From the IMG/VR virus record IMGVR_UViG_3300042539_000942: a DNA stretch of 64,000 nucleotides; one strand, given 5' to 3'. Below, piece after piece: positions 1 to 64,000 of this stretch. The stretch's first letter is position 1; every line of letters starts with the position of its first letter. Below the pieces are notes generated by a model. That model did not search any database, had not been told where the DNA came from, and was given only the letters and a program-made list of their open reading frames with translations. Source of the DNA: an uncultured virus (IMG/VR IMGVR_UViG_3300042539_000942) (taxonomy: Duplodnaviria > Heunggongvirae > Uroviricota > Caudoviricetes). The position numbers and the translations under genes are program-made.

Positions 1-2
1 TA

Positions 3-686
3 GATCAAGGATTCCAGGAAATTAGTTTAAATAGTCAAAATTCATTTGATACACCAAGAATGATTGCATCAAGAGTTAATGAAGATTATTATCTTACTAA
101 TCTTCCCGCCAATAAATCATTTACTCTTGAGGTATTAATGAATTCTGACAATAGAAATTTATCTCCAGTCATAGATCTTGATCGCGTAAGTATGGTAACT
201 ACTACCAATAGAATAAATGTACCATTTTCTAGTGTAGATTCTTGGAAAACTCATCCTGCTCCATCTAAAACTGGAAAAGATCCTTGTATTGCAACTTATG
301 TTAGCAAAGTTGTTGAACTTGAAAATCCAGCAACTTCATTGAAAGTTCTTTTTGCTGCCTTTAGAAATCTCGATAATGACATCAGAGTTTTTTATAAGAT
401 TATTAGAGTTGGAGCAACTCAAAATGTAACAAGTGAAAAATTTGTTCCTTTTCCTGGTTATGGAAATATAAATAGTGATGGAAATGTAATTTTAATCGAA
501 GAAAGCACTGGTCTTCCAGATGATAAAGTTATTCCTAGTAGAACAACTACAGAATTTAAAGAATTCACGTACACAGCAAATCCTTTACCAAAATTCACTA
601 AGTTCCAAATTAAAATTGACATGACTTCAACAAATCAGGCGATCGTACCAAAAATTAAAGATCTGAGAGCAATTGCATTAGCGTGA
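3..686 (+). CDS. C-terminal part of a large virion structural protein (VrlC-like protein that precedes gp13 in cyanomyophages); runs off the window start
   Basis: The frame is open from position 3 through ORF 60..686. It ends in FQIKIDM..VPKIKDLRAIALA and sits just upstream of the neck genes. Confidence 0.6.
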   Translation, partial: DQGFQEISLNSQNSFDTPRMIASRVNEDYYLTNLPANKSFTLEVLMNSDNRNLSPVIDLDRVSMVTTTNRINVPFSSVDSWKTHPAPSKTGKDPCIATYVSKVVELENPATSLKVLFAAFRNLDNDIRVFYKIIRVGATQNVTSEKFVPFPGYGNINSDGNVILIEESTGLPDDKVIPSRTTTEFKEFTYTANPLPKFTKFQIKIDMTSTNQAIVPKIKDLRAIALA

Positions 687-937
687 TGAGTGAACTTATA
701 CCAGTTGAAGGAAAAATAGGATTATTTAGAGATCCTCAAAGTAATGCTATCGTAAATAAAAACAAAGTGGAATATCAATCTTACATAGAAAGAAAAAAAA
801 TTACAGAGTCCAAAGAGAAGAAAATTGAAAATGTCCAAAGTGATGTTTCTTCTCTTAAGGACGAGGTGAATAAAGTAAAAGATGATTTAAATGAAATTAA
901 AAATTTGCTTCAATGCCTAGTCAATCAGAATAAATAA
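683..937 (+). CDS. Conserved small coiled-coil hypothetical protein
   Basis: 84 aa ORF overlapping the upstream stop; LFRDPQSNAIVN motif followed by a heptad-rich C-terminus. Confidence 0.7.
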   Translation: MMSELIPVEGKIGLFRDPQSNAIVNKNKVEYQSYIERKKITESKEKKIENVQSDVSSLKDEVNKVKDDLNEIKNLLQCLVNQNK

Positions 938-945
938 TTCAAAAA

Positions 946-1779
946 ATGGCACAACCAAGTAGTAAGACAGAACTAATACAGTATGCCAAGAGACAACTTG
1001 GTTATCCAGTACTAGAAGTTAATGTAGCTGACGAACAATTTGATGATCTTTTGGATGATGCTCTCCAATATTTCCAAGAGAGACACTTTGATGGTGTTGA
1101 ACTGATGTATTTGAAATATGCTCTTACTGAAGCAGATGTTGCAAGAGGTAGAGGATCAGGGAGTGCTGGAATTACTACTACTACAGCAACATCGACAATA
1201 GTTGGAACTGCTACAACATTTAACTTTTTAGAAAATTCTAATTACATTGAAATCCCACCAACAGTTATTGGAATTAATAGAATTTTTAAAGTTGATACCA
1301 GCACAGTTTCAGATGGTTTGTTTAACATTAGATATCAATTATTCCTGAATGATCTTTACTATTTCAGTTCTGTTGATCTACTACATTATTCGATGGTCAA
1401 AACATACTTATCTGACATCGAATTTTTATTGACCCCAGAAAAGCAAATTAGATTTAATAAAAGACAAGACAGACTTTACATTGACACTGATTGGGAAAGA
1501 TTGAAGGCAGGAGATTTTATTGTTATAGAATGTTATAGGATTTTAGATCCTACAAATTATGCAAGAGTTTATAATGATTCTTTCTTAAAGAGATACTTTA
1601 CTGCATTAGTAAAGAGACAATGGGGGCAAAATTTGATCAAATTTAATAATGTAGCACTTCCTGGTGGAGTAACACTTAATGGTAGACAAATCTATGAAGA
1701 TGGTCAGAGAGAATTGGATGCAATACAAGAAAAAATGTCTTCCACTTATGAACTTCCACCTCTCGACATGATTGGATAA
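946..1779 (+). CDS. gp13: Neck protein gp13
   Basis: RQLGYPVLEVNV and KRQWGQNLIKF..LPGGVTLNG motifs; synteny. Confidence 0.92.
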   Translation: MAQPSSKTELIQYAKRQLGYPVLEVNVADEQFDDLLDDALQYFQERHFDGVELMYLKYALTEADVARGRGSGSAGITTTTATSTIVGTATTFNFLENSNYIEIPPTVIGINRIFKVDTSTVSDGLFNIRYQLFLNDLYYFSSVDLLHYSMVKTYLSDIEFLLTPEKQIRFNKRQDRLYIDTDWERLKAGDFIVIECYRILDPTNYARVYNDSFLKRYFTALVKRQWGQNLIKFNNVALPGGVTLNGRQIYEDGQRELDAIQEKMSSTYELPPLDMIG

Positions 1780-1785
1780 TCACTT

Positions 1786-3144
1786 ATGTTAAATCCATTT
1801 TTTACTCAAGGAAGTTCTGGGGAACAAGGTTTAATTCAAGATCTTGTTAATGAGCAAATTAAAATGTATGGTATTGAGTGTTATTACATTCCAAGGAAAT
1901 TTGTCACAACCTCCAAAGTTATTGAAGAAGTAATTCAATCAACATTTGATCAGGCATTTCCTCTTGAAGCATATGTCAATACTTACGATGGATTTTCTGG
2001 GCAAGGTGACATTCTTTCAAAATTTGGATTAGTCCAAAAGGATGAACTTGTTCTTACAATTTCAAGAGAAAGATTTGAGAGTCAAATAGGACCTTTTCTT
2101 CAAGAAAGTATAGAAAAATATGTTCGAGTAAGACCAAAAGAAGGTGACATTGTTTATTTTCCATTGTCAAAGAACTTCTTTGAAATTAAGTTCGTAGAGC
2201 ATGAAAAACCTTTTTATCAATTAGGAAAACTTTATACTTACGAACTTAAGTGCGAACTCTTTGAGTATGAGGATGAATTGGTAGATACTGGAAACGATGA
2301 AATTGATTCTGTAGTGGAAAAAGAAGGATATAATGCAAGAATTATTCTTGCAGGAATTGGTGATACTGCTATCGCATTTACTGGAATTGTGGATGGAGCA
2401 ATTCAATCTATGTTTGTTGAATATGAAGGATATGGTTACACATCTACCCCCATCGTATCAATAAGTACAGCACCATCTGGTGGAATTAACGCTTCTGCAG
2501 TTGCAATTACGACAAGCAAATCAGGAATTACCACATCATCTTCAATCTACAAAGTTTTTGTGGTAAATCCAGGAAGAGGATATTTGGGGATTCCAACTGT
2601 GACTGTTTCTGGACCAGGAATCGTGACCGCAAAAATTTCATCTCAAGGATCAATTGGTATTGTAACAATTACTAATGAGGGACAAAGTTACTTTAGTGTT
2701 CCATCAATTACATTCTCTTCTCCAAATGTTGGAAATGGTATTACAGCAACTGCAGAAGCTGTTGTAAGTTCTGCTGGAACGATTAGTCAGATTAGAGTTA
2801 CAAATACTGGATTTGGTTATACAGAAGCTCCAACAATTACGATTGCACCTCCAAATCTAATTGCTACAGGAACTTTCACATTAGGTGAAAAAATTGTTGG
2901 ATCATCTTCAAGTGTAACAGCAAGAGTCAGAACTTGGGATGAATCAACTTCAACATTAGACATTTCAATCATAACTGATCATAAATTGAGTGTAGGAGAG
3001 CAGATAGTTGGTCAAGAATCTGGAGCAACTTATGTAATTAAGAGTATCAGTTACAATGATCCTTCAGAAGGAAATGATGACATTGAAGCAGAGGCAGATT
3101 TAATTTTGGACTTTTCAGAATCTAATCCATTTGGAACTTACTAA
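1786..3144 (+). CDS. gp14: Neck protein gp14 with beta-repeat insertion
   Basis: EQIKMYG..YYIPR, RPKEGD, FVEHEKPFYQLGK and C-terminal DFSESNPFG motifs. Confidence 0.9.
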   Translation: MLNPFFTQGSSGEQGLIQDLVNEQIKMYGIECYYIPRKFVTTSKVIEEVIQSTFDQAFPLEAYVNTYDGFSGQGDILSKFGLVQKDELVLTISRERFESQIGPFLQESIEKYVRVRPKEGDIVYFPLSKNFFEIKFVEHEKPFYQLGKLYTYELKCELFEYEDELVDTGNDEIDSVVEKEGYNARIILAGIGDTAIAFTGIVDGAIQSMFVEYEGYGYTSTPIVSISTAPSGGINASAVAITTSKSGITTSSSIYKVFVVNPGRGYLGIPTVTVSGPGIVTAKISSQGSIGIVTITNEGQSYFSVPSITFSSPNVGNGITATAEAVVSSAGTISQIRVTNTGFGYTEAPTITIAPPNLIATGTFTLGEKIVGSSSSVTARVRTWDESTSTLDISIITDHKLSVGEQIVGQESGATYVIKSISYNDPSEGNDDIEAEADLILDFSESNPFGTY

Positions 3145-3165
3145 ATAGTAAAAAAATGTTTTGAA

Positions 3166-4224
3166 ATGGATACATATTTTTATCATCAAATAATCAGAAA
3201 AACCGTTATTGGTTTTGGAACATTATTCAATAACATCAGAGTCAAACACTCTGATGCGAATGGGGGTGGTGTAAGTATGTTAAAGGTGCCATTATCATAC
3301 GCACCAACACAAAAGTTTTTAGCAAGATCGAGACAAGAATCTTTAAACAAAAAAGTGGAAGTTAATGTGCCAAGAATGTCATTTGAGATGACTGGCATTT
3401 CTTATGATCCATCAAGAAAAACAAGCGTTACTCAAACTTTTAAATCATTTCCAACATCAGATGGAAAGTTATTGAAAAAGGTTTACATGCCTGTTCCATA
3501 TAATCTTTCATTTGAATTGAATTTATATTCAAAATTAAATGATGATGCTCTACAAGTTATTGAACAAATTTTACCATTTTTCCAACCATCACTCAACATC
3601 ACAATTGATTTGATTTCTTCCATAGGAGAAAAGAAAGATGTACCTGTGGTTCTGGAAAGCATTTCTCAAACAGATGATTATGAGGGGGATTTTGAATCCA
3701 GAAGAACTATCATTTATACTTTAAGATTTACTGCAAAAACACATCTTTTCGGTCCAGTATCGGATACTACAGATGGTCTTATCAAGAAAGTTATTGTCGA
3801 TAATTACGCATCGACTGACGTTAAAACTGCTCAAAGATCTTATCGTTATACTGTTACCCCTAGAGCAATTAAAGATTATAATGATGACAATACAACCGTA
3901 TTGGATGGTTCTATCAATACAGTAGTAGGAAAAGTTTCTGTTTCGGATGCATCATCACTTACTGCTGAATCTAGAATTAGAATAGATGAAGAGACGATGT
4001 ACATCAAGTCTATTGAAGAAAATGTCTTGTATGTGATCAGAGGTTATGATGGTACTACTATTCAAAGTCATGAACATGCTGCATCAATCGACATTCTCAA
4101 TTCTCTTGATGATGCATTAGTAGAACCAGAAGATGATTTTGGATTCAACGAAACTACAGTTTTTTATGACATTGGTGGTGAATTTGTTCCAGAACAATCT
4201 ACTGGTAGAGATCCAATTGTATAA
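3166..4224 (+). CDS. gp15: Tail sheath stabilizer/completion protein gp15
   Basis: YFYHQIIRKTVIGFGTLFNNI, PRMSFE and EQILPFFQP motifs. Confidence 0.92.
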   Translation: MDTYFYHQIIRKTVIGFGTLFNNIRVKHSDANGGGVSMLKVPLSYAPTQKFLARSRQESLNKKVEVNVPRMSFEMTGISYDPSRKTSVTQTFKSFPTSDGKLLKKVYMPVPYNLSFELNLYSKLNDDALQVIEQILPFFQPSLNITIDLISSIGEKKDVPVVLESISQTDDYEGDFESRRTIIYTLRFTAKTHLFGPVSDTTDGLIKKVIVDNYASTDVKTAQRSYRYTVTPRAIKDYNDDNTTVLDGSINTVVGKVSVSDASSLTAESRIRIDEETMYIKSIEENVLYVIRGYDGTTIQSHEHAASIDILNSLDDALVEPEDDFGFNETTVFYDIGGEFVPEQSTGRDPIV

Positions 4225-4226
4225 TT

Positions 4227-4679
4227 ATGACAAATTCAAAAAAACTCAAAAAGACAGATCCAATTGGAGATTCTTTAGGAATTGAGTCTCAGATTATTTC
4301 TGTTGATGCTACTTCCGTAACTGAGTTGGTTTCTAATTCTACAGACTCACCAAAAGAATCTATTGACGTAGATCAAATTCAAAAAGATTATGAGTATAGT
4401 AGAGGAAATTTATATTCGTTGGTGGAAAAGGGGCAAGAAGCAATTAATGGTATTTTAGAATTAGCACAAGAAAGTGATAGTCCTAGAGCTTATGAAGTTG
4501 CTGGTCAATTAATTAAAAGCGTAGCTGATACTACAGATAAATTAATTGATCTGCAGAAAAAAATGAAAGATTTATATGAAAATCAGCCCAAGGGTCCGAC
4601 TAATGTTACGAATGCTTTGTTTGTTGGATCAACTACCGAACTATCAAAATTACTTAAGAACAATAATTTAAATAAATAG
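4227..4679 (+). CDS. gp16: Terminase small subunit gp16
   Basis: DYEYSRGNLY..SPRAYEVAGQLIK..ALFVGSTTEL motifs. Confidence 0.9.
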   Translation: MTNSKKLKKTDPIGDSLGIESQIISVDATSVTELVSNSTDSPKESIDVDQIQKDYEYSRGNLYSLVEKGQEAINGILELAQESDSPRAYEVAGQLIKSVADTTDKLIDLQKKMKDLYENQPKGPTNVTNALFVGSTTELSKLLKNNNLNK

Positions 4680-4699
4680 TATCAAAAGTCTTTTAAAAA

Positions 4700-5065
4700 G
4701 TGGCAAATACTAACATAACATTTGACTCTGGAACAGGAAATCCTTTTCCTGTAAATTTGACCATTTATACTGGTGTTGACTTTTTTTATACTTTTAATCC
4801 AAAAACATCGAGTAATGGATCCTATGATTTTACTGATTATTCAGGATCTTGCCAAATAAAAAAACATCCAACAGCAACTTCTGGAATTGTTACTTGTTCG
4901 GTTTCTTTTCCAGGATTATCTAGAATACAAATTTCTTTAGGATCTACGGAAACAAAGTTATTAACTGAAGGTAGACATGTTTATGATGTCAATGTATCTG
5001 TTGGTGGATCATTTTTTAAAGTTGTGACAGGAACTGCTATGGTGAGAACGGGAGTCTCAAGTTAA
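4700..5065 (+). CDS. Hypothetical beta-rich virion-associated protein (GTG start)
   Basis: 121 aa ORF after an ATAAATA late promoter; GRHVYDV motif. Confidence 0.65.
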   Translation: MANTNITFDSGTGNPFPVNLTIYTGVDFFYTFNPKTSSNGSYDFTDYSGSCQIKKHPTATSGIVTCSVSFPGLSRIQISLGSTETKLLTEGRHVYDVNVSVGGSFFKVVTGTAMVRTGVSS

Positions 5066-7288
5066 ATGAACGAACAATTAAAGTCACATAAAACAGTTGA
5101 ACAGATTGCAAAGAAGCATCGTCTTGATGTTTCTTTTATTGCGAATCAACTTAAGATGGGAGTTCCGATTGAGCATGAACATACTAAAAATAATGTAATG
5201 GCAATGGACATTGCTCTTCAACATTTAGATGAAATACCAGATTATTATACACGTTTAAAGAAAATGGAATCGGATGCCAAAAAACATCATAGAAAATTTA
5301 AAGATGTTTCGGAAGCATGTTGGAAAGGGTATACCCAAAAAGGATTGAAGAAGAAAGGAAATAAAATAGTTCCTAATTGTGTTCCCACAAACGAAGAGAC
5401 AACATCTGGAGATGAAGGTCTTCATGATTGGTTTAACAAATCAAAATCATCTGACGGAAAAAAGGGGTGGGTGCAACTTGGTGGAAAACACGCAGGAAAA
5501 CCCTGTGCTCGTCAACCTGGACAAACTTCCACACCAAAATGTGGTAGTTCAAAAATGGCAGCAAATTTATCTTCAGAAGACGAAGAGAGAGCAAGACGCA
5601 GAAAAAATAGATTAGATCCAAATCAACCAGAAAAAACAGGTGGTGCAAAACCAACAAATGTAAGAACAGAAGAATGGTCTGATAAATATAAGAAGTCTAT
5701 AAATTGTGAAGATCCAAAAGGATTTTCCCAAAGAGCACACTGTCAAGGAAGGAAAAAGAAAATGAATGAACAGAGTTTTCAAATTGATACTTCTGCACAT
5801 AAATCCGCACAGAGACAGCAGAAGATTAGAAATCTTGCCAGCGGAACTAATAATCCGAATGAAAAAGCAGCGGCACAAAGAAAACTTTCTGGACCTTCAT
5901 TGCCATTGGCAGATGAATACCTCAATGAAGTAAAAGATAAACCAGGAAAAGGTAGCGGGAAAAAAGATGCTTGCTATAATAAAGTTAAGTCTCGTTATGA
6001 TGTTTGGCCAAGTGCTTATGCATCTGGTGCTCTTGTAAAATGTCGTAAAGTTGGTGCTGCAAACTGGGGAACAAAATCAGAGGCAAAAGAGGATCAAAGA
6101 TATTGTCCACTTTGCAAGAAAAATGAAATAAAATCAGAATGTAGTTTTGGTCCTTCTTTATGGGAAAAATATTCAATTGCAAAAGTTCATCCAGCAAATG
6201 AAGAGAAAGATTATGAGTATCAAATGGCACGTAATGAACTTCAAACTGCAAAGAGGGCAATTGATAAATTGATGAAGAAATTAAAAGGAGAAGGAAACAT
6301 GGAAGCATGGGTTCAATCAAAAATTTCTAAGGCAGCAGATTATCTTGATAGTGTTTCTGATTACATGGAAGGTGATAGAGAAGAAATTGAAGAAGGACTT
6401 GATAAAAAATTTGATTCGATGAGAAAGCGTGGTGGTAGAAGTGCTCCTGCAGATCAACGCAGTATTGGTGGTGAAGCAAATAGAAGAAATAAAGATTATT
6501 GGGCAGATGAGGGCGGTAAAAATAGAGATAGAGGTGCTGGAAACAAAGCAAAAAGAAGAGCAGCAGAACTTAATAAAGAAGAATTTGAAATTGAAGAGTC
6601 ATCAAACCTTATGAAGTATAATGAGTATGGTCAAACATACATGATTAGATTTACTTGGAGAGGTTTGATGTATAAAGTTCAAATCTTTATACCTTCTCTG
6701 AAAAAACCATCTGCACAAGAAATTAAAACTCAGTTGGATAAAATCTATCCTGGTGCTCAATTGCTTCAATTTGAACCAAGAGAAAATGATCCTGTAGATC
6801 CTACAATCGTTTTTGCTAAGGAGGATCGTGAGTATCGCAGATTGATGGCTCAGGAACGTAAAGCAGAAAGAGAAAAAGAATCAAAACGTGGTGGACAAAG
6901 AAGTCACACTCCAGGAAAAAAAGCTGTTAGCGCAGGTAAAGACTATGCAAATTATCAGGAGAAAAGTATTTCTGCTCATGACAAAGCAACCAAAGGTAAA
7001 CACACCATTGGCAATCCCTTTGCAGAAGAATTAGTAAATGAAGTAGCAGCATGGCAACGTTCAGAAGGTAAAAATAAAAAAGGTGGTTTGAATGAGAAGG
7101 GACGCAAATCTTACGAACGTGAAAATCCTGGAAGCGACCTTAAGGCACCATCGAAGAAAGTTGGAAATCCCCGTAGAGCATCTTTCTGTGCCCGTATGTC
7201 AGGCATGAAAAAGAAACTTACTTCGGCAAAGACTGCCAATGATCCCAATAGCAGGATAAATAAGAGTTTAAGAGCTTGGAACTGTTGA
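5066..7288 (+). CDS. Large modular basic hypothetical protein (probable processed internal head protein)
   Basis: 740 aa ORF made of short Cys/Lys-rich modules separated by acidic E-containing junctions. Confidence 0.7.
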   Translation: MNEQLKSHKTVEQIAKKHRLDVSFIANQLKMGVPIEHEHTKNNVMAMDIALQHLDEIPDYYTRLKKMESDAKKHHRKFKDVSEACWKGYTQKGLKKKGNKIVPNCVPTNEETTSGDEGLHDWFNKSKSSDGKKGWVQLGGKHAGKPCARQPGQTSTPKCGSSKMAANLSSEDEERARRRKNRLDPNQPEKTGGAKPTNVRTEEWSDKYKKSINCEDPKGFSQRAHCQGRKKKMNEQSFQIDTSAHKSAQRQQKIRNLASGTNNPNEKAAAQRKLSGPSLPLADEYLNEVKDKPGKGSGKKDACYNKVKSRYDVWPSAYASGALVKCRKVGAANWGTKSEAKEDQRYCPLCKKNEIKSECSFGPSLWEKYSIAKVHPANEEKDYEYQMARNELQTAKRAIDKLMKKLKGEGNMEAWVQSKISKAADYLDSVSDYMEGDREEIEEGLDKKFDSMRKRGGRSAPADQRSIGGEANRRNKDYWADEGGKNRDRGAGNKAKRRAAELNKEEFEIEESSNLMKYNEYGQTYMIRFTWRGLMYKVQIFIPSLKKPSAQEIKTQLDKIYPGAQLLQFEPRENDPVDPTIVFAKEDREYRRLMAQERKAEREKESKRGGQRSHTPGKKAVSAGKDYANYQEKSISAHDKATKGKHTIGNPFAEELVNEVAAWQRSEGKNKKGGLNEKGRKSYERENPGSDLKAPSKKVGNPRRASFCARMSGMKKKLTSAKTANDPNSRINKSLRAWNC

Positions 7289-7291
7289 ATT

Positions 7292-7459
7292 ATGGATCCA
7301 TCCAAAATTGAACTTGAAAACATTAATAAAATGTTTGAGTATGAAAAGTTAGCAAGAATTATAGATGAATTAAACGAAGAACAAGCAAAAGATTTTGCAA
7401 AGGCATACATTAAACTATATTTAAAGCAACAAGAAGTTATTGCAGCACTTGATTTATGA
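7292..7459 (+). CDS. Small helical protein, NblA-like (not in ORF track)
   Basis: 55 aa: MDPSKIELENINKMFEYEKLARIIDELNEEQAKDFAKAYIKLYLKQQEVIAALDL. Its stop overlaps the gp17 start (ATGA). Confidence 0.6.
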   Translation: MDPSKIELENINKMFEYEKLARIIDELNEEQAKDFAKAYIKLYLKQQEVIAALDL

Positions 7460-9105
7460 AAGCTGATGACATTTATCTTGGCAACCCGAACCTTAAAAAG
7501 GCAAACGTTGCTGTTGAATTTACACAAGATCAAATTCAAGAATTCATTCGTTGTAAAGACGATCCAGTTTATTTTGCAAAAAATTATGTAAAAATTGTTT
7601 CTCTGGATGAGGGTCTTGTTCCATTTGACATGTACCCATTTCAAGAGAGGATGATTCAACGATTTCATGATAATCGTTTTAACATCTGTAAGATGCCTAG
7701 ACAGACTGGTAAATCAACCACTGTAGTCTCTTATTTGCTCCACTACGCGGTCTTTAACGACAATGTTAACATCGCTATCCTAGCAAACAAAGCATCCACA
7801 GCCAGGGACCTTCTAGGGCGTCTTCAGCTTGCTTATGAGAATCTTCCCAAATGGATGCAGCAGGGAGTGGTCAATTGGAATAAACTGTCTCTAGAATTGG
7901 AGAATGGATCCAAAATCTCTGCAAACTCAACGTCTAGTTCTGCTGTTCGTGGTGGATCTTATAATGTGATCTTTTTGGACGAATTTGCATTCATTCCAAA
8001 TAACATTGCAGATCAATTTTTTGCATCTGTTTATCCTACGATTTCATCTGGTAAGAAAACAAAAGTTATTATAGTTTCAACCCCACACGGTATGAATCAC
8101 TTCTACCGTATGTGGCATGATGCTGAAAGGGGAAAGAATGAATATGTACCGACTGATGTTCACTGGTCAGAAGTACCTGGAAGGGATGAGGTATGGAAAA
8201 AGCAAACAATTGCTAATACTTCAGAACAACAATTCAAAGTAGAATTTGAAACTGAATTCTTGGGATCAGTTGATACTCTCATCTCACCAAGTAAACTCAA
8301 TAGTTTAGTTTATGATGATCCAAGAACCAATGGTGAAGGAATGGATGTTTATGAAGATCCACAAGATGAACACGATTACCTGATTACCGTAGACGTTGCT
8401 CGTGGAGTTGGTATTGATTATTCTGCATTTGTGGTTGTTGACATTACAACATTCCCACATAGAGTTGTTGCAAAATTCAGAAATAATGAAATTAAACCAA
8501 TGCTATTTCCAAGTATAATACATGAAATGGCAAAAGGATATAATAATGCATACATTCTTTGTGAAGTTAATGACATTGGAGATCAGGTAGCATCAATTCT
8601 TAATTTTGATTTGGAGTATCCAAATGTCCTTATGTGCTCTATGAGGGGTCGTGCTGGACAGATTGTTGGGCAAGGTTTTTCTGGTAAAAAGACTCAACTT
8701 GGAGTCAAAATGTCAAAGACGGTTAAAAAGGTCGGATGTTCTAATCTCAAAACCTTAGTAGAAGAAGATAAAGTGGTCTTCAGAGATTATAACATCATCA
8801 GTGAGCTCACAACATTCATTCAAAAAAATAATTCATTTGAAGCAGAAGAAGGTTGTAATGATGACCTTGCAATGTGTATGGTGATTTATGCTTGGTTAGT
8901 GGCACAAGATTATTTTAAAGAACTCACCGACCAGGACGTTAGAAAAAGATTATATGAAGAACAAAAGAATCAATTAGAGCAAGACATGGCTCCTTTTGGA
9001 TTTATTGAAGATGGCACAGGAGAAACATCTTTTGTGGATGATCAAGGAGATCGTTGGTATACTGATGAATATGGAGACATAAGTTACATGTGGGAGTACC
9101 GTTAA
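7456..9105 (+). CDS. gp17: Terminase large subunit gp17
   Basis: Walker A PRQTGKST, Walker B IFLDEFAF, VSTPHG coupling motif, RNase H-like VDVARG and DDLAM. Confidence 0.97.
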   Translation: MKADDIYLGNPNLKKANVAVEFTQDQIQEFIRCKDDPVYFAKNYVKIVSLDEGLVPFDMYPFQERMIQRFHDNRFNICKMPRQTGKSTTVVSYLLHYAVFNDNVNIAILANKASTARDLLGRLQLAYENLPKWMQQGVVNWNKLSLELENGSKISANSTSSSAVRGGSYNVIFLDEFAFIPNNIADQFFASVYPTISSGKKTKVIIVSTPHGMNHFYRMWHDAERGKNEYVPTDVHWSEVPGRDEVWKKQTIANTSEQQFKVEFETEFLGSVDTLISPSKLNSLVYDDPRTNGEGMDVYEDPQDEHDYLITVDVARGVGIDYSAFVVVDITTFPHRVVAKFRNNEIKPMLFPSIIHEMAKGYNNAYILCEVNDIGDQVASILNFDLEYPNVLMCSMRGRAGQIVGQGFSGKKTQLGVKMSKTVKKVGCSNLKTLVEEDKVVFRDYNIISELTTFIQKNNSFEAEEGCNDDLAMCMVIYAWLVAQDYFKELTDQDVRKRLYEEQKNQLEQDMAPFGFIEDGTGETSFVDDQGDRWYTDEYGDISYMWEYR

Positions 9106-9117
9106 GAGATTCAATTT

Positions 9118-9125
9118 TATAAATA
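9118..9125 (+). promoter_or_regulatory. T4-type late promoter (TATAAATA) upstream of gp18
   Basis: Exact gp55 consensus in an intergenic gap. Confidence 0.8.
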
Positions 9126-9161
9126 ATCATAGAAACATGAGACTACTGTAGGGAGAATTAA

Positions 9162-11423
9162 ATGGCTAACATCGGATTAGTATCTCCAGGGGTAAAAGTT
9201 AATGAGGTTGATTTAACTAGAGGTGGTATTACTGACACTGTAGATAATGTTGGTGTAATTGCTATTCCTTCGGCAAGAGGACCAGTACAAAAAATTTATG
9301 AAGTTAACACAGAAGATGATCTGGTAAATTATTTTGGTACTCCTAGAGAAGAAAACGACGAATATGCATATTGGTTAACTGCTTCTAGTTTTCTTTCTTA
9401 TGGTGGAAGACTGAAGGTTGTTCGTTGTGATGATTCATCTTTAAGAAATTCCAATGTTAGATCTGGAGCTGGTACTTCGGTTCTTTCGTCTTTGAAAATT
9501 AAAAATAATGACGATTTTAATGATAATTATACTACAGCAACAACTTGGTTTGTTGCTGCAAAAAACCCAGGTACATGGGCAAATAATTTAAAAGTTTGCG
9601 TAATTGATAATGCTGCTGATCAGATTCTGAATGTTGGATCCGCAGTTACTACAATGTTTGCTTCTGGAGCAATTAAAGTAGGATACGGTATCACACAATC
9701 ATTTACTGATAAGTCTGTTCCTAAGATTGGTAAAAAGCAAATTATTAATGGTTATCTGCAGGGAGTCATCACTGGTATCGGATATAGTACAATCAATGTA
9801 AAAGTTACCAACTGGACTGATAGAGAAGGAAACATTTATCCAATTCCAAACCCACCAGGAACCAAGAATCAAAGATCTTACGGAGCGACTTATAAGTTTA
9901 GCGTAGGAATCGGTTCAACAAATAAACCAGCAAATGGAATTTCAATTGTTGGTGCCGCATCAAGTGCAGAAAATCCAGCTGCTGGACTTGTAACTTTTGG
10001 AACTGTTTACTCAGCACTCGACTGGTATTCAGAGCAAAAATTAGGATTAAAGAACATTGATGAATACTGGTCTAAGTATGCATCAAGACCAGTTACTAGT
10101 AAATTCTCTTATGATCGTGCAGGTGGAAATGATCTTATGCACATTCTTGTGATTGACGATGGTGGTTCAATCACTGGTAATGTTGGAACAATCTTAGAGA
10201 AGTACTTAAACGTAAGTAAGGCAAAAGATTCCAAAACAAGTCTTGGAAAACCAAATTATTATGTCGATGTTATTAATCAAAGTTCAAAATATCTGTTTGC
10301 AGCAGGAACTTTAACTGGTGCTCAATCAAACTTCCAAGGAACTCTGAGAGAGACTATCGAATCTGATAGAGATCAGTCTTTAGCATTTACTCCTGTTGGT
10401 ATTTCTTCTGGATCATGGCAACAAAACACTCAGGGCACCTATTTTGGTGTTGTTGGCAATAAGTCAATGACATTGAATGGTGGAGTTGGATATGGAGCAA
10501 CTGTTGATCTTGCTGGAATTGTAACCGCATACTCACTATTAACCAGTGCTCCAGATGAACAGATTAACTTTATTCTTGGTGGACCTGGAATGGGTGGAAC
10601 AAGTTATTCTGACATCATTCTCAACTCTCAGGCAAAAGCAAATCTTCTGATTGACATTGCCGAAGAAAGAAAGGATTGTATTGTTGTAATTTCTCCTCCT
10701 AAGGACTGCTATTTTAACGCAGAATCTAACGATAAGATTACTAATAACATTACAGAATTCTTCGAAGACGTAGATTCTTCATCTTATGCGGTATTTGATA
10801 GTGGTCTTAAGTACATGTTCGATAAGTACAATAACAAGTACCGCTATGTTCCTTGCAATGGTGACGTTGCTGGTATTATGGCAAGAACGGTCAAAGATAA
10901 TTTTGTTTGGTTCTCACCAGCTGGACCACAAAGAGGTGTTCTAAGAAATGTCGTAAGACTTCAGTATAGCCCAAATCAATTGCAGAGAGATACTCTCTAT
11001 TCTAATAGAATTAATCCAATCATCACAAACTCTGGTCAAGGAACAATTCTCTTTGGTGATAAAACTGCGTTATCTTATCCAAGTGCCTTTGATAGAATCA
11101 ATGTTAGAAGACTTTTCCTTCTGCTTGAGGACAGAATTGAGAGATTTGCTAGAGATCAACTCTTCGAATTCAATGATGAAGTTACAAGAGCTAACTTCAG
11201 AAACGTAGTTGAACCATATCTTCGTGATGTTCAAGCAAAGAGAGGCATTCAGGACTTTGTTGTTATTTGTGATGATAGCAATAATACTCCAGAAGTGATT
11301 GATGCTAATGAGTTTAGAGCTGACATCTTTATCAAACCAGCTCGTAGTATTAACTTCATTGGTCTGAACTTCGTTGCTACGAGAACTGGAGTTTCCTTCT
11401 CCGAAGTTGTCGGAACTGTTTGA
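9162..11423 (+). CDS. gp18: Tail sheath protein gp18
   Basis: SPGVKVNEVD, WFSPAG..RG, FDRINVRRLF and KPARSINFI motifs. Confidence 0.96.
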   Translation: MANIGLVSPGVKVNEVDLTRGGITDTVDNVGVIAIPSARGPVQKIYEVNTEDDLVNYFGTPREENDEYAYWLTASSFLSYGGRLKVVRCDDSSLRNSNVRSGAGTSVLSSLKIKNNDDFNDNYTTATTWFVAAKNPGTWANNLKVCVIDNAADQILNVGSAVTTMFASGAIKVGYGITQSFTDKSVPKIGKKQIINGYLQGVITGIGYSTINVKVTNWTDREGNIYPIPNPPGTKNQRSYGATYKFSVGIGSTNKPANGISIVGAASSAENPAAGLVTFGTVYSALDWYSEQKLGLKNIDEYWSKYASRPVTSKFSYDRAGGNDLMHILVIDDGGSITGNVGTILEKYLNVSKAKDSKTSLGKPNYYVDVINQSSKYLFAAGTLTGAQSNFQGTLRETIESDRDQSLAFTPVGISSGSWQQNTQGTYFGVVGNKSMTLNGGVGYGATVDLAGIVTAYSLLTSAPDEQINFILGGPGMGGTSYSDIILNSQAKANLLIDIAEERKDCIVVISPPKDCYFNAESNDKITNNITEFFEDVDSSSYAVFDSGLKYMFDKYNNKYRYVPCNGDVAGIMARTVKDNFVWFSPAGPQRGVLRNVVRLQYSPNQLQRDTLYSNRINPIITNSGQGTILFGDKTALSYPSAFDRINVRRLFLLLEDRIERFARDQLFEFNDEVTRANFRNVVEPYLRDVQAKRGIQDFVVICDDSNNTPEVIDANEFRADIFIKPARSINFIGLNFVATRTGVSFSEVVGTV

Positions 11424-11457
11424 TCTACTAAATTCTTAAAGTTAAGGAGTTAAAAAA

Positions 11458-12057
11458 ATGGCAATCACTTTTAGAGAAAGAACAATTGATGACTTTAAAG
11501 GAAAATTAGTTGGTGGTGGTGCTAGGTCTAATTTATTCGAAGTAGAACTTCCAATCATTGAAGGCACTGCATCTGGAAAGTCAACTAAAGAAGTTGAAGA
11601 ACTGATGAGATTTATGATTAAGGCAACTTCACTTCCTGCATCAACTGTTGCTTCAGTTCCAGTTCCTTTTAGAGGAAGACAGTTGCATGTTGCTGGAGAC
11701 AGAACTTTTGATGATTGGTCAGTAACTGTCATCAATGACACTGACTTCTCTATTCGTTCGTCTCTGGAAAGATGGATGAATTTAATCAACAAGCATGAAG
11801 ATGCATCTGGTTTAACGAATCCAACTGATTATCAGAAAAATGCTACCGTTTATCAACTCGGTAGAGGACAGAATTCAACTGGTGATGGAAACATTCCTGT
11901 TCTGAGACAGTATAAATTCTACGGAATTTGGCCTACTGCAATTGATGCAATTCCTCTTGATTATGGTGCTGATAACCAAATTCAGGAATTTAATGTAACC
12001 TTCAAAGTTCACTGGTGGGATGCTCTCAAATCTGATAACGCTTCTGACCTTACTTAA
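11458..12057 (+). CDS. gp19: Tail tube protein gp19
   Basis: GGGARSNLFEV and FRGRQLHVAGDRTFDDW motifs. Confidence 0.95.
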   Translation: MAITFRERTIDDFKGKLVGGGARSNLFEVELPIIEGTASGKSTKEVEELMRFMIKATSLPASTVASVPVPFRGRQLHVAGDRTFDDWSVTVINDTDFSIRSSLERWMNLINKHEDASGLTNPTDYQKNATVYQLGRGQNSTGDGNIPVLRQYKFYGIWPTAIDAIPLDYGADNQIQEFNVTFKVHWWDALKSDNASDLT

Positions 12058-12061
12058 TTCC

Positions 12062-12069
12062 TATAAATA
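12062..12069 (+). promoter_or_regulatory. T4-type late promoter upstream of gp20
   Basis: TATAAATA. Confidence 0.8.
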
Positions 12070-12094
12070 AGGTATAGCAGTTTAAATCTATAAA

Positions 12095-13795
12095 ATGGCA
12101 TCTCTGTTTGGTTTTTCTATTGACGATTCATATAAGAAAAAAAGCAAAGGAGTAGTCTCTCCAGTCCCCGAAAACAATGAGGACGGAGCAGACTACTTTT
12201 TGTCTAGTGGTTTCTATGGTCAATATCTTGATATTGAAGGTGTTTATAAAACTGAATATGATTTAATTCGTAGATACAGAGAAATGGCATTGCACCCAGA
12301 AGTTGATGGTGCAATCGAGGACATTATTAGTGAAGCAATTGTATCGGATTTGAATGATTCTCCAGTTCAAGTTGAACTTTCAAATTTGAACGTAAGTGAT
12401 AAATTAAAGGAAGTTATTCGTACTGAATTTCAATACATCAAAGATTTGATGGACTTTGATAAAAAGGCACATGAAATCTTTAGAAATTGGTATGTAGATG
12501 GAAGAGTTTATTATCATAAAGTTATTGATTTAGAGAATCCTCAAGAAGGAATTAAAGAATTACGTTACATTGATGCTTTAAAAATTAAATTTGTTCGTGA
12601 GCAGAAAAAGGAAAGCAATAACGTCAATCAACTTCCTGCCTCCGTATTATCAACAAATACTAGATCATACGAATTTCCTGGAATTGAAGAATATTTTGTA
12701 TTCAATCCCAATACATCAAGCAATACCAGAAACATTAGTGGTATACAAATGGGTCTTCAACAAAGAGACTCTATTAAAATTGCAAGAGATGCAATTGCAT
12801 ACTGCACATCTGGTCTTGTAGACAGAAATAAGTACACGGTTTTATCTTATTTACATAAAGCAATTAAAGCACTCAATCAACTTCGTATGATCGAAGATGC
12901 TTTGGTTATCTATAGACTCTCTCGTGCTCCAGAAAGAAGAATTTTTTACATTGATGTTGGTAATCTTCCTAAGGTAAAAGCAGAACAATACCTTCGTGAA
13001 GTCATGTCAAGGTATCGCAATAAACTCAGTTATGATGCCGCAACTGGTGAAATTCGTGATGATAAGCGTTACATGAGTATGCTTGAAGATTTCTGGCTTC
13101 CTCGCCGTGAAGGTGGTAGAGGAACTGAAATTACCACTCTTCCTGGTGGTCAGAATCTTGGAGAACTAACTGACGTTGAATACTTCCAGAAAAAACTTTA
13201 TCGTGCTCTTGGAGTTCCAGAATCAAGATTAAATTCATCTGATGGTTTTAATCTTGGTCGTTCTTCAGACATTCTGAGAGATGAACTGAAATTCAGTAAG
13301 TTTGTTGGAAGAATGAGAAAGAGATTTAGTAATCTCTTTCATGATATTCTCCGTTCGCAATTAATTCTTAAGAATGTTGTAACTCCAGAAGAATGGGATC
13401 TCATGAGTGATCACATTCAATATAATTATCTTTATGATAATCATTTTGCTGAACTCAAAAATGTTGAGATCATGCAAGAGCGTATGGGTGTTCTTGCTGC
13501 TGTAGATCCTTATGTTGGAAAGTACTTCTCTCTGAAGTATGTAAGACAAAATGTTCTCAGGCAAACTGATAGTGAAATGTTGGAGATTGATGCTGACATT
13601 AATTCCGAAAGAGAAGCAGGATTGATTCCTCCAACTGAGACAGAAATGATGCAAATGCAATTGGATCAGCAAGCAGCAGAAATGGGTCAACAACCTTCTG
13701 GTGGTGCAATGGGTCAAATTCCACAAGATCCTGGAATTTCTGATGCTAAAACAGGAACAGAAGCACCATCAATTCCCAAAGGTGGAACAATCTAA
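12095..13795 (+). CDS. gp20: Portal protein gp20
   Basis: YRLSRAPERRIFYIDVGNLPK and EDFWLPRREGGRGTEITTLPGG motifs. Confidence 0.97.
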   Translation: MASLFGFSIDDSYKKKSKGVVSPVPENNEDGADYFLSSGFYGQYLDIEGVYKTEYDLIRRYREMALHPEVDGAIEDIISEAIVSDLNDSPVQVELSNLNVSDKLKEVIRTEFQYIKDLMDFDKKAHEIFRNWYVDGRVYYHKVIDLENPQEGIKELRYIDALKIKFVREQKKESNNVNQLPASVLSTNTRSYEFPGIEEYFVFNPNTSSNTRNISGIQMGLQQRDSIKIARDAIAYCTSGLVDRNKYTVLSYLHKAIKALNQLRMIEDALVIYRLSRAPERRIFYIDVGNLPKVKAEQYLREVMSRYRNKLSYDAATGEIRDDKRYMSMLEDFWLPRREGGRGTEITTLPGGQNLGELTDVEYFQKKLYRALGVPESRLNSSDGFNLGRSSDILRDELKFSKFVGRMRKRFSNLFHDILRSQLILKNVVTPEEWDLMSDHIQYNYLYDNHFAELKNVEIMQERMGVLAAVDPYVGKYFSLKYVRQNVLRQTDSEMLEIDADINSEREAGLIPPTETEMMQMQLDQQAAEMGQQPSGGAMGQIPQDPGISDAKTGTEAPSIPKGGTI

Positions 13796-13824
13796 TAAAT
13801 AGAGTAGTTATTTAATTGATTCTT

Positions 13825-14019
13825 ATGGACGAATTAATGGATTTGATTATTGGTGGCGAATCGGCAGAAGCAAGTGATAAAATTAAAGAGGTTCTTTTTG
13901 CGAAAGCAGCAGAAAGAATTGAACTTGCTCGTCCAATTGTAGCAAATTCAATGTTTGGAAACACCGATTACTCCGTTTATGAACAAGAAGTAGAAGAGTT
14001 TGAAAACGATGAGGATTGA
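13825..14019 (+). CDS. Small acidic prohead core-like protein (gp67-like position)
   Basis: Small acidic ORF directly after the portal gene, preceded by ATAAATA. Confidence 0.6.
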   Translation: MDELMDLIIGGESAEASDKIKEVLFAKAAERIELARPIVANSMFGNTDYSVYEQEVEEFENDED

Positions 14020-14022
14020 TAG

Positions 14023-14877
14023 GTGTCCGATCTATCAGATTTTTTTCAATCAATAAGTGTAGCAAAAAGACAACAAAAAGAAGAACTTGAATCTATTTTA
14101 GGTTCTTCTTTTTTAGATGATTTGTGCGAAACTGTTATAGTAGATTTAAAGACTACTAAAAAAAAAGAAAAAGAACAAAAAGAAAAACTAGAAGTTTTTG
14201 AACATTTAGTTGAAGAAATTGTAGAAAAAATTTCTGATGATCAGGAAGAAGAATTAATAGTAGAAGAACTTGAAGAAGAACCAGAACTGGTAGAACAATC
14301 TTTAGGTCTTCTCGCAGAACCATCTGAGGTTAAACAACAAAAAGATCCTCTTACTCCACTCAATCAAAACTTTGCAACACTTGAAGATCTCAATAAGCAT
14401 TATAATCTTTTAGTTAATAGAATTCAACAACAACTTTCCACATTAGGTGGTGGCGGTGAAACTCAATTAAGATACTTGGATGATGTTGTAGGTATTGCAA
14501 CTAATTCTGGTGCATATAATGGAAAATATTTGCAATGGAACTCTACGACAAATAGAGCAGAATTTACCGATCCAAGTGACTCAGAAAACACCACGGTAGT
14601 TTTTGTTACTGGTATTACTACATATTATCAGGCAACAAATACTGATGATTATATTGGTGTAAACGCGAATGTTCCCGTAGAAATTAGATTGCCATCATCT
14701 CCTATTATTGGTAAAAAAATTACTGTAAAGGATGAGGGCAATAAGATATCTACATATAACATCACAGTCACAGTAGGTGCTGGAGTAAGTGTCGAAAACG
14801 ATAATTCAGTTGTGATGAAAATAAATCATCAAAGTTTTACTTATTTTTACAACGGTTCTAACTGGTTTTTAGTATAA
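14023..14877 (+). CDS. Hypothetical protein with acidic N-terminus and fibre-like C-terminal domain (GTG start)
   Basis: GGGGETQLRYLDDV motif, then a DDYIGVN..LP..GKKITVKDE beta domain typical of phage fibre or decoration proteins. Confidence 0.6.
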   Translation: MSDLSDFFQSISVAKRQQKEELESILGSSFLDDLCETVIVDLKTTKKKEKEQKEKLEVFEHLVEEIVEKISDDQEEELIVEELEEEPELVEQSLGLLAEPSEVKQQKDPLTPLNQNFATLEDLNKHYNLLVNRIQQQLSTLGGGGETQLRYLDDVVGIATNSGAYNGKYLQWNSTTNRAEFTDPSDSENTTVVFVTGITTYYQATNTDDYIGVNANVPVEIRLPSSPIIGKKITVKDEGNKISTYNITVTVGAGVSVENDNSVVMKINHQSFTYFYNGSNWFLV

Positions 14878-16205
14878 TGTCATACAATCCCCTTCCCCAA
14901 CCTGCATCTATAGGATTTGGAACATTTGGTTCTACTGGTATCGTAACAGTTACCAATGTTCATCCTCTTCCAACTTACCTAGAAAACATTGAAGTATCAA
15001 GTAAAGGAAGACTTAAGGTAACTACTCCAGAAACTATTTTCTTTAATACATTTCAATATGGAATTGAGACTGATGTATGGGATACTAGAGTTAGTGTTGG
15101 TGGAACAGCAGTTTGGGATTATATTATAAGTGGTGTTGGAATGTCTGTGACTTCTTCTGCAGGTTCAGAAGTCATTCGTCAAACTAAAAATGTGATGAGA
15201 TACATTCCTGGAAGACCAGCAGAAATTGCTTTTGCTGTCAGATTAGAACAACCAAAATCGGGTGTCCGTAGAAGATTTGGTTTATTTGATGGACAAGATG
15301 GGTTTTATTTTGAAGATGATGGTGGGGATTATGCATGTGTCATGATTAATAGTAATGGTCCAAGTGGCATTATTACTGAAAGATACTCTCGTTCTCAATG
15401 GAATGGGGATAAGTTAGATGGTAATGGACCAAGTGGTATTGTTGCTTCTCCCTCCGCACAGCAAATGATTGTTATGGAGTATGAGTGGTATGGCGCAGGA
15501 CAGATTAAATTTCACTATGAAATAAATGGAAAAGTACATACCATTCATACAATCAATACAGGAAACAGACTTCCTTATCCTTGGTCTAAAACTCCTTTTC
15601 TTCCAATTCGTTTAGAAATTAAAAACACTACAGGGGTTTCTACTGGTCCTCATTATTTGTATCAAGGTTCTAATTCTTTAGTTTCCGAAGGATTTACTGA
15701 AAAGTTAGGCATTGCACAGAATGTTGGAACTGCAGTGACTGGTAGAATTTTACCAGTAGCACAAACGTATTATCCACTCATTTCAATTCGTCTAAAATCC
15801 ACAGCACTTACAGGTATTGTTCTTCCAACATTCTTCCAAGCAGCAAGTTTGTATCAAGCAAGTCCAAGTCAAAATGCGACAGTTATTAGTTTAGGATATA
15901 AACTTATCCGAAATGCAAATTTGACTGGTGGAGCTTGGGTTGATATGCCAGATGAAAATGCTTTTACACAATACAATAGAACTGCTACTGGAATTGGAAC
16001 TGCAGGTATTGATTTGGATAGTGGATTTATCATCGGAGGAAATAGTGGTAGTGGCATTCGTTTAGATAAGGATACTGTCTATCAAATTGGTAGAAGTGGC
16101 ATTGGAACAATTAGCGATACTCTCACTCTTGCAGTTGCAGTTTTGGATAGTGGTGTAACAAATGCAGTTGCTTATGGTGCGATGACTTGGATTGAGCAAA
16201 GATAA
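14877..16205 (+). CDS. Hypothetical virion structural protein (beta-sandwich, lectin-like)
   Basis: 442 aa Gly/Thr-rich ORF with RRRFGLFD and YEWYGAG motifs. Confidence 0.6.
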   Translation: MSYNPLPQPASIGFGTFGSTGIVTVTNVHPLPTYLENIEVSSKGRLKVTTPETIFFNTFQYGIETDVWDTRVSVGGTAVWDYIISGVGMSVTSSAGSEVIRQTKNVMRYIPGRPAEIAFAVRLEQPKSGVRRRFGLFDGQDGFYFEDDGGDYACVMINSNGPSGIITERYSRSQWNGDKLDGNGPSGIVASPSAQQMIVMEYEWYGAGQIKFHYEINGKVHTIHTINTGNRLPYPWSKTPFLPIRLEIKNTTGVSTGPHYLYQGSNSLVSEGFTEKLGIAQNVGTAVTGRILPVAQTYYPLISIRLKSTALTGIVLPTFFQAASLYQASPSQNATVISLGYKLIRNANLTGGAWVDMPDENAFTQYNRTATGIGTAGIDLDSGFIIGGNSGSGIRLDKDTVYQIGRSGIGTISDTLTLAVAVLDSGVTNAVAYGAMTWIEQR

Positions 16206-16239
16206 AATACTAAATAACATATAAAAGGTATTAATAGCA

Positions 16240-16761
16240 ATGTCGGTTTTAAAAATTGTTCAAAGTGTGAATACATTGGCTGTTACTGGAACAGCTGCAA
16301 CAACAAATGGAATTACACTGCAAAGTGGAATTTTGAGAGTTTCTGCGGCATCTACTGGTTGCCACATTCAAATTGGAGAAACTCCAGTTGCAACTACAAA
16401 TGGTTTTTATGTAAGTCCAAATCAACCAGAATTGATTAAAGAAAGAGTTGCAAGACAGAGAATTGGGTCTACAACTACTGGAGCAACTACATTAATTACT
16501 TTTGAAGAAAATGCTGGTAATCCATTTGTAGTTGGTGATTATGTAACCATTGAGAATACAAGTGCTGCAGGATTTAACACATCACACAATCAAGTAACTG
16601 CTGCTACTGACAATTCAATTACTATCGCATTTAATAGTGCATCAATTACAGGAATTGGTATTACAAATGCAACTGTAGCAAGAAGCGTAAGAATTTCCGC
16701 AATTGCTGCAGGCACTGCAACGAATCTTCACGTTTCAGAAGTTCAAATTGCAGGTGGTTAA
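16240..16761 (+). CDS. Hypothetical Thr/Ala-rich structural protein
   Basis: 173 aa ORF after a TAAATA element, in the head module. Confidence 0.65.
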   Translation: MSVLKIVQSVNTLAVTGTAATTNGITLQSGILRVSAASTGCHIQIGETPVATTNGFYVSPNQPELIKERVARQRIGSTTTGATTLITFEENAGNPFVVGDYVTIENTSAAGFNTSHNQVTAATDNSITIAFNSASITGIGITNATVARSVRISAIAAGTATNLHVSEVQIAGG

Positions 16762-16799
16762 ATACATAAATAAAACATATTGAGCTGGCGGAAAAAACA

Positions 16800-17453
16800 A
16801 TTAAACTAATCACAGAAGAAATTGAAAATGTAGAAGTTATCGTTGAGAATCGCAACGGTAAAAAATCCTTGTACATTGAAGGAGTTTTTCTTCAAGGAAA
16901 CATTTGCAACCGTAATGGTAGAATGTATCCTATGAATGTATTGTCCCGCGAAGTGGGAAGATACAATGAAAACTTTATTCAAAAAGGTCGTGCTTTAGGA
17001 GAACTCGGTCATCCTGATGGTCCTACCGTCAATCTTGACCGTGTTTCTCATAAGATTGTTTCTCTTCGTCAAGAAGGAAACAACTACATTGGAAAAGCAA
17101 AGATTCTCGAATCAACTCCAATGGGTAAAATTGCATCGTCACTTTTAAGTGAAGGTGTAAAACTCGGAGTTTCTTCTCGTGGAGTTGGTTCTCTCAAGCA
17201 AAGCAATGAAGGTTATAGCATGGTAGGAGAGGATTTTACTCTTGCTACTGCTGCTGACATTGTTGCTGACCCATCTGCTCCTGATGCATTCGTATCTGGA
17301 ATTATGGAAGGTAAAGATTGGGTTTGGGATAATGGAATTCTTCGTGAAAGAATTGCAGAGAGAACATATAAAAGAATAAATACATTAGTTGATCAAAAAC
17401 GCTTGGATGAACAGAAATTGAATCTGTTCAATGACTTCCTTGCAAATCTTTAA
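16800..17453 (+). CDS. gp21: Prohead core protease gp21 (apparent ATT start at 16800)
   Basis: ALGELGHP, GVSSRGVGS and DIVADPSAPDA motifs. The usual N-terminus (M)KLITEEIE starts at ATT 16800. Confidence 0.93.
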   Translation: MKLITEEIENVEVIVENRNGKKSLYIEGVFLQGNICNRNGRMYPMNVLSREVGRYNENFIQKGRALGELGHPDGPTVNLDRVSHKIVSLRQEGNNYIGKAKILESTPMGKIASSLLSEGVKLGVSSRGVGSLKQSNEGYSMVGEDFTLATAADIVADPSAPDAFVSGIMEGKDWVWDNGILRERIAERTYKRINTLVDQKRLDEQKLNLFNDFLANL

Positions 17454-17455
17454 AT

Positions 17456-17463
17456 TATAAATA
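17456..17463 (+). promoter_or_regulatory. T4-type late promoter upstream of gp22
   Basis: TATAAATA. Confidence 0.8.
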
Positions 17464-17499
17464 AATATAGATTTTAACAGGTAAAATCGGAGAGTTCAA

Positions 17500-18567
17500 A
17501 TGTCCCGTGGTAAAAACTTACAAGAAATGGAAGTAGGCACTGTTCAATCCAAGTCCGCAGTGAATGCATCGGCAAGTGCTCCAGATCCAATGCAGACTAT
17601 GGCTGGTGTTAGTTATGAGGATTTAGGTGGTCCTGATCCATCAAATTACAGACCAGATGACGATTCAGCAAAGCTGAAGGATGCTGGTGCAGGTCTCAAG
17701 AAAGTTTCTCTCGTTGCTGCTAAAAAGGTAGCAAAAGAAGAGTATGAAGAGGTTGAAGAGGAAGCACTTGAAACCGAAGAAGAGTACGAAGAAGTTGAAG
17801 AGGAAGAAGTTTTTGAAGAAGAAGCACTTCCAGAAATCAACGATAATGTTGACATCGAAGATGATGTCAATGCTCTTCTCGTAGGTGAAGAACTTTCCGA
17901 AGGTTTCAAAGATAAAGCAAAAACTATTTTTGAAGCTGCTCTCAAGTCAAAAGTTATTGAGATGAGAGAAGCTTTTGAAGCACATTATGAAGCAAAACTC
18001 GTTGAGGAAGTTGAAGTCCTCAAAGAAGAGTTAATTGAGAGAGTAGATTCTTATCTTGAGTATGTTGCTGATGAATGGTTTAACGAAAATGTTCTGGCAA
18101 TTGAGAAAGGTCTCAAGTCAGAACTTACAGAATCGTTCCTTGATGGACTCAAGGGACTTTTTGAAGAAAATTATGTATCAATCCCTGAAGATAAATATGA
18201 TGTTGTTGAGAATATGGCAAATAAACTTGACGAAATGGAGACAAAACTCAACGAGCAGATTGAGAAAAACATTTTCCTGAACAAGCGTCTCGCAGAGTCG
18301 GTTGCAGATGGAATCCTGTTTGATGTTTCTGAGGGTCTGACGATTACTCAGAAAGAGAAGCTTGCTTCACTTGCCGAAAGTGTTGAGTTTGAGAGTGAAG
18401 AGTCTTATAGAGAGAAGCTTGAAGTATTGAAAGAATCATACTTCCAACAAGCTGCTCCATACAGAAGTGAAACCGAAACCCTTAACGAATCCGCACAACC
18501 TGGCGTAGATTATTCTGACGCAATGAGTGCATACGTTAATGTGCTTTCCAAATCAGTTCAAAAGTGA
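17500..18567 (+). CDS. gp22: Prohead core scaffold protein gp22
   Basis: Acidic coiled-coil with FKDKAKTIFEAA and VDSYLEYVADEW; lies between gp21 and gp23. Confidence 0.93.
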   Translation: MSRGKNLQEMEVGTVQSKSAVNASASAPDPMQTMAGVSYEDLGGPDPSNYRPDDDSAKLKDAGAGLKKVSLVAAKKVAKEEYEEVEEEALETEEEYEEVEEEEVFEEEALPEINDNVDIEDDVNALLVGEELSEGFKDKAKTIFEAALKSKVIEMREAFEAHYEAKLVEEVEVLKEELIERVDSYLEYVADEWFNENVLAIEKGLKSELTESFLDGLKGLFEENYVSIPEDKYDVVENMANKLDEMETKLNEQIEKNIFLNKRLAESVADGILFDVSEGLTITQKEKLASLAESVEFESEESYREKLEVLKESYFQQAAPYRSETETLNESAQPGVDYSDAMSAYVNVLSKSVQK

Positions 18568-18620
18568 TTTAAATATTATAAATCGTAAACACCCAAAACA
18601 CAAAAAAGAGGTAAACGCAA

Positions 18621-20021
18621 ATGTTCAACGCAGAACATCTGCAGGAAAAGTGGGCACCACTCTTAGACCATAATGGTCTGGATCACATCAAGGATCCCCA
18701 TCGTAGAGCCGTAACCGCTGTCCTGTTAGAGAACCAAGAAAGATTCCTTCGTGAAGAGAGAGCATTCCTCTCCGAAGCTCCAACCGTTAACACCAACTCT
18801 GGTGCTAATGCTGGTTTTAGTGCTAATGCAAGTGCAACTGGTCCAGTTGCTGGTTTTGACCCTGTTCTGATCTCTCTGATCAGACGTTCAATGCCTAATC
18901 TGGTTGCTTATGATCTGGCTGGTGTTCAACCAATGAACGCTCCTACTGGTCTGATCTTTGCAATGCGTTCACGTTACACCAATCAGTCTGGTACTGAAGC
19001 ACTGTTCAACGAAGTTGACACTGCATTCTCAGGTATCGGTACTACCAACGGTGCAATGGGTTCAACCAGCGCAGGTATGGTCAATGCTGCTGTTGGTCTG
19101 GGTACAACTGGTCAAGGTGGTTCAAACCCTGGTCTTCTGAATCCTTCTACTAACGCCACTCAAGCTGCTTACAGCGTTGGCGAAGGTATGAGAACTGATG
19201 AGGCAGAAAACCTTGGTTCAGTTGGTGGTTCAGCATTCAACGAAATGGCTTTCTCAATCGAGAAAGTTACCGTTACTGCAAAGTCACGCGCACTGAAAGC
19301 TGAGTACTCACTGGAACTGGCACAAGACCTGAAGGCAATTCATGGTCTGAATGCTGAAGCAGAACTGGCTAACATTCTCTCCACTGAGATTCTGGCTGAG
19401 ATCAACCGCGAAGTTATCAGAACCATCTATAAGGTTGCTGAAACTGGTGCTCAAGTCAATACCCAAACTGCTGGTACTTTCAACCTTGACGTTGACTCCA
19501 ACGGTCGTTGGTCGGTTGAGAAGTTCAAGGGTCTGCTCTTCCAAATCGAGCGTGATGCAAACGCAATTGCACAGAGAACTCGTAGAGGAAAGGGTAACAT
19601 CATCCTGTGCTCTGCTGACGTTGCTTCAGCACTGACCATGGCTGGTGTTCTCGATTACACCCCTGCACTCAATGCTAACCTGAACGTTGACGATACTGGC
19701 AATACCTTTGCTGGTGTTATCAATGGTAAGTACAGAGTCTACATTGATCCTTATTCGGCAAACGTTGCTGCAACTCAGTACTACGTTATCGGTTATAAGG
19801 GTTCTTCACCTTATGATGCTGGTCTCTTCTACTGTCCTTATGTTCCTCTCCAAATGGTTCGTGCCGTTGGTGAGAACACATTCCAGCCTAAGATCGGCTT
19901 CAAGACCCGTTACGGAATGGTTGAGAACCCATTCTCGCAGGGTACTACCCAAGGTTCTGGCACTCTGACTGTTAATAGCAACCGCTACTACAGAAGAGTT
20001 TCTGTTACCAACCTGATGTGA
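18621..20021 (+). CDS. gp23: Major capsid protein gp23
   Basis: GVQPMNAPTGLIFAMR, AKSRALKAEYSLELAQDLKAIHG and FQPKIGFKTRYG motifs. Confidence 0.98.
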   Translation: MFNAEHLQEKWAPLLDHNGLDHIKDPHRRAVTAVLLENQERFLREERAFLSEAPTVNTNSGANAGFSANASATGPVAGFDPVLISLIRRSMPNLVAYDLAGVQPMNAPTGLIFAMRSRYTNQSGTEALFNEVDTAFSGIGTTNGAMGSTSAGMVNAAVGLGTTGQGGSNPGLLNPSTNATQAAYSVGEGMRTDEAENLGSVGGSAFNEMAFSIEKVTVTAKSRALKAEYSLELAQDLKAIHGLNAEAELANILSTEILAEINREVIRTIYKVAETGAQVNTQTAGTFNLDVDSNGRWSVEKFKGLLFQIERDANAIAQRTRRGKGNIILCSADVASALTMAGVLDYTPALNANLNVDDTGNTFAGVINGKYRVYIDPYSANVAATQYYVIGYKGSSPYDAGLFYCPYVPLQMVRAVGENTFQPKIGFKTRYGMVENPFSQGTTQGSGTLTVNSNRYYRRVSVTNLM

Positions 20022-20042
20022 TTTATTTCACATAGTTCAGTG

Positions 20043-20068
20043 AGGGTCCCAAACGGGACCCTTTTTTT
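20043..20068 (+). terminator. Intrinsic terminator after gp23
   Basis: AGGGTCCC-AAAC-GGGACCCT followed by a T-run. Confidence 0.9.
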
Positions 20069-20103
20069 ATGAATAAATATAGTTAAAGGAATTATTTTAG
20101 ATC

Positions 20104-20697
20104 ATGTCAGAATCACCATTTTTGAGTCAGGTTTCGAATAGAAATTTTCTTTCCCCTATTGGATTTAAGTTTATTCTTACAAAAATTCCAAAGGTAGATT
20201 TTCTGTGCCAAACTGCAATGATCCCTTCAATTAGCATGGGAACAGCACAGCAACCATCTTACTTGAGAGACATTCCAGTTCCTGGAGATAAAGCAATTTT
20301 TGAAGATCTCACACTTCGTTTTCTCATTGATGAAAACATGGAGAACTATCTCCAAATTTATAATTGGATTATTGGTCTTGCTTATCCAGAGACTCTAGAG
20401 CAATTTGCAAATCTCAAAGATTTAGATCCAATCAAAAGACCAGTAACTCCAAACGATTCTTATCAAAAATTTGCAGAATACTCCGATGCAACTCTGCAGA
20501 TTTTAAATAGCAATTATAGAGTTAATAGACAAATTAAATTTAAAAACTTATTTCCAGTTTCTCTTTCAACACTGGAATTTGATGCTACAAATAGAGATTA
20601 TAATTATTTTACAGCAACGGCATCATTTAAATATTCTGGATACGAAATTCAAGATTCACAAGGACACAGATTAGACAACGGACCATCTAGATACTGA
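20104..20697 (+). CDS. gp3: Tail tube terminator/completion protein gp3
   Basis: NFLSPIGFKF, F.IDENMENY and FKNLFPVSLSTLEF motifs; follows gp23 as in cyanomyophages. Confidence 0.85.
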   Translation: MSESPFLSQVSNRNFLSPIGFKFILTKIPKVDFLCQTAMIPSISMGTAQQPSYLRDIPVPGDKAIFEDLTLRFLIDENMENYLQIYNWIIGLAYPETLEQFANLKDLDPIKRPVTPNDSYQKFAEYSDATLQILNSNYRVNRQIKFKNLFPVSLSTLEFDATNRDYNYFTATASFKYSGYEIQDSQGHRLDNGPSRY

Positions 20698-20706
20698 TTT
20701 TTAATT

Positions 20707-21147
20707 ATGATTATGGATTTGGAAACAATTCAAAAAATGTGGGAAAAAGATTCTCACATCGACATTGATGAGATACACAATGAATCAATTCAAGTATCTC
20801 AGTTACATGCAAAATATTATGACATTTTAAATAACTTAATACTACTAAGAGCAAGAGCAAAACAACAGGAAAAAAACATTCGCCATGAAAGATATGAATA
20901 CTACACTGGAAAAGCAGATCCAGAAGTGTACATAAAAAATCCTTTTCCTAAAAAAATTAGAGATAAAGAAACTCTACAAAAATACTTAGATGCTGATGAA
21001 AAACTTTCTGAGATTGTATTGAAAATGGAATATTATGATGTAATGGTTAGTTACTTAGAAAGTATTATCAAACAAATCTTCAATAGAAGTTATCAAATCA
21101 AAAATTCAATCGAATGGCACAAATTTACTGCTGGTTATAATACATGA
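20707..21147 (+). CDS. uvsY: Recombination mediator UvsY
   Basis: LHAKYY and RSYQIKNSIEW motifs; upstream of uvsW. Confidence 0.88.
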   Translation: MIMDLETIQKMWEKDSHIDIDEIHNESIQVSQLHAKYYDILNNLILLRARAKQQEKNIRHERYEYYTGKADPEVYIKNPFPKKIRDKETLQKYLDADEKLSEIVLKMEYYDVMVSYLESIIKQIFNRSYQIKNSIEWHKFTAGYNT

Positions 21148-22607
21148 CAAATTTGATTATCAAGAAGAAAAACGAAGTATACGTCACTATACAATCAGAT
21201 CCTCACGTTTATCAAGAACTTTCAGACTATTTTACATTTGAAGTTCCTGGTGCAAAATTCATGCCCCAATTTAGAAACAAATATTGGGACGGAAAAATTC
21301 GTCTTTTTGATACAAGACATAATCAAATTTATGTTGGATTGCTTGACAAAGTAATTTCTTTTTGCAAGAACTATAAGTATACCTACGAATTTGAAGAGAA
21401 CAAGTTTTATGGACTTCCATTTGAAGTTAATGAAAACATCTCTTTAGAAGGTGTTGGAGATTACATGAAATCAATTAGTGCTCATTCTCCAAGGGATTAT
21501 CAAATTGAAGGAGTTTATGATGCTCTTCGCCACAATAGGAAACTTCTAATTTCTCCAACTGCATCTGGAAAGTCTTTGATGATCTATTCAATCGTGAGGT
21601 ACTTTCACGATAAGAACAAAAAAACATTGATTGTTGTTCCAACAACATCATTGGTTGAGCAAATGAGTAAAGATTTTTCTGATTATGGTTGGGACTCAGA
21701 AAAGTATTGTCATAAGATCTATCAAGGAAGAGAAAAGAAAACAAATCATCCAGTTGTCATCACAACTTGGCAATCAATTTATAAATTAGAAAAATCTTTC
21801 TTCGAAGACTTTGATGTTGTAATTGGAGATGAAGCTCACTTATTCAAGTCCAAATCATTAATTACGATCATGACTCACCTACATCATGCAAAGTATAGAT
21901 TTGGTTTTACAGGAACTTTAGACGGAACACAGACACATAAGTGGGTCTTAGAAGGTCTATTTGGTCCTTCATATAAAATCATTCGTACTGATGAATTAAT
22001 TGAAAAAGGTTATCTTTCAAAATTCAACATCAAAATTATAACTCTCAAACATCCACCTCAAAGATTTGCTACATATGAGGATGAAATTAAATACTTAATT
22101 AGTAATGATAGAAGAAATAATTTTCTTAAAAATCTTACAATTAATCTGAAAGGAAACACATTAGTTCTATACAGTAGAGTCGAAAGTCATGGACAGATAA
22201 TTTTTGATTTGATAAATAACTTTAAGAATGATGAGCGAAAGTGCTTTTTCATTCATGGTGGTGTAGATGTTGATGAAAGAGAAGCGGTTAGAAAAATTAC
22301 AGAAAAAGAAACAGATGCAATAATCATTGCTTCATACGGAACATTTAGTACTGGTATTAATATTAAAAACCTTCATAACGTAATTTTTGCTTCTCCTTCT
22401 AAATCTAGAATCAGAAATCTACAATCCATTGGTAGAGTTTTAAGAAAAGGAAATAATAAATTTAAAGCAACTTTGTATGATGTTGCTGATGATATTTCTC
22501 ATAACTCACATAGAAACTACACTCTAAATCATCTCATTGAAAGAATTAAAATATACAATGAAGAAAAATTTAATTATGAACTTATCAACGTTAATTTAAA
22601 ATTATGA
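21144..22607 (+). CDS. uvsW: SF2 helicase UvsW
   Basis: SPTASGKS, DEAH, GFTGT and QSIGRVLR motifs. Confidence 0.95.
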   Translation: MTNLIIKKKNEVYVTIQSDPHVYQELSDYFTFEVPGAKFMPQFRNKYWDGKIRLFDTRHNQIYVGLLDKVISFCKNYKYTYEFEENKFYGLPFEVNENISLEGVGDYMKSISAHSPRDYQIEGVYDALRHNRKLLISPTASGKSLMIYSIVRYFHDKNKKTLIVVPTTSLVEQMSKDFSDYGWDSEKYCHKIYQGREKKTNHPVVITTWQSIYKLEKSFFEDFDVVIGDEAHLFKSKSLITIMTHLHHAKYRFGFTGTLDGTQTHKWVLEGLFGPSYKIIRTDELIEKGYLSKFNIKIITLKHPPQRFATYEDEIKYLISNDRRNNFLKNLTINLKGNTLVLYSRVESHGQIIFDLINNFKNDERKCFFIHGGVDVDEREAVRKITEKETDAIIIASYGTFSTGINIKNLHNVIFASPSKSRIRNLQSIGRVLRKGNNKFKATLYDVADDISHNSHRNYTLNHLIERIKIYNEEKFNYELINVNLKL

Positions 22608-22999
22608 CAGAGGATTTTTTAGCAGTTATAAAATTAATTTCTGGTGAAGAAGTTTTATCTAAAGTTTGTCCATTGGATGACGAAGAGGATACTCTTGTAT
22701 TAGACTGTCCTGTTCAAATGTCATCAGATAAATCTAGAAGCATGAACATTAACATAGTTCGTGTTGAACCTTGGATCAAAACAGGAACAGAATCTATCTA
22801 TTTAATTAAAATGGATAAAATTGTTACTATTTCAGAAGTCTTTGATCAAAAGATACATAGAATGTATAATAAATTTATTCATGCTTACTTCTTCAATGGA
22901 TGTGAGGTCCCTGAGAATAAGATGACCAAAGAGATGGGATACGTTTCGTCAGTTAAAGAAGCAAGATCATCCTTAGAAAAGATCTTTAATAATAGCTGA
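22604..22999 (+). CDS. Conserved hypothetical protein (Sm-like small beta-barrel)
   Basis: VIKLISGEEV..PW motif; lies between uvsW and gp55. Confidence 0.7.
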   Translation: MTEDFLAVIKLISGEEVLSKVCPLDDEEDTLVLDCPVQMSSDKSRSMNINIVRVEPWIKTGTESIYLIKMDKIVTISEVFDQKIHRMYNKFIHAYFFNGCEVPENKMTKEMGYVSSVKEARSSLEKIFNNS

Positions 23000-23027
23000 T
23001 ACCCTAACTTTCAACCCTGACAGAGTT

Positions 23028-23056
23028 ATTATAAACAGTTTTAGCAACCTTGTCAA
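23028..23056 (-). promoter_or_regulatory. Consensus sigma70 promoter on the minus strand (antisense)
   Basis: Reverse complement reads TTGACA-17 nt-TATAAT. Confidence 0.75.
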
Positions 23057-23102
23057 GTGTTTAAAAATGTGTTATCATATGAACACTAGATGTAAAAGTA
23101 CT

Positions 23103-23603
23103 ATGCCCTTAAATCTAAAGGTAGCAATGCCAAAGAAAAAGAAACCAGAGCACTACGTTAATAATAGTGATTTTCTTCAGGCAATCATTGTGTATAAACG
23201 TGAAGTGACAACAGCAGAATCTCTTGGTCTGCCAAAACCAATGATTAGTAATTACATCGGGGAATGTTTCCTTAAGATGGCGAATCATTTGGCATACAAA
23301 CCAAATTTTGTAAACTACATGTTTAAGGAGGACATGATTTGTGATGGTATTGAAAATTGTATACAATGTGTAACTAATTTTAATCCAGAAAAATCAACTA
23401 ATCCTTTTGCTTATTTCACACAAGTCATTTATTACGCATTTTTGAGAAGAATTCAAAAAGAAAAGAAACAACTTGAAATTAAATCCAAAATTATTGAAAG
23501 GTCTGGATTTGATGAAGTCTTTTCAATTGATGACTTGACAGGAGATGATGGATCAATTTATAATTCCATTAAGGATAATATTCATAATAAATTGAATCGT
23601 TAG
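23103..23603 (+). CDS. gp55: Late-transcription sigma factor gp55 (start could be 23067, 23103 or 23127)
   Basis: HYVNN, YIGECFLK and FNPEKSTNPFAYFTQ..AFLRRIQKEKKQ motifs. Confidence 0.94.
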   Translation: MPLNLKVAMPKKKKPEHYVNNSDFLQAIIVYKREVTTAESLGLPKPMISNYIGECFLKMANHLAYKPNFVNYMFKEDMICDGIENCIQCVTNFNPEKSTNPFAYFTQVIYYAFLRRIQKEKKQLEIKSKIIERSGFDEVFSIDDLTGDDGSIYNSIKDNIHNKLNR

Positions 23604-23606
23604 TGA

Positions 23607-24647
23607 ATGAAAATTGCAATTATAACAGATCAGCATTTTGGTGCTCGTAAAAATTCCAAAATGTTTCATGATTATTTTCTTAAATTTTATAATGATGTTT
23701 TCTTTCCATATCTAGAAGAACACAACATTAAGACTGTCATTGACATGGGAGATACATTTGACAGTCGTAAAGGAATTGATTTTTCATCTCTTGCCTGGGC
23801 AAAAAATAATTACTACGACAAACTTTCTGCAATGGGATGCAAAGTCATTACTATTGTGGGAAATCATACTGCTTACTATAAAAATACAAACGAAGTTAAT
23901 GCAGTTGATCTTCTTCTTCGTGAATATAAAAACGTAGAAATTATTTCGAAACCTTGTGAAAGAATTTTGGGATCTTTAAAGGTATTGATGATTCCTTGGA
24001 TTAATTCCAGTAATGAGGAAAAATCATTGAAGATGATTAGAAATAGTTCTGCAGATGTTGCATTTGGTCATTTGGAATTGAGTGGATTTTCTCCTTATCG
24101 TGGTCATGTTATGGATTGTGGTATGGATAGCAATCTCTTTGATAAGTATAAGAAAGTTTTTTCAGGGCATTATCATACTCGTTCCAATAATGGAAAAATC
24201 TTCTATTTGGGAAATCCTTATGAGATTTATTGGAATGATGTTAATGATAAAAGAGGATTTCACATCTTCGATACTGAAACATTGGAGCATACTCCAATAG
24301 ACAATCCTTATAGAATGTTTTATAATGTTTATTATGAAGATACTCCTTATCAGACTTTTAACTTTAAGGAGTATGAAGGAAAAATTGTAAAAGTTGTTGT
24401 TCGCAAAAAAACAGATACGAAACAATTTGAAAAATTTGTGGATAAACTTTATGAAGCAAATGTATCTGATCTTAAATTTGTAGAGTCAATAGAACTAGTT
24501 GTCAATGAAGAATTTGAAGCAGAAGAGTCTGAAGACACTCTTTCTATTTTAAATCGCTATGTTCAAGATTCTGAAGTATCCTTAGATAAGGCAGTTCTCA
24601 CTACAATGCTTCAAACTATATATAAAGAGGCTTGCGAAATGGTCTGA
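23607..24647 (+). CDS. gp47: Recombination endonuclease subunit gp47 (Mre11/SbcD-like)
   Basis: TDQHFG, GDTFD, GNH and SGHYH phosphoesterase motifs. Confidence 0.95.
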   Translation: MKIAIITDQHFGARKNSKMFHDYFLKFYNDVFFPYLEEHNIKTVIDMGDTFDSRKGIDFSSLAWAKNNYYDKLSAMGCKVITIVGNHTAYYKNTNEVNAVDLLLREYKNVEIISKPCERILGSLKVLMIPWINSSNEEKSLKMIRNSSADVAFGHLELSGFSPYRGHVMDCGMDSNLFDKYKKVFSGHYHTRSNNGKIFYLGNPYEIYWNDVNDKRGFHIFDTETLEHTPIDNPYRMFYNVYYEDTPYQTFNFKEYEGKIVKVVVRKKTDTKQFEKFVDKLYEANVSDLKFVESIELVVNEEFEAEESEDTLSILNRYVQDSEVSLDKAVLTTMLQTIYKEACEMV

Positions 24648-24913
24648 TGTTTATACTTACAATAAAGGGTTTGGAGGATGAAGGTGCTTATGCAGTAGAA
24701 AGAGAGGATGGTGAAAAGGTCCTTCTTTTATTTGAAGAATCTGATGATGCTGTTCGCTATGCATTAATGCTTGAAGATGATGATGAAAATCCAGAAATGG
24801 ATGTTATAGAAGTTGATGATAGAATTGCAATAAAGACTTGCGAAATGTATAATTACGAGTATAATATAATTACCCAAGATGACATTGTAATTCCACCTAG
24901 AAAGAGCGATTGA
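24647..24913 (+). CDS. Conserved acidic hypothetical protein
   Basis: FEESDDAVRYALML motif; lies between gp47 and gp46. Confidence 0.7.
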   Translation: MFILTIKGLEDEGAYAVEREDGEKVLLLFEESDDAVRYALMLEDDDENPEMDVIEVDDRIAIKTCEMYNYEYNIITQDDIVIPPRKSD

Positions 24914-24921
24914 GGTAACTT

Positions 24922-26634
24922 GTGATTATTTTTCAGAAAATTCGTTGGCGTAACTTTTTAAGTACGGGAAATCATTGGAGTGAGATTGATTTTCGGAAAA
25001 ACAATAATACGCTAATCATTGGCAGTAATGGTGCGGGAAAAAGCACCATTCTTGATGCCTTGACATTTTCTTTATTTGGGAAACCATTTAGGAAGATTAA
25101 TAAACCACAGTTGGTCAATTCTTCAAATGAGAGAGATTGTTTAACTGAAATTGAGTTTTTAATCGGAGCAACTCAATGGAAAGTTGTTCGTGGAATTAAA
25201 CCAAACATCTTTGAGATCTATAGAAATAATGTTCTATTGGATCAATCAGCAGCTGCTTTGGATCAGCAAAAGTGGTTGGAACAGACTGTTCTCAAAATGA
25301 ACTATAAGTCTTTTACTCAAATTGTAATTTTGGGTTCAAGTACTTTTGTTCCTTTTATGCAGTTGTCTGCTGCTAACCGTAGAGAAGTTATTGAAGATCT
25401 TCTTGACATTAAAATCTTTTCTTCAATGAATGTTATTATTAAAGATAAGATTCGTTCCTCTAAAGAGGAAATTCGTACTCTAGAATTGAAGAAAGAAAAT
25501 CTCAAAGATAAAATGAAGATGCAGCAAAACTTCATTGAGGAACTTGAGAATCGTGGAAATGCCAACATAAATGCCAATAAAGAAAAAATTGCCAATTTAG
25601 ATTCTGAAGTTGGCATTTACATGAATGACAATTCCAAAATCGAAGAAAACATTTTTAAGTATACTAAGGATCAGGAAGAAGTTACTGGTGCTAGTAATAA
25701 GTTAGTAAAACTGAACAATCTTAAGGGTAAAATTTCGCAAAAAGTATCTGTCATTACCAAAGAGCATAAGTTTTTCACAGAGAATACGGTATGCCCTACT
25801 TGTACTCAAACTATAGAAGAAGAGTTTAGGGTAAATAGAATTACAGACGCTCAAAATAAAGCAAAGGAACTCCAACTAGGTTATAAAGAACTAGAGGAGA
25901 CTATAAGGTTAGAACAAGAACGAGAGCGTCAATTCACTGCTCTATCTAAGGAGATTACAAAACTCAATAATGAAATTTCTCAAAACAATACTCGGATTTC
26001 CCTCAACCAGAGACAAATTCGAGATCTTGAATCTGAAATTCAAACTATTACCGAACAACTTGAAAACAGAAATACTGAGCATGAAAAGTTAAAAGAATTT
26101 AATCACCAATTACAAAATACCTACGAGCAGTTATCTTCCAAAAAAGAAGAAATTAATTATCTAGATTTCTCTTATTCGCTTTTAAAGGATGGTGGAGTTA
26201 AAGCAAAAATCATTAAGAAGTACTTACCGCTGATAAATCAGCAAGTAAACCGTTATCTTCAGATGATGGATTTCTACATCAATTTTACTCTTGATGAAGA
26301 GTTTAACGAAACCGTCCAATCACCTATTCATGAAGACTTTTCTTATAGTTCTTTTAGTGAAGGTGAAAAGATGAGAATTGATCTTTCTCTTCTCTTTACT
26401 TGGAGAGAAGTTGCTAGATATAAAAATTCTGTTAACACTAACTTACTGATTATGGATGAGGTTTTTGATTCATCACTTGATGGATTTGGAACCGATGAGT
26501 TTCTTAAAATCATACGTTATGTCATTAAAGATGCTAATGTTTTTGTAATCTCCCATAAGACTGGCATGGAGGACAGATTTGAAAGTGTCATAAGATTTGA
26601 TAAAGTCAAAGGATTTTCTCGTATGGTGTCTTGA
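24922..26634 (+). CDS. gp46: Recombination ATPase subunit gp46 (Rad50/SbcC-like)
   Basis: GSNGAGKST, CPTC zinc hook, FSEGEK signature and MDEVFD. Confidence 0.96.
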   Translation: MIIFQKIRWRNFLSTGNHWSEIDFRKNNNTLIIGSNGAGKSTILDALTFSLFGKPFRKINKPQLVNSSNERDCLTEIEFLIGATQWKVVRGIKPNIFEIYRNNVLLDQSAAALDQQKWLEQTVLKMNYKSFTQIVILGSSTFVPFMQLSAANRREVIEDLLDIKIFSSMNVIIKDKIRSSKEEIRTLELKKENLKDKMKMQQNFIEELENRGNANINANKEKIANLDSEVGIYMNDNSKIEENIFKYTKDQEEVTGASNKLVKLNNLKGKISQKVSVITKEHKFFTENTVCPTCTQTIEEEFRVNRITDAQNKAKELQLGYKELEETIRLEQERERQFTALSKEITKLNNEISQNNTRISLNQRQIRDLESEIQTITEQLENRNTEHEKLKEFNHQLQNTYEQLSSKKEEINYLDFSYSLLKDGGVKAKIIKKYLPLINQQVNRYLQMMDFYINFTLDEEFNETVQSPIHEDFSYSSFSEGEKMRIDLSLLFTWREVARYKNSVNTNLLIMDEVFDSSLDGFGTDEFLKIIRYVIKDANVFVISHKTGMEDRFESVIRFDKVKGFSRMVS

Positions 26635-26648
26635 GACACCAGATAACA

Positions 26649-26819
26649 ATGCAAGTTCCAAACCGATACCATCATTCTAAGAAGGAGCAGAAGCGGAAAC
26701 TGAAACCGCAAGCACTCCGACAAGCAAAGGCACGTCGCCAAGCACTCAAGAAGCGTCTCAATCAACGAGACGCTTTTTCTATAGTTATGTTAAGCAATTG
26801 TTGTAATTTCCATACATAG
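26649..26819 (+). CDS. Small highly basic protein with internal terminator
   Basis: MQVPNRYHHSKKEQKRKLKPQALRQAKARRQALKKRLNQRDAF...; stop at 26817-26819. Confidence 0.65.
   Translation: MQVPNRYHHSKKEQKRKLKPQALRQAKARRQALKKRLNQRDAFSIVMLSNCCNFHT
26753..26780 (+). terminator. Intrinsic terminator located inside ORF 26649..26819
   Basis: GCGTCTC-AATCAAC-GAGACGC-TTTTTCT. Confidence 0.75.
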
Positions 26820-26889
26820 TAGTAGAATGATGAGGTGATAGAGATGAAAGAAATCTCTTTGTTATGCTATTCTTTGTGCGGAGGTCATT

Positions 26890-27051
26890 ATGCACAACTT
26901 AATTTCATACAATCAACTTGCTTTCTGGAAACAATCTGAAAAAGAAACTGAAGATAATGAATTGGTGAATGACTATTACCGATGTTTGACCGAATGTAGT
27001 GATGATACGCAAACGTGCAAAAGAACTTGCAGACTAGTCTTTATGAAATAA
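26890..27051 (+). CDS. Small Cys-rich protein (twin CX3C), not in ORF track
   Basis: GGAGG SD, then 53 aa MHNLISYNQLAFW..DYYRCLTECSDDTQTCKRTCRLVFMK. Confidence 0.7.
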   Translation: MHNLISYNQLAFWKQSEKETEDNELVNDYYRCLTECSDDTQTCKRTCRLVFMK

Positions 27052-27054
27052 GAT

Positions 27055-27110
27055 GGACAGTTTTTAAACTGTCTACTGGGAGGTCGCAAGACCTCCTTTT
27101 TTAGTATAAT
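27055..27110 (+). promoter_or_regulatory. Inverted repeat + terminator hairpin + TATAAT (putative early promoter element)
   Basis: GGACAGTTT-TT-AAACTGTCT, GGAGGTC-GCAA-GACCTCC-TTTTTT, and TATAAT at 27105. Confidence 0.55.
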
Positions 27111-27132
27111 ACAAGCATACGAAACAAATCAA

Positions 27133-29316
27133 ATGCCTGTCAATCACGAAATCAAGTCCCAACTTGCTAAGTTGCTTGCCACTGAGGATCTTGTGGTGGA
27201 GCATAAAAAGGTTGAAACTGCCTGCTTTAACGTTCATACCCGTGTATTGACTCTTCCTCTCTGGGAACGTGCTAGCAGCACCGTATACGATCTTCTGGTG
27301 GGGCATGAAGTCGGTCACGCACTTTATACTCCCGATGAAGATTGGACTGAGACTGTAAAGATTCCACAACAATTCGTGAATGTGGTGGAGGATGCTCGCA
27401 TTGAGAAACTGATGAAGCGTCGTTATGCTGGTCTTGCCAAAACTTTCTTCAATGGTTATAAAGAGTTGAAGGAAGATGATTTCTTTCAGTTGGAAGATGA
27501 AGATGTTTCTTCCTTCAATCTTGCAGATCGGGTGAATCTTTATTTCAAAATTGGTAATTTTATTCCTCTCGATTTTATTCCTGAGGAGAAAGAAATTGTT
27601 GACTTGATTTCTGCAACAGAAACTTTTGCTGATGCATTGATTGCTGCAGAAGAACTTTATAAGTACTGCAAAAAGGAGAAAGAACAGAAACAAAAAGTTG
27701 CTCAATTTGATTCGCACGATCAGCAGGGTAATTCTACTGATGCTGGTGATGAGCAAGTTGAAGTCGAACAAGATCCAAACTCTGAAGAGGATGGTGATTC
27801 TAACTCATCACAAACTCAACAATCTGAAGAAACTGGTTCTTCTGAAGGAGATGCAACTAGATCTGATCTTCCTGGTGATGAAGCAGAACCTGAGATTCGC
27901 ACTGCAGAATCTTTGAAGGATAAAATTCGTGATCTTGTGAATTCTGATGGTCATGAGAATGTGTATGTTGAGATTCCACAAGTAAATCTTGAAACGGTCA
28001 TTGGTAAAAATATCGAAGTTCATTATGATATTGATGCCTGCTTTGGTCATCAACAAATGAAGCACAATGAACTAGCATCTGAAAATAATTTCAAACCAAC
28101 TCATCTTTTTCAAGAAGTTGATAATGAATACAAGAAATTTAAACTTTCTGCACAAAAAGAAGTTAATTATCTTGTAAAGGAATTTGAGTGCCGTAAGGCA
28201 GCAGATTCCTATGCCCGTTCTTCAACTGCTAGGACGGGTGTTCTTGATACTTCCCGTATTCATTCATACAAGTATACAGAAGACTTGTTTAAGAAAGTCA
28301 CTGTGATTCCCGATGGAAAAAATCACGGTCTAGTATTTGTTTTGGATTGGTCTGGATCAATGCAAAATGTTCTTCTAGATACTTGCAAACAACTCTTCAA
28401 TCTTATTTGGTTCTGTAAAAAAGTTTCCATTCCTTTTGAAGTTTATGCCTTTACGAATGAATGGAGGCGAGGTGAATACAATTATGAAGATGGAACGTAC
28501 AAAGCAGCAGATCGCAATTCACACTATGAGAAAAAACAAGGTCTTCTTCAAGTTGATGAGACTTTTTCTTTGATGAATTTGCTCACGAGTAAAATTTCTG
28601 CTAAAGATCTGGAGCATCAAATGGTAAATGTGTGGCGTCTTGCTGCGTGTTTTTCTGATTTGTATTATACAAATTATACATATCCAACTCGTTTGTGTCT
28701 TTCTGGAACTCCTTTGAATGAATCTTTGATTTCACTTCATCAAATTCTTCCCAAGTTTCAGAAAGAAAATAAACTACAAAAAGTTCAGTGTATTGTATTA
28801 ACCGATGGTGAGGCAAATTATGTTCCCTATCATCGTGAAGTTAAACGTAATTGGGAAAATGAACCTTATCTTGGTCTTTCTAGTGTAAATCCTCATAATA
28901 CTTTTCTTAGGGATCGCAAACTTGGAACTACCTATAAATTTGATGGAAGGTATCATCAATTTACAGACACTCTTCTCAATAATCTGAAAGATAAGTTTCC
29001 TTCGGTAAATTTTATTGGTATTCGTGTTCTTGCTGGTCGTGATGTGAATCGCTTTATCAATCTGTATCATACTTGTGCTGATAAGTATTATGATACGATT
29101 CAAAATGACTGGAAAAAACTGAAAAGTTTTACGATTAAAAATTCTGGTTACGATGCTTATTTTGGTCTTTCTTCTGTTGCACTTTCTCAAGATACTGAGT
29201 TTGAAGTTGCAGAAGATGCTTCTAAAGCACAAATCAAATCTGCTTTTGTGAAATCTTTGAAAACTAAAAAACTCAATAAAAAGGTTCTTGGGGAGTTCAT
29301 CTCTCTTGTTGCATAA
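27133..29316 (+). CDS. CobT-like protein (HEXXH peptidase-like N-domain, acidic linker, vWA domain)
   Basis: HEVGH, NVVEDARIE, MIDAS DWSGSM, GTPL and LTDGE motifs. Confidence 0.85.
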   Translation: MPVNHEIKSQLAKLLATEDLVVEHKKVETACFNVHTRVLTLPLWERASSTVYDLLVGHEVGHALYTPDEDWTETVKIPQQFVNVVEDARIEKLMKRRYAGLAKTFFNGYKELKEDDFFQLEDEDVSSFNLADRVNLYFKIGNFIPLDFIPEEKEIVDLISATETFADALIAAEELYKYCKKEKEQKQKVAQFDSHDQQGNSTDAGDEQVEVEQDPNSEEDGDSNSSQTQQSEETGSSEGDATRSDLPGDEAEPEIRTAESLKDKIRDLVNSDGHENVYVEIPQVNLETVIGKNIEVHYDIDACFGHQQMKHNELASENNFKPTHLFQEVDNEYKKFKLSAQKEVNYLVKEFECRKAADSYARSSTARTGVLDTSRIHSYKYTEDLFKKVTVIPDGKNHGLVFVLDWSGSMQNVLLDTCKQLFNLIWFCKKVSIPFEVYAFTNEWRRGEYNYEDGTYKAADRNSHYEKKQGLLQVDETFSLMNLLTSKISAKDLEHQMVNVWRLAACFSDLYYTNYTYPTRLCLSGTPLNESLISLHQILPKFQKENKLQKVQCIVLTDGEANYVPYHREVKRNWENEPYLGLSSVNPHNTFLRDRKLGTTYKFDGRYHQFTDTLLNNLKDKFPSVNFIGIRVLAGRDVNRFINLYHTCADKYYDTIQNDWKKLKSFTIKNSGYDAYFGLSSVALSQDTEFEVAEDASKAQIKSAFVKSLKTKKLNKKVLGEFISLVA

Positions 29317-29334
29317 ATATTTAAAAAACTTAAG

Positions 29335-29889
29335 ATGAAAACTTTTAACGAATTTATTTCTGAGGCAAGAGAATTAAATGAGACTTCTCTCACTCGTGTG
29401 ATGAGAAAGTCTGAAAAAGGTGGTACAGCAATTCTTTCTGGTCAACGCGGAGATAAGTCTAAAAAAGAAAACAAGGAAAGGTCTGCAAGAACAGAAAGAA
29501 GAATTAGAGGTGCTGGACTACCAGGACCTACTAAAGTATCTGGACGTTACACAGAAAACCCAGGAACTCCAGAAGAGAAAAAGGTGGGAGAAAAGTCTCA
29601 TGTAGTTTCTTCTGGCAAAATGGGTAAGAGAAAGTTTAAAAAAACTATAGAGAAACTTGGAACTGAAGGCGGATTGAAGCATAAGCGTAATGTGAAAGGT
29701 TCATCCAAAGATGATCAAGATTCTGTACTGATTCAACGTAAAGGTGGTGGAGAAGCAACACTTAAAGGAACTTCAAAAACATCTTGGCCAGGTAAAGGTA
29801 AAAATGTTAAAGTTGGTGGTATGAAACCAGGAAGAACTGGTGAATTTGATACAAAAGTCAAAAACAAAACATTTACATATGAAGCATAA
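29335..29889 (+). CDS. Basic hypothetical protein with capsid-targeting-like leader
   Basis: N-terminus MKTFNEFISEA; ATAAATA at 29313-29319. Confidence 0.75.
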   Translation: MKTFNEFISEARELNETSLTRVMRKSEKGGTAILSGQRGDKSKKENKERSARTERRIRGAGLPGPTKVSGRYTENPGTPEEKKVGEKSHVVSSGKMGKRKFKKTIEKLGTEGGLKHKRNVKGSSKDDQDSVLIQRKGGGEATLKGTSKTSWPGKGKNVKVGGMKPGRTGEFDTKVKNKTFTYEA

Positions 29890-30064
29890 ATTTCCATTAG
29901 AACACGTAGTTAATTACAATACTCAGGAAATTTGGGTGTTGTGTGACAGTGCAATTACTGCCATGGGACTTCCTGCATTGGTAAAACAATACTATCCAGG
30001 GTATAAACCAAAAATTGGAACCAAAGAACAACTTAATAAATTACGCAACCAGTTGGTAAACTGA
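29879..30064 (+). CDS. Small hypothetical protein
   Basis: MKHKFPLEHVVN..YYPGY; overlaps the upstream stop. Confidence 0.6.
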   Translation: MKHKFPLEHVVNYNTQEIWVLCDSAITAMGLPALVKQYYPGYKPKIGTKEQLNKLRNQLVN

Positions 30065-30103
30065 CCACTAGGGGTCTCTGGGACCCCTTTTCTGTTCTAT
30101 ACT
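30050..30103 (+). promoter_or_regulatory. Second inverted repeat + hairpin + -10 element
   Basis: CAGTT-GGTA-AACTG, GGGGTC-TCTGG-GACCCC-TTTT, and TATACT at 30098. Confidence 0.5.
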
Positions 30104-30132
30104 AACTTCAGTTGAAACAAACACCCCACATC

Positions 30133-31260
30133 ATGACTCGCATTCAAATGACCGACGATCAAATTCTTAACGATCTCAAAAGCACATTTGGTGGCAAAAT
30201 CACTGCTGCTGATGTTCGTGGTTATTGTGCATCCAAAAATCTTTCTTATCCCACTGTAACCAAACGACTGGAAACTTTTAAAGTTGGTCGTGGTAAGTGG
30301 AATCTGGAAGTTACTCCGCAACGTGTGGAAGAAATTGAACGTTCATTCAATAATGTTTCTGTTCTTCCTGAAGTTCATCAAAATCTTATTCCGTCAAAAG
30401 ATGATACCTTCGTCAAGTTTGGTAACTTTAACGATATTAAAAAAATTATTGAGTCCCGTCTTTTCTATCCTACGTTCATTACGGGTCTTTCGGGTAATGG
30501 CAAAACGTTCAGCGTGGAGCAAGCGTGTGCTCAACTTAAGCGTGAACTGATTCGTGTCAACATCACCATTGAGACCGACGAGGATGATCTGATTGGTGGT
30601 TTTCGTCTTGTGAATGGTGAAACTGCTTGGCACAATGGTCCTGTGATTGAGGCACTTGAGCGTGGTGCAGTTCTTCTTCTGGATGAGATTGATCTTGCTT
30701 CTAATAAAATTCTTTGTCTTCAATCTGTTCTAGAAGGTAAAGGTGTCTTTCTGAAGAAGATCGGCAAGTTCGTCAAACCTGCTGCAGGATTCAACGTGAT
30801 TGCCACTGCAAACACCAAGGGCAAGGGTTCTGATGACGGTAGGTTCATTGGCACCAACGTGCTCAATGAAGCGTTTCTGGAGCGGTTTCCTGTGACTCTG
30901 GAGCAGTCTTATCCTGCTCCTGCAACCGAGCAGAAGATTCTGGAAGGGGTTGCTCTGGATCTTGGTGTGGAGGATCGTGACTTCTGCAAGCGTCTTGTTG
31001 ATTGGGGTGACATCATTCGTAAGACTTTCTATGATGGTGGCATTGAGGAAATCATCAGCACCCGTCGTTTGGTTCACATCATTCGTGCTTACAGTATCTT
31101 CAACGATAAGGCAAAGGCAATTCAAGTCTGCGTGAATCGTTTTGACGATGAAACTAAAACTGCTTTTCTGGAACTGTATGATAAAGTTGATGCAGATTTT
31201 GTGATGCCTTCTCAACCTGAACTTACTGCAGAATATGTTGACGTAAAGAAAGCAAACTGA
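30133..31260 (+). CDS. cobS: CobS-like MoxR-family AAA+ ATPase
   Basis: GLSGNGKT, LLLDEID, ATANTKG and AFLERF motifs. Confidence 0.88.
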   Translation: MTRIQMTDDQILNDLKSTFGGKITAADVRGYCASKNLSYPTVTKRLETFKVGRGKWNLEVTPQRVEEIERSFNNVSVLPEVHQNLIPSKDDTFVKFGNFNDIKKIIESRLFYPTFITGLSGNGKTFSVEQACAQLKRELIRVNITIETDEDDLIGGFRLVNGETAWHNGPVIEALERGAVLLLDEIDLASNKILCLQSVLEGKGVFLKKIGKFVKPAAGFNVIATANTKGKGSDDGRFIGTNVLNEAFLERFPVTLEQSYPAPATEQKILEGVALDLGVEDRDFCKRLVDWGDIIRKTFYDGGIEEIISTRRLVHIIRAYSIFNDKAKAIQVCVNRFDDETKTAFLELYDKVDADFVMPSQPELTAEYVDVKKAN

Positions 31261-31297
31261 TAGAATGTGGGAAGGTAAAAAGTGCCTTCCCCTTATT

Positions 31298-31717
31298 ATG
31301 GATAATCAAGAAAATCAATTTTATGATAGGTATACTTTTAGTATATCTTCAGATTCATCAGACCTTATAAAAATTGACAAAACACCTGTTATGAGCGAAT
31401 CAAAGAATCATCTTTGGAAATACAACGAAGATAAAATTCTCAAGGATGTTGAGGATTATGTAACCAGCACTTATCACGGTCATTATTGTGGCGATGAATC
31501 TGGTTATGATGACATTCAAACAATTGATCTGATGGCAGCTAAAAAACTTGCTGCTGGTTTCTGTCAGGCAAACATTCTAAAGTATGGTTCTCGTTATGGG
31601 GACAAGGATGGACGTAATAAGCGTGATTTGATGAAAGTCATTCACTATGCTATGCTTCTGCTTCACTTTGACAAACATTATTCGCGTAAGGATAATGGAC
31701 TTACAGAATTCCGTTGA
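31298..31717 (+). CDS. Conserved cyanophage hypothetical protein
   Basis: KYNEDKIL..ANILKYGSRYG.KDG motif; TTGACG-17-TAGAAT promoter at 31238-31266. Confidence 0.7.
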   Translation: MDNQENQFYDRYTFSISSDSSDLIKIDKTPVMSESKNHLWKYNEDKILKDVEDYVTSTYHGHYCGDESGYDDIQTIDLMAAKKLAAGFCQANILKYGSRYGDKDGRNKRDLMKVIHYAMLLLHFDKHYSRKDNGLTEFR

Positions 31718-31740
31718 CTATGAAAATTAGAGAAAATACT

Positions 31741-32409
31741 ATGAAACTTTCTGATAAAACAATTTTTCTTCTTAAGAATTTTTCCACGATCAATCAATCT
31801 ATTCTTTTTAAGGAAGGAAATAAAGTTCGCACTATTTCTGTTGCTAAAAACATTTTGGCAGAGGCAACCATTACAGAGAAGTTTCCTAAAGATTTTGGTA
31901 TCTATGATCTTAATCAGTTTCTCACTGCTTTGACTGCATTGCATAAAGATGCTCAACTTGATTTTGATAATGATAGTCATGTTTTGATTCGGGAAGGTAA
32001 ATCAAAATCAAAATACTTTTTTTCGGATCCCTCTGTAATTGTAAGTCCTCCAGAAAAGGAACTTGTTCTTCCTAGTGAAGATGTAAAGTTTTCTTTGGAT
32101 ACATCACAGTTGAATCAACTAGTTAAAGCAGCAGCAATTTATCAACTTCCTGATCTTTCTGTTGTTGGTGAAAATGGTGTAATTTCTTTGGTCGTTAGGG
32201 ATAAAGATAATTCCACTTCGAACAATTTCTCAGTAATTGTAGGAGAAACTACCAATGAGTTTACCTTTAATTTCAAGGTAGAAAACATTAAGATTGTTCC
32301 TGGAACATATGACGTTATCATCTCCGAGAAGTGTCTGTCTAAGTTTACTAATTCTGAGTATGATTTGACTTATTACATCGCATTAGAACCAGATAGTACA
32401 TTTAATTGA
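31741..32409 (+). CDS. gp45: Sliding clamp gp45
   Basis: MKLSDKT..LKNFSTINQS, FGIYDLNQFL and YYIALE motifs. Confidence 0.95.
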   Translation: MKLSDKTIFLLKNFSTINQSILFKEGNKVRTISVAKNILAEATITEKFPKDFGIYDLNQFLTALTALHKDAQLDFDNDSHVLIREGKSKSKYFFSDPSVIVSPPEKELVLPSEDVKFSLDTSQLNQLVKAAAIYQLPDLSVVGENGVISLVVRDKDNSTSNNFSVIVGETTNEFTFNFKVENIKIVPGTYDVIISEKCLSKFTNSEYDLTYYIALEPDSTFN

Positions 32410-32417
32410 GTTTTCAA

Positions 32418-32825
32418 ATGGAATTTTTTCTTTATTTGACACCTGTTGGTAGAGAGATTATTACCAACATTATGATTAGGAATTATAATGTAAAAGAAAA
32501 TGCACCAATTTGTAAACAAAAAAATCTGCTAGGGTTACTTTCTTCTCCAGACTTTGTGATTTGTACGAATAATATTAAAAATCGTAAAAGTCCAGTTTCT
32601 TACTATGTGAATGAAACAGTAACCCATGAAGCAGTTCATGTCATCCAAGCATGTAAAAAAGGTCCAATTGGAATTAGAGGAATTCAACTCAATCAAGAAA
32701 AATTAAATAATGTTGCAGGATCTCTTGCTTCTTACAAGTCTTCTCCAGTGTATGAGGTAGAATCGTACTATCTGGAAGATAAACCAGAAGAAGTATTAAA
32801 ATTGATGAAAAAATTCTGTTTTTGA
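32418..32825 (+). CDS. Hypothetical protein with HEXXH zinc-protease motif
   Basis: THEAVHVIQ..E.E.Y motif. Confidence 0.6.
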   Translation: MEFFLYLTPVGREIITNIMIRNYNVKENAPICKQKNLLGLLSSPDFVICTNNIKNRKSPVSYYVNETVTHEAVHVIQACKKGPIGIRGIQLNQEKLNNVAGSLASYKSSPVYEVESYYLEDKPEEVLKLMKKFCF

Positions 32826-32827
32826 TT

Positions 32828-33340
32828 ATGAACATTTTTGTTACGTCGCCATTTCCTGCAGAAAGTGCCATCTGTCTTCCTGATAAGCACATCGTCAAAA
32901 TGCCCCTAGAGTGCTGCCAGATGCTCTCCATCGTGGCGTCTGAGAAATGGGGACACGGGTACGGAACCCTTCCAAAGACCGATGGAACGCCGTACAAGAC
33001 CGATAAGGGAGCATTCCGCAATCACCCATGCACCCAATGGGCAATGGGCAGCATTCACAATGCTTATTGGTTGATTAAATGGGGAATGAATCTTGCGGAT
33101 GAATATGCTATAAGGTATAATAAAACACACTCCTGTTATAAGACTCTTGTTGATGCTTACTATCTTTTCCCCAAAGGAAAGATTACAGAAGTAACTCCAT
33201 TTGCTCGTGCCATGCCTGAAGAATGGAAACATGATAAAAGTATTGATACTTTTACTGCGTACAAAAAGTACATTGCCTCAAAACCTTGGGTGAAAGATAA
33301 TTACCTTCGTATGCCCCAACGTAAACCTGATTGGATTTGA
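32828..33340 (+). CDS. Pyrimidine-dimer DNA glycosylase / endonuclease V-like protein
   Basis: MNIFVT..DKHIVKMPLECCQMLS, NHPCTQW and PFARAMP motifs. Confidence 0.7.
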   Translation: MNIFVTSPFPAESAICLPDKHIVKMPLECCQMLSIVASEKWGHGYGTLPKTDGTPYKTDKGAFRNHPCTQWAMGSIHNAYWLIKWGMNLADEYAIRYNKTHSCYKTLVDAYYLFPKGKITEVTPFARAMPEEWKHDKSIDTFTAYKKYIASKPWVKDNYLRMPQRKPDWI

Positions 33341-33342
33341 TT

Positions 33343-34287
33343 ATGAATAGTGATTTTATTTGGGTTGAAAAGTATCGACCCAAAACAATTGAAGATTGTA
33401 TTTTGCCAGAAAGCACCAAGAAGACCTTTCAGGACTTTCTAAATAAAGGTGAAATTCCAAACATGCTTCTTTCTGGTCCTCCTGGTGTAGGTAAGACCAC
33501 AGTGGCAAAGGCACTTTGTAATGAATTGGGAGTAGATTTTTATGTCATCAATGGATCCGACGAGGGTAGATTCCTCGATACTGTCCGAAACAATGCGAAG
33601 AACTTCGCTTCGACCGTCTCACTTTCGTCAACTGCTAAACACAAAGTCATCATCATTGATGAGGCAGATAACACAACCTCAGACGTACAACTCTTGCTAC
33701 GGGCGTCTATTGAGGAGTTTAGTAAAAATTGCAGATTCATCTTCACCTGCAACTACAAAAACAAAATCATTGAACCCCTTCACTCCCGATGTGCAGTCAT
33801 CGACTTTGGGATTAAAGGGAAAGAAAAAACCAAGTTGGCAGGATCTTTCTTCAAGCGTCTACAAGACATCTTGGATGCAGAAGGCATCGAATTCGATCAA
33901 AAAGTCCTTGCAGAACTTATCAACAAACATTTTCCAGATTGGCGACGAGTCCTCAACGAGTGCCAAAGGTATTCGGTGGGAGGAAAAATTGACACTGGAA
34001 TTCTTGCATCTTTCTCAGACATCGCTGTAAATGATCTCATTAAAAGTCTCAAAGAAAAAAACTTTCCTGAGGTCAGGAAGTGGGTGGTATCTAATTTGGA
34101 TAATGATACTACTGTATTGTTTCGTCGTATTTACGATGCTCTTTATAGCACCCTTGAAAACAATAGCATTCCTGCTGCTGTGCTTGTTCTTGCTAAGTAT
34201 CAGTATCAAAGTGCTTTCGTAGCAGATCAAGAAATAAACATGCTTGCTTGTTTGACCGAACTCATGGTGGAGTGTGAATTTCAATGA
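33343..34287 (+). CDS. gp44: Clamp loader large subunit gp44
   Basis: WVEKYRP, GPPGVGKT, IDEAD and SRC motifs. Confidence 0.96.
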   Translation: MNSDFIWVEKYRPKTIEDCILPESTKKTFQDFLNKGEIPNMLLSGPPGVGKTTVAKALCNELGVDFYVINGSDEGRFLDTVRNNAKNFASTVSLSSTAKHKVIIIDEADNTTSDVQLLLRASIEEFSKNCRFIFTCNYKNKIIEPLHSRCAVIDFGIKGKEKTKLAGSFFKRLQDILDAEGIEFDQKVLAELINKHFPDWRRVLNECQRYSVGGKIDTGILASFSDIAVNDLIKSLKEKNFPEVRKWVVSNLDNDTTVLFRRIYDALYSTLENNSIPAAVLVLAKYQYQSAFVADQEINMLACLTELMVECEFQ

Positions 34288-35126
34288 AATCTCTTAAGAC
34301 ACCGTTACGTTACCCTGGCGGTAAGTCCCGTGCTTGTGAAAAGATGGGACCTTACTTTCCAGACCTTCGCAACTATGATGAGTTCCGTGAACCATTTCTT
34401 GGTGGAGGAAGTGTTGCAATTTACATCACCAAAAAGTATCCTTGCCTAGATATTTGGGTGAATGATCTTTATGAACCACTAGTAAACTTTTGGCAGCAAC
34501 TTCAAATGTTTGGGGTTGACATGAAGAACAAACTGGTAGATCTCAAGACAGTAAATAATACTCCAGAACTAGCAAAAGACCTATTCCTTTCCTGCAAAAC
34601 ACAAATCAATGATAAGGATCTGTCAAGTATCAGTCGTGCTGTGGCTTTTTATGTTGTCAATAAGTGTTCTTTCTCTGGTCTCACAGAAAGTAGTTCCTTT
34701 TCAGCACAGGCATCAATCAGCAACTTTTCTTTGCGTGGTATTGAAAAACTGCCAGAGTATTCTAAGATAATTGAGAAGTGGCGTATAACTAATTACTCCT
34801 ATGATTATCTAATGGATGGAAACAAGGGTGCTTTTATGTATCTTGATCCTCCTTATGACATTAAGGATAATCTCTATGGGCGTAAGGGATCAATGCACAA
34901 AGGATTTGATCACGATAAGTTTGCTTCTGATTGCGATGCTTGTTATATGCACCAACTAATAAGTTATAACTCGGATCAACTGGTTAAAGATCGTTTCAAG
35001 AACTGGAAGATGGGTGAGTTTGATTTAACTTATACAATGCGTTCCGTTGGTGAATATATGCGAGAGCAAAAAGAAAGAAAGGAACTTTTGCTGTTTAATT
35101 ATAATAAAGATTTGTTATGGAATTGA
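34284..35126 (+). CDS. dam: DNA adenine methyltransferase (Dam/D12 class)
   Basis: RYPGGKS, EPFLGGGS and YLDPPY motifs. Confidence 0.9.
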   Translation: MKSLKTPLRYPGGKSRACEKMGPYFPDLRNYDEFREPFLGGGSVAIYITKKYPCLDIWVNDLYEPLVNFWQQLQMFGVDMKNKLVDLKTVNNTPELAKDLFLSCKTQINDKDLSSISRAVAFYVVNKCSFSGLTESSSFSAQASISNFSLRGIEKLPEYSKIIEKWRITNYSYDYLMDGNKGAFMYLDPPYDIKDNLYGRKGSMHKGFDHDKFASDCDACYMHQLISYNSDQLVKDRFKNWKMGEFDLTYTMRSVGEYMREQKERKELLLFNYNKDLLWN

Positions 35127-35497
35127 AGGACTGGTTAAACTCAATCAATCATACGAAGCAACATCTGATTGATGAAAATCCTTCGATTGAGAAGGAATAT
35201 GCACCGTACATTATCAATCGTTGTCTTTCTGGGCACCTTGATTGTATTATGTTTGCAAATGAAATGAATCAATGTCATTTTCTTCCGAAGAAAATGCAAT
35301 ATGATTTTTTTATAAATAGTCTCAGGAAAGGGAAAAGATTTTCTCCTTGGATCCGAAAAGATAAAATTGAAAATCTTGAGTGTGTTAAAAAATACTATGG
35401 TTATAGTAATGAAAAGGCGCTTCAAGCATTAAAAATTCTATCTAAAGAACAACTTACATTTATTAAACAGCGACTTGAAACTGGAGGAAAAAAATGA
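35117..35497 (+). CDS. gp62: Clamp loader small subunit gp62
   Basis: YIINRCLS, ANEMN and YYGYSNEKA motifs. Confidence 0.92.
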   Translation: MELKDWLNSINHTKQHLIDENPSIEKEYAPYIINRCLSGHLDCIMFANEMNQCHFLPKKMQYDFFINSLRKGKRFSPWIRKDKIENLECVKKYYGYSNEKALQALKILSKEQLTFIKQRLETGGKK

Positions 35498-35931
35498 GTC
35501 AAATTGTTGAACTTGAAGTAAAGTGGTCTCCCGACATGATGATTGAGGTCATTCTCACTGAACCAGATGACTTTCTGAAAGTTCGTGAGACTCTGACCCG
35601 TATTGGAGTTGCATCCAGAAAGGAGAAAAAACTTTATCAGTCTTGCCACATTCTTCATAAGCAGGGAAGATACTACATTGTCCATTTCAAAGAGTTGTTT
35701 GCTCTTGATGGAAAGAAAGCAAATCTTACTCAAAATGATGTACAAAGACGAAACAGAATTGCACAATTGCTTTCTGATTGGGGACTTGTTGAAGTTGTCA
35801 ATGCTGAAAAAATTACTGAGATTGCTCCACTGAATCAAATTAAGGTTCTTTCTTATAAAGAAAAAAATGAATGGGAACTTGAAACAAAGTATTCTATTGG
35901 TAAAAAGAAAGGGGAAACCGAACAAGAATAA
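35494..35931 (+). CDS. regA: Translational repressor RegA
   Basis: DDFLKVRETLTRIG and CHILHKQGRYYIVHFKELF motifs. Confidence 0.96.
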   Translation: MSQIVELEVKWSPDMMIEVILTEPDDFLKVRETLTRIGVASRKEKKLYQSCHILHKQGRYYIVHFKELFALDGKKANLTQNDVQRRNRIAQLLSDWGLVEVVNAEKITEIAPLNQIKVLSYKEKNEWELETKYSIGKKKGETEQE

Positions 35932-36031
35932 TCGGATTTCATCATACGCTTTTTAAGCAGATGTCGTATAATTAATAATGTCAGACGCTTCGGGTTTGAC
36001 ATTATTAACTCGCTTAAAAAGGAGAACTCAA

Positions 36032-36457
36032 ATGACAATGCTTGCAAAATACCACACTGGAGACATTCAAAAGTTAATGAATGATCTCACTAAGTATACT
36101 ATTGGTATGGATGATTGGTTTGATCGTATTGTAGTTCCAACTGATACTAACTATCCACCTTATAATGTAATTAAAGAATCAGATACTGAACTTCGTCTTG
36201 AAGTTGCTCTTGCTGGTTTTGCCAAAAATGAAGTTACTGTTTATACTGAAGATGGCAAATTGGTAATTAATGGGCATAAAACAACCGACAATGATAAAGA
36301 GTATGTGTACAAAGGTCTTGCTAATAGAGCATTCGATAGATCTTGGACTTTGCCCGATGATTTGGAAATTAAGAATGTAAAGTTTGAAGATGGTCTTCTT
36401 TCGGTTTCTCTGTCGAGAATCATTCCAGAAAACAAAAAGAAACGTGTTTGGTTCTAA
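36032..36457 (+). CDS. hsp20: Small heat shock protein Hsp20
   Basis: NYPPYN, LEVALAGF and F.DGLL motifs; AAGGAG SD before ATG 36032. Confidence 0.93.
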   Translation: MTMLAKYHTGDIQKLMNDLTKYTIGMDDWFDRIVVPTDTNYPPYNVIKESDTELRLEVALAGFAKNEVTVYTEDGKLVINGHKTTDNDKEYVYKGLANRAFDRSWTLPDDLEIKNVKFEDGLLSVSLSRIIPENKKKRVWF

Positions 36458-36547
36458 ATAATTTGGGGCAACCCAAATATCGTCGGCAATAGGGGATAGG
36501 ATGACAAAGACCATCCACATCCCCTTTTTCAATAAATAAAAATAAAA

Positions 36548-36706
36548 ATGAAAACCTATAAAGAATTTGTACAAGAGGTGAAAACTATTCCTTTTACAAT
36601 GGCAAAGAAGCATAAGGTTTATAATAAAGGAACTGTAACAAATGTTGGTGCTGGAAGAGCAGTGCCAGATAGATCCCCATCAAGTGCAGGCGGAGATGGG
36701 GATTGA
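36548..36706 (+). CDS. Small protein with capsid-targeting-like leader (not in ORF track)
   Basis: 52 aa MKTYKEFVQEVKTIPF..GGDGD; ATAAATA at 36532-36538. Confidence 0.65.
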   Translation: MKTYKEFVQEVKTIPFTMAKKHKVYNKGTVTNVGAGRAVPDRSPSSAGGDGD

Positions 36707-36731
36707 CAAATTAGGTAGACCGTCGTATAGT
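36703..36731 (+). promoter_or_regulatory. sigma70-like early/middle promoter
   Basis: TTGACA-17-TATAGT. Confidence 0.7.
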
Positions 36732-36750
36732 AGTAAAAAAGTTTGAAAAA

Positions 36751-37161
36751 ATGACCATTCAAATTGCTGTATTAAAATCTGGTGAAGATGTTATTGCAGA
36801 TGTAAAAGAAATTAGATCTAATGATGATAAGATTGTTTCTTATCTTTTTAAAGATCCACTTGTTCTTAAAACAAAATTTAACAATGAACCATTAGTTCTT
36901 TCTGAAGAACAAAAAGATGCTGGACTAATGAAGTCATTTAGTTCTAACATTCAGATTAATTTTTATCCTTGGATTCCCCTGTCTGCGGATAAAGACATTC
37001 TATGTCCTACTGATTGGGTAGTGACTATAGTAGAACCTATTTCTAATTTGAAAAAACTTTATTTGGAGAGGATTGATGCAGGAACAGGAGAAAGAGATAG
37101 ATCTAGAGGAGATGCAGTTGCCGTCTCCCCAGATCAAATGCCTATTGTTTTCAACGAATGA
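36751..37161 (+). CDS. Conserved hypothetical protein (Sm-like)
   Basis: LKSGEDVIAD..PWIPLS..DWVVTIVEP motifs. Confidence 0.72.
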   Translation: MTIQIAVLKSGEDVIADVKEIRSNDDKIVSYLFKDPLVLKTKFNNEPLVLSEEQKDAGLMKSFSSNIQINFYPWIPLSADKDILCPTDWVVTIVEPISNLKKLYLERIDAGTGERDRSRGDAVAVSPDQMPIVFNE

Positions 37162-37390
37162 ACTAATCATTACTGAAATCGAAGAAGTTGATTCTCAAAT
37201 TGGAGAACCAGATTGTAAACTTACTAATCCATGTGTTGTACATTACGGGGTTAAAATTTCCTCTGGTTTAACACCCTGGTTAGATGATGTAACTAATCAA
37301 AATGTTTTTATGGTTAGTTCTGATAAAATTCTTACTCTTTTTGATCCTAAACCTAGTCTATTGAAAGAGTATAAATTGTTGTTCCCCTGA
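37076..37390 (+). CDS. Conserved hypothetical protein
   Basis: IGEPDCKLTNP..SSDKILT motifs; GGAGAGG SD. Confidence 0.7.
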   Translation: MQEQEKEIDLEEMQLPSPQIKCLLFSTNELIITEIEEVDSQIGEPDCKLTNPCVVHYGVKISSGLTPWLDDVTNQNVFMVSSDKILTLFDPKPSLLKEYKLLFP

Positions 37391-37405
37391 ATTAATTACT
37401 TTATA

Positions 37406-39913
37406 ATGTCTCAAAGATTTTATACGAACATTCAACTTGTAGGAAATCAGTTTCTTGTTCGTGGGTATGAAAACGGAAAAAGTTTTATGACCAGAGAAGA
37501 GTGGAAACCCACTCTTTATGTTGCATCAAAAGGAAAAACAAAATTTAAATCTTTGAGTGGTAAATATCTTGAACCAGTTCAACCTGGATACGTCAGAGAT
37601 TGTAGAGAATTTTACAAAAATTATGGAGAAGTATCTGGATTTGAAATCTATGGAAATGAAAGATACATTTATCAATACATCTCTGACAAATATCCAGAAG
37701 AAAGAATTGATTTTGATTTAACCAAAATCAAAGTCGTTACGATTGACATTGAGGTTGCATCGGAGAATGGATTCCCTGATGTGGATAGTTGTAGTGAAGA
37801 AATTCTCACAATTAGTCTTCAAGATTATTCGACTAAAAAAATTATTACTTGGGGAATTCATCCTTTCAAAGTTCACCAAGATAATCTTAAGTATATTCAA
37901 TGTGATAGTGAGTATCAGTTGCTTGCAAATTTCATTGAGTACTGGATTCAGAATACACCAGAAATTGTAACTGGGTGGAATAACGTTTTGTATGACATTC
38001 CATACATTGTTGGACGTTTGGATCGCGTCCTGGGCGAGAAACTCATGAAACGTATGTCTCCTTGGGGTCTTGTAAAACTTCAAGAGATTTACATTAAAGG
38101 TAGGAAACAAATTAGTTATGACATCGGTGGGTTGACTCAATTAGATTATCTTGATCTTTATAAGAAGTTTACTTATAAAGCACAAGAATCTTATCGTCTT
38201 GATTACATTGCTGAAGTAGAACTTGGACAAAAGAAACTAGATCACTCCGAATTTGAAACCTTCAAGGATTTCTATACTCAGGACTGGCAAAAGTTTGTAG
38301 AATACAACGTTCGTGACGTAGAACTTGTAGATCAATTAGAAGATAAAATGAAACTAATTGAACTTGCTGTTACCATGGCATACGATGCAAAAGTTAATTT
38401 TGCCGATGTATTTTCGCAAGTTCGTATGTGGGATACGATTATCTATAATTATCTTAAGAAAAAGAACATTATCATTCCACCTAAGGGAACTTCTAGGAAA
38501 AATGAAAGGTATGCTGGTGCTTATGTGAAAGAACCTATTCCTGGAAAGTATGACTGGGTTGTGTCTTTTGACCTTAACTCACTGTATCCTCACCTGATTA
38601 TGCAGTACAACATTTCACCAGAGACACTTCTTGAAGAGAAACATCCTACATCAACTGTAGATAGGATTCTCAACCAAGAAATTAGTTTTGAATTGCATAA
38701 AGATAACGCAGTTTGTGCAAACGGTGCAATGTATCGAAAAGATTTTCGCGGATTTCTTCCAGAATTGATGGAAAAAATCTATGATGAAAGAACCATCTTT
38801 AAAAAGAAGATGCTTATTGCAAAGCAAAAGTATGAGAAGAATCCAACTAAAGAATTGGAAAAAGAAATTGCTCGCTGCAATAACATTCAGATGGCGCGTA
38901 AGATTCAACTTAACTCTGCCTATGGTGCTATTGGTAATGAATATTTTAGATATTATAAACTAGAAAATGCTGAAGCAATTACTCTTTCTGGACAAGTTTC
39001 TATCCGTTGGATTGAGAACAAGATGAATGCTTATCTAAATAAGATTCTTAAAACAAAAACAGTTGATTATGTTATTGCTTCTGATACTGATTCCATTTAT
39101 CTTAACATGGGTCCTTTGGTTGAGACTGTATACAAGGGAAGAGAGAAAACTACTGAAAGCATTGTCACGTTCCTTGATAAGGTCTGTCAGGTGGAACTTG
39201 AAAACTATATTGAAGGTTGCTACCAAGAACTGGCGGACTATGTGAATGCCTATGACCAGAAGATGCAGATGAAGCGTGAGAACATTGCTGAGCGTGGAAT
39301 CTGGACTGCTAAAAAGCGTTACATCCTGAACGTCTGGGATAGTGAAGGTGTTCGTTATGAAGAACCTAAACTGAAGATGATGGGCATTGAGGCAGTTAAG
39401 TCTTCCACTCCTGCTCCTTGTCGTCAGATGATTAAGGATGGTCTGAAACTGATGATGAGTGGGACAGAAGATGAAATGATTTCATTCATTGATGATCAGA
39501 AGAAAAAGTTCAAATCTCTTCCTCCAGAAAGTATTTCATTTCCTAGATCTGTAAATGATGTTGTAAAGTACAAGTCAAATGCAGTTGGGCAAATTTATGC
39601 TAAGGGTTGCCCCATTCAAGTTCGCGGTGCTCTTCTTTTTAATCATTATCTTAAACAAAATAATCTATCACATAAGTATTCTCCAATTCAAAATGGCGAA
39701 AAAATTAAATTTTGTTATCTCAAAAAACCAAATCCCATGCATGAAAATGTGATTTCATTTATTTCAGAATTTCCTAGAGAATTTAATCTTGAACCTTATG
39801 TTGATTATGAACTTCAATTTGAGAAAGCATTTCTTGAACCATTGAAAACTATACTTGAGGCAATTGGATGGAGCATTGAAAAAACTGCCACTCTTGAGAG
39901 TTTTTTCTCTTGA
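37406..39913 (+). CDS. gp43: Family B DNA polymerase gp43
   Basis: Exonuclease DIEV, SFDLNSLYP, KIQLNSAYG and SDTDS motifs. Confidence 0.97.
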   Translation: MSQRFYTNIQLVGNQFLVRGYENGKSFMTREEWKPTLYVASKGKTKFKSLSGKYLEPVQPGYVRDCREFYKNYGEVSGFEIYGNERYIYQYISDKYPEERIDFDLTKIKVVTIDIEVASENGFPDVDSCSEEILTISLQDYSTKKIITWGIHPFKVHQDNLKYIQCDSEYQLLANFIEYWIQNTPEIVTGWNNVLYDIPYIVGRLDRVLGEKLMKRMSPWGLVKLQEIYIKGRKQISYDIGGLTQLDYLDLYKKFTYKAQESYRLDYIAEVELGQKKLDHSEFETFKDFYTQDWQKFVEYNVRDVELVDQLEDKMKLIELAVTMAYDAKVNFADVFSQVRMWDTIIYNYLKKKNIIIPPKGTSRKNERYAGAYVKEPIPGKYDWVVSFDLNSLYPHLIMQYNISPETLLEEKHPTSTVDRILNQEISFELHKDNAVCANGAMYRKDFRGFLPELMEKIYDERTIFKKKMLIAKQKYEKNPTKELEKEIARCNNIQMARKIQLNSAYGAIGNEYFRYYKLENAEAITLSGQVSIRWIENKMNAYLNKILKTKTVDYVIASDTDSIYLNMGPLVETVYKGREKTTESIVTFLDKVCQVELENYIEGCYQELADYVNAYDQKMQMKRENIAERGIWTAKKRYILNVWDSEGVRYEEPKLKMMGIEAVKSSTPAPCRQMIKDGLKLMMSGTEDEMISFIDDQKKKFKSLPPESISFPRSVNDVVKYKSNAVGQIYAKGCPIQVRGALLFNHYLKQNNLSHKYSPIQNGEKIKFCYLKKPNPMHENVISFISEFPREFNLEPYVDYELQFEKAFLEPLKTILEAIGWSIEKTATLESFFS

Positions 39914-39938
39914 CTGACATCGTATAAACTGCTAGAAT
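39910..39938 (+). promoter_or_regulatory. sigma70-like promoter upstream of uvsX
   Basis: TTGACT-17-TAGAAT. Confidence 0.6.
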
Positions 39939-39959
39939 CATTACAACTTGGAATGTATT

Positions 39960-40961
39960 ATGGATTTTCTCAAAGACATTATTAAAGAAGTGGGTGGCGA
40001 ATACGCTTCAATTGCATCTGACATTGATGAAACGGAGACTTATGTTGACACGGGTTCATACATTTTTAATGCACTGGTTTCAGGTAGTGTATTTGGTGGT
40101 GTATCTGGCAATAAGATTACTGCTATTGCTGGAGAGTCTAGTACTGGAAAGACTTTTTTCTCTCTCGCCGTGGTTAAGAACTTTCTTGATACTCATCCCG
40201 ATGGTTACTGTCTCTACTTTGACACTGAGGCTGCTATCACTAAATCTCTATTAGAATCTCGTGGAATTGATACTACTCGTTTGGTGGTTGTTAATGTTGT
40301 TACTGTTGAAGAGTTTCGCGGAAAGGCACTCAAAGCAGTAGATCTGTACATGAAAAAACCAGAAGGGGAACGCAATCCCTGTATGTTTGTGTTAGATTCT
40401 CTGGGAATGCTTTCTACAAGTAAAGAGATTAATGATGCTCTGAACGATAAAGAAGTTCGTGACATGACTAAATCTCAACTTATCAAAGGTGCATTCCGTA
40501 TGCTTACTTTGAAACTTGGTCAAGCAAACATTCCAATGATTGTAACCAATCATACCTATGACGTTATCGGTGCTTATGTTCCTACAAAGGAGATGGGTGG
40601 TGGTAGTGGTCTTAAGTACGCCGCTTCTACTATCATTTATCTCTCAAAGAAAAAGGAAAAGGATGGAACAGAAGTCGTTGGAAACATTATCAAGGCAAAG
40701 ACTGCTAAGTCGCGTTTGAGTAAGGAGAACAAAGATGTTGAAGTCCGTTTGTATTATGATGAGCGCGGTCTTGATCGTTACTACGGTCTTCTGGAACTTG
40801 GTGAGATTGGTGGACTCTGGAAGAATGTAGCAGGACGCTATGAGATGGACGGTAAGAAAATTTATGCTAAACAGATTTTAGCAAATCCAGAAGAATACTT
40901 TACTCCAGAAGTAATGCAAGCACTTGATGAAATTGCTCAAAAGGAATTTTCTTATGGCTGA
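39960..40961 (+). CDS. uvsX: RecA-like recombinase UvsX
   Basis: [13 protein letters not shown] and MGGGSGLKY motifs. Confidence 0.95.
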
Positions 40962-41511
40962 TTTAGTAGATTTAATTCATGTTCATGATAATGTTTTAGA
41001 TAGTCAAACATGTCAAGTTCTGATTGATTTTTATGAATCAAATGAAAATCTTCAGGAAAGAATTGATAATGATGGAGTTCCTAATTTCAATCAGATTAAT
41101 CTAACAGAACATCATAATCAAGATGACAGCATAAAGAACATTCATAACTTTTTGATCTCAAAAGTTTTTGAGTACAAAAAAAAGTATTATGATTTTATTG
41201 ATTCTAGATGTTTTCCTGAACAACACGCATTTGAACAATTTCGCATAAAGAAGTATAATCCTGGTGGAGAAGATCGTTTTGATACTCATGTTGATGTTAA
41301 GGATTATGCAAGTGCAAGAAGGTTTTTATCATTCCTCTGGTATCTTAATGATGTAGATGAGGGTGGAGAAACTATTTTTGTTGATAAGATTATTAAACCA
41401 AAGACTGGAACAATGTTAGTATTTCCTCCATTGTGGATGTATCCACACAGAGGAGCACCACCAATAAGTGGATCAAAATACATTATGAGCACATATTTGC
41501 ATTATAAGTAA
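40954..41511 (+). CDS. 2OG-Fe(II) oxygenase (prolyl-hydroxylase-like)
   Basis: HVD, YLND..GGET.F and HRG..KY motifs. Confidence 0.88.
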
Positions 41512-42887
41512 TGGATCGTATTGAGACAACAATTCTTCAAAATTTAATTTTTAATGAACAATTTTTAAGAAAGGTATTACCTTTTATTCAATTGGACTAT
41601 TTCACCAATCGTGAAGAAAAGGTAATCTTTGAAGAGATTGCTAAATTTACTGTTAAGTATAACAATACGATTCCAAAAGAAGCACTTCTAATTGAACTAC
41701 AGAATAGAACAGATCAAACGCAACAAGAAATGGATAAAATCATTTCACTTGTTAATGATCTGCAAAATTCTGCTACTGAGTTTAATTGGTTGGTAGATAC
41801 CACAGAAAAGTGGTGTCGTGATCGTGCAATTTATTTGGCGTTGATGGAATCTATTCAGGTTGCTGATGGTCAAAATGAACAGAAAAGTAGAGATGCAATT
41901 CCATCAATTCTTTCTAAAGCATTATCAGTTTCTTTTGACAATCACATTGGACATGATTATCTACAGGATTATGAAGAAAGATTTGAATCTTACCATAGAA
42001 AGGAGGACAAAATTGCATTTGATCTTGAGTACTTTAACAAAATTACCAAAGGTGGTCTCCCTAACAAAACTCTTAACATCGCACTTGCTGGTACGGGTGT
42101 CGGGAAGTCTTTATTCATGTGCCATGTTGCTAGCTCCGTCTTGCTCCAGGGACGGAACGTATTGTACATTACGCTTGAAATGGCAGAAGAAAAAATTGCT
42201 GAACGAATTGATGCAAATCTCTTGAATGTAAACATCCAGGAGATTGCTGACCTTCCTCATAAAATCTTTGAAAGTAAAGTTTCAAATCTTGCTAAAAAGA
42301 CGCAAGGTACTCTTATAATTAAAGAGTATCCAACTGCTTCTGCTCATAGTGGACACTTTAAAGCACTTCTTAATGAACTCGCACTTAAGAAGTCATTTAG
42401 ACCTGACATTATTTTTATTGATTACCTTAACATTTGTGCTTCCAGTAGGCATAAAGCAAATAGCTCTATCAACTCTTATTCATACATTAAGTCAATTGCA
42501 GAAGAATTACGTGGATTGGCAGTGGAATTCAATGTTCCCATTGTCTCTGCTACCCAGACCACTAGGAGTGGTTATGGGAACTCTGATGTTGAACTTACTG
42601 ATACTAGTGAATCCTTTGGTCTCCCTGCTACTGCTGATCTTATGTTTGCCCTTATTAGTACAGAAGAGTTGGAACAGTTGGGGCAGATTATGGTGAAGCA
42701 ATTAAAGAATCGTTACAATGATCCCACAATCTATAAGAGATTTGTAATTGGTATTGATCGTGCTAAAATGAAACTGTATGATTGTGAGCAGTCAGCACAA
42801 AATGACATTCTTGACAGTGGGCAAGAAGAGGAGTATGATTACGAAGAAAGAAAACCAAAAAAATCATTTGAGGGATTTAAATTCTAA
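41511..42887 (+). CDS. gp41: Replicative helicase gp41
   Basis: AGTGVGKS, IDYLN, SATQ and KNRY motifs. Confidence 0.96.
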   Translation: MDRIETTILQNLIFNEQFLRKVLPFIQLDYFTNREEKVIFEEIAKFTVKYNNTIPKEALLIELQNRTDQTQQEMDKIISLVNDLQNSATEFNWLVDTTEKWCRDRAIYLALMESIQVADGQNEQKSRDAIPSILSKALSVSFDNHIGHDYLQDYEERFESYHRKEDKIAFDLEYFNKITKGGLPNKTLNIALAGTGVGKSLFMCHVASSVLLQGRNVLYITLEMAEEKIAERIDANLLNVNIQEIADLPHKIFESKVSNLAKKTQGTLIIKEYPTASAHSGHFKALLNELALKKSFRPDIIFIDYLNICASSRHKANSSINSYSYIKSIAEELRGLAVEFNVPIVSATQTTRSGYGNSDVELTDTSESFGLPATADLMFALISTEELEQLGQIMVKQLKNRYNDPTIYKRFVIGIDRAKMKLYDCEQSAQNDILDSGQEEEYDYEERKPKKSFEGFKF

Positions 42888-43291
42888 TGTCGATTGATCT
42901 TAAAAAATATGTCGAATTTGTTGATACAACCACATCAAATCCAAGCAAACAACATAGTGAATTTATCAAGCGTCTTCAAGATCTTGAAACGCAAGGATTT
43001 CCTACCGAGCGATTGCTTACTGCTGCTGTAGGAATGTCTGCAGAGGCAGGTGAGTTTACTGAAGTGATTAAGAAAATGATCTTTCAAGGCAAACCAGTAA
43101 ATGAAGAAAATCTGTTTCACTTGAAACGTGAACTTGGAGACATTATGTGGTATGTTTCACAAGCATGTCTTGGGTTAAACATTTCTTTAGAAGAAGTAAT
43201 TCAAATGAATTTTGAAAAACTGAGTGCTCGTTATCCTGAAGGTGCATTTAGTATTGAGCGTTCCGAAAATCGTGTTAAAGGAGATGTATGA
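42887..43291 (+). CDS. mazG: MazG-like NTP pyrophosphohydrolase
   Basis: EAGEF.E..KK, ELGDIMWY and N..KL..RY motifs. Confidence 0.9.
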   Translation: MSIDLKKYVEFVDTTTSNPSKQHSEFIKRLQDLETQGFPTERLLTAAVGMSAEAGEFTEVIKKMIFQGKPVNEENLFHLKRELGDIMWYVSQACLGLNISLEEVIQMNFEKLSARYPEGAFSIERSENRVKGDV

Positions 43292-43473
43292 GTAAAGAAA
43301 AGCAAGTAACAGTTAAGATGGACACTTATACTGCTGCCGCAGTTCGTCAGGTTCTTTTTGACTCTCAAAAATCATACACTTATGATGAGGTAAGTGTTCC
43401 TCCGAGGATTGTGAGTATTAGATCGGTGATTGTGGATTTGGATAAAAAAATTGAAGAAAACCTAGTAGAATAA
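43288..43473 (+). CDS. Small hypothetical protein
   Basis: 61 aa ORF translationally coupled to mazG. Confidence 0.6.
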   Translation: MSKEKQVTVKMDTYTAAAVRQVLFDSQKSYTYDEVSVPPRIVSIRSVIVDLDKKIEENLVE

Positions 43474-43478
43474 ATTAG

Positions 43479-43508
43479 ACCCTTCCATAAATAAATGGAA
43501 GGGTTTTT
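43479..43508 (+). terminator. Hairpin/terminator with late promoter in its loop
   Basis: ACCCTTCCAT-AAATAA-ATGGAAGGGT-TTTT; ATAAATA at 43487-43493. Confidence 0.7.
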
Positions 43509-43515
43509 ACTTAAA

Positions 43516-44856
43516 ATGGCAGTTACTGATTCTGAAATTTTATTGGCAATTAACAGAATTTTATCCCCATATAAAACAAAGGTTGTTGCAGCAGGACCTA
43601 AAGTAGATAAAATAAGAATAATTTCAGCACAAAGAAGTGATGACCAGTCAAATATATCTAATCAGTTAAAAGCACAAAATATAAAGTATGTTAATGAGAT
43701 TGATAAAAGCGAATCATCATTTCCAGTAACAAAAATTACATTACCAAAATCAAATTCTGTAATTAAATTAATTTATAAAAAATCCTCTGGTGGTGGGTCT
43801 GGTGCAGGAGCGGCACTTACTCAATTATCAGAATCTGCACAAGCACTTTATGCTGCAGTGGTTTTTAATGTTTTGAATAGACCAATGCAGATTACTGACG
43901 TAACTAAGGAAAATTTTTTAAAAGCATCTTCAACAGCGTTTATTACAGCATCAGTTCCTAGTATACTCAATGATCTGCCAGATGATTGGATAAATTCTTC
44001 TATTGCTGGTGCTAATGCTCTTTATAGAAAGTTTGGATCTAAAGGAAAATTTACTTTTCATAGAGGATCATCTGCAGTTGGTTTGATAGAGTCTACATTC
44101 AATAACATTAATAAAACTGAAAAAGCATTTGGTAATTTAAATAAATGGAGTCCTGCTGATATCTACATGATTTCAACCAATGCTAATGTCAACATGATTA
44201 GCAATGAAAAATCTTTAAAATCATTAAATGTCACAATGATGGAATTGATTAAGAAAAATGAAGTAGTTGGGGTTTCATTAAAAAAAATAACTGGTGGTGG
44301 TTCAATATCTCAAAAAAATTTTTCATCAGATACCAAATCTACAGATGCAAAATATAGAGGAGTAACAACAAATTTAGATGCCATGGATGGATACATCCAA
44401 TGGGGCAAATCCACTTCTGAAAAAATTCAATTTAGAAGTTTTGGTGGAGATACATCATTGACTGGTTGGCAGGGTGAAATTAAAGGGGCATCTGCAAACC
44501 AAGGTAAAATTTCTCTTGGACCAATAAATTTTATTTTGAAGAGGCATGGTCTAACACAAATTCCTACCTCAGCACAATCTGCATCTCTTGCTACATCAAA
44601 CAAAATTGAGCACTGTAGAGACATTGCAAAAATGATGGCAAGTAGTGGTATTATTTCTCCTTCTCAAATTGAAGAAACTGCTAGTTCTATTCAGGGAAAA
44701 ACTAATAAGTATAGATATTCAAAATATCTTGTTATGAAATTATTTGAAACAATTTCTTCTGCACCCTCTAATGTAAGAGATGATGTTGTTCAAGATTTTT
44801 ATCTTTACGCAAGTTCGCAAGCAGCATATGCTGCTCCATACTATAAACTAGAGTAG
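43516..44856 (+). CDS. Hypothetical protein, possible PD-(D/E)XK-like nuclease
   Basis: E..Q, NKWSPADIY and GVSLKK motif spacing resembles a PD-(D/E)XK core. Confidence 0.55.
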   Translation: MAVTDSEILLAINRILSPYKTKVVAAGPKVDKIRIISAQRSDDQSNISNQLKAQNIKYVNEIDKSESSFPVTKITLPKSNSVIKLIYKKSSGGGSGAGAALTQLSESAQALYAAVVFNVLNRPMQITDVTKENFLKASSTAFITASVPSILNDLPDDWINSSIAGANALYRKFGSKGKFTFHRGSSAVGLIESTFNNINKTEKAFGNLNKWSPADIYMISTNANVNMISNEKSLKSLNVTMMELIKKNEVVGVSLKKITGGGSISQKNFSSDTKSTDAKYRGVTTNLDAMDGYIQWGKSTSEKIQFRSFGGDTSLTGWQGEIKGASANQGKISLGPINFILKRHGLTQIPTSAQSASLATSNKIEHCRDIAKMMASSGIISPSQIEETASSIQGKTNKYRYSKYLVMKLFETISSAPSNVRDDVVQDFYLYASSQAAYAAPYYKLE

Positions 44857-44906
44857 TAAAACAATAAATACATAAAAGACTAAGGGTTTGGTGTAATAAA
44901 AATACA

Positions 44907-46142
44907 ATGAAAAGTTTTTTACAGTTCTTATCGGAAGTAACAACTGACGCATCTAAGCAAGCCCATGAGATGGGATTGAAAGGAGATGGTCATGGTGGAT
45001 GGGTTGATGATAAAGGAACTTATGTTGCAAAAACTGTAAAGGGAAAGTTATACTTTTTTGGTAAGGGTAAAGGTAAGGAAGCACCACAAAAAGCAGCACC
45101 AGCAGCAAAAGCAACTGCATCTGCCCCTGCATCCCAACTCCCACAAATGCCTGCTGCACAGCAGGTAAGTATGCCACAGGCACCAATGCCAGCATCACAG
45201 GATCAGGGGGCAGAACAGGAAGCAGTTCCACTGACAATAGTGTTTGGTAGATTTAATCCTCCTACGATTGGTCATAAAAAACTTTTAGACAGAGCAAAGG
45301 GAATGTCAAAGGGAAGTGATCTTTTAATCTTCCCATCAAGATCTCATGATCCAAAGAAAAATCCTTTGTCTCCTGCAGTTAAAATTGATTTCATGCGTCA
45401 AATGTTTCCGAAGTATGCGGATAACATTGTTGATGATGCAAATGCAAAAACAATTTTTGATGTCTTGGTAGATGCACAGGAACAAGGTTATACTGACATT
45501 ACGATTGTTGTAGGTGCTGATAGATTAAAGGAATTTGAAAATCTTGCATTGAAATATAATGGACAACTGTATAACTTCAATTCAATTCAGGTTCTTTCTG
45601 CTGGGGAACGAGATGCTGAATCGGAAGGTGTGGAAGGAATGTCTGCATCAAAACTCCGTAAATCAGCAGCAGAGGGAGATTTTGAATCATTCGTGAGAGG
45701 TGTTCCAAAAGAACTTGATGATAAGTCGGTAGATAAACTTTACAACATTCTTCGCAAATCAATGAACATTAAGGAGGGAGTTTCTCTTTGGGAGATTTCG
45801 CCAAAACTTGATTATTCTGGATTGAGAGAAAACTACATTAACGGATGTGTATTTGAAGTTGGAGATGTGGTTCAAAATGACAATACTGGACTTTCTGGAG
45901 AAATTATTCGTGCTGGTGCAAATCATGTAATTGCTATCACTGAAGATGGCATTATGTTTAAGTCGTGGATTAAAGACATTAGTGAGGTCTTTACGAATGT
46001 TTCTGGTGTTCCTGCAGATCAAAGATTAGTTGGTACTGATTCCTATAGGGAGTATGTGAGAAGACTTACTCCACCAAAAGAAGCGATTCTTAATTTCATA
46101 AATAAATCTAGGAAGTCTCGTTCAACTGGCAATGTACGATAG
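44907..46142 (+). CDS. Cytidylyltransferase-like (HIGH-family nucleotidyltransferase) with capsid-targeting-like leader
   Basis: FGRFNPPTIGH, VVGADR and MSASKLR motifs; N-terminus MKSFLQFLSE; ATAAATA at 44864-44870. Confidence 0.85.
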   Translation: MKSFLQFLSEVTTDASKQAHEMGLKGDGHGGWVDDKGTYVAKTVKGKLYFFGKGKGKEAPQKAAPAAKATASAPASQLPQMPAAQQVSMPQAPMPASQDQGAEQEAVPLTIVFGRFNPPTIGHKKLLDRAKGMSKGSDLLIFPSRSHDPKKNPLSPAVKIDFMRQMFPKYADNIVDDANAKTIFDVLVDAQEQGYTDITIVVGADRLKEFENLALKYNGQLYNFNSIQVLSAGERDAESEGVEGMSASKLRKSAAEGDFESFVRGVPKELDDKSVDKLYNILRKSMNIKEGVSLWEISPKLDYSGLRENYINGCVFEVGDVVQNDNTGLSGEIIRAGANHVIAITEDGIMFKSWIKDISEVFTNVSGVPADQRLVGTDSYREYVRRLTPPKEAILNFINKSRKSRSTGNVR

Positions 46143-48027
46143 AGAAGAAATGGAAATCCAAGAAAAGGCACCTCCTGGTGCTAAGTATGAGCGTATGGTC
46201 AAACACATTAAAAAAAGTCTTGCTAAGAATGGTTTGACTGACAAAGAAAAAGCAATTGCTTATGCTACTACTTGGAAGTCATATAATAAAACTCATAAAG
46301 AAGAAGTAGAACAGATTGATGAGATTGCGCCTTTAGTTGCTGCTGGACTTGCTGCTGGTGGTATTGGATTAGCTGCAAATGCTATCGGAAGGGGGATGAA
46401 AAAATTTGTTGATACTCATTCAAATACTAAACCATCCGATTATAAAAACCAACAAGGTCTTGGTGCAAATCTTGCAAAGAAAAGAGAGATGTTGCAAAAA
46501 AATTCTTACCAACCAGAAGGTGAAATGGTTGATGAAGGGAAACAATCCTTCCCCGCAAAGAAAGTTGCAAAGCAAATGGAAAAGGCAAGAAAAGGTTCTG
46601 TTTATGGTAGAGAAACTGAAAACAAACCTAATCCCAATACAACTGATTCTGAAAAGAAAAACACAACTCGCTTTAGTAAGATGTTCCATGCATCCGAAAA
46701 GGCAAAAAGAGAAAAACAGAATGCTGATAAGGAAAGACGCTCATCAACTTTCTACAAGGATACACATCCTGCAAGTGCTCCTAAGATGAAGAAAGCAAAT
46801 GAAGAATTTGAAATTCTTGACGAAAGAAGAAAGGAAGATAAAGTAGCAGGTACTCCAAGAAAACCCCGTGATAAAGCATTTGAATTGGTTGCTAAATCTA
46901 TGGGAACTGGCAGAATGGGTGTTAAACCAAGAGGAGAGAAAAAGGAACCAGGCAAAAAACCACCTGTTGCGGGTGAGTATGGCGGACCTGCATCACCAGC
47001 ACAAAAAGTTGCAAAGCGTCGTGCTGATGCTCAAAGAGCACAGGACATGATGCATTCAAGATTTGATCATTTTGAAATGGATGGTGACGATCTTCAGGAG
47101 AAGTATCTTTATACTTATCTCTATGAGCGTAATTATGATGCTCTGGATAAGGATGCTGATGGTGATAAAGATTTTGCTGATGTAATGATTGCTAGAATGA
47201 TTGCTTCTGGAAAGAGTAGAGAAGATGCAATTAAAGCAACTATGAGTAAGGATTATAATAAAAAAGGCAAAAAAGTTAAAATCTCCGATGGATTTTCTGA
47301 TTGGAGAACTGAGATGGGAGAAGAACACGCAAAAAAGTCTCCATTCATTGACGTGATGCCTAAAGATGATACTTCGACTGATGAAAGTGAAAGTTTAAAA
47401 GCAGCAAGAAAGAGACAACAACCAAACCAAAAGGTAACAGCAGAAAGTCTTGAACAATTTGCTGATTCTATTGGTGGTTATCTTGTTGAAGCAGAGCAAA
47501 TTGATGAAAGCATTCTTGGTAGAGTTGTGACTACTGCATTTAAGACTGCAACTAAAGCAGCAAAACCTTCTCTTAAGTTGGGTACAGAAAAAGCAGGAGC
47601 TTTAGCAGTAGTGAGACCAGCAGAAAAAGCAGTTGAAAGGGGGGTAAAAACCTCTGCGATCGTAAAGGCAAAACCAAAAACAACTGCAATTGCAAAAGCA
47701 AAACCAAAAACAACTGCAATTACAAAAGCAAAACCAAAAACAACTGCAATCACAAAAGCAGAAACAAAAACCAGTACATTGGTAAAGCAGGACATTAAGA
47801 CTGGTGTTCCAGTAAAAGTAGAAACATCAGCAAAAGAACTTTCTAAACAAAAACCAAAAGTAATTGCTGCACCTGCAGACATTAAAACTGGGGGTACTAA
47901 ACCACCTGGAGGTGGTGGAGTTGTTGGTGGACCAAAGGGAAGAGGATTTGGTGGTCCAATTCCAATACCTGGGTTACCAAAATTGAATTATCAGCATGTA
48001 GTCGGGTACACACAAAATCCCCAATAA
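46132..48027 (+). CDS. Large modular basic hypothetical protein
   Basis: 631 aa ORF after ATAAATA (46098-46104); Lys-rich modules between acidic junctions. Confidence 0.7.
   Translation: MYDREEMEIQEKAPPGAKYERMVKHIKKSLAKNGLTDKEKAIAYATTWKSYNKTHKEEVEQIDEIAPLVAAGLAAGGIGLAANAIGRGMKKFVDTHSNTKPSDYKNQQGLGANLAKKREMLQKNSYQPEGEMVDEGKQSFPAKKVAKQMEKARKGSVYGRETENKPNPNTTDSEKKNTTRFSKMFHASEKAKREKQNADKERRSSTFYKDTHPASAPKMKKANEEFEILDERRKEDKVAGTPRKPRDKAFELVAKSMGTGRMGVKPRGEKKEPGKKPPVAGEYGGPASPAQKVAKRRADAQRAQDMMHSRFDHFEMDGDDLQEKYLYTYLYERNYDALDKDADGDKDFADVMIARMIASGKSREDAIKATMSKDYNKKGKKVKISDGFSDWRTEMGEEHAKKSPFIDVMPKDDTSTDESESLKAARKRQQPNQKVTAESLEQFADSIGGYLVEAEQIDESILGRVVTTAFKTATKAAKPSLKLGTEKAGALAVVRPAEKAVERGVKTSAIVKAKPKTTAIAKAKPKTTAITKAKPKTTAITKAETKTSTLVKQDIKTGVPVKVETSAKELSKQKPKVIAAPADIKTGGTKPPGGGGVVGGPKGRGFGGPIPIPGLPKLNYQHVVGYTQNPQ
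47668..47772 (+). repeat. 30-bp coding tandem repeat (about 3.5 copies; AKPKTTAI[A/T]K)
   Basis: GCAAAACCAAAAACAACTGCAATYRCAAAA at 47668, 47698 and 47728, plus a partial copy. Confidence 0.9.
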
Positions 48028-48059
48028 ATAAATAGTTTTATTGTAATCAGGAGGTCATC

Positions 48060-48239
48060 ATGTCTGCAGTAATCGCATGGGCAATCGCTAATCAAGCACT
48101 TATCGCAACTGTACTTTTTGCAGTTTCGGAAGCACTTGGAGCAAATCCAAAGGTAAAATCAAACGGTATTCTTTCACTCATTCTTCTTCAAGTTCAAGCA
48201 CAACTAAAGAACAAGGGTGCTAAAGATCTAACACCTTAG
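48060..48239 (+). CDS. Small membrane protein (holin-like), not in ORF track
   Basis: AGGAGG SD; 59 aa MSAVIAWAIANQALIATVLFAVSEALGANPKVKSNGILSLILLQV... Confidence 0.7.
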   Translation: MSAVIAWAIANQALIATVLFAVSEALGANPKVKSNGILSLILLQVQAQLKNKGAKDLTP

Positions 48240-48248
48240 AAATTTTAA

Positions 48249-48278
48249 AAGAGGTTCTATTACTAGAACCTCTTTTTT
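48249..48278 (+). terminator. Intrinsic terminator overlapping late promoter TATAAATA (48278-48285)
   Basis: AAGAGGTTCTA-TTAC-TAGAACCTCTT-TTTT. Confidence 0.85.
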
Positions 48279-48311
48279 ATAAATAATAACAGGAATTTAT
48301 AGGGAAGGAAC

Positions 48312-48869
48312 ATGTCTCTTTGGGGCGATACGGATGCAGTACCATCAGCAATAACTGCAACAGTTACGTTGGTTGGTAATACTGTTACTGGAACTGGTAC
48401 ATCATTTGGTCTTGCTGGATGTGCTTCAACTGGTGACATCATTAGATTTGGTGCTCCCAGCAGAGGAGCAACTGGTGCAGGACATACTTATTACGGTGAT
48501 GCTGTAATCACTGGTATTACTAGTGAAACAATTTGTACAATTGGTTCAACTGCTGGATTGAGTGATTATGCTGGACTGAGCACACATTTCACTGTCAGCA
48601 GATATCCAAAGTATCTTGTTAAAGATTCTCTGTATAGTCAGACAAGAACTGATGCAGATGCAGTTGTTTATGGTATTTCTACAACATCATCTACAACTTA
48701 TTCTGTAACTCATCAAGGTTGGGTGGGTGTTACCACTTACATTGACAATCATGGAAATCTGAGAGTGAAGAATGAAGTTATGGTAGCAATGTCTGGCATC
48801 ACCACAACTGCTGATGTTATTAACTCAACTCCATCAATTACTTTCCCAACTGACGCTGGACGTTCTTGA
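48312..48869 (+). CDS. Hypothetical virion structural protein
   Basis: MSLWG..H.GWVGVTTYID.HGNLRVK.E..VAMS motifs; late promoter upstream. Confidence 0.7.
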   Translation: MSLWGDTDAVPSAITATVTLVGNTVTGTGTSFGLAGCASTGDIIRFGAPSRGATGAGHTYYGDAVITGITSETICTIGSTAGLSDYAGLSTHFTVSRYPKYLVKDSLYSQTRTDADAVVYGISTTSSTTYSVTHQGWVGVTTYIDNHGNLRVKNEVMVAMSGITTTADVINSTPSITFPTDAGRS

Positions 48870-48880
48870 TAAGATAGAAT

Positions 48881-49252
48881 ATGAGATTTGATGAGTTGAA
48901 TGAAAATAATTATTTAATGTTTGCCATTAAAAATTATGAAAATCCTCAAGCTGTTACGCAAGAGGATTTTTATCAAGACCTAAAGAGATTCAAGTACATT
49001 ACTCGTCTCTTTAGGCATTATAAAAAAACAGGTGAGTTGAAGTATCATTTAATTCTCAATCATTTCATTTGTCTTTATAATGTTTTTGGTGAAGCAGCAA
49101 CTCCTTTGATTTTCTTCAAGATGGATAATGAGTTTTGGTCTTTAATTAAAACATTCTTATTTTATCTTGATAGAATTCCTGAGTATCCAAGATCAATTTT
49201 GAATGAAATTCCAATAGATGAAATTTGCTTAAATTGCTTAAAAAAGGTATGA
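48881..49252 (+). CDS. Conserved T4-like phage hypothetical protein
   Basis: F..DLKRFKY..LILNH..LYNVFG motif. Confidence 0.75.
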   Translation: MRFDELNENNYLMFAIKNYENPQAVTQEDFYQDLKRFKYITRLFRHYKKTGELKYHLILNHFICLYNVFGEAATPLIFFKMDNEFWSLIKTFLFYLDRIPEYPRSILNEIPIDEICLNCLKKV

Positions 49253-49458
49253 TGAATCCCAGAAAGTTGGATAAAATAATCGGAATCATTAAGGATCTCA
49301 AAGAAGATGCTGCAATTGCAAATTCATTATCTGGTGGAAAAATTGCGGGAACAGTTGAAGCAGGAGACAATCCTCCTGTTGATTTAAGAAAGAAAAGAAA
49401 TTGGAATCCATTTTTTAAAAATCTTGCAAAAGTTCAAAGAAGAAAATCATCAAAATAG
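49249..49458 (+). CDS. Small hypothetical protein
   Basis: IAGTVEAGDNPPV motif; overlaps the upstream stop. Confidence 0.6.
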   Translation: MMNPRKLDKIIGIIKDLKEDAAIANSLSGGKIAGTVEAGDNPPVDLRKKRNWNPFFKNLAKVQRRKSSK

Positions 49459-49466
49459 ATAAGGCA

Positions 49467-49889
49467 ATGTTTCCACCATCATCCACAGATACAAAAATTG
49501 CAATCTTAGAAGAAAGATTATCTGTGTATGAACAGATGATGGAAAGAATTGATACTGCAATTCAAAAGATTGGAGAGACAAGTCAAAACATAAGTCAGAT
49601 GCTTGCTATTCATAATGAAAAGATTGAACAGTGTAACCGAACAGACAATATTATCGTAAAGATGATTGAGGATATTAAAGTATCATCAAAAGAGCAACAC
49701 GAAGCAATTAGTAAAGAACTTGGTGAAAGAATAGAAAAGGTAGAAGAAAAGGTAGAAGAAATATCTCAGTTCAAATGGAAAGCAGTTGGAGCAATTGCAA
49801 TCGTTGCATTTATAATTGGAATTTTTCCAACAGTAAGTTCTTTCTTGACATCTCATAATTCCCCTGCTACACTAGAGAGAGCAAGATAA
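49467..49889 (+). CDS. Coiled-coil protein with C-terminal transmembrane segment
   Basis: Heptad repeats, then WKAVGAIAIVAFIIGIF. Confidence 0.7.
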   Translation: MFPPSSTDTKIAILEERLSVYEQMMERIDTAIQKIGETSQNISQMLAIHNEKIEQCNRTDNIIVKMIEDIKVSSKEQHEAISKELGERIEKVEEKVEEISQFKWKAVGAIAIVAFIIGIFPTVSSFLTSHNSPATLERAR

Positions 49890-49904
49890 TACCTCTCTTT
49901 TGTA

Positions 49905-50906
49905 ATGAGTTTTATTGAAAGCAAATATGTTGGATTGATTTCTGTCCGACTTCGAAAATTTTCAAAGAAAAAAATTGGTCTCTACAACTTTCGCTGCCCT
50001 TATTGTGGAGACTCACAGAAATACAAAAACAGAGCAAGAGGTTATCTATATCAATTAAAAAATGATTATAATTTTAAGTGCCATAATTGCGGAGTAACCA
50101 GAACATTTGCTAATTTCTTAAAGGATCAAGACAGATCTCTTTATGATGAGTATGTGATGGAAAGGTATAAGGAAGGTTTAACTGGAAAAGCAACAACTGT
50201 TGCCCAACCAGAATTTAATTTCAAAAAACCAGAATTTAAAACCAAATCAATTTTATCTGAATTGGATACTATTGATTCACTAAATACATCACATCCAGCA
50301 AAACAATACCTCATAAACAGAAAAATTTCAGAAAAAGATCTAAAAAAAATTTACTATTGTCCAGAATTTAAGAAATGGACAAACAAACACATTCAGATCT
50401 TTGATAGCATAGATTTAGACGACGAAAGAATTATTATCCCATTAAAAGATTTGGATGGAAATCTTTTTGGTTATCAAGGTCGATCTTTAAATCCAAATGC
50501 AAAACTTAGATACATTACAATTATGTTGGATGAATCTGTTCCTAAAGTTTATGGATTAGACCAAATTGATAAAAATGAACTTGTATACATCACTGAAGGA
50601 CCATTTGACTCATTATTCATACGCAACGCGGTTGCTATGTGCGGAGCTGATGTTTATCTTGATAACTGGGGTATTAACGATGTGGTTTGGGTATATGATA
50701 ACGAACCACGTAACCAGCAAATTGTATCAAGAATCTCCCGTGTCGTTGAGAATGGACAAAAAGTTGTAATTTGGCCTTCATCAATAAAAGAAAAAGACAT
50801 CAATGAGATGGTGTTATCTGGTTATGATGTTGAAAATGTGGTAAAATCAAATACTTACCAAGGTCTTGAAGCAAAGTTAAAACTACTAGAATGGAAGAAA
50901 GTATGA
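49905..50906 (+). CDS. gp61: DNA primase gp61
   Basis: CPYCGDS..CHNC zinc finger and TOPRIM EGPFDS; promoter TTGACA-17-TACACT at 49845-49873. Confidence 0.95.
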   Translation: MSFIESKYVGLISVRLRKFSKKKIGLYNFRCPYCGDSQKYKNRARGYLYQLKNDYNFKCHNCGVTRTFANFLKDQDRSLYDEYVMERYKEGLTGKATTVAQPEFNFKKPEFKTKSILSELDTIDSLNTSHPAKQYLINRKISEKDLKKIYYCPEFKKWTNKHIQIFDSIDLDDERIIIPLKDLDGNLFGYQGRSLNPNAKLRYITIMLDESVPKVYGLDQIDKNELVYITEGPFDSLFIRNAVAMCGADVYLDNWGINDVVWVYDNEPRNQQIVSRISRVVENGQKVVIWPSSIKEKDINEMVLSGYDVENVVKSNTYQGLEAKLKLLEWKKV

Positions 50907-53197
50907 GCAACGGTACAAAGGTTAAAAAACGTAATGGAAATCTTGAACCATTGAATCTTGATAAGATTCACATGATGGTTGATTGTGCTTGTGGAGGTCT
51001 CTCTGGTGTTTCTCCATCGCAAGTTGAAATTAATTCTGGAATTCAATTCTATGATGGAATTAGCACAAATGAAATTCAAGAAATTTTGGTTAGGTCTGCT
51101 AGTGATTTGATCAGTCTTGATTCTCCTAATTATCAGTTTGTTGCTGCTCGCCTTCTTTTGTTTGGTCTTTATAAACAAGTATTTGGTGATGAGTGGAAAA
51201 CTGGATTTCCCCAGATCGGAGATCATCTTTATAGTGGTATTATGAAGGGGATCTATGATAAAGAATTATCTTCAAAGTATACTGACGAAGAGTGGGATAA
51301 AATCAATTCATGGATTGATCATGAACGTGATTATTTGTTTACTTATGCTGGTCTTCGTCAGGTTGTAGATAAATATCTGGTACAGGATAGAAGCAGTGGG
51401 AGTGTCTTTGAGACACCACAATACGCTTACATGTTGGTTTCCGCAACCATCTTTGCAGAGTACCCTAAAGAAACTAGACTTTCATACGTTAAAAAATATT
51501 ACGATGCGATCAGTAAGCACAAAATCAACGTTCCAACTCCCATCTTGGCAGGAGTTAGAACGCCTCTCAGACAATTTGCAAGCTGTGTTCTTGTTGATGT
51601 TGATGACACCCTCGACAGCATCTTTAGCAGTGACATGGCTATTGGTAGGTATGTTGCTCAGAGGGCAGGAATCGGTATTAACGCGGGTAGAATCCGTGGT
51701 ATCAACAGTAAAATTAGAGGCGGAGAGGTTGCCCATACTGGCATTGTACCATTCCTCAAAAAATTTGAGGCAACTGTCCGATGCTGCACTCAAAATGGCA
51801 TCAGAGGTGGATCTGCTACGGTCCACTTTCCAATCTGGCACCAAGAAATAGAAGACATTATTGTTCTTAAAAACAATAAGGGTACGGAGGACAATCGTGT
51901 TCGCAAACTTGACTACAGTATTCAAATCAGCAAACTCTTCTATGAAAGGTTCATTCAAGATGGTGAGATCACGCTTTTCTCCCCGCATGATGTCCCTAGA
52001 CTTTATGATTCTTTCGGAACAATTGAGTTTGACTCTCTTTACATTGGATACGAAAACAATCCGACCATTCCGAAAAAAACTATTAAAGCGCAAGAACTCA
52101 TTCTTAGTCTCCTCAAAGAACGTGCTGAGACGGGTCGTATCTACATCATGAACATTGATCATTGCAACTCACACTCTTCATTTATTGATAAAGTTGAGAT
52201 GAGCAATCTGTGTCAAGAAATTACTCTACCTACAAAACCACTTACTCACATTGATGATCCAGATGGTGAAATTGCACTTTGCATTCTTTCTGCAATCAAT
52301 GTAGGTAAAATCAAGCACATAGAAGAAATGGAAGAACTTTGTGATCTTTCAGTTCGTTCTTTGGATGAGTTGATTGATTATCAAAACTATCCAATTGTTG
52401 CTGCCGAGAAGTCTACTAAAGCACGTAGATCTTTGGGTATTGGTTACATTGGTTTGGCACATTATCTTGCTCGTCACAATGTCAAGTATAGTGATAATGC
52501 AGCATGGGATCTTGTTCATGAACTTACTGAAGCATTTCAGTATTATCTTCTCAAGTCATCAAACAAACTTGCAGAAGAAAAAGGTAAGTGTGAATACTTT
52601 GACAAAACCAAATACTCACAAGGTATTCTTCCTATAGATACTTATAAGAAAGACGTTGATGAAATTATAAACCAGGAGTATAAGTATGACTGGGAAGAGT
52701 TACGCAGAAAGATTATGGATGGAGGTTTACGGAACTCCACCTTGTCTGCTCAGATGCCATCAGAAAGCAGTTCCGTTGTGTCTAATGCCACAAACGGAAT
52801 TGAGCCGCCTAGAGGGTATTTGTCCACTAAAAAGTCGAAGAAAGGTCCGCTCAAACAAATTGTTCCTCAATATCAAACTCTTAAGAATAGTTACACTCTT
52901 CTTTGGGACATGCTTGATAATACTGGGTATATTAATATTGTTTCTATAATGCAAAAATTCTTTGATCAAGCAATCAGTGGTAACTGGAGTTATAATCCAG
53001 AGAACTATCCTGATAATGAAGTTCCAGTATCTGAAATGGCAAAGGACTTGTTGAGGACTTATAAGTATGGATGGAAGACATCCTATTATCAGAATACTTA
53101 TGATAATAAGACTGATGAAGTTCAAGAAGAAAAAAATAATCTAATTGACAGTATTTTAAATTCTGTGGAGGAAGATTGCGAATCTTGTAAGATTTAA
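50903..53197 (+). CDS. nrdA: Class Ia ribonucleotide reductase alpha subunit
   Basis: ATP cone, PTP..AG, SNLCQEI and C-terminal CESCKI. Confidence 0.97.
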   Translation: MSNGTKVKKRNGNLEPLNLDKIHMMVDCACGGLSGVSPSQVEINSGIQFYDGISTNEIQEILVRSASDLISLDSPNYQFVAARLLLFGLYKQVFGDEWKTGFPQIGDHLYSGIMKGIYDKELSSKYTDEEWDKINSWIDHERDYLFTYAGLRQVVDKYLVQDRSSGSVFETPQYAYMLVSATIFAEYPKETRLSYVKKYYDAISKHKINVPTPILAGVRTPLRQFASCVLVDVDDTLDSIFSSDMAIGRYVAQRAGIGINAGRIRGINSKIRGGEVAHTGIVPFLKKFEATVRCCTQNGIRGGSATVHFPIWHQEIEDIIVLKNNKGTEDNRVRKLDYSIQISKLFYERFIQDGEITLFSPHDVPRLYDSFGTIEFDSLYIGYENNPTIPKKTIKAQELILSLLKERAETGRIYIMNIDHCNSHSSFIDKVEMSNLCQEITLPTKPLTHIDDPDGEIALCILSAINVGKIKHIEEMEELCDLSVRSLDELIDYQNYPIVAAEKSTKARRSLGIGYIGLAHYLARHNVKYSDNAAWDLVHELTEAFQYYLLKSSNKLAEEKGKCEYFDKTKYSQGILPIDTYKKDVDEIINQEYKYDWEELRRKIMDGGLRNSTLSAQMPSESSSVVSNATNGIEPPRGYLSTKKSKKGPLKQIVPQYQTLKNSYTLLWDMLDNTGYINIVSIMQKFFDQAISGNWSYNPENYPDNEVPVSEMAKDLLRTYKYGWKTSYYQNTYDNKTDEVQEEKNNLIDSILNSVEEDCESCKI

Positions 53198-53233
53198 TTT
53201 TGTTATAGTAAACCTTAAAGTTAGGAGAGTTTT

Positions 53234-54373
53234 ATGAAAGGAATGACAGTTTTTAATACAAAAGATGTTGAAACTAAAAAGCAACCAATGTTTTTTGGTC
53301 AACCTTTGGGTGTTCAAAGATATGATTCTTACAAGTATCCAATTTTTGATAAATTGACAACACAGCAACTGGGATATTTTTGGAGACCTGAAGAGGTTTC
53401 TCTTCAGAAAGATCGTGCTGATTATCAAACACTTCGTCCCGAACAAAAGCACATCTTTACTTCTAATCTGAAGTATCAGATCATGCTTGATTCTGTTCAG
53501 GGTCGTGGTCCTGGTATGGCATTTCTTCCTTATTGTTCTCTTCCTGAATTGGAAGCATGTATAACTGTGTGGGAATTTATGGAAATGATTCACTCACGTT
53601 CATACACATACATTATCAAAAATGTTTATTCAGATCCATCTGAAGTTTTTGATCAAATTTTACATAATGATAAAATTTTAGAGAGAGCATCTTCTGTGAC
53701 TAGTTCATACGATGATTTTATTAACTCAGCACAAGAATATGGAACTTCTAATGCATGGAAATTTGCACAAGAAGGTGCAGGATATGCAAGAGAAGAACGT
53801 ATTGAACTTAAAAGAAAACTTTATCGTGCAATTTCAAATGTCAACATTCTCGAAGGTATCAGGTTTTATGTCTCGTTCGCTTGCAGCTTTGCGTTCGGAG
53901 AACTTAAACTTATGGAGGGATCCGCTAAAATTATCTCTCTCATCGCCAGAGACGAAAATCAACACCTTGTCATTACTCAGAACATCCTCAATAAGTGGCG
54001 CGAAGGAGATGATCCAGAGATGCAACAAATTGCTAAAGAGGAAGAAGAATGGGTAGCATCTGCATTTGAAAACTGTGCCAATCAGGAAAAATCCTGGGCA
54101 CAATACTTATTCAAAGACGGATCTATCATTGGTCTGAATGATAAGTTGCTCAACAATTATGTCGAATGGATTACCAATCGTCGTATGAAATCTATTGGTT
54201 TGAAACCCCTGTATGATGTTTCTGCGAAGAATAATCCACTTCCATGGACCGAGCATTGGATCTCCTCTAAGGGTCTTCAAGTGGCACCACAGGAGACGGA
54301 AGTGGAGTCCTACGTTGTTGGTGGCATCAAACAGGATGTCACCAGAGATACGTTTGCAGGATTTAAACTGTAA
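53234..54373 (+). CDS. nrdB: Ribonucleotide reductase beta subunit
   Basis: FWRPEE, EMIHSRSY, EGIRFY, RDE..H and APQETE..SY motifs. Confidence 0.97.
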   Translation: MKGMTVFNTKDVETKKQPMFFGQPLGVQRYDSYKYPIFDKLTTQQLGYFWRPEEVSLQKDRADYQTLRPEQKHIFTSNLKYQIMLDSVQGRGPGMAFLPYCSLPELEACITVWEFMEMIHSRSYTYIIKNVYSDPSEVFDQILHNDKILERASSVTSSYDDFINSAQEYGTSNAWKFAQEGAGYAREERIELKRKLYRAISNVNILEGIRFYVSFACSFAFGELKLMEGSAKIISLIARDENQHLVITQNILNKWREGDDPEMQQIAKEEEEWVASAFENCANQEKSWAQYLFKDGSIIGLNDKLLNNYVEWITNRRMKSIGLKPLYDVSAKNNPLPWTEHWISSKGLQVAPQETEVESYVVGGIKQDVTRDTFAGFKL

Positions 54374-54383
54374 CAAATGTTAC
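54370..54383 (+). promoter_or_regulatory. Putative NtcA-binding site
   Basis: t-GTA-ACAAATGT-TAC-a, a perfect GTA-N8-TAC palindrome just upstream of the riboswitch leader. Confidence 0.6.
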
Positions 54384-54407
54384 AAAAGAAATTGTATAAA
54401 TTATTAT

Positions 54408-54633
54408 AACGTTCATTCGCTATTTGCAAATAGCGAACGGAAGTAAGACGACTCGGAACGGAACGTTCATCTATGGAAGCACTCATTCTAACGTGCCTAC
54501 AAGCACAGTTAATGATTGGGAGAGTTCATAAGGTTGTTATCCCAAAACAAGCCAAGAATGATTTGATTTGGGAAATCAAACAAATTACTCCAAAAGAGTG
54601 TAAAATAGACGCAAAAGCCGACTGAAGGAACGC
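54408..54633 (+). promoter_or_regulatory. Tandem glutamine riboswitch-like RNA (glnA / Downstream-peptide class)
   Basis: Unit 1: CGTTCA-[TTCGCTATTT GC AAATAGCGAA]-CGGAAGTAAG..GAACGGAACG. Unit 2: CGTTCATCTAT...ATAGACGCAAAAGCCGACTGAAGGAACG. Confidence 0.7.
54473..54625 (+). CDS. 50-aa ORF nested in the second aptamer
   Basis: MEALILTCLQAQLMIGRVHKVVIPKQAKNDLIWEIKQITPKECKIDAKAD*. Confidence 0.55.
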   Translation: MEALILTCLQAQLMIGRVHKVVIPKQAKNDLIWEIKQITPKECKIDAKAD

Positions 54634-54665
54634 CACCTAACTCACTAAGTAAAGGAGCAAACCTA

Positions 54666-54797
54666 ATGACAACAGCAACCTATCGTGGCGTTAAGTATAA
54701 CGTCGAAGATCGTAAGATCAATGTACTTCAACTCATTAAAGAACAGATTGAAAAGGAGCAACGCCGTAAAGATGCACAAATAGCAGCAATTAAATGA
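54666..54797 (+). CDS. DUF4278-like small protein
   Basis: AAGGAG SD; 43 aa MTTATYRGVKYN... with a YRGVxY motif; downstream of the riboswitch. Confidence 0.72.
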   Translation: MTTATYRGVKYNVEDRKINVLQLIKEQIEKEQRRKDAQIAAIK

Positions 54798-54851
54798 AAA
54801 TAAGGATTAAGATTTTTTAATCTTAATTCTACATTAGTATGCTGTGATACT

Positions 54852-54889
54852 AAGAGGGTCTTGACAGACCCTCTTTTTTTGTGTATAAT
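54852..54889 (+). terminator. Intrinsic terminator overlapping a consensus sigma70 promoter
   Basis: AAGAGGGTCT-TGAC-AGACCCTCTT-TTTTT; TTGACA (54861) -17- TATAAT (54884). Confidence 0.8.
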
Positions 54890-54934
54890 AACTCTGTCAG
54901 GGTTGATAGATAGTATTAGATATAATAATACTAT

Positions 54935-55270
54935 ATGAAGACTAGTAGTGCAAAGAACAAAGGAAGAACACTACAGAAATGGGTTGTAGAAAAACTCATA
55001 GAAACATTCAACATTCATCCAGAGGATATTAAATCCTGTTCTATGGGAGCAGGAGGGGAAGATGTTGTAATGGCAAGAGCAGCAAGAGAGAAGTTTCCTT
55101 TTAGTGTTGAGTGTAAAAATGTTGAGAAACTCAATGTATGGGAAGCATACGAACAAGCAAAAAGTAACTGCAATGGTTATGAACCAATAGTGATTATGAA
55201 AAAGAATCATAAGAAACCGTTAGTTGTTATAGATGCTGAGTTTTTTATTAGTCATTTTGGCAAATCTTGA
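54935..55270 (+). CDS. Putative Holliday-junction-resolvase-like PD-(D/E)XK nuclease
   Basis: SAKNKGR.LQ, GED and SVECKN motifs. Confidence 0.6.
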   Translation: MKTSSAKNKGRTLQKWVVEKLIETFNIHPEDIKSCSMGAGGEDVVMARAAREKFPFSVECKNVEKLNVWEAYEQAKSNCNGYEPIVIMKKNHKKPLVVIDAEFFISHFGKS

Positions 55271-55423
55271 CGAAAGATAAATAATAACTTATAATGTGTA
55301 GACCCACTATCTGGTGGGTTTTTTACTATGAGTCATTGATGTGACATTAGAGCCTAGGAGATTGCCCCTTGAGAAAGGGGAAGTGCGCTTTCTCTATTAG
55401 GATGTAGAGTTCAATCGGAGTTA

Positions 55424-56056
55424 ATGCAACAATTCTTTACTGTAGCCCTGCCCCTTCTGGCATCGGTTACAACCAATGTGGCAACACTGCCCCTGTTTCC
55501 TCCTTTGACGACGCCCCCAGCGCCGTTTTCTGTTATTAAGGAGTTTGAAACGCCGACAGCGACCAAAGAGGTTGCTCCCGAAAAGCCAAAAGAGAAAAGG
55601 CTAATTTGTAAAGGGTGTAATGAAAATGAAAATGTAGCCCTGAATTATTTTCAGGACATTGGAATTAAAGACAGAAACGCCCTTGCTACCATTATGGGTA
55701 ACATTCGTCAGGAATCAACTTTTGTTCCTAACATTTGTGAAGGTGGTAGCAGAACCAGTTGGCATAGCTGCTACGGCGGTTACGGACTGATTCAATGGAC
55801 ATCTGCCGATCGTTATCATGGATTGGGTGATTTTGCTAAGAGGTATGGTGGTTCTCCATCAACACTTCCTACGCAACTTCGTTATCTAACGACTGAGGTT
55901 CAATGGAAACGAATTGAAAACAGGATGAAAACTCCTGGTAAATCTATCAATCGTTACATGGACTATGCGTATAGTTGGATTGGCTGGGGCATTCATGGTG
56001 CCCGTACATCTTATGCACATGAGTATGCTTCCAAACTGATCACGGTAGAAGTTTGA
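55424..56056 (+). CDS. Cell-wall hydrolase (phage tail lysozyme family) with N-terminal signal-like segment
   Basis: IMGNIRQES, GYGLIQWT and TQLRYL motifs. Confidence 0.75.
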   Translation: MQQFFTVALPLLASVTTNVATLPLFPPLTTPPAPFSVIKEFETPTATKEVAPEKPKEKRLICKGCNENENVALNYFQDIGIKDRNALATIMGNIRQESTFVPNICEGGSRTSWHSCYGGYGLIQWTSADRYHGLGDFAKRYGGSPSTLPTQLRYLTTEVQWKRIENRMKTPGKSINRYMDYAYSWIGWGIHGARTSYAHEYASKLITVEV

Positions 56057-56083
56057 ACAACTGAATAAATAGGGGGGAGTGTT

Positions 56084-56500
56084 ATGCTCCCCTTTATGAT
56101 TAACTTTAATTTCGGCAAAAAGAAACCAGATAAAAAACAACTTATAATACTCAGTACAGTATTATCATTTCTTATCACAGCACTCTCACAATGCACTGGA
56201 GTTTCTGAAAATGGACTTTGGGACTTATTGGATGAGATTCAGAGAAAGTATTTCCCACAAACTATTCTCAATGAGATTTTTATTCAAGATCCTAACAAAG
56301 TAGAACGCAGAGTCAAACGTGATGTTGATCGAGCACTCGATGAAGTCACTCCAGAGTATGACCGTATTATTCAAGAATCGAACAAGCGTTATAAACCACG
56401 ATACTCTGAGAAACCACCAGACGGCAGTGAGGCACAAAGACTGCTTGGTGGAGAAATGAGAATCTGTGCTGTATGGGTTGACGACTGCCCCAAGCAGTAG
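56084..56500 (+). CDS. Hypothetical membrane/lipoprotein-like protein
   Basis: Hydrophobic LIILSTVLSFLITALSQC segment; ATAAATA upstream. Confidence 0.6.
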   Translation: MLPFMINFNFGKKKPDKKQLIILSTVLSFLITALSQCTGVSENGLWDLLDEIQRKYFPQTILNEIFIQDPNKVERRVKRDVDRALDEVTPEYDRIIQESNKRYKPRYSEKPPDGSEAQRLLGGEMRICAVWVDDCPKQ

Positions 56501-56522
56501 TATAATAAGAAGGTCACCAAAT

Positions 56523-56596
<74 letters not shown>

Positions 56597-56661
56597 TTGG
56601 GGAAGTGATCCTGCGGTTCCGTCCAAGAGCTCTCCTTCCCCTCATACATAAAATAAAATAT

Positions 56662-56733
56662 TGGGGTGTAGCACAACGGCAGTGCGTCGAGCTGTTAACT
56701 CGCAGGTTACTGGTTCGAATCCAGTCACCCCAG
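56662..56733 (+). tRNA. tRNA-Asn(GTT)
   Basis: TGGGGTG/CACCCCA acceptor; CGAG-CTGTTAA-CTCG; GGTTCGAATCC. Confidence 0.92.
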
Positions 56734-56788
56734 TTGAAAGAATTAGTAATTCTTTCACGTCTTTAATTTTGAATTTGATGTTCTTTTT

Positions 56789-57394
56789 ATGAATAAAGAA
56801 AACATACTTGGATTTCCAATTTATAGGTTTTATTATCCTAAAGAAAAACAAAATCAAATTAAAGATGAAATTCTAAAACTAAATTGGATTGAAAATCCAC
56901 AAAACATGATGTGGATTGGGTGTAACACTGGAGAAAATCTTCATGACCTTCCCCAATTTAAGGATCTTTTTGACTGGTTTCATGAATGTTTAAATGATGT
57001 TAAGCATGATTTGAATTTGACATGTGATGATTTAAAGGTCGTTAGTTCTTGGGCAAATTTAAATCGAAAAGAACAATCTTTTCATAATCACATTCATCCA
57101 AATGCTTTCATGAGTTCAAATTATTATGTCTCTGGTGGGAAAGAAACTCACACAGTATGGCACATGGAAAACCCCTACTTTCAAAACAATTTGTATCCAA
57201 CGGAATCAGATACTCGTTTGTATCATTATGAACCAACAGAACCAGGAAAGTTTATTGTTTTCCCACCGCACATTTATCACTATTCAACACAAAACAAATC
57301 GGATGAATATAGAATCACTATAGCAGCAAATATTTTTCCATCTGGAAAAGTTAGTTATGGTGGCGTATCTAAAATGAAAATTAGTGTCATCTAA
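56789..57394 (+). CDS. Putative 2OG-Fe(II) oxygenase
   Basis: SWAN..HNHIHPN..SSNYY and FP..IYH..RITIAAN motifs. Confidence 0.8.
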   Translation: MNKENILGFPIYRFYYPKEKQNQIKDEILKLNWIENPQNMMWIGCNTGENLHDLPQFKDLFDWFHECLNDVKHDLNLTCDDLKVVSSWANLNRKEQSFHNHIHPNAFMSSNYYVSGGKETHTVWHMENPYFQNNLYPTESDTRLYHYEPTEPGKFIVFPPHIYHYSTQNKSDEYRITIAANIFPSGKVSYGGVSKMKISVI

Positions 57395-57405
57395 AACAAA
57401 CTTTA

Positions 57406-57477
57406 GGGCGATTAACTCAGCGGTAGAGTGCCTCGTTTACACCGAGTATGTCGGCGGTTCGATCCCGTCATCGCCCA
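57406..57477 (+). tRNA. tRNA-Val(TAC)
   Basis: GGGCGAT/ATCGCCC acceptor; CTCG-TTTACAC-CGAG. Confidence 0.92.
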
Positions 57478-57504
57478 CTTGCATAAATACTTGAAAAAAA
57501 TATA

Positions 57505-57942
57505 ATGGAAGAACTTTACAATTCTCTTTATACTGCTCAGGCAAGTCTTTTTCAACTGTTCCAAAAAACTTGGGTGTATCATTGGAATGTAATTGGTGCT
57601 GATTTTCATCAATTACACACCGTATTTGGTGAACAATATACAACCATGTTTGAGGAAATTGATAGGTTAACTGAGCACATGCGTTATCTTCGTATGAAAG
57701 CTCCTGCACAATTGACTAGGGTGATGGACTTATCTGAAATTGCAGAGGCAGATCCAACCCCAACTGACAAGGTTATGATTGGTCAATTGATGAATGATAA
57801 TAAAAAAATCATTGAGATTTTTGCTAAAGTTTCTGAAGAAGCAGAAAAGCAAAAGTCATACGCAACCGCAAACATTGTTCAGGATTTGATGGAGTCTCAT
57901 GGTAAATTTGTTTGGATGTTAAGATCGTTTTTAAAGGAATGA
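57505..57942 (+). CDS. dps: Dps / ferritin-like DNA-protection protein
   Basis: HWNVIG.DFHQLH..FGEQY....EEIDRLTE ferroxidase motif and KFVWMLRS. Confidence 0.9.
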   Translation: MEELYNSLYTAQASLFQLFQKTWVYHWNVIGADFHQLHTVFGEQYTTMFEEIDRLTEHMRYLRMKAPAQLTRVMDLSEIAEADPTPTDKVMIGQLMNDNKKIIEIFAKVSEEAEKQKSYATANIVQDLMESHGKFVWMLRSFLKE

Positions 57943-57945
57943 CCA

Positions 57946-58197
57946 ATGTTAACTATAAGATGCAAAGATTGCAATAAAGAATTAGTTGCACACGAATCAA
58001 AAACACAATGTTGTGGTTGTCCTAACATGGCAACAATTAAAGGAGATAAGATTTCTGCAGTTGACTTATCCCGTGTTGTCATGTTAAACTCCTATCATAA
58101 TAAATCAAAATCTGGTGTTCTTACAACTGAAGATCTTGCTTTTCAAGAAGCGAGAAGACAACGTAAAGTAAGACGTTTAGATTTTGAAGTCCGTTGA
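57946..58197 (+). CDS. Zinc-ribbon hypothetical protein
   Basis: CKDC..CGCPN. Confidence 0.7.
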   Translation: MLTIRCKDCNKELVAHESKTQCCGCPNMATIKGDKISAVDLSRVVMLNSYHNKSKSGVLTTEDLAFQEARRQRKVRRLDFEVR

Positions 58198-58208
58198 GGA
58201 CTTTTATT

Positions 58209-58294
58209 GGAAGATTGGCCGAGTGGTTGATGGCGATAGTCTTGAAAACTATTAACGTTAGTAGCGTTCCAGGGTTCGAATCCCTGATCTTCCT
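58209..58294 (+). tRNA. tRNA-Ser(TGA)
   Basis: GGAAGAT/ATCTTCC acceptor; ATAGT-CTTGAAA-ACTAT; long variable arm. Confidence 0.92.
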
Positions 58295-58401
58295 TCAGTT
58301 ACCATTGATACCAAATTTAAAGTAATGTCTTGACATTCTTACAAAATTGACAAACTTAGATGTGATGTTATCATAAATGTTAGTATCACATCTATACAAT
58401 T

Positions 58402-58551
58402 ATGGACCAACATACTTATAATAATTGGGTCCGTATTAAAGAGACTTTTGAAATCTCTGGAAATACCGATAACATGTTCTATAAAAGATCATGTGAAATC
58501 GTAAAAACAAAAAAAGATCCTCTAGCAAAGTATCTTGGTGATGAGAAATGA
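58402..58551 (+). CDS. Small hypothetical protein (not in ORF track)
   Basis: 49 aa MDQHTYNNWVRIKETFEISGNTDNMFYKRSCEIVK... Confidence 0.6.
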   Translation: MDQHTYNNWVRIKETFEISGNTDNMFYKRSCEIVKTKKDPLAKYLGDEK

Positions 58552-58706
58552 CTCCAGAAGAAATTCAAGAAATGATCAATCAATCAATTGCTGAAGCAAT
58601 TGACAAACACAATAAAACTGCTACAATTATAAGTGCCAGTATTGGTTCAATCCTTCTTTTCTTTTATGCTCATGGTCTTCTTGCAGTGGTTGACAAGGTT
58701 AAGTAG
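58548..58706 (+). CDS. Small membrane protein (not in ORF track)
   Basis: 52 aa MTPEEIQEMI..HNKTATIISASIGSILLFFYAHGLL; ATGA overlap with the upstream ORF. Confidence 0.6.
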   Translation: MTPEEIQEMINQSIAEAIDKHNKTATIISASIGSILLFFYAHGLLAVVDKVK

Positions 58707-58718
58707 GAGTGGTATAAT
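58690..58718 (+). promoter_or_regulatory. Consensus sigma70 promoter for the tRNA cluster
   Basis: TTGACA-17-TATAAT, 10 nt before tRNA-Pro. Confidence 0.8.
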
Positions 58719-58728
58719 ACTTCAATGA

Positions 58729-58800
58729 CGGAGCATAGTTCAGCGGTAGAATGCTGGTTTTGGGAACCAGAGGTCGCAGGTTCAATCCCTGCTGCTCCGA
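58729..58800 (+). tRNA. tRNA-Pro(TGG)
   Basis: CGGAGCA/TGCTCCG acceptor; CTGGT-TTTGGGA-ACCAG. Confidence 0.92.
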
Positions 58801-58804
58801 CCTT

Positions 58805-58877
58805 GGGGAATTAGCTCAGTTGGTAGAGCACCTGCTTTGCAAGCAGGCTGTCAGGAGTTCGAGTCTCCTATTCTCCA
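58805..58877 (+). tRNA. tRNA-Ala(TGC)
   Basis: GGGGAAT/ATTCTCC acceptor with G3:U70; CCTGC-TTTGCAA-GCAGG. Confidence 0.94.
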
Positions 58878-58880
58878 TAT

Positions 58881-58952
58881 GGGACTGTCGCCTATTGGTT
58901 AAGGCCCACTGCTTATAACGGTGTGAACGGAGTTCAATTCTCTGCGGTCCTA
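58881..58952 (+). tRNA. tRNA-Ile(TAT)
   Basis: GGGACTG/CGGTCCT acceptor; CACTG-CTTATAA-CGGTG; GTTCAATTC T-loop. Confidence 0.85.
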
Positions 58953-59039
58953 TTGGGTGCAACAAGGAACGTTGTATTAAACGAAGGGTCCCCTCTGCTG
59001 AATCGTAGATTATCGTGGTCAGACACCCTCGCCCAAAAT

Positions 59040-59112
59040 GCTCCTTTAGCTCTCTGGAGAAAGCACCGAACTCATAATTCGGCTAAGGTCGGTTCGATCC
59101 CGACAAGGAGCA
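59040..59112 (+). tRNA. tRNA with CAT anticodon (elongator Met or Ile2)
   Basis: GCTCCTT/AAGGAGC acceptor; CCGAA-CTCATAA-TTCGG. Confidence 0.88.
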
Positions 59113-59165
59113 CTTGACAGAAACCCTGTCAAACCTGTATAATACATAGGTCAACAATTAAAGCA

Positions 59166-59381
59166 ATGACTCTCATTTCAAAATTCAAGAAAGACGTTCA
59201 AACCCTTCGTGGTGCTGCCAATGGCGAATTTTACCTTGATGTAAAGAATCCGAAACTTTTCAAAAAAGTTCGTCGTTATTATGAAAACGAAGGTGTAGTA
59301 TTTTCTGGTGATCCTCTTGACGATTATGAAATCTTGATGGAGTATGTTCTTGCAGATCTTGAAACTGTTGAGGTTGCATGA
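59166..59381 (+). CDS. Conserved cyanophage hypothetical protein
   Basis: LDVKNPKLFKKVRRYYE motif; promoter TTGACA-18-TATAAT at 59114-59143. Confidence 0.7.
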   Translation: MTLISKFKKDVQTLRGAANGEFYLDVKNPKLFKKVRRYYENEGVVFSGDPLDDYEILMEYVLADLETVEVA

Positions 59382-59611
59382 CAAAGGTTCTTTTGGAACG
59401 TGAAGGATACCGCTTCGTTGAGGCAGGTGTTCTTGAAATCAACGGTAAACCTGATTACCGTTTACAAAAACAAAATGAGTACACTAAACGCTGGAATGAC
59501 ATTTATCTTTTTGATAATGTGCTACAATGTTCTACTGCAATGGAGGATATTGAGTATGCGAAATGGTTAGATCCAGATCGAGTTCCTTGTTATGTGAAAG
59601 ATGATGAATAG
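59378..59611 (+). CDS. Conserved hypothetical protein
   Basis: INGKPDYRLQ..YLFDN motif; coupled to the upstream ORF. Confidence 0.7.
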   Translation: MTKVLLEREGYRFVEAGVLEINGKPDYRLQKQNEYTKRWNDIYLFDNVLQCSTAMEDIEYAKWLDPDRVPCYVKDDE

Positions 59612-59802
59612 TCTCGGGATGACTTAAAAAGCGCCCTGGTCGGGATAGTACCCCCTTTAGTCACGGAGAGACTTTAAAAGTACTGGTGGAGTCAATATGA
59701 CCCCTTATGAGTTTACGGCATCTCTCAAATGACGTTGGTGCGGATGGAGGCAACTCCCGCCCAGTTTCTTGCCTCTGGTCAAAGGGCAAGTGGCGAGCCT
59801 GA
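59610..59802 (+). ncRNA. manA/wcaG-type structured RNA upstream of the sugar-epimerase genes
   Basis: Repeated hairpin + UGGY(G) units (AGTC..GACT hairpins, CCAG/CTGG stem). The wcaG motif of cyanophages has UGGYG repeats and precedes NDP-sugar epimerases. The exact family assignment was not verified. Confidence 0.6.
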
Positions 59803-59810
59803 AAGACCTA

Positions 59811-59847
59811 AAGGAGAGTTGCATAAACTCTCCTTTTTTAGTATAAT
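59811..59847 (+). terminator. Terminator hairpin overlapping a sigma70-like promoter
   Basis: AAGGAGAGTT-GCATA-AACTCTCCTT-TTTT; TTGCAT-17-TATAAT. Confidence 0.7.
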
Positions 59848-59868
59848 AACAAAAAACCGTGCAAATAA

Positions 59869-60810
59869 ATGATACTAGTCACTGGTGGTGCAGGATTTAT
59901 TGGAAGCAATTTCCTACACTTCATTAAGGATAAGACAGATGAAAAAATTATCGTGATTGATAATCTGACTTATGCTGCTGAATTAGATTACATCCCCAAT
60001 GAATCTAAGTTTGAGTTTGTTTGGTGTGACATTACAAATGAAAATCATGTAGATTATTTGTTTAAAAAGTATAAACCAAATAAAGTATTTCACTTTGCAG
60101 CAGAAAGTCACGTAGATAATTCTATTAAAAATTATAGACCATTCTTAGAATCTAATGTAGTTGGAACTATTAATCTTTTAAATTCTAGTTTGGCAATTGA
60201 TGTTGAAAAATTTCATCACATTTCTACTGATGAAGTTTATGGATCATTGGAGTACGATGATGAGAATGTCTTTACAGAAAATACTCCTTACGATCCAAAA
60301 AATCCTTATTCTGCGAGCAAAGCAGCATCGGATCATTATGTGAGGACATGGCATAATACCTATGGTCTTCCTTATCTGATTACAAATTGTTCAAATAACT
60401 ATGGTCCACATCAACACATTGAAAAACTTATTCCCAAAGTAGTCATAAATTCTTTGAATGATAAAGTCACTTACATGTATGGTGGTGGGGAACAAATTCG
60501 TGATTGGTTGCATGTGATGGATCATGCCAATGCTATTTGGATGTTGGAAGAACAAAACGTATTGAATGATCGTTTTAATGTTGGTGGTTCTTGTGAACTT
60601 AAAAACATTAATGTAACTAAAAAAATTCTTGACATTTTGGATAAACCATATAGTTTGATAGAAACATCTGATGAACGTCCTGGACAGGATAAAAGATATG
60701 GAATGGATCATTCAAAACTAACAAATAAAATTGGATGGGTTCCTGAAGTAAAATTTGACAAAGGATTGGAAGATACTGTAAAATGGTATGTGAATAGAAT
60801 CAAGTTATGA
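59869..60810 (+). CDS. rfbB: dTDP-glucose 4,6-dehydratase
   Basis: GGAGFIG, AAESHVD, STDEVYG, YSASK and NCSNNYGP motifs. Confidence 0.9.
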   Translation: MILVTGGAGFIGSNFLHFIKDKTDEKIIVIDNLTYAAELDYIPNESKFEFVWCDITNENHVDYLFKKYKPNKVFHFAAESHVDNSIKNYRPFLESNVVGTINLLNSSLAIDVEKFHHISTDEVYGSLEYDDENVFTENTPYDPKNPYSASKAASDHYVRTWHNTYGLPYLITNCSNNYGPHQHIEKLIPKVVINSLNDKVTYMYGGGEQIRDWLHVMDHANAIWMLEEQNVLNDRFNVGGSCELKNINVTKKILDILDKPYSLIETSDERPGQDKRYGMDHSKLTNKIGWVPEVKFDKGLEDTVKWYVNRIKL

Positions 60811-61625
60811 CTTTATCTCTTTATGGTGGTAGTGGATTTGTTGGAGGAAATTTCAAACGAATTTATTCTAACTTTGTTGAAATGCAAAGAGACGAACGGA
60901 AACCAAAAACAAATCAAATTTTATATTTTATTTCCACAGTAGATAATTATAATGTACATGATAACATCACATTAGATGTAAACACCAACTTGGGTGTTTT
61001 ATGTGAGGTTTTAGATTATTGTAGATCAGAAGACATTGTTTTTAACTTCATTAGTTCTTGGTTTGTTTATGGTAAAACTCCCTATCTTCCTGCTCATGAA
61101 GATAGTATTTGCAATCCAACAGGATTCTATTCCATCACTAAAAAATGTGCAGAAGATTTACTGATTTCATTCTGTACTACATACAATGTCAAGTATCGTA
61201 TTATGAGATTGTGTAATGTTCTTGGATCTGGAGATCAGAAAGCATCCAAGAAAAAAAATGCAATTACTTGGATGATTAATGAACTTAAACTTAATCATGA
61301 CATCTCTCTTTATGATCAAGGAAGCAATTGTAGAGATGTGATGCATGTTCAAGATGTATGTGGAGCAATTAAACTTATTTGTGACAAGGGTGAATACAAT
61401 CAGATCTATAATGTAGGATCTGGAAAACCAACTACAATGGGAGAAATTATTTCTCTTGCAAAACACTATCTAAAGTCGCAATCAAAAATTAATTACATTG
61501 AACCACCAGAGTTTCATAATACAGTTCAAACTAAAAACTTTTGGATGGATACTAAAAAATTAAAGTCTCTTGGGTTTGAACAAAAACTTTCTTTAGAATT
61601 TATTATTAAAGATCTATGTCTGTAA
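60807..61625 (+). CDS. NAD-dependent epimerase/dehydratase (SDR)
   Basis: GGSGFVG, SSWFVYG and YSITK motifs. Confidence 0.85.
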   Translation: MTLSLYGGSGFVGGNFKRIYSNFVEMQRDERKPKTNQILYFISTVDNYNVHDNITLDVNTNLGVLCEVLDYCRSEDIVFNFISSWFVYGKTPYLPAHEDSICNPTGFYSITKKCAEDLLISFCTTYNVKYRIMRLCNVLGSGDQKASKKKNAITWMINELKLNHDISLYDQGSNCRDVMHVQDVCGAIKLICDKGEYNQIYNVGSGKPTTMGEIISLAKHYLKSQSKINYIEPPEFHNTVQTKNFWMDTKKLKSLGFEQKLSLEFIIKDLCL

Positions 61626-62932
61626 ATCAAAAAGTTTCTGAATTTATTTCAAATCTTCAGAATGATAACGAAAATCTTTTTCCTTACTTAACTAATAATA
61701 ATTGGAAAAAAGGAAATTCTGTTTACTATTCTGGACCCTATTGGGATGAACAAGAAGTTACTGCAGCAATTACTACTCTTCTAACTGGCAAATGGTTGCC
61801 AGCAGGTGATGAGGTTAATAAATTTGAACGCCAGTTCTCTAAGAAGTTTGGTTTCGAACATTCTTTAATGGTGAACTCTGGTAGTTCTGCTAATCTTGTC
61901 ATGATTGCTGCACTAAAGAAATACTTTGGTTGGCAAGATGATGATGAAATCATTGTTTGTGTCTGTGGATTTCCAACTACAATTAATCCTATTATTCAAA
62001 ACAATCTAAAACCAGTATTTGTTGACATTGATTATAGTGATCTCAATTGGGACATAAATCAAATTGAACAAAAAATTACCAATAAGACCCGTGCTGTATT
62101 TTCTTCACCAGTTCTTGGGAATCCTTACGATTACGATGCTATCATTGATCTTTGTAATCGCCACAATATTAAACTTATTGCTGATAATTGTGACAGTCTT
62201 GGGAGTAAATGGAAAGGGGAATACTTAACACAACATGCAGTCGCAGCATCATGTTCATTCTATCCTGCACATCACATCACCACGATTGAAGGTGGAATGG
62301 TGTCTTCAAACATCAAAGAGATTGTAGACATTGCTCGTAGTTTTGCTTGGTGGGGTCGTGATTGCTATTGCGTTGGTCCACAAAATCTGTTAGAGTGTGG
62401 AGTGTGTGGTAAAAGATTTGATACATGGTTGGAAGGTTATGATAAAGTTGTTGATCACAAATATGTGTTTGGGCAAATTGGTTATAACCTGAAACCAGCA
62501 GATCTTCAAGGAGCAATTGGTTCTGTTCAACTTCAAAAATTTGAAGATGTTCATCAAAAACGTAGAGCAAATAAAGAAAAGATTCAAAAGATTTTTGAAT
62601 CTATTCCTAATGTTAGAGTGATTAATGAAAGGCAAGAGGCAGAGACTAGTTGGTTTGGTGTTCCAATCGTTGCTGATTATGATAAGGCAACTTTGGTTAA
62701 GTTTCTTGAGAATCATAAAATTCAAACAAGAAATTATTTTGCTGGGAACATTTTAATGCACCCTGCATACAAACATCTAGAAGATGCAAGTAATTATCCT
62801 AATGCTTCTAAAGTTTTAGATAATGTTTTCTTTGTTGGATGTGCTCCCATTATCAATGATTCTATGATAGAATACATAGAGGAAGTTGTGAATGAGTATA
62901 AAGAGAAGCATCTCTTTTATCATCCAGTCTAG
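61616..62932 (+). CDS. DegT-family PLP enzyme, RfbH-like CDP-4-keto-6-deoxyglucose 3-dehydratase
   Basis: VNSGSSANL, DNCDSLG, SFYPAHHITT.EGG (His in place of Lys) and WGRDCYC motifs. Confidence 0.82.
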   Translation: MSVNQKVSEFISNLQNDNENLFPYLTNNNWKKGNSVYYSGPYWDEQEVTAAITTLLTGKWLPAGDEVNKFERQFSKKFGFEHSLMVNSGSSANLVMIAALKKYFGWQDDDEIIVCVCGFPTTINPIIQNNLKPVFVDIDYSDLNWDINQIEQKITNKTRAVFSSPVLGNPYDYDAIIDLCNRHNIKLIADNCDSLGSKWKGEYLTQHAVAASCSFYPAHHITTIEGGMVSSNIKEIVDIARSFAWWGRDCYCVGPQNLLECGVCGKRFDTWLEGYDKVVDHKYVFGQIGYNLKPADLQGAIGSVQLQKFEDVHQKRRANKEKIQKIFESIPNVRVINERQEAETSWFGVPIVADYDKATLVKFLENHKIQTRNYFAGNILMHPAYKHLEDASNYPNASKVLDNVFFVGCAPIINDSMIEYIEEVVNEYKEKHLFYHPV

Positions 62933-62949
62933 GGGAGTATTCCCTTTTT

Positions 62950-63021
62950 GCGGACATAGTTCAGTGGTAGAACGCTATCCTTCCAAGTTAGATGTCGTCG
63001 GTTCGAATCCGATTGTCCGCT
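62950..63021 (+). tRNA. tRNA-Gly(TCC)
   Basis: GCGGACA/TGTCCGC acceptor; CTTCCAA loop; GGTTCGAATCC. Confidence 0.9.
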
Positions 63022-63079
63022 TGTCAAATCAATGCTAATCTAGTAGAATAAATATGATTAGTGAAAATTAATTATTCAA

Positions 63080-64000
63080 ATGAGAACAGCATTGGTTCTA
63101 GGAGCAGGTGGCTTCATTGGAAGTCACATGGTAAAAAGATTGAAGAGCGAAGGATACTGGGTTCGTGGTGTAGATTTGAAGTATCCAGAATTTTCTCAAA
63201 CAGAAGCAGATGAATTTATCCTTGGCGATCTTCGTGATCAAAATTTTGTAGAAAGAGTTCTGATTTTTAAAGGAAATTTGGGAAATTTCTACAAAGAAAT
63301 TCCTTATAGGCACTACCTTCCTTTTGATGAGATCTACCAGTTTGCTGCTGACATGGGTGGTGCAGGATTTGTTTTCACTGGTGAGAACGATGCAGACATT
63401 CTTCACAATTCTGCAGTCATTAATCTTAATGTATTAGAGTATCAGCATAAATTAAATGAAAGACTTGGTTGTAATCTGACCAAGATTTTCTATTCTGGAT
63501 CTGCATGTATGTATCCAGAAGAAATTCAAATGAATACTCAAAATCCAGGTCTGAAGGAAGATGACGCATACCCAGCAAATCCAGATTCAGAATACGGATG
63601 GGAGAAATTGTTTTCGGAACGTCTGTATTTTGCTTATAATCGCAACTATGGTATTCCTGTACGTGTCGCTAGATACCACAATATTTTTGGACCAGAAGGA
63701 ACTTGGACTGGTGGTAGGGAAAAAGCACCTGCAGCTATTTGTCGCAAAGTAGCAGAACTTCCTAGTGAAGGAGGAACAATAGAAGTCTGGGGAGATGGAA
63801 AACAGACTCGTTCGTTTCTTTATGTTGATGAATGTATTGAAGCAACACGTCGTATGATGGATTCGGATTTCATTGGACCAGTGAACATTGGTTCGGAGGA
63901 AATGGTAAGTATCAATCAACTTGTAGAAATTGTGGCAAAGATTGCGAACAAGTCTGTTGAGAAAAATCACATTCCTGGTCCTCTTGGAGTTCGTGGTCGT
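63080..64000 (+). CDS. NAD-dependent epimerase, GDP-mannose 3,5-epimerase-like (runs off the window end)
   Basis: MRTALVLGAGGFIGSH, FAADMGGAG, SACMYP, YGWEK, EKAPAAICRK and GPLGVRGR motifs. Confidence 0.85.
   Translation, partial: MRTALVLGAGGFIGSHMVKRLKSEGYWVRGVDLKYPEFSQTEADEFILGDLRDQNFVERVLIFKGNLGNFYKEIPYRHYLPFDEIYQFAADMGGAGFVFTGENDADILHNSAVINLNVLEYQHKLNERLGCNLTKIFYSGSACMYPEEIQMNTQNPGLKEDDAYPANPDSEYGWEKLFSERLYFAYNRNYGIPVRVARYHNIFGPEGTWTGGREKAPAAICRKVAELPSEGGTIEVWGDGKQTRSFLYVDECIEATRRMMDSDFIGPVNIGSEEMVSINQLVEIVAKIANKSVEKNHIPGPLGVRGR

Follow-up and report, generated by a model that had tools for sequence, protein, structure and literature searches.

The question raised by this locus is whether a small, basic open reading frame (ORF) of a cyanophage, which carries a terminator-like hairpin ahead of its stop codon, is expressed from non-stop messages and acts in ribosome rescue in the manner of ArfA and BrfA, as the initial annotation had proposed. 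The window, i.e., the whole stretch of 64,000 nucleotides that was analysed, is a T4-like cyanophage region that also contains nine tRNAs and one wcaG RNA (Rfam, ARAGORN), together with ORFs that, by their sequences, are uvsW-, gp55-, and gp47-like. The small ORF begins 14 nt after the stop of gp46, and because so little separates them, the two are probably co-transcribed; the neighbour of the small ORF is annotated as gp46 also in S-SKS1, S-SM2, P-HM2, and S-SRM01. The features concerned are as follows.

24922-26634, + strand: gp46 (SbcC-like recombination endonuclease subunit), from the ORF list, named from annotated relatives
26649-26819, + strand: small basic ORF with 56 codons up to its stop in the genome, assigned to phrog_3309 by a match over residues 1-38 (E 7.8e-12)
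26649-26762, + strand: conserved 38-residue core (alignments, AlphaFold2 model, synonymous excess)
26748-26778, + strand: terminator-like hairpin with core stem 26753-26773, its 5' arm formed by the last core codons
26774-26781, + strand: U-tract and predicted RNA 3' end (from sequence), implying a non-stop message of about 44 codons
26782-26819, + strand: tail past the predicted 3' end, not conserved and differing in length and sequence among homologs, with the genomic stop
26890-27051, + strand: phrog_665 small gene, ending just ahead of the downstream module (internal control)
27056-27110, + strand: stand-alone module of palindrome (27056-27073), hairpin (27078-27097), U-run, and TATAAT (27105-27110)
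27133-29316, + strand: phrog_459 peptidase gene, which usually follows members of the phrog_3309 family

The layout first described for the small ORF is present in the DNA. The 56-residue product is rich in lysine and arginine, with 14 such residues and a single Asp or Glu among residues 1-38; the stem (26753-26759 paired with 26767-26773) encloses a 7-nt loop and is followed by TTTTTCT at 26774-26780, and the in-frame TAG at 26817-26819 lies 43 nt past the stem. The folding energy is -10.4 kcal/mol for the core stem and -15.7 kcal/mol with the A:U extension to 26748-26778, an equally strong hairpin with U-tract arose in none of 300 codon-order shuffles of the ORF, and the region folds with z = -2.6. 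A consensus terminator scan of the window does not list the hairpin at 26753-26773. The finder used in this analysis returned 20 terminator-like sites on the + strand of the window, comprising 10 that lie 26-89 nt past the stop of the upstream gene, 6 deep inside long genes, 1 without a nearby ORF, 2 that are ambiguous, and the hairpin of the small ORF itself. Given the 6 sites deep in long genes, an ORF-internal hairpin is not rare by itself; a single instance proves little and the case thus rests on homologs. A longer ORF starting at TTG 26631 was rejected because homologs begin at ATG 26649, as was the idea that the site encodes tmRNA or another structured RNA, since Rfam and ARAGORN report none there and variation is mostly synonymous.

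On sequence evidence, the small ORF encodes a real basic protein of about 38-41 residues. It belongs to phrog_3309, to which the PHROG library assigns no function and whose members are basic proteins of 38-41 residues in cyanophage myo- and podoviruses. Synonymous changes account for 47 of the variant codons in the largest cluster (84 loci) and non-synonymous ones for 24; in alignments together with an AlphaFold2 model (pLDDT 87), the N-terminal half is extended and bears P-N-aromatic-x-x-H-S, and residues 20-39 form a basic helix. Phage records matched by two tblastn queries numbered 121 and 209, and only 2 and 8 of them, respectively, are not named Synechococcus, Prochlorococcus, or Cyanophage; the matches include T7-like podoviruses and S-TIM5, and a profile search gave 168 clusters at 50% identity. 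Two subfamilies can be distinguished, namely the KPQ type of the window and a GKG type with a Gly-containing stretch at the same place, of which 14 of 14 members tested match the phrog_3309 profile and 85 of 120 proteins are 43 residues or shorter. The family is thus a widespread cyanophage gene that annotation has often missed: it is left uncalled in the records of S-SRM01, S-SKS1, P-SSP2, and P-SSM2, and in S-SM2 a 45-residue member (L084:1201-1338) carries the label 'gp5 baseplate hub + tail lysozyme', an evident misannotation. In S-RIM2 (L086:1201-1725) and in P0166, the core is fused in frame to two different passenger proteins, each starting with a signal-peptide-like hydrophobic stretch, and in these fusions it may be released or anchored after cleavage. 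Searches for named relatives were negative. Pfam gave nothing beyond noise at E up to 10 (11 and 14 members, with no match to ArfA, PF03889), NCBIfam gave no match, and the ESM Atlas returned unnamed clusters only. Fold searches with a 40-residue model produced no PDB match in Foldseek, one family member at E 2.7 in BFVD, and a best Z of 3.1 in VIA-align. A match to uL29 in PDB-sequence profile searches (E 0.42-6.9) was rejected as chance. Among the largely open-access papers listed by literature searches, none on phrog_3309 or its non-stop layout was found.

The position of the stop codon was compared across homologous loci, with each scan comprising the best 80 loci, so that sampling is biased and the counts below hold among the listed loci and are not population frequencies. 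The first scans kept 214 distinct loci after removal of duplicates, 13 truncated loci, and 1 low-scoring locus; 187 of these are non-stop (the stop lies beyond the predicted 3' end), 21 lack a terminator, and 6 have a stop inside the transcript (175, 33, and 6 with a stricter finder). A GKG-directed scan added 71 of its 81 loci (9 duplicates and 1 truncated locus were dropped), with 14 non-stop, 54 without terminator, and 3 with a stop inside, giving totals of 201, 75, and 9 among 285 distinct listed loci. Clustered at 75% identity, 29 of 71 clusters are non-stop and 38 lack a terminator; by subfamily, the non-stop, terminator-less, and stop-inside clusters number 25, 13, and 2 for KPQ and 4, 25, and 2 for GKG. 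Among non-stop loci, hairpins unrelated in sequence occupy the same codon position, and the tails are random in length and sequence, the stop lying 7-101 nt past the stem in the 175 non-stop loci of the first count. In 47 of the 201 non-stop loci the stop begins no more than 9 nt from the stem and could therefore be transcribed, and 27 of the 201 have only 4 U in 8, the late-promoter-type loci having 5-8 (97 of 97). The non-stop layout recurs in several neighbourhoods: downstream of gp46, in L171 behind a gp23-like gene with its own promoter, in P-SSM2, and in L068 between what are, by sequence features, presumably tail-tube and portal genes. Terminator-less loci encode proteins with a median of 42 residues, most ending right after the core; 44 of them outside the gp46 neighbourhood (by a rough gp46 test) overlap the next start codon, and the stop-bearing copies sit in arrays of small coupled genes. 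The expectation that homologs would not place their stop before the hairpin is borne out in the cluster of the window, where 83 of 84 loci read through it, but the arrangement is not family-wide, with 75 of 285 loci lacking a terminator. The many ordinary, terminator-less copies indicate that the non-stop layout belongs to the lineage and locus rather than to the family. In the P-SSP2-like podoviruses L082, L173, and L174, a C-rich arm with a mismatched partner at the usual hairpin position resembles a decayed hairpin. In the clade of the window (L001-L080), about 150-200 nt past the family start, the hairpin is usually followed at once by an inserted, variable gene that has a T4 late promoter, and the N-termini of the inserted genes are alike (L-x-E-A-Y).

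In marine phages the hairpin forms part of a module before the peptidase gene, consisting of palindrome, hairpin, U-run, and -10 box, and the 3'-terminal codons of the small ORF lie directly on this module in many of the marine relatives. It is probably a combined terminator and early promoter, 'early' being deduced from the -10 box together with the classification of the P-HM2 peptidase gene as Early. Promoters have reportedly been mapped in Syn9 by Doron et al. in 2016. The module provides a control for read-through, as different genes precede it. Among 157 distinct peptidase upstream regions (9 without a called hairpin and 1 without an assigned ORF), all 66 other genes end ahead of the hairpin, whereas in the 81 regions with a family gene that gene extends beyond the U-tract 79 times and has its stop inside twice. 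Read-through past the hairpin is gene-specific. At the 66 loci, many different upstream genes end 42-55 nt before the 3' end of the module hairpin.

This overlap also gives rise to the most serious alternative, which is possible if somewhat doubtful: that the gene of a small nucleic-acid-binding host-takeover protein has come to overlap the palindrome and hairpin of the promoter/terminator module that belongs to the following gene, and that its non-stop message is tolerated and not selected, with enough protein supplied by read-through or ArfB release. As the last helix codons are themselves the palindrome, a stop could not precede the module, and right after the U-tract, a -10-like box is found in 22 of 31 cluster representatives and a T4 late promoter in 4. 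Copies away from such modules are ordinary genes of 39-43 residues, which also fits. Against it, the spacer or the variable loop could hold a stop, yet in-frame stops touch the loop in only 2 of 129 hairpin haplotypes (about 10.5 expected by shuffling; 6 and 18 in the other frames), and only 1 (L128) is genuine; from codon 40 onwards, 2 stops are found where 6.3 would be expected (P 0.03). The depletion of stops is not significant when each cluster is represented by a single sequence (3/31 versus 17/62, p 0.06; 1.5 versus 2.7, P 0.33), which favours mere tolerance. Also against tolerance is the clade of the window, in which another gene intervenes and a separate, complete module serves the peptidase gene, yet the family gene still keeps a hairpin of its own. 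The family hairpin covaries: in 30 hand-picked relatives of equal loop length, 99.3% of cells pair and 3 pairs are changed on both sides. The non-stop state requires 9 changes, at least 3 of them forced, and may be one old event with losses; with a possible single origin the loci are not independent, a point that again suits a frozen arrangement. Taken together, these patterns provide moderate evidence that the non-stop message is maintained.

The layout invites comparison with known rescue systems. BrfA (YqkK) of Bacillus subtilis is short and basic, lacks a GGQ motif, and is encoded by a gene with an intrinsic terminator before its stop (PMC6881298 and PMC8012679). Its structure is PDB 6SZS (PMC8012679). 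ArfA and BrfA are described in the same papers as unrelated in sequence while sharing layout, basic character, and a dispensable tail (PMC8012679, PMC6881298), so that missing homology does not exclude a shared function for phrog_3309. Each of the two factors is also species-specific (PMC8012679). The traits of this class that are present here are the terminator inside the ORF ahead of the stop, in the window and in 201 of 285 listed loci, and a basic core with an unconserved tail. With Escherichia coli ArfA, phrog_3309 shares the non-stop layout and the poorly conserved tail, but it lacks the roughly 22 residues, including a helix, that precede F25 of ArfA. With BrfA it shares the short basic protein without GGQ and the terminator before the stop; unlike BrfA, whose helices are N-terminal, it has a C-terminal helix and an extended N-terminal half, it is phage-borne, many of its relatives have normal stops, and its rescue activity is putative. 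ArfB (YaeJ) differs in that the 38-residue core has no GGQ peptidyl-tRNA hydrolase domain.

As first reported, no significant similarity to ArfA or BrfA exists in Pfam, hhalign, or PDB-sequence profile searches, the last of which, at E up to 10, returned no BrfA and only uL29 and an N peptide. The AlphaFold2 model is a single helix, which makes fold matches to BrfA or ArfA uninformative (best Z 3.1). The hhalign probability against ArfA is 0.2% and 0.1% for KPQ-dominated alignments and 2-4% for the GKG type, in which P-x-aromatic...K-G-T/S aligns without gaps to F25...KGKGS of ArfA, a match noticed after the fact. In ArfA, an aromatic residue and a beta-strand serve RF2, and a basic stretch containing Gly follows them and serves the mRNA channel. 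Column shuffles scored as high as this register in 3 and 5 of 150 cases for GKG and in 29 of 150 for the KPQ type of the window, from which the register and any KGKGS-like stretch are absent. These profile comparisons place the gene in phrog_3309 and outside ArfA and BrfA, although it may work like them. The tail was initially described as more hydrophobic. A tail is present, but it is not specially hydrophobic: among non-stop cluster representatives, its mean GRAVY is 0.48 in frame and 0.54 and 0.94 in the other two frames, as fits a by-product of U-rich DNA. The hydrophobic, destabilising tail of ArfA is thus not matched, and a selected hydrophobic degron was rejected because the in-frame value lies below both others.

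ArfA homologs are themselves known in phages, e.g., pelagiphage HTVC027P (PMC12753301). Of 12 such records, 6 were inspected: in 5 the stop directly follows the core, and 1 (RXM) has, by eye, a hairpin and U-run before its stop, so that stop-bearing and hairpin-before-stop forms parallel the two forms of phrog_3309. Unannotated ArfA-like ORFs were also seen in L336 (pf16), L341 (RsoM2USA), and L340 (CRP-212), two of them covered by hypothetical genes on the opposite strand.

Expression data come from P-HM2, whose gp46-linked homolog is transcribed and classed as Mid, the following peptidase gene being Early in the light (supplement file 6 of PMC5082946). RNA contigs from two metatranscriptome runs (5-6% of words) were set aside as evidence on 3' ends, since they derive from distant relatives, mostly less than 90% alike, and cannot show ends. 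On the host side, ArfB exceeds the cut-off in 53 of 61 host-family genomes and ArfA is found in 0 of 61; hosts mostly have ArfB, and a backup is thus already present. PMC11633108 yielded no passage under three cyanobacterial names. A cellular origin of the family is not supported. None of 5 GTDB matches is host chromosomal: in 4 there are T4-like capsid or gp46 genes nearby, and the remaining match, a 2-kb contig, is almost the same sequence as one of those 4. Among 201 host-family genomes, 3 match the family, one in a phage contig and two as stop-bearing copies in a context that does not look phage-like. These two GKG copies (L330:1335-1475 and L331:1480-1620) lie beside a shared ORF of about 197 residues and broken remnants that are, by eye, kinase-like, a setting that looks like a mobile element.

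The explanation that is tentatively preferred, with a probability well short of even, is a ribosome- or RNA-binding phage protein that would be throttled by non-stop expression in the myovirus lineage of the window, with a putative rescue role. The initial proposal of a rescue-type non-stop gene survives in its layout and in the gene-specific read-through of this lineage; as a description of the whole family it does not, and the hairpin often belongs to the promoter module of the next gene. By this account, the protein of about 38-41 residues would bind the host ribosome or another RNA, as its charge, size, and extended-plus-helix shape suggest. The transcript, shared with gp46, would end at the hairpin, and ribosomes would reach the RNA 3' end without meeting a stop, most of the product being tagged and destroyed via tmRNA. 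By analogy with ArfA and BrfA, stable protein would accumulate only on saturated trans-translation, through read-through, or through untagged release by ArfB. Its most likely job would be to keep ribosome cycling going during infection, as a convergent rescue-type factor, and stop-bearing relatives would represent forms free of this regulation, as among the phage ArfA homologs. What the sequences show is a coding gene, a hairpin conserved in position, and gene-specific read-through; termination, tagging, ribosome binding, and rescue are inferred.

The same architectural evidence would serve a second alternative, that non-stop expression is selected to restrain a potent protein unconnected with rescue, e.g., a binder of the ribosome, RNA polymerase, or nucleoid in host takeover. 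The occurrence of stop-bearing copies in small coupled gene arrays agrees with it, as do the absence of an ArfA/BrfA hallmark from the KPQ type and the presence of ArfB in the hosts. It is nonetheless unlikely, and the middle-period rather than early class of the gp46-linked copy in P-HM2 argues against it.

Attenuation or antitermination is improbable. Here, translating ribosomes would melt the hairpin and so tie downstream transcription to translation, or the Arg-rich helix would bind such hairpins as N peptides bind boxB and would regulate its own terminator. The hairpin does lie within the ORF, and coupled ribosomes can block intrinsic terminators (PMC7858274). Phage N-type peptides likewise present a short Arg/Lys-rich helix, and one of them (PDB 1NYB) is the sole PDB sequence match of the GKG profile, although E 0.61 over 16 residues is chance level. 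Unlike N peptides, phrog_3309 is accompanied by no conserved boxB-like hairpin sequence, its hairpins being variable. Downstream genes usually have their own promoter and vary freely, and the peptide is conserved where the hairpin is absent, and thus acts in trans. That no termination occurs at all, the hairpin serving in DNA as part of a promoter, or in RNA as a stem for stabilisation or processing, with all 56 residues translated, is very improbable: weak U-tracts in several marine copies, finder sites deep in long genes, and the omission of the hairpin from the consensus scan speak for it, but against it stand the random tails, the 5-8 U in 8 of every late-promoter-type locus, and the fact that other genes always end just before such modules, as before a terminator.

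The preferred reading of a throttled ribosome- or RNA-binding protein can be extended, more speculatively and with a rather low likelihood, to the view that phrog_3309 is an independently evolved, virus-borne rescue factor of cyanophages, which T4-like myoviruses would tie to host tmRNA load via a promoter-module terminator and which podoviruses and others would carry free of such control; the GKG type may keep an ArfA-like core remnant. If phrog_3309 were indeed tmRNA-controlled and ribosome-rescuing, it would be a further convergent rescue factor and a case of a virus that senses translation stress in its hosts, photosynthetic microbes abundant worldwide. On a duller reading, the existence in nature of one 40-residue protein in both stop-bearing and non-stop forms still provides a ready-made test of selection on non-stop genes. 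What the present analysis adds to the original observation is the control at a shared module, a large subfamily whose members mostly have normal stops, and the overlap with promoter modules.

Two further observations were made in the window. A gene of 184 residues at 29335-29889 falls just at the Pfam cut-off for S-AdoMet lyase (28.3 versus 28 bits), and in L291 a gene resembling it comes after the family gene. At 59707-59870, a terminator-like hairpin with its end at 59833 lies downstream of the wcaG RNA, and a candidate ORF of 47 codons reads through this hairpin and stops 36 nt later.
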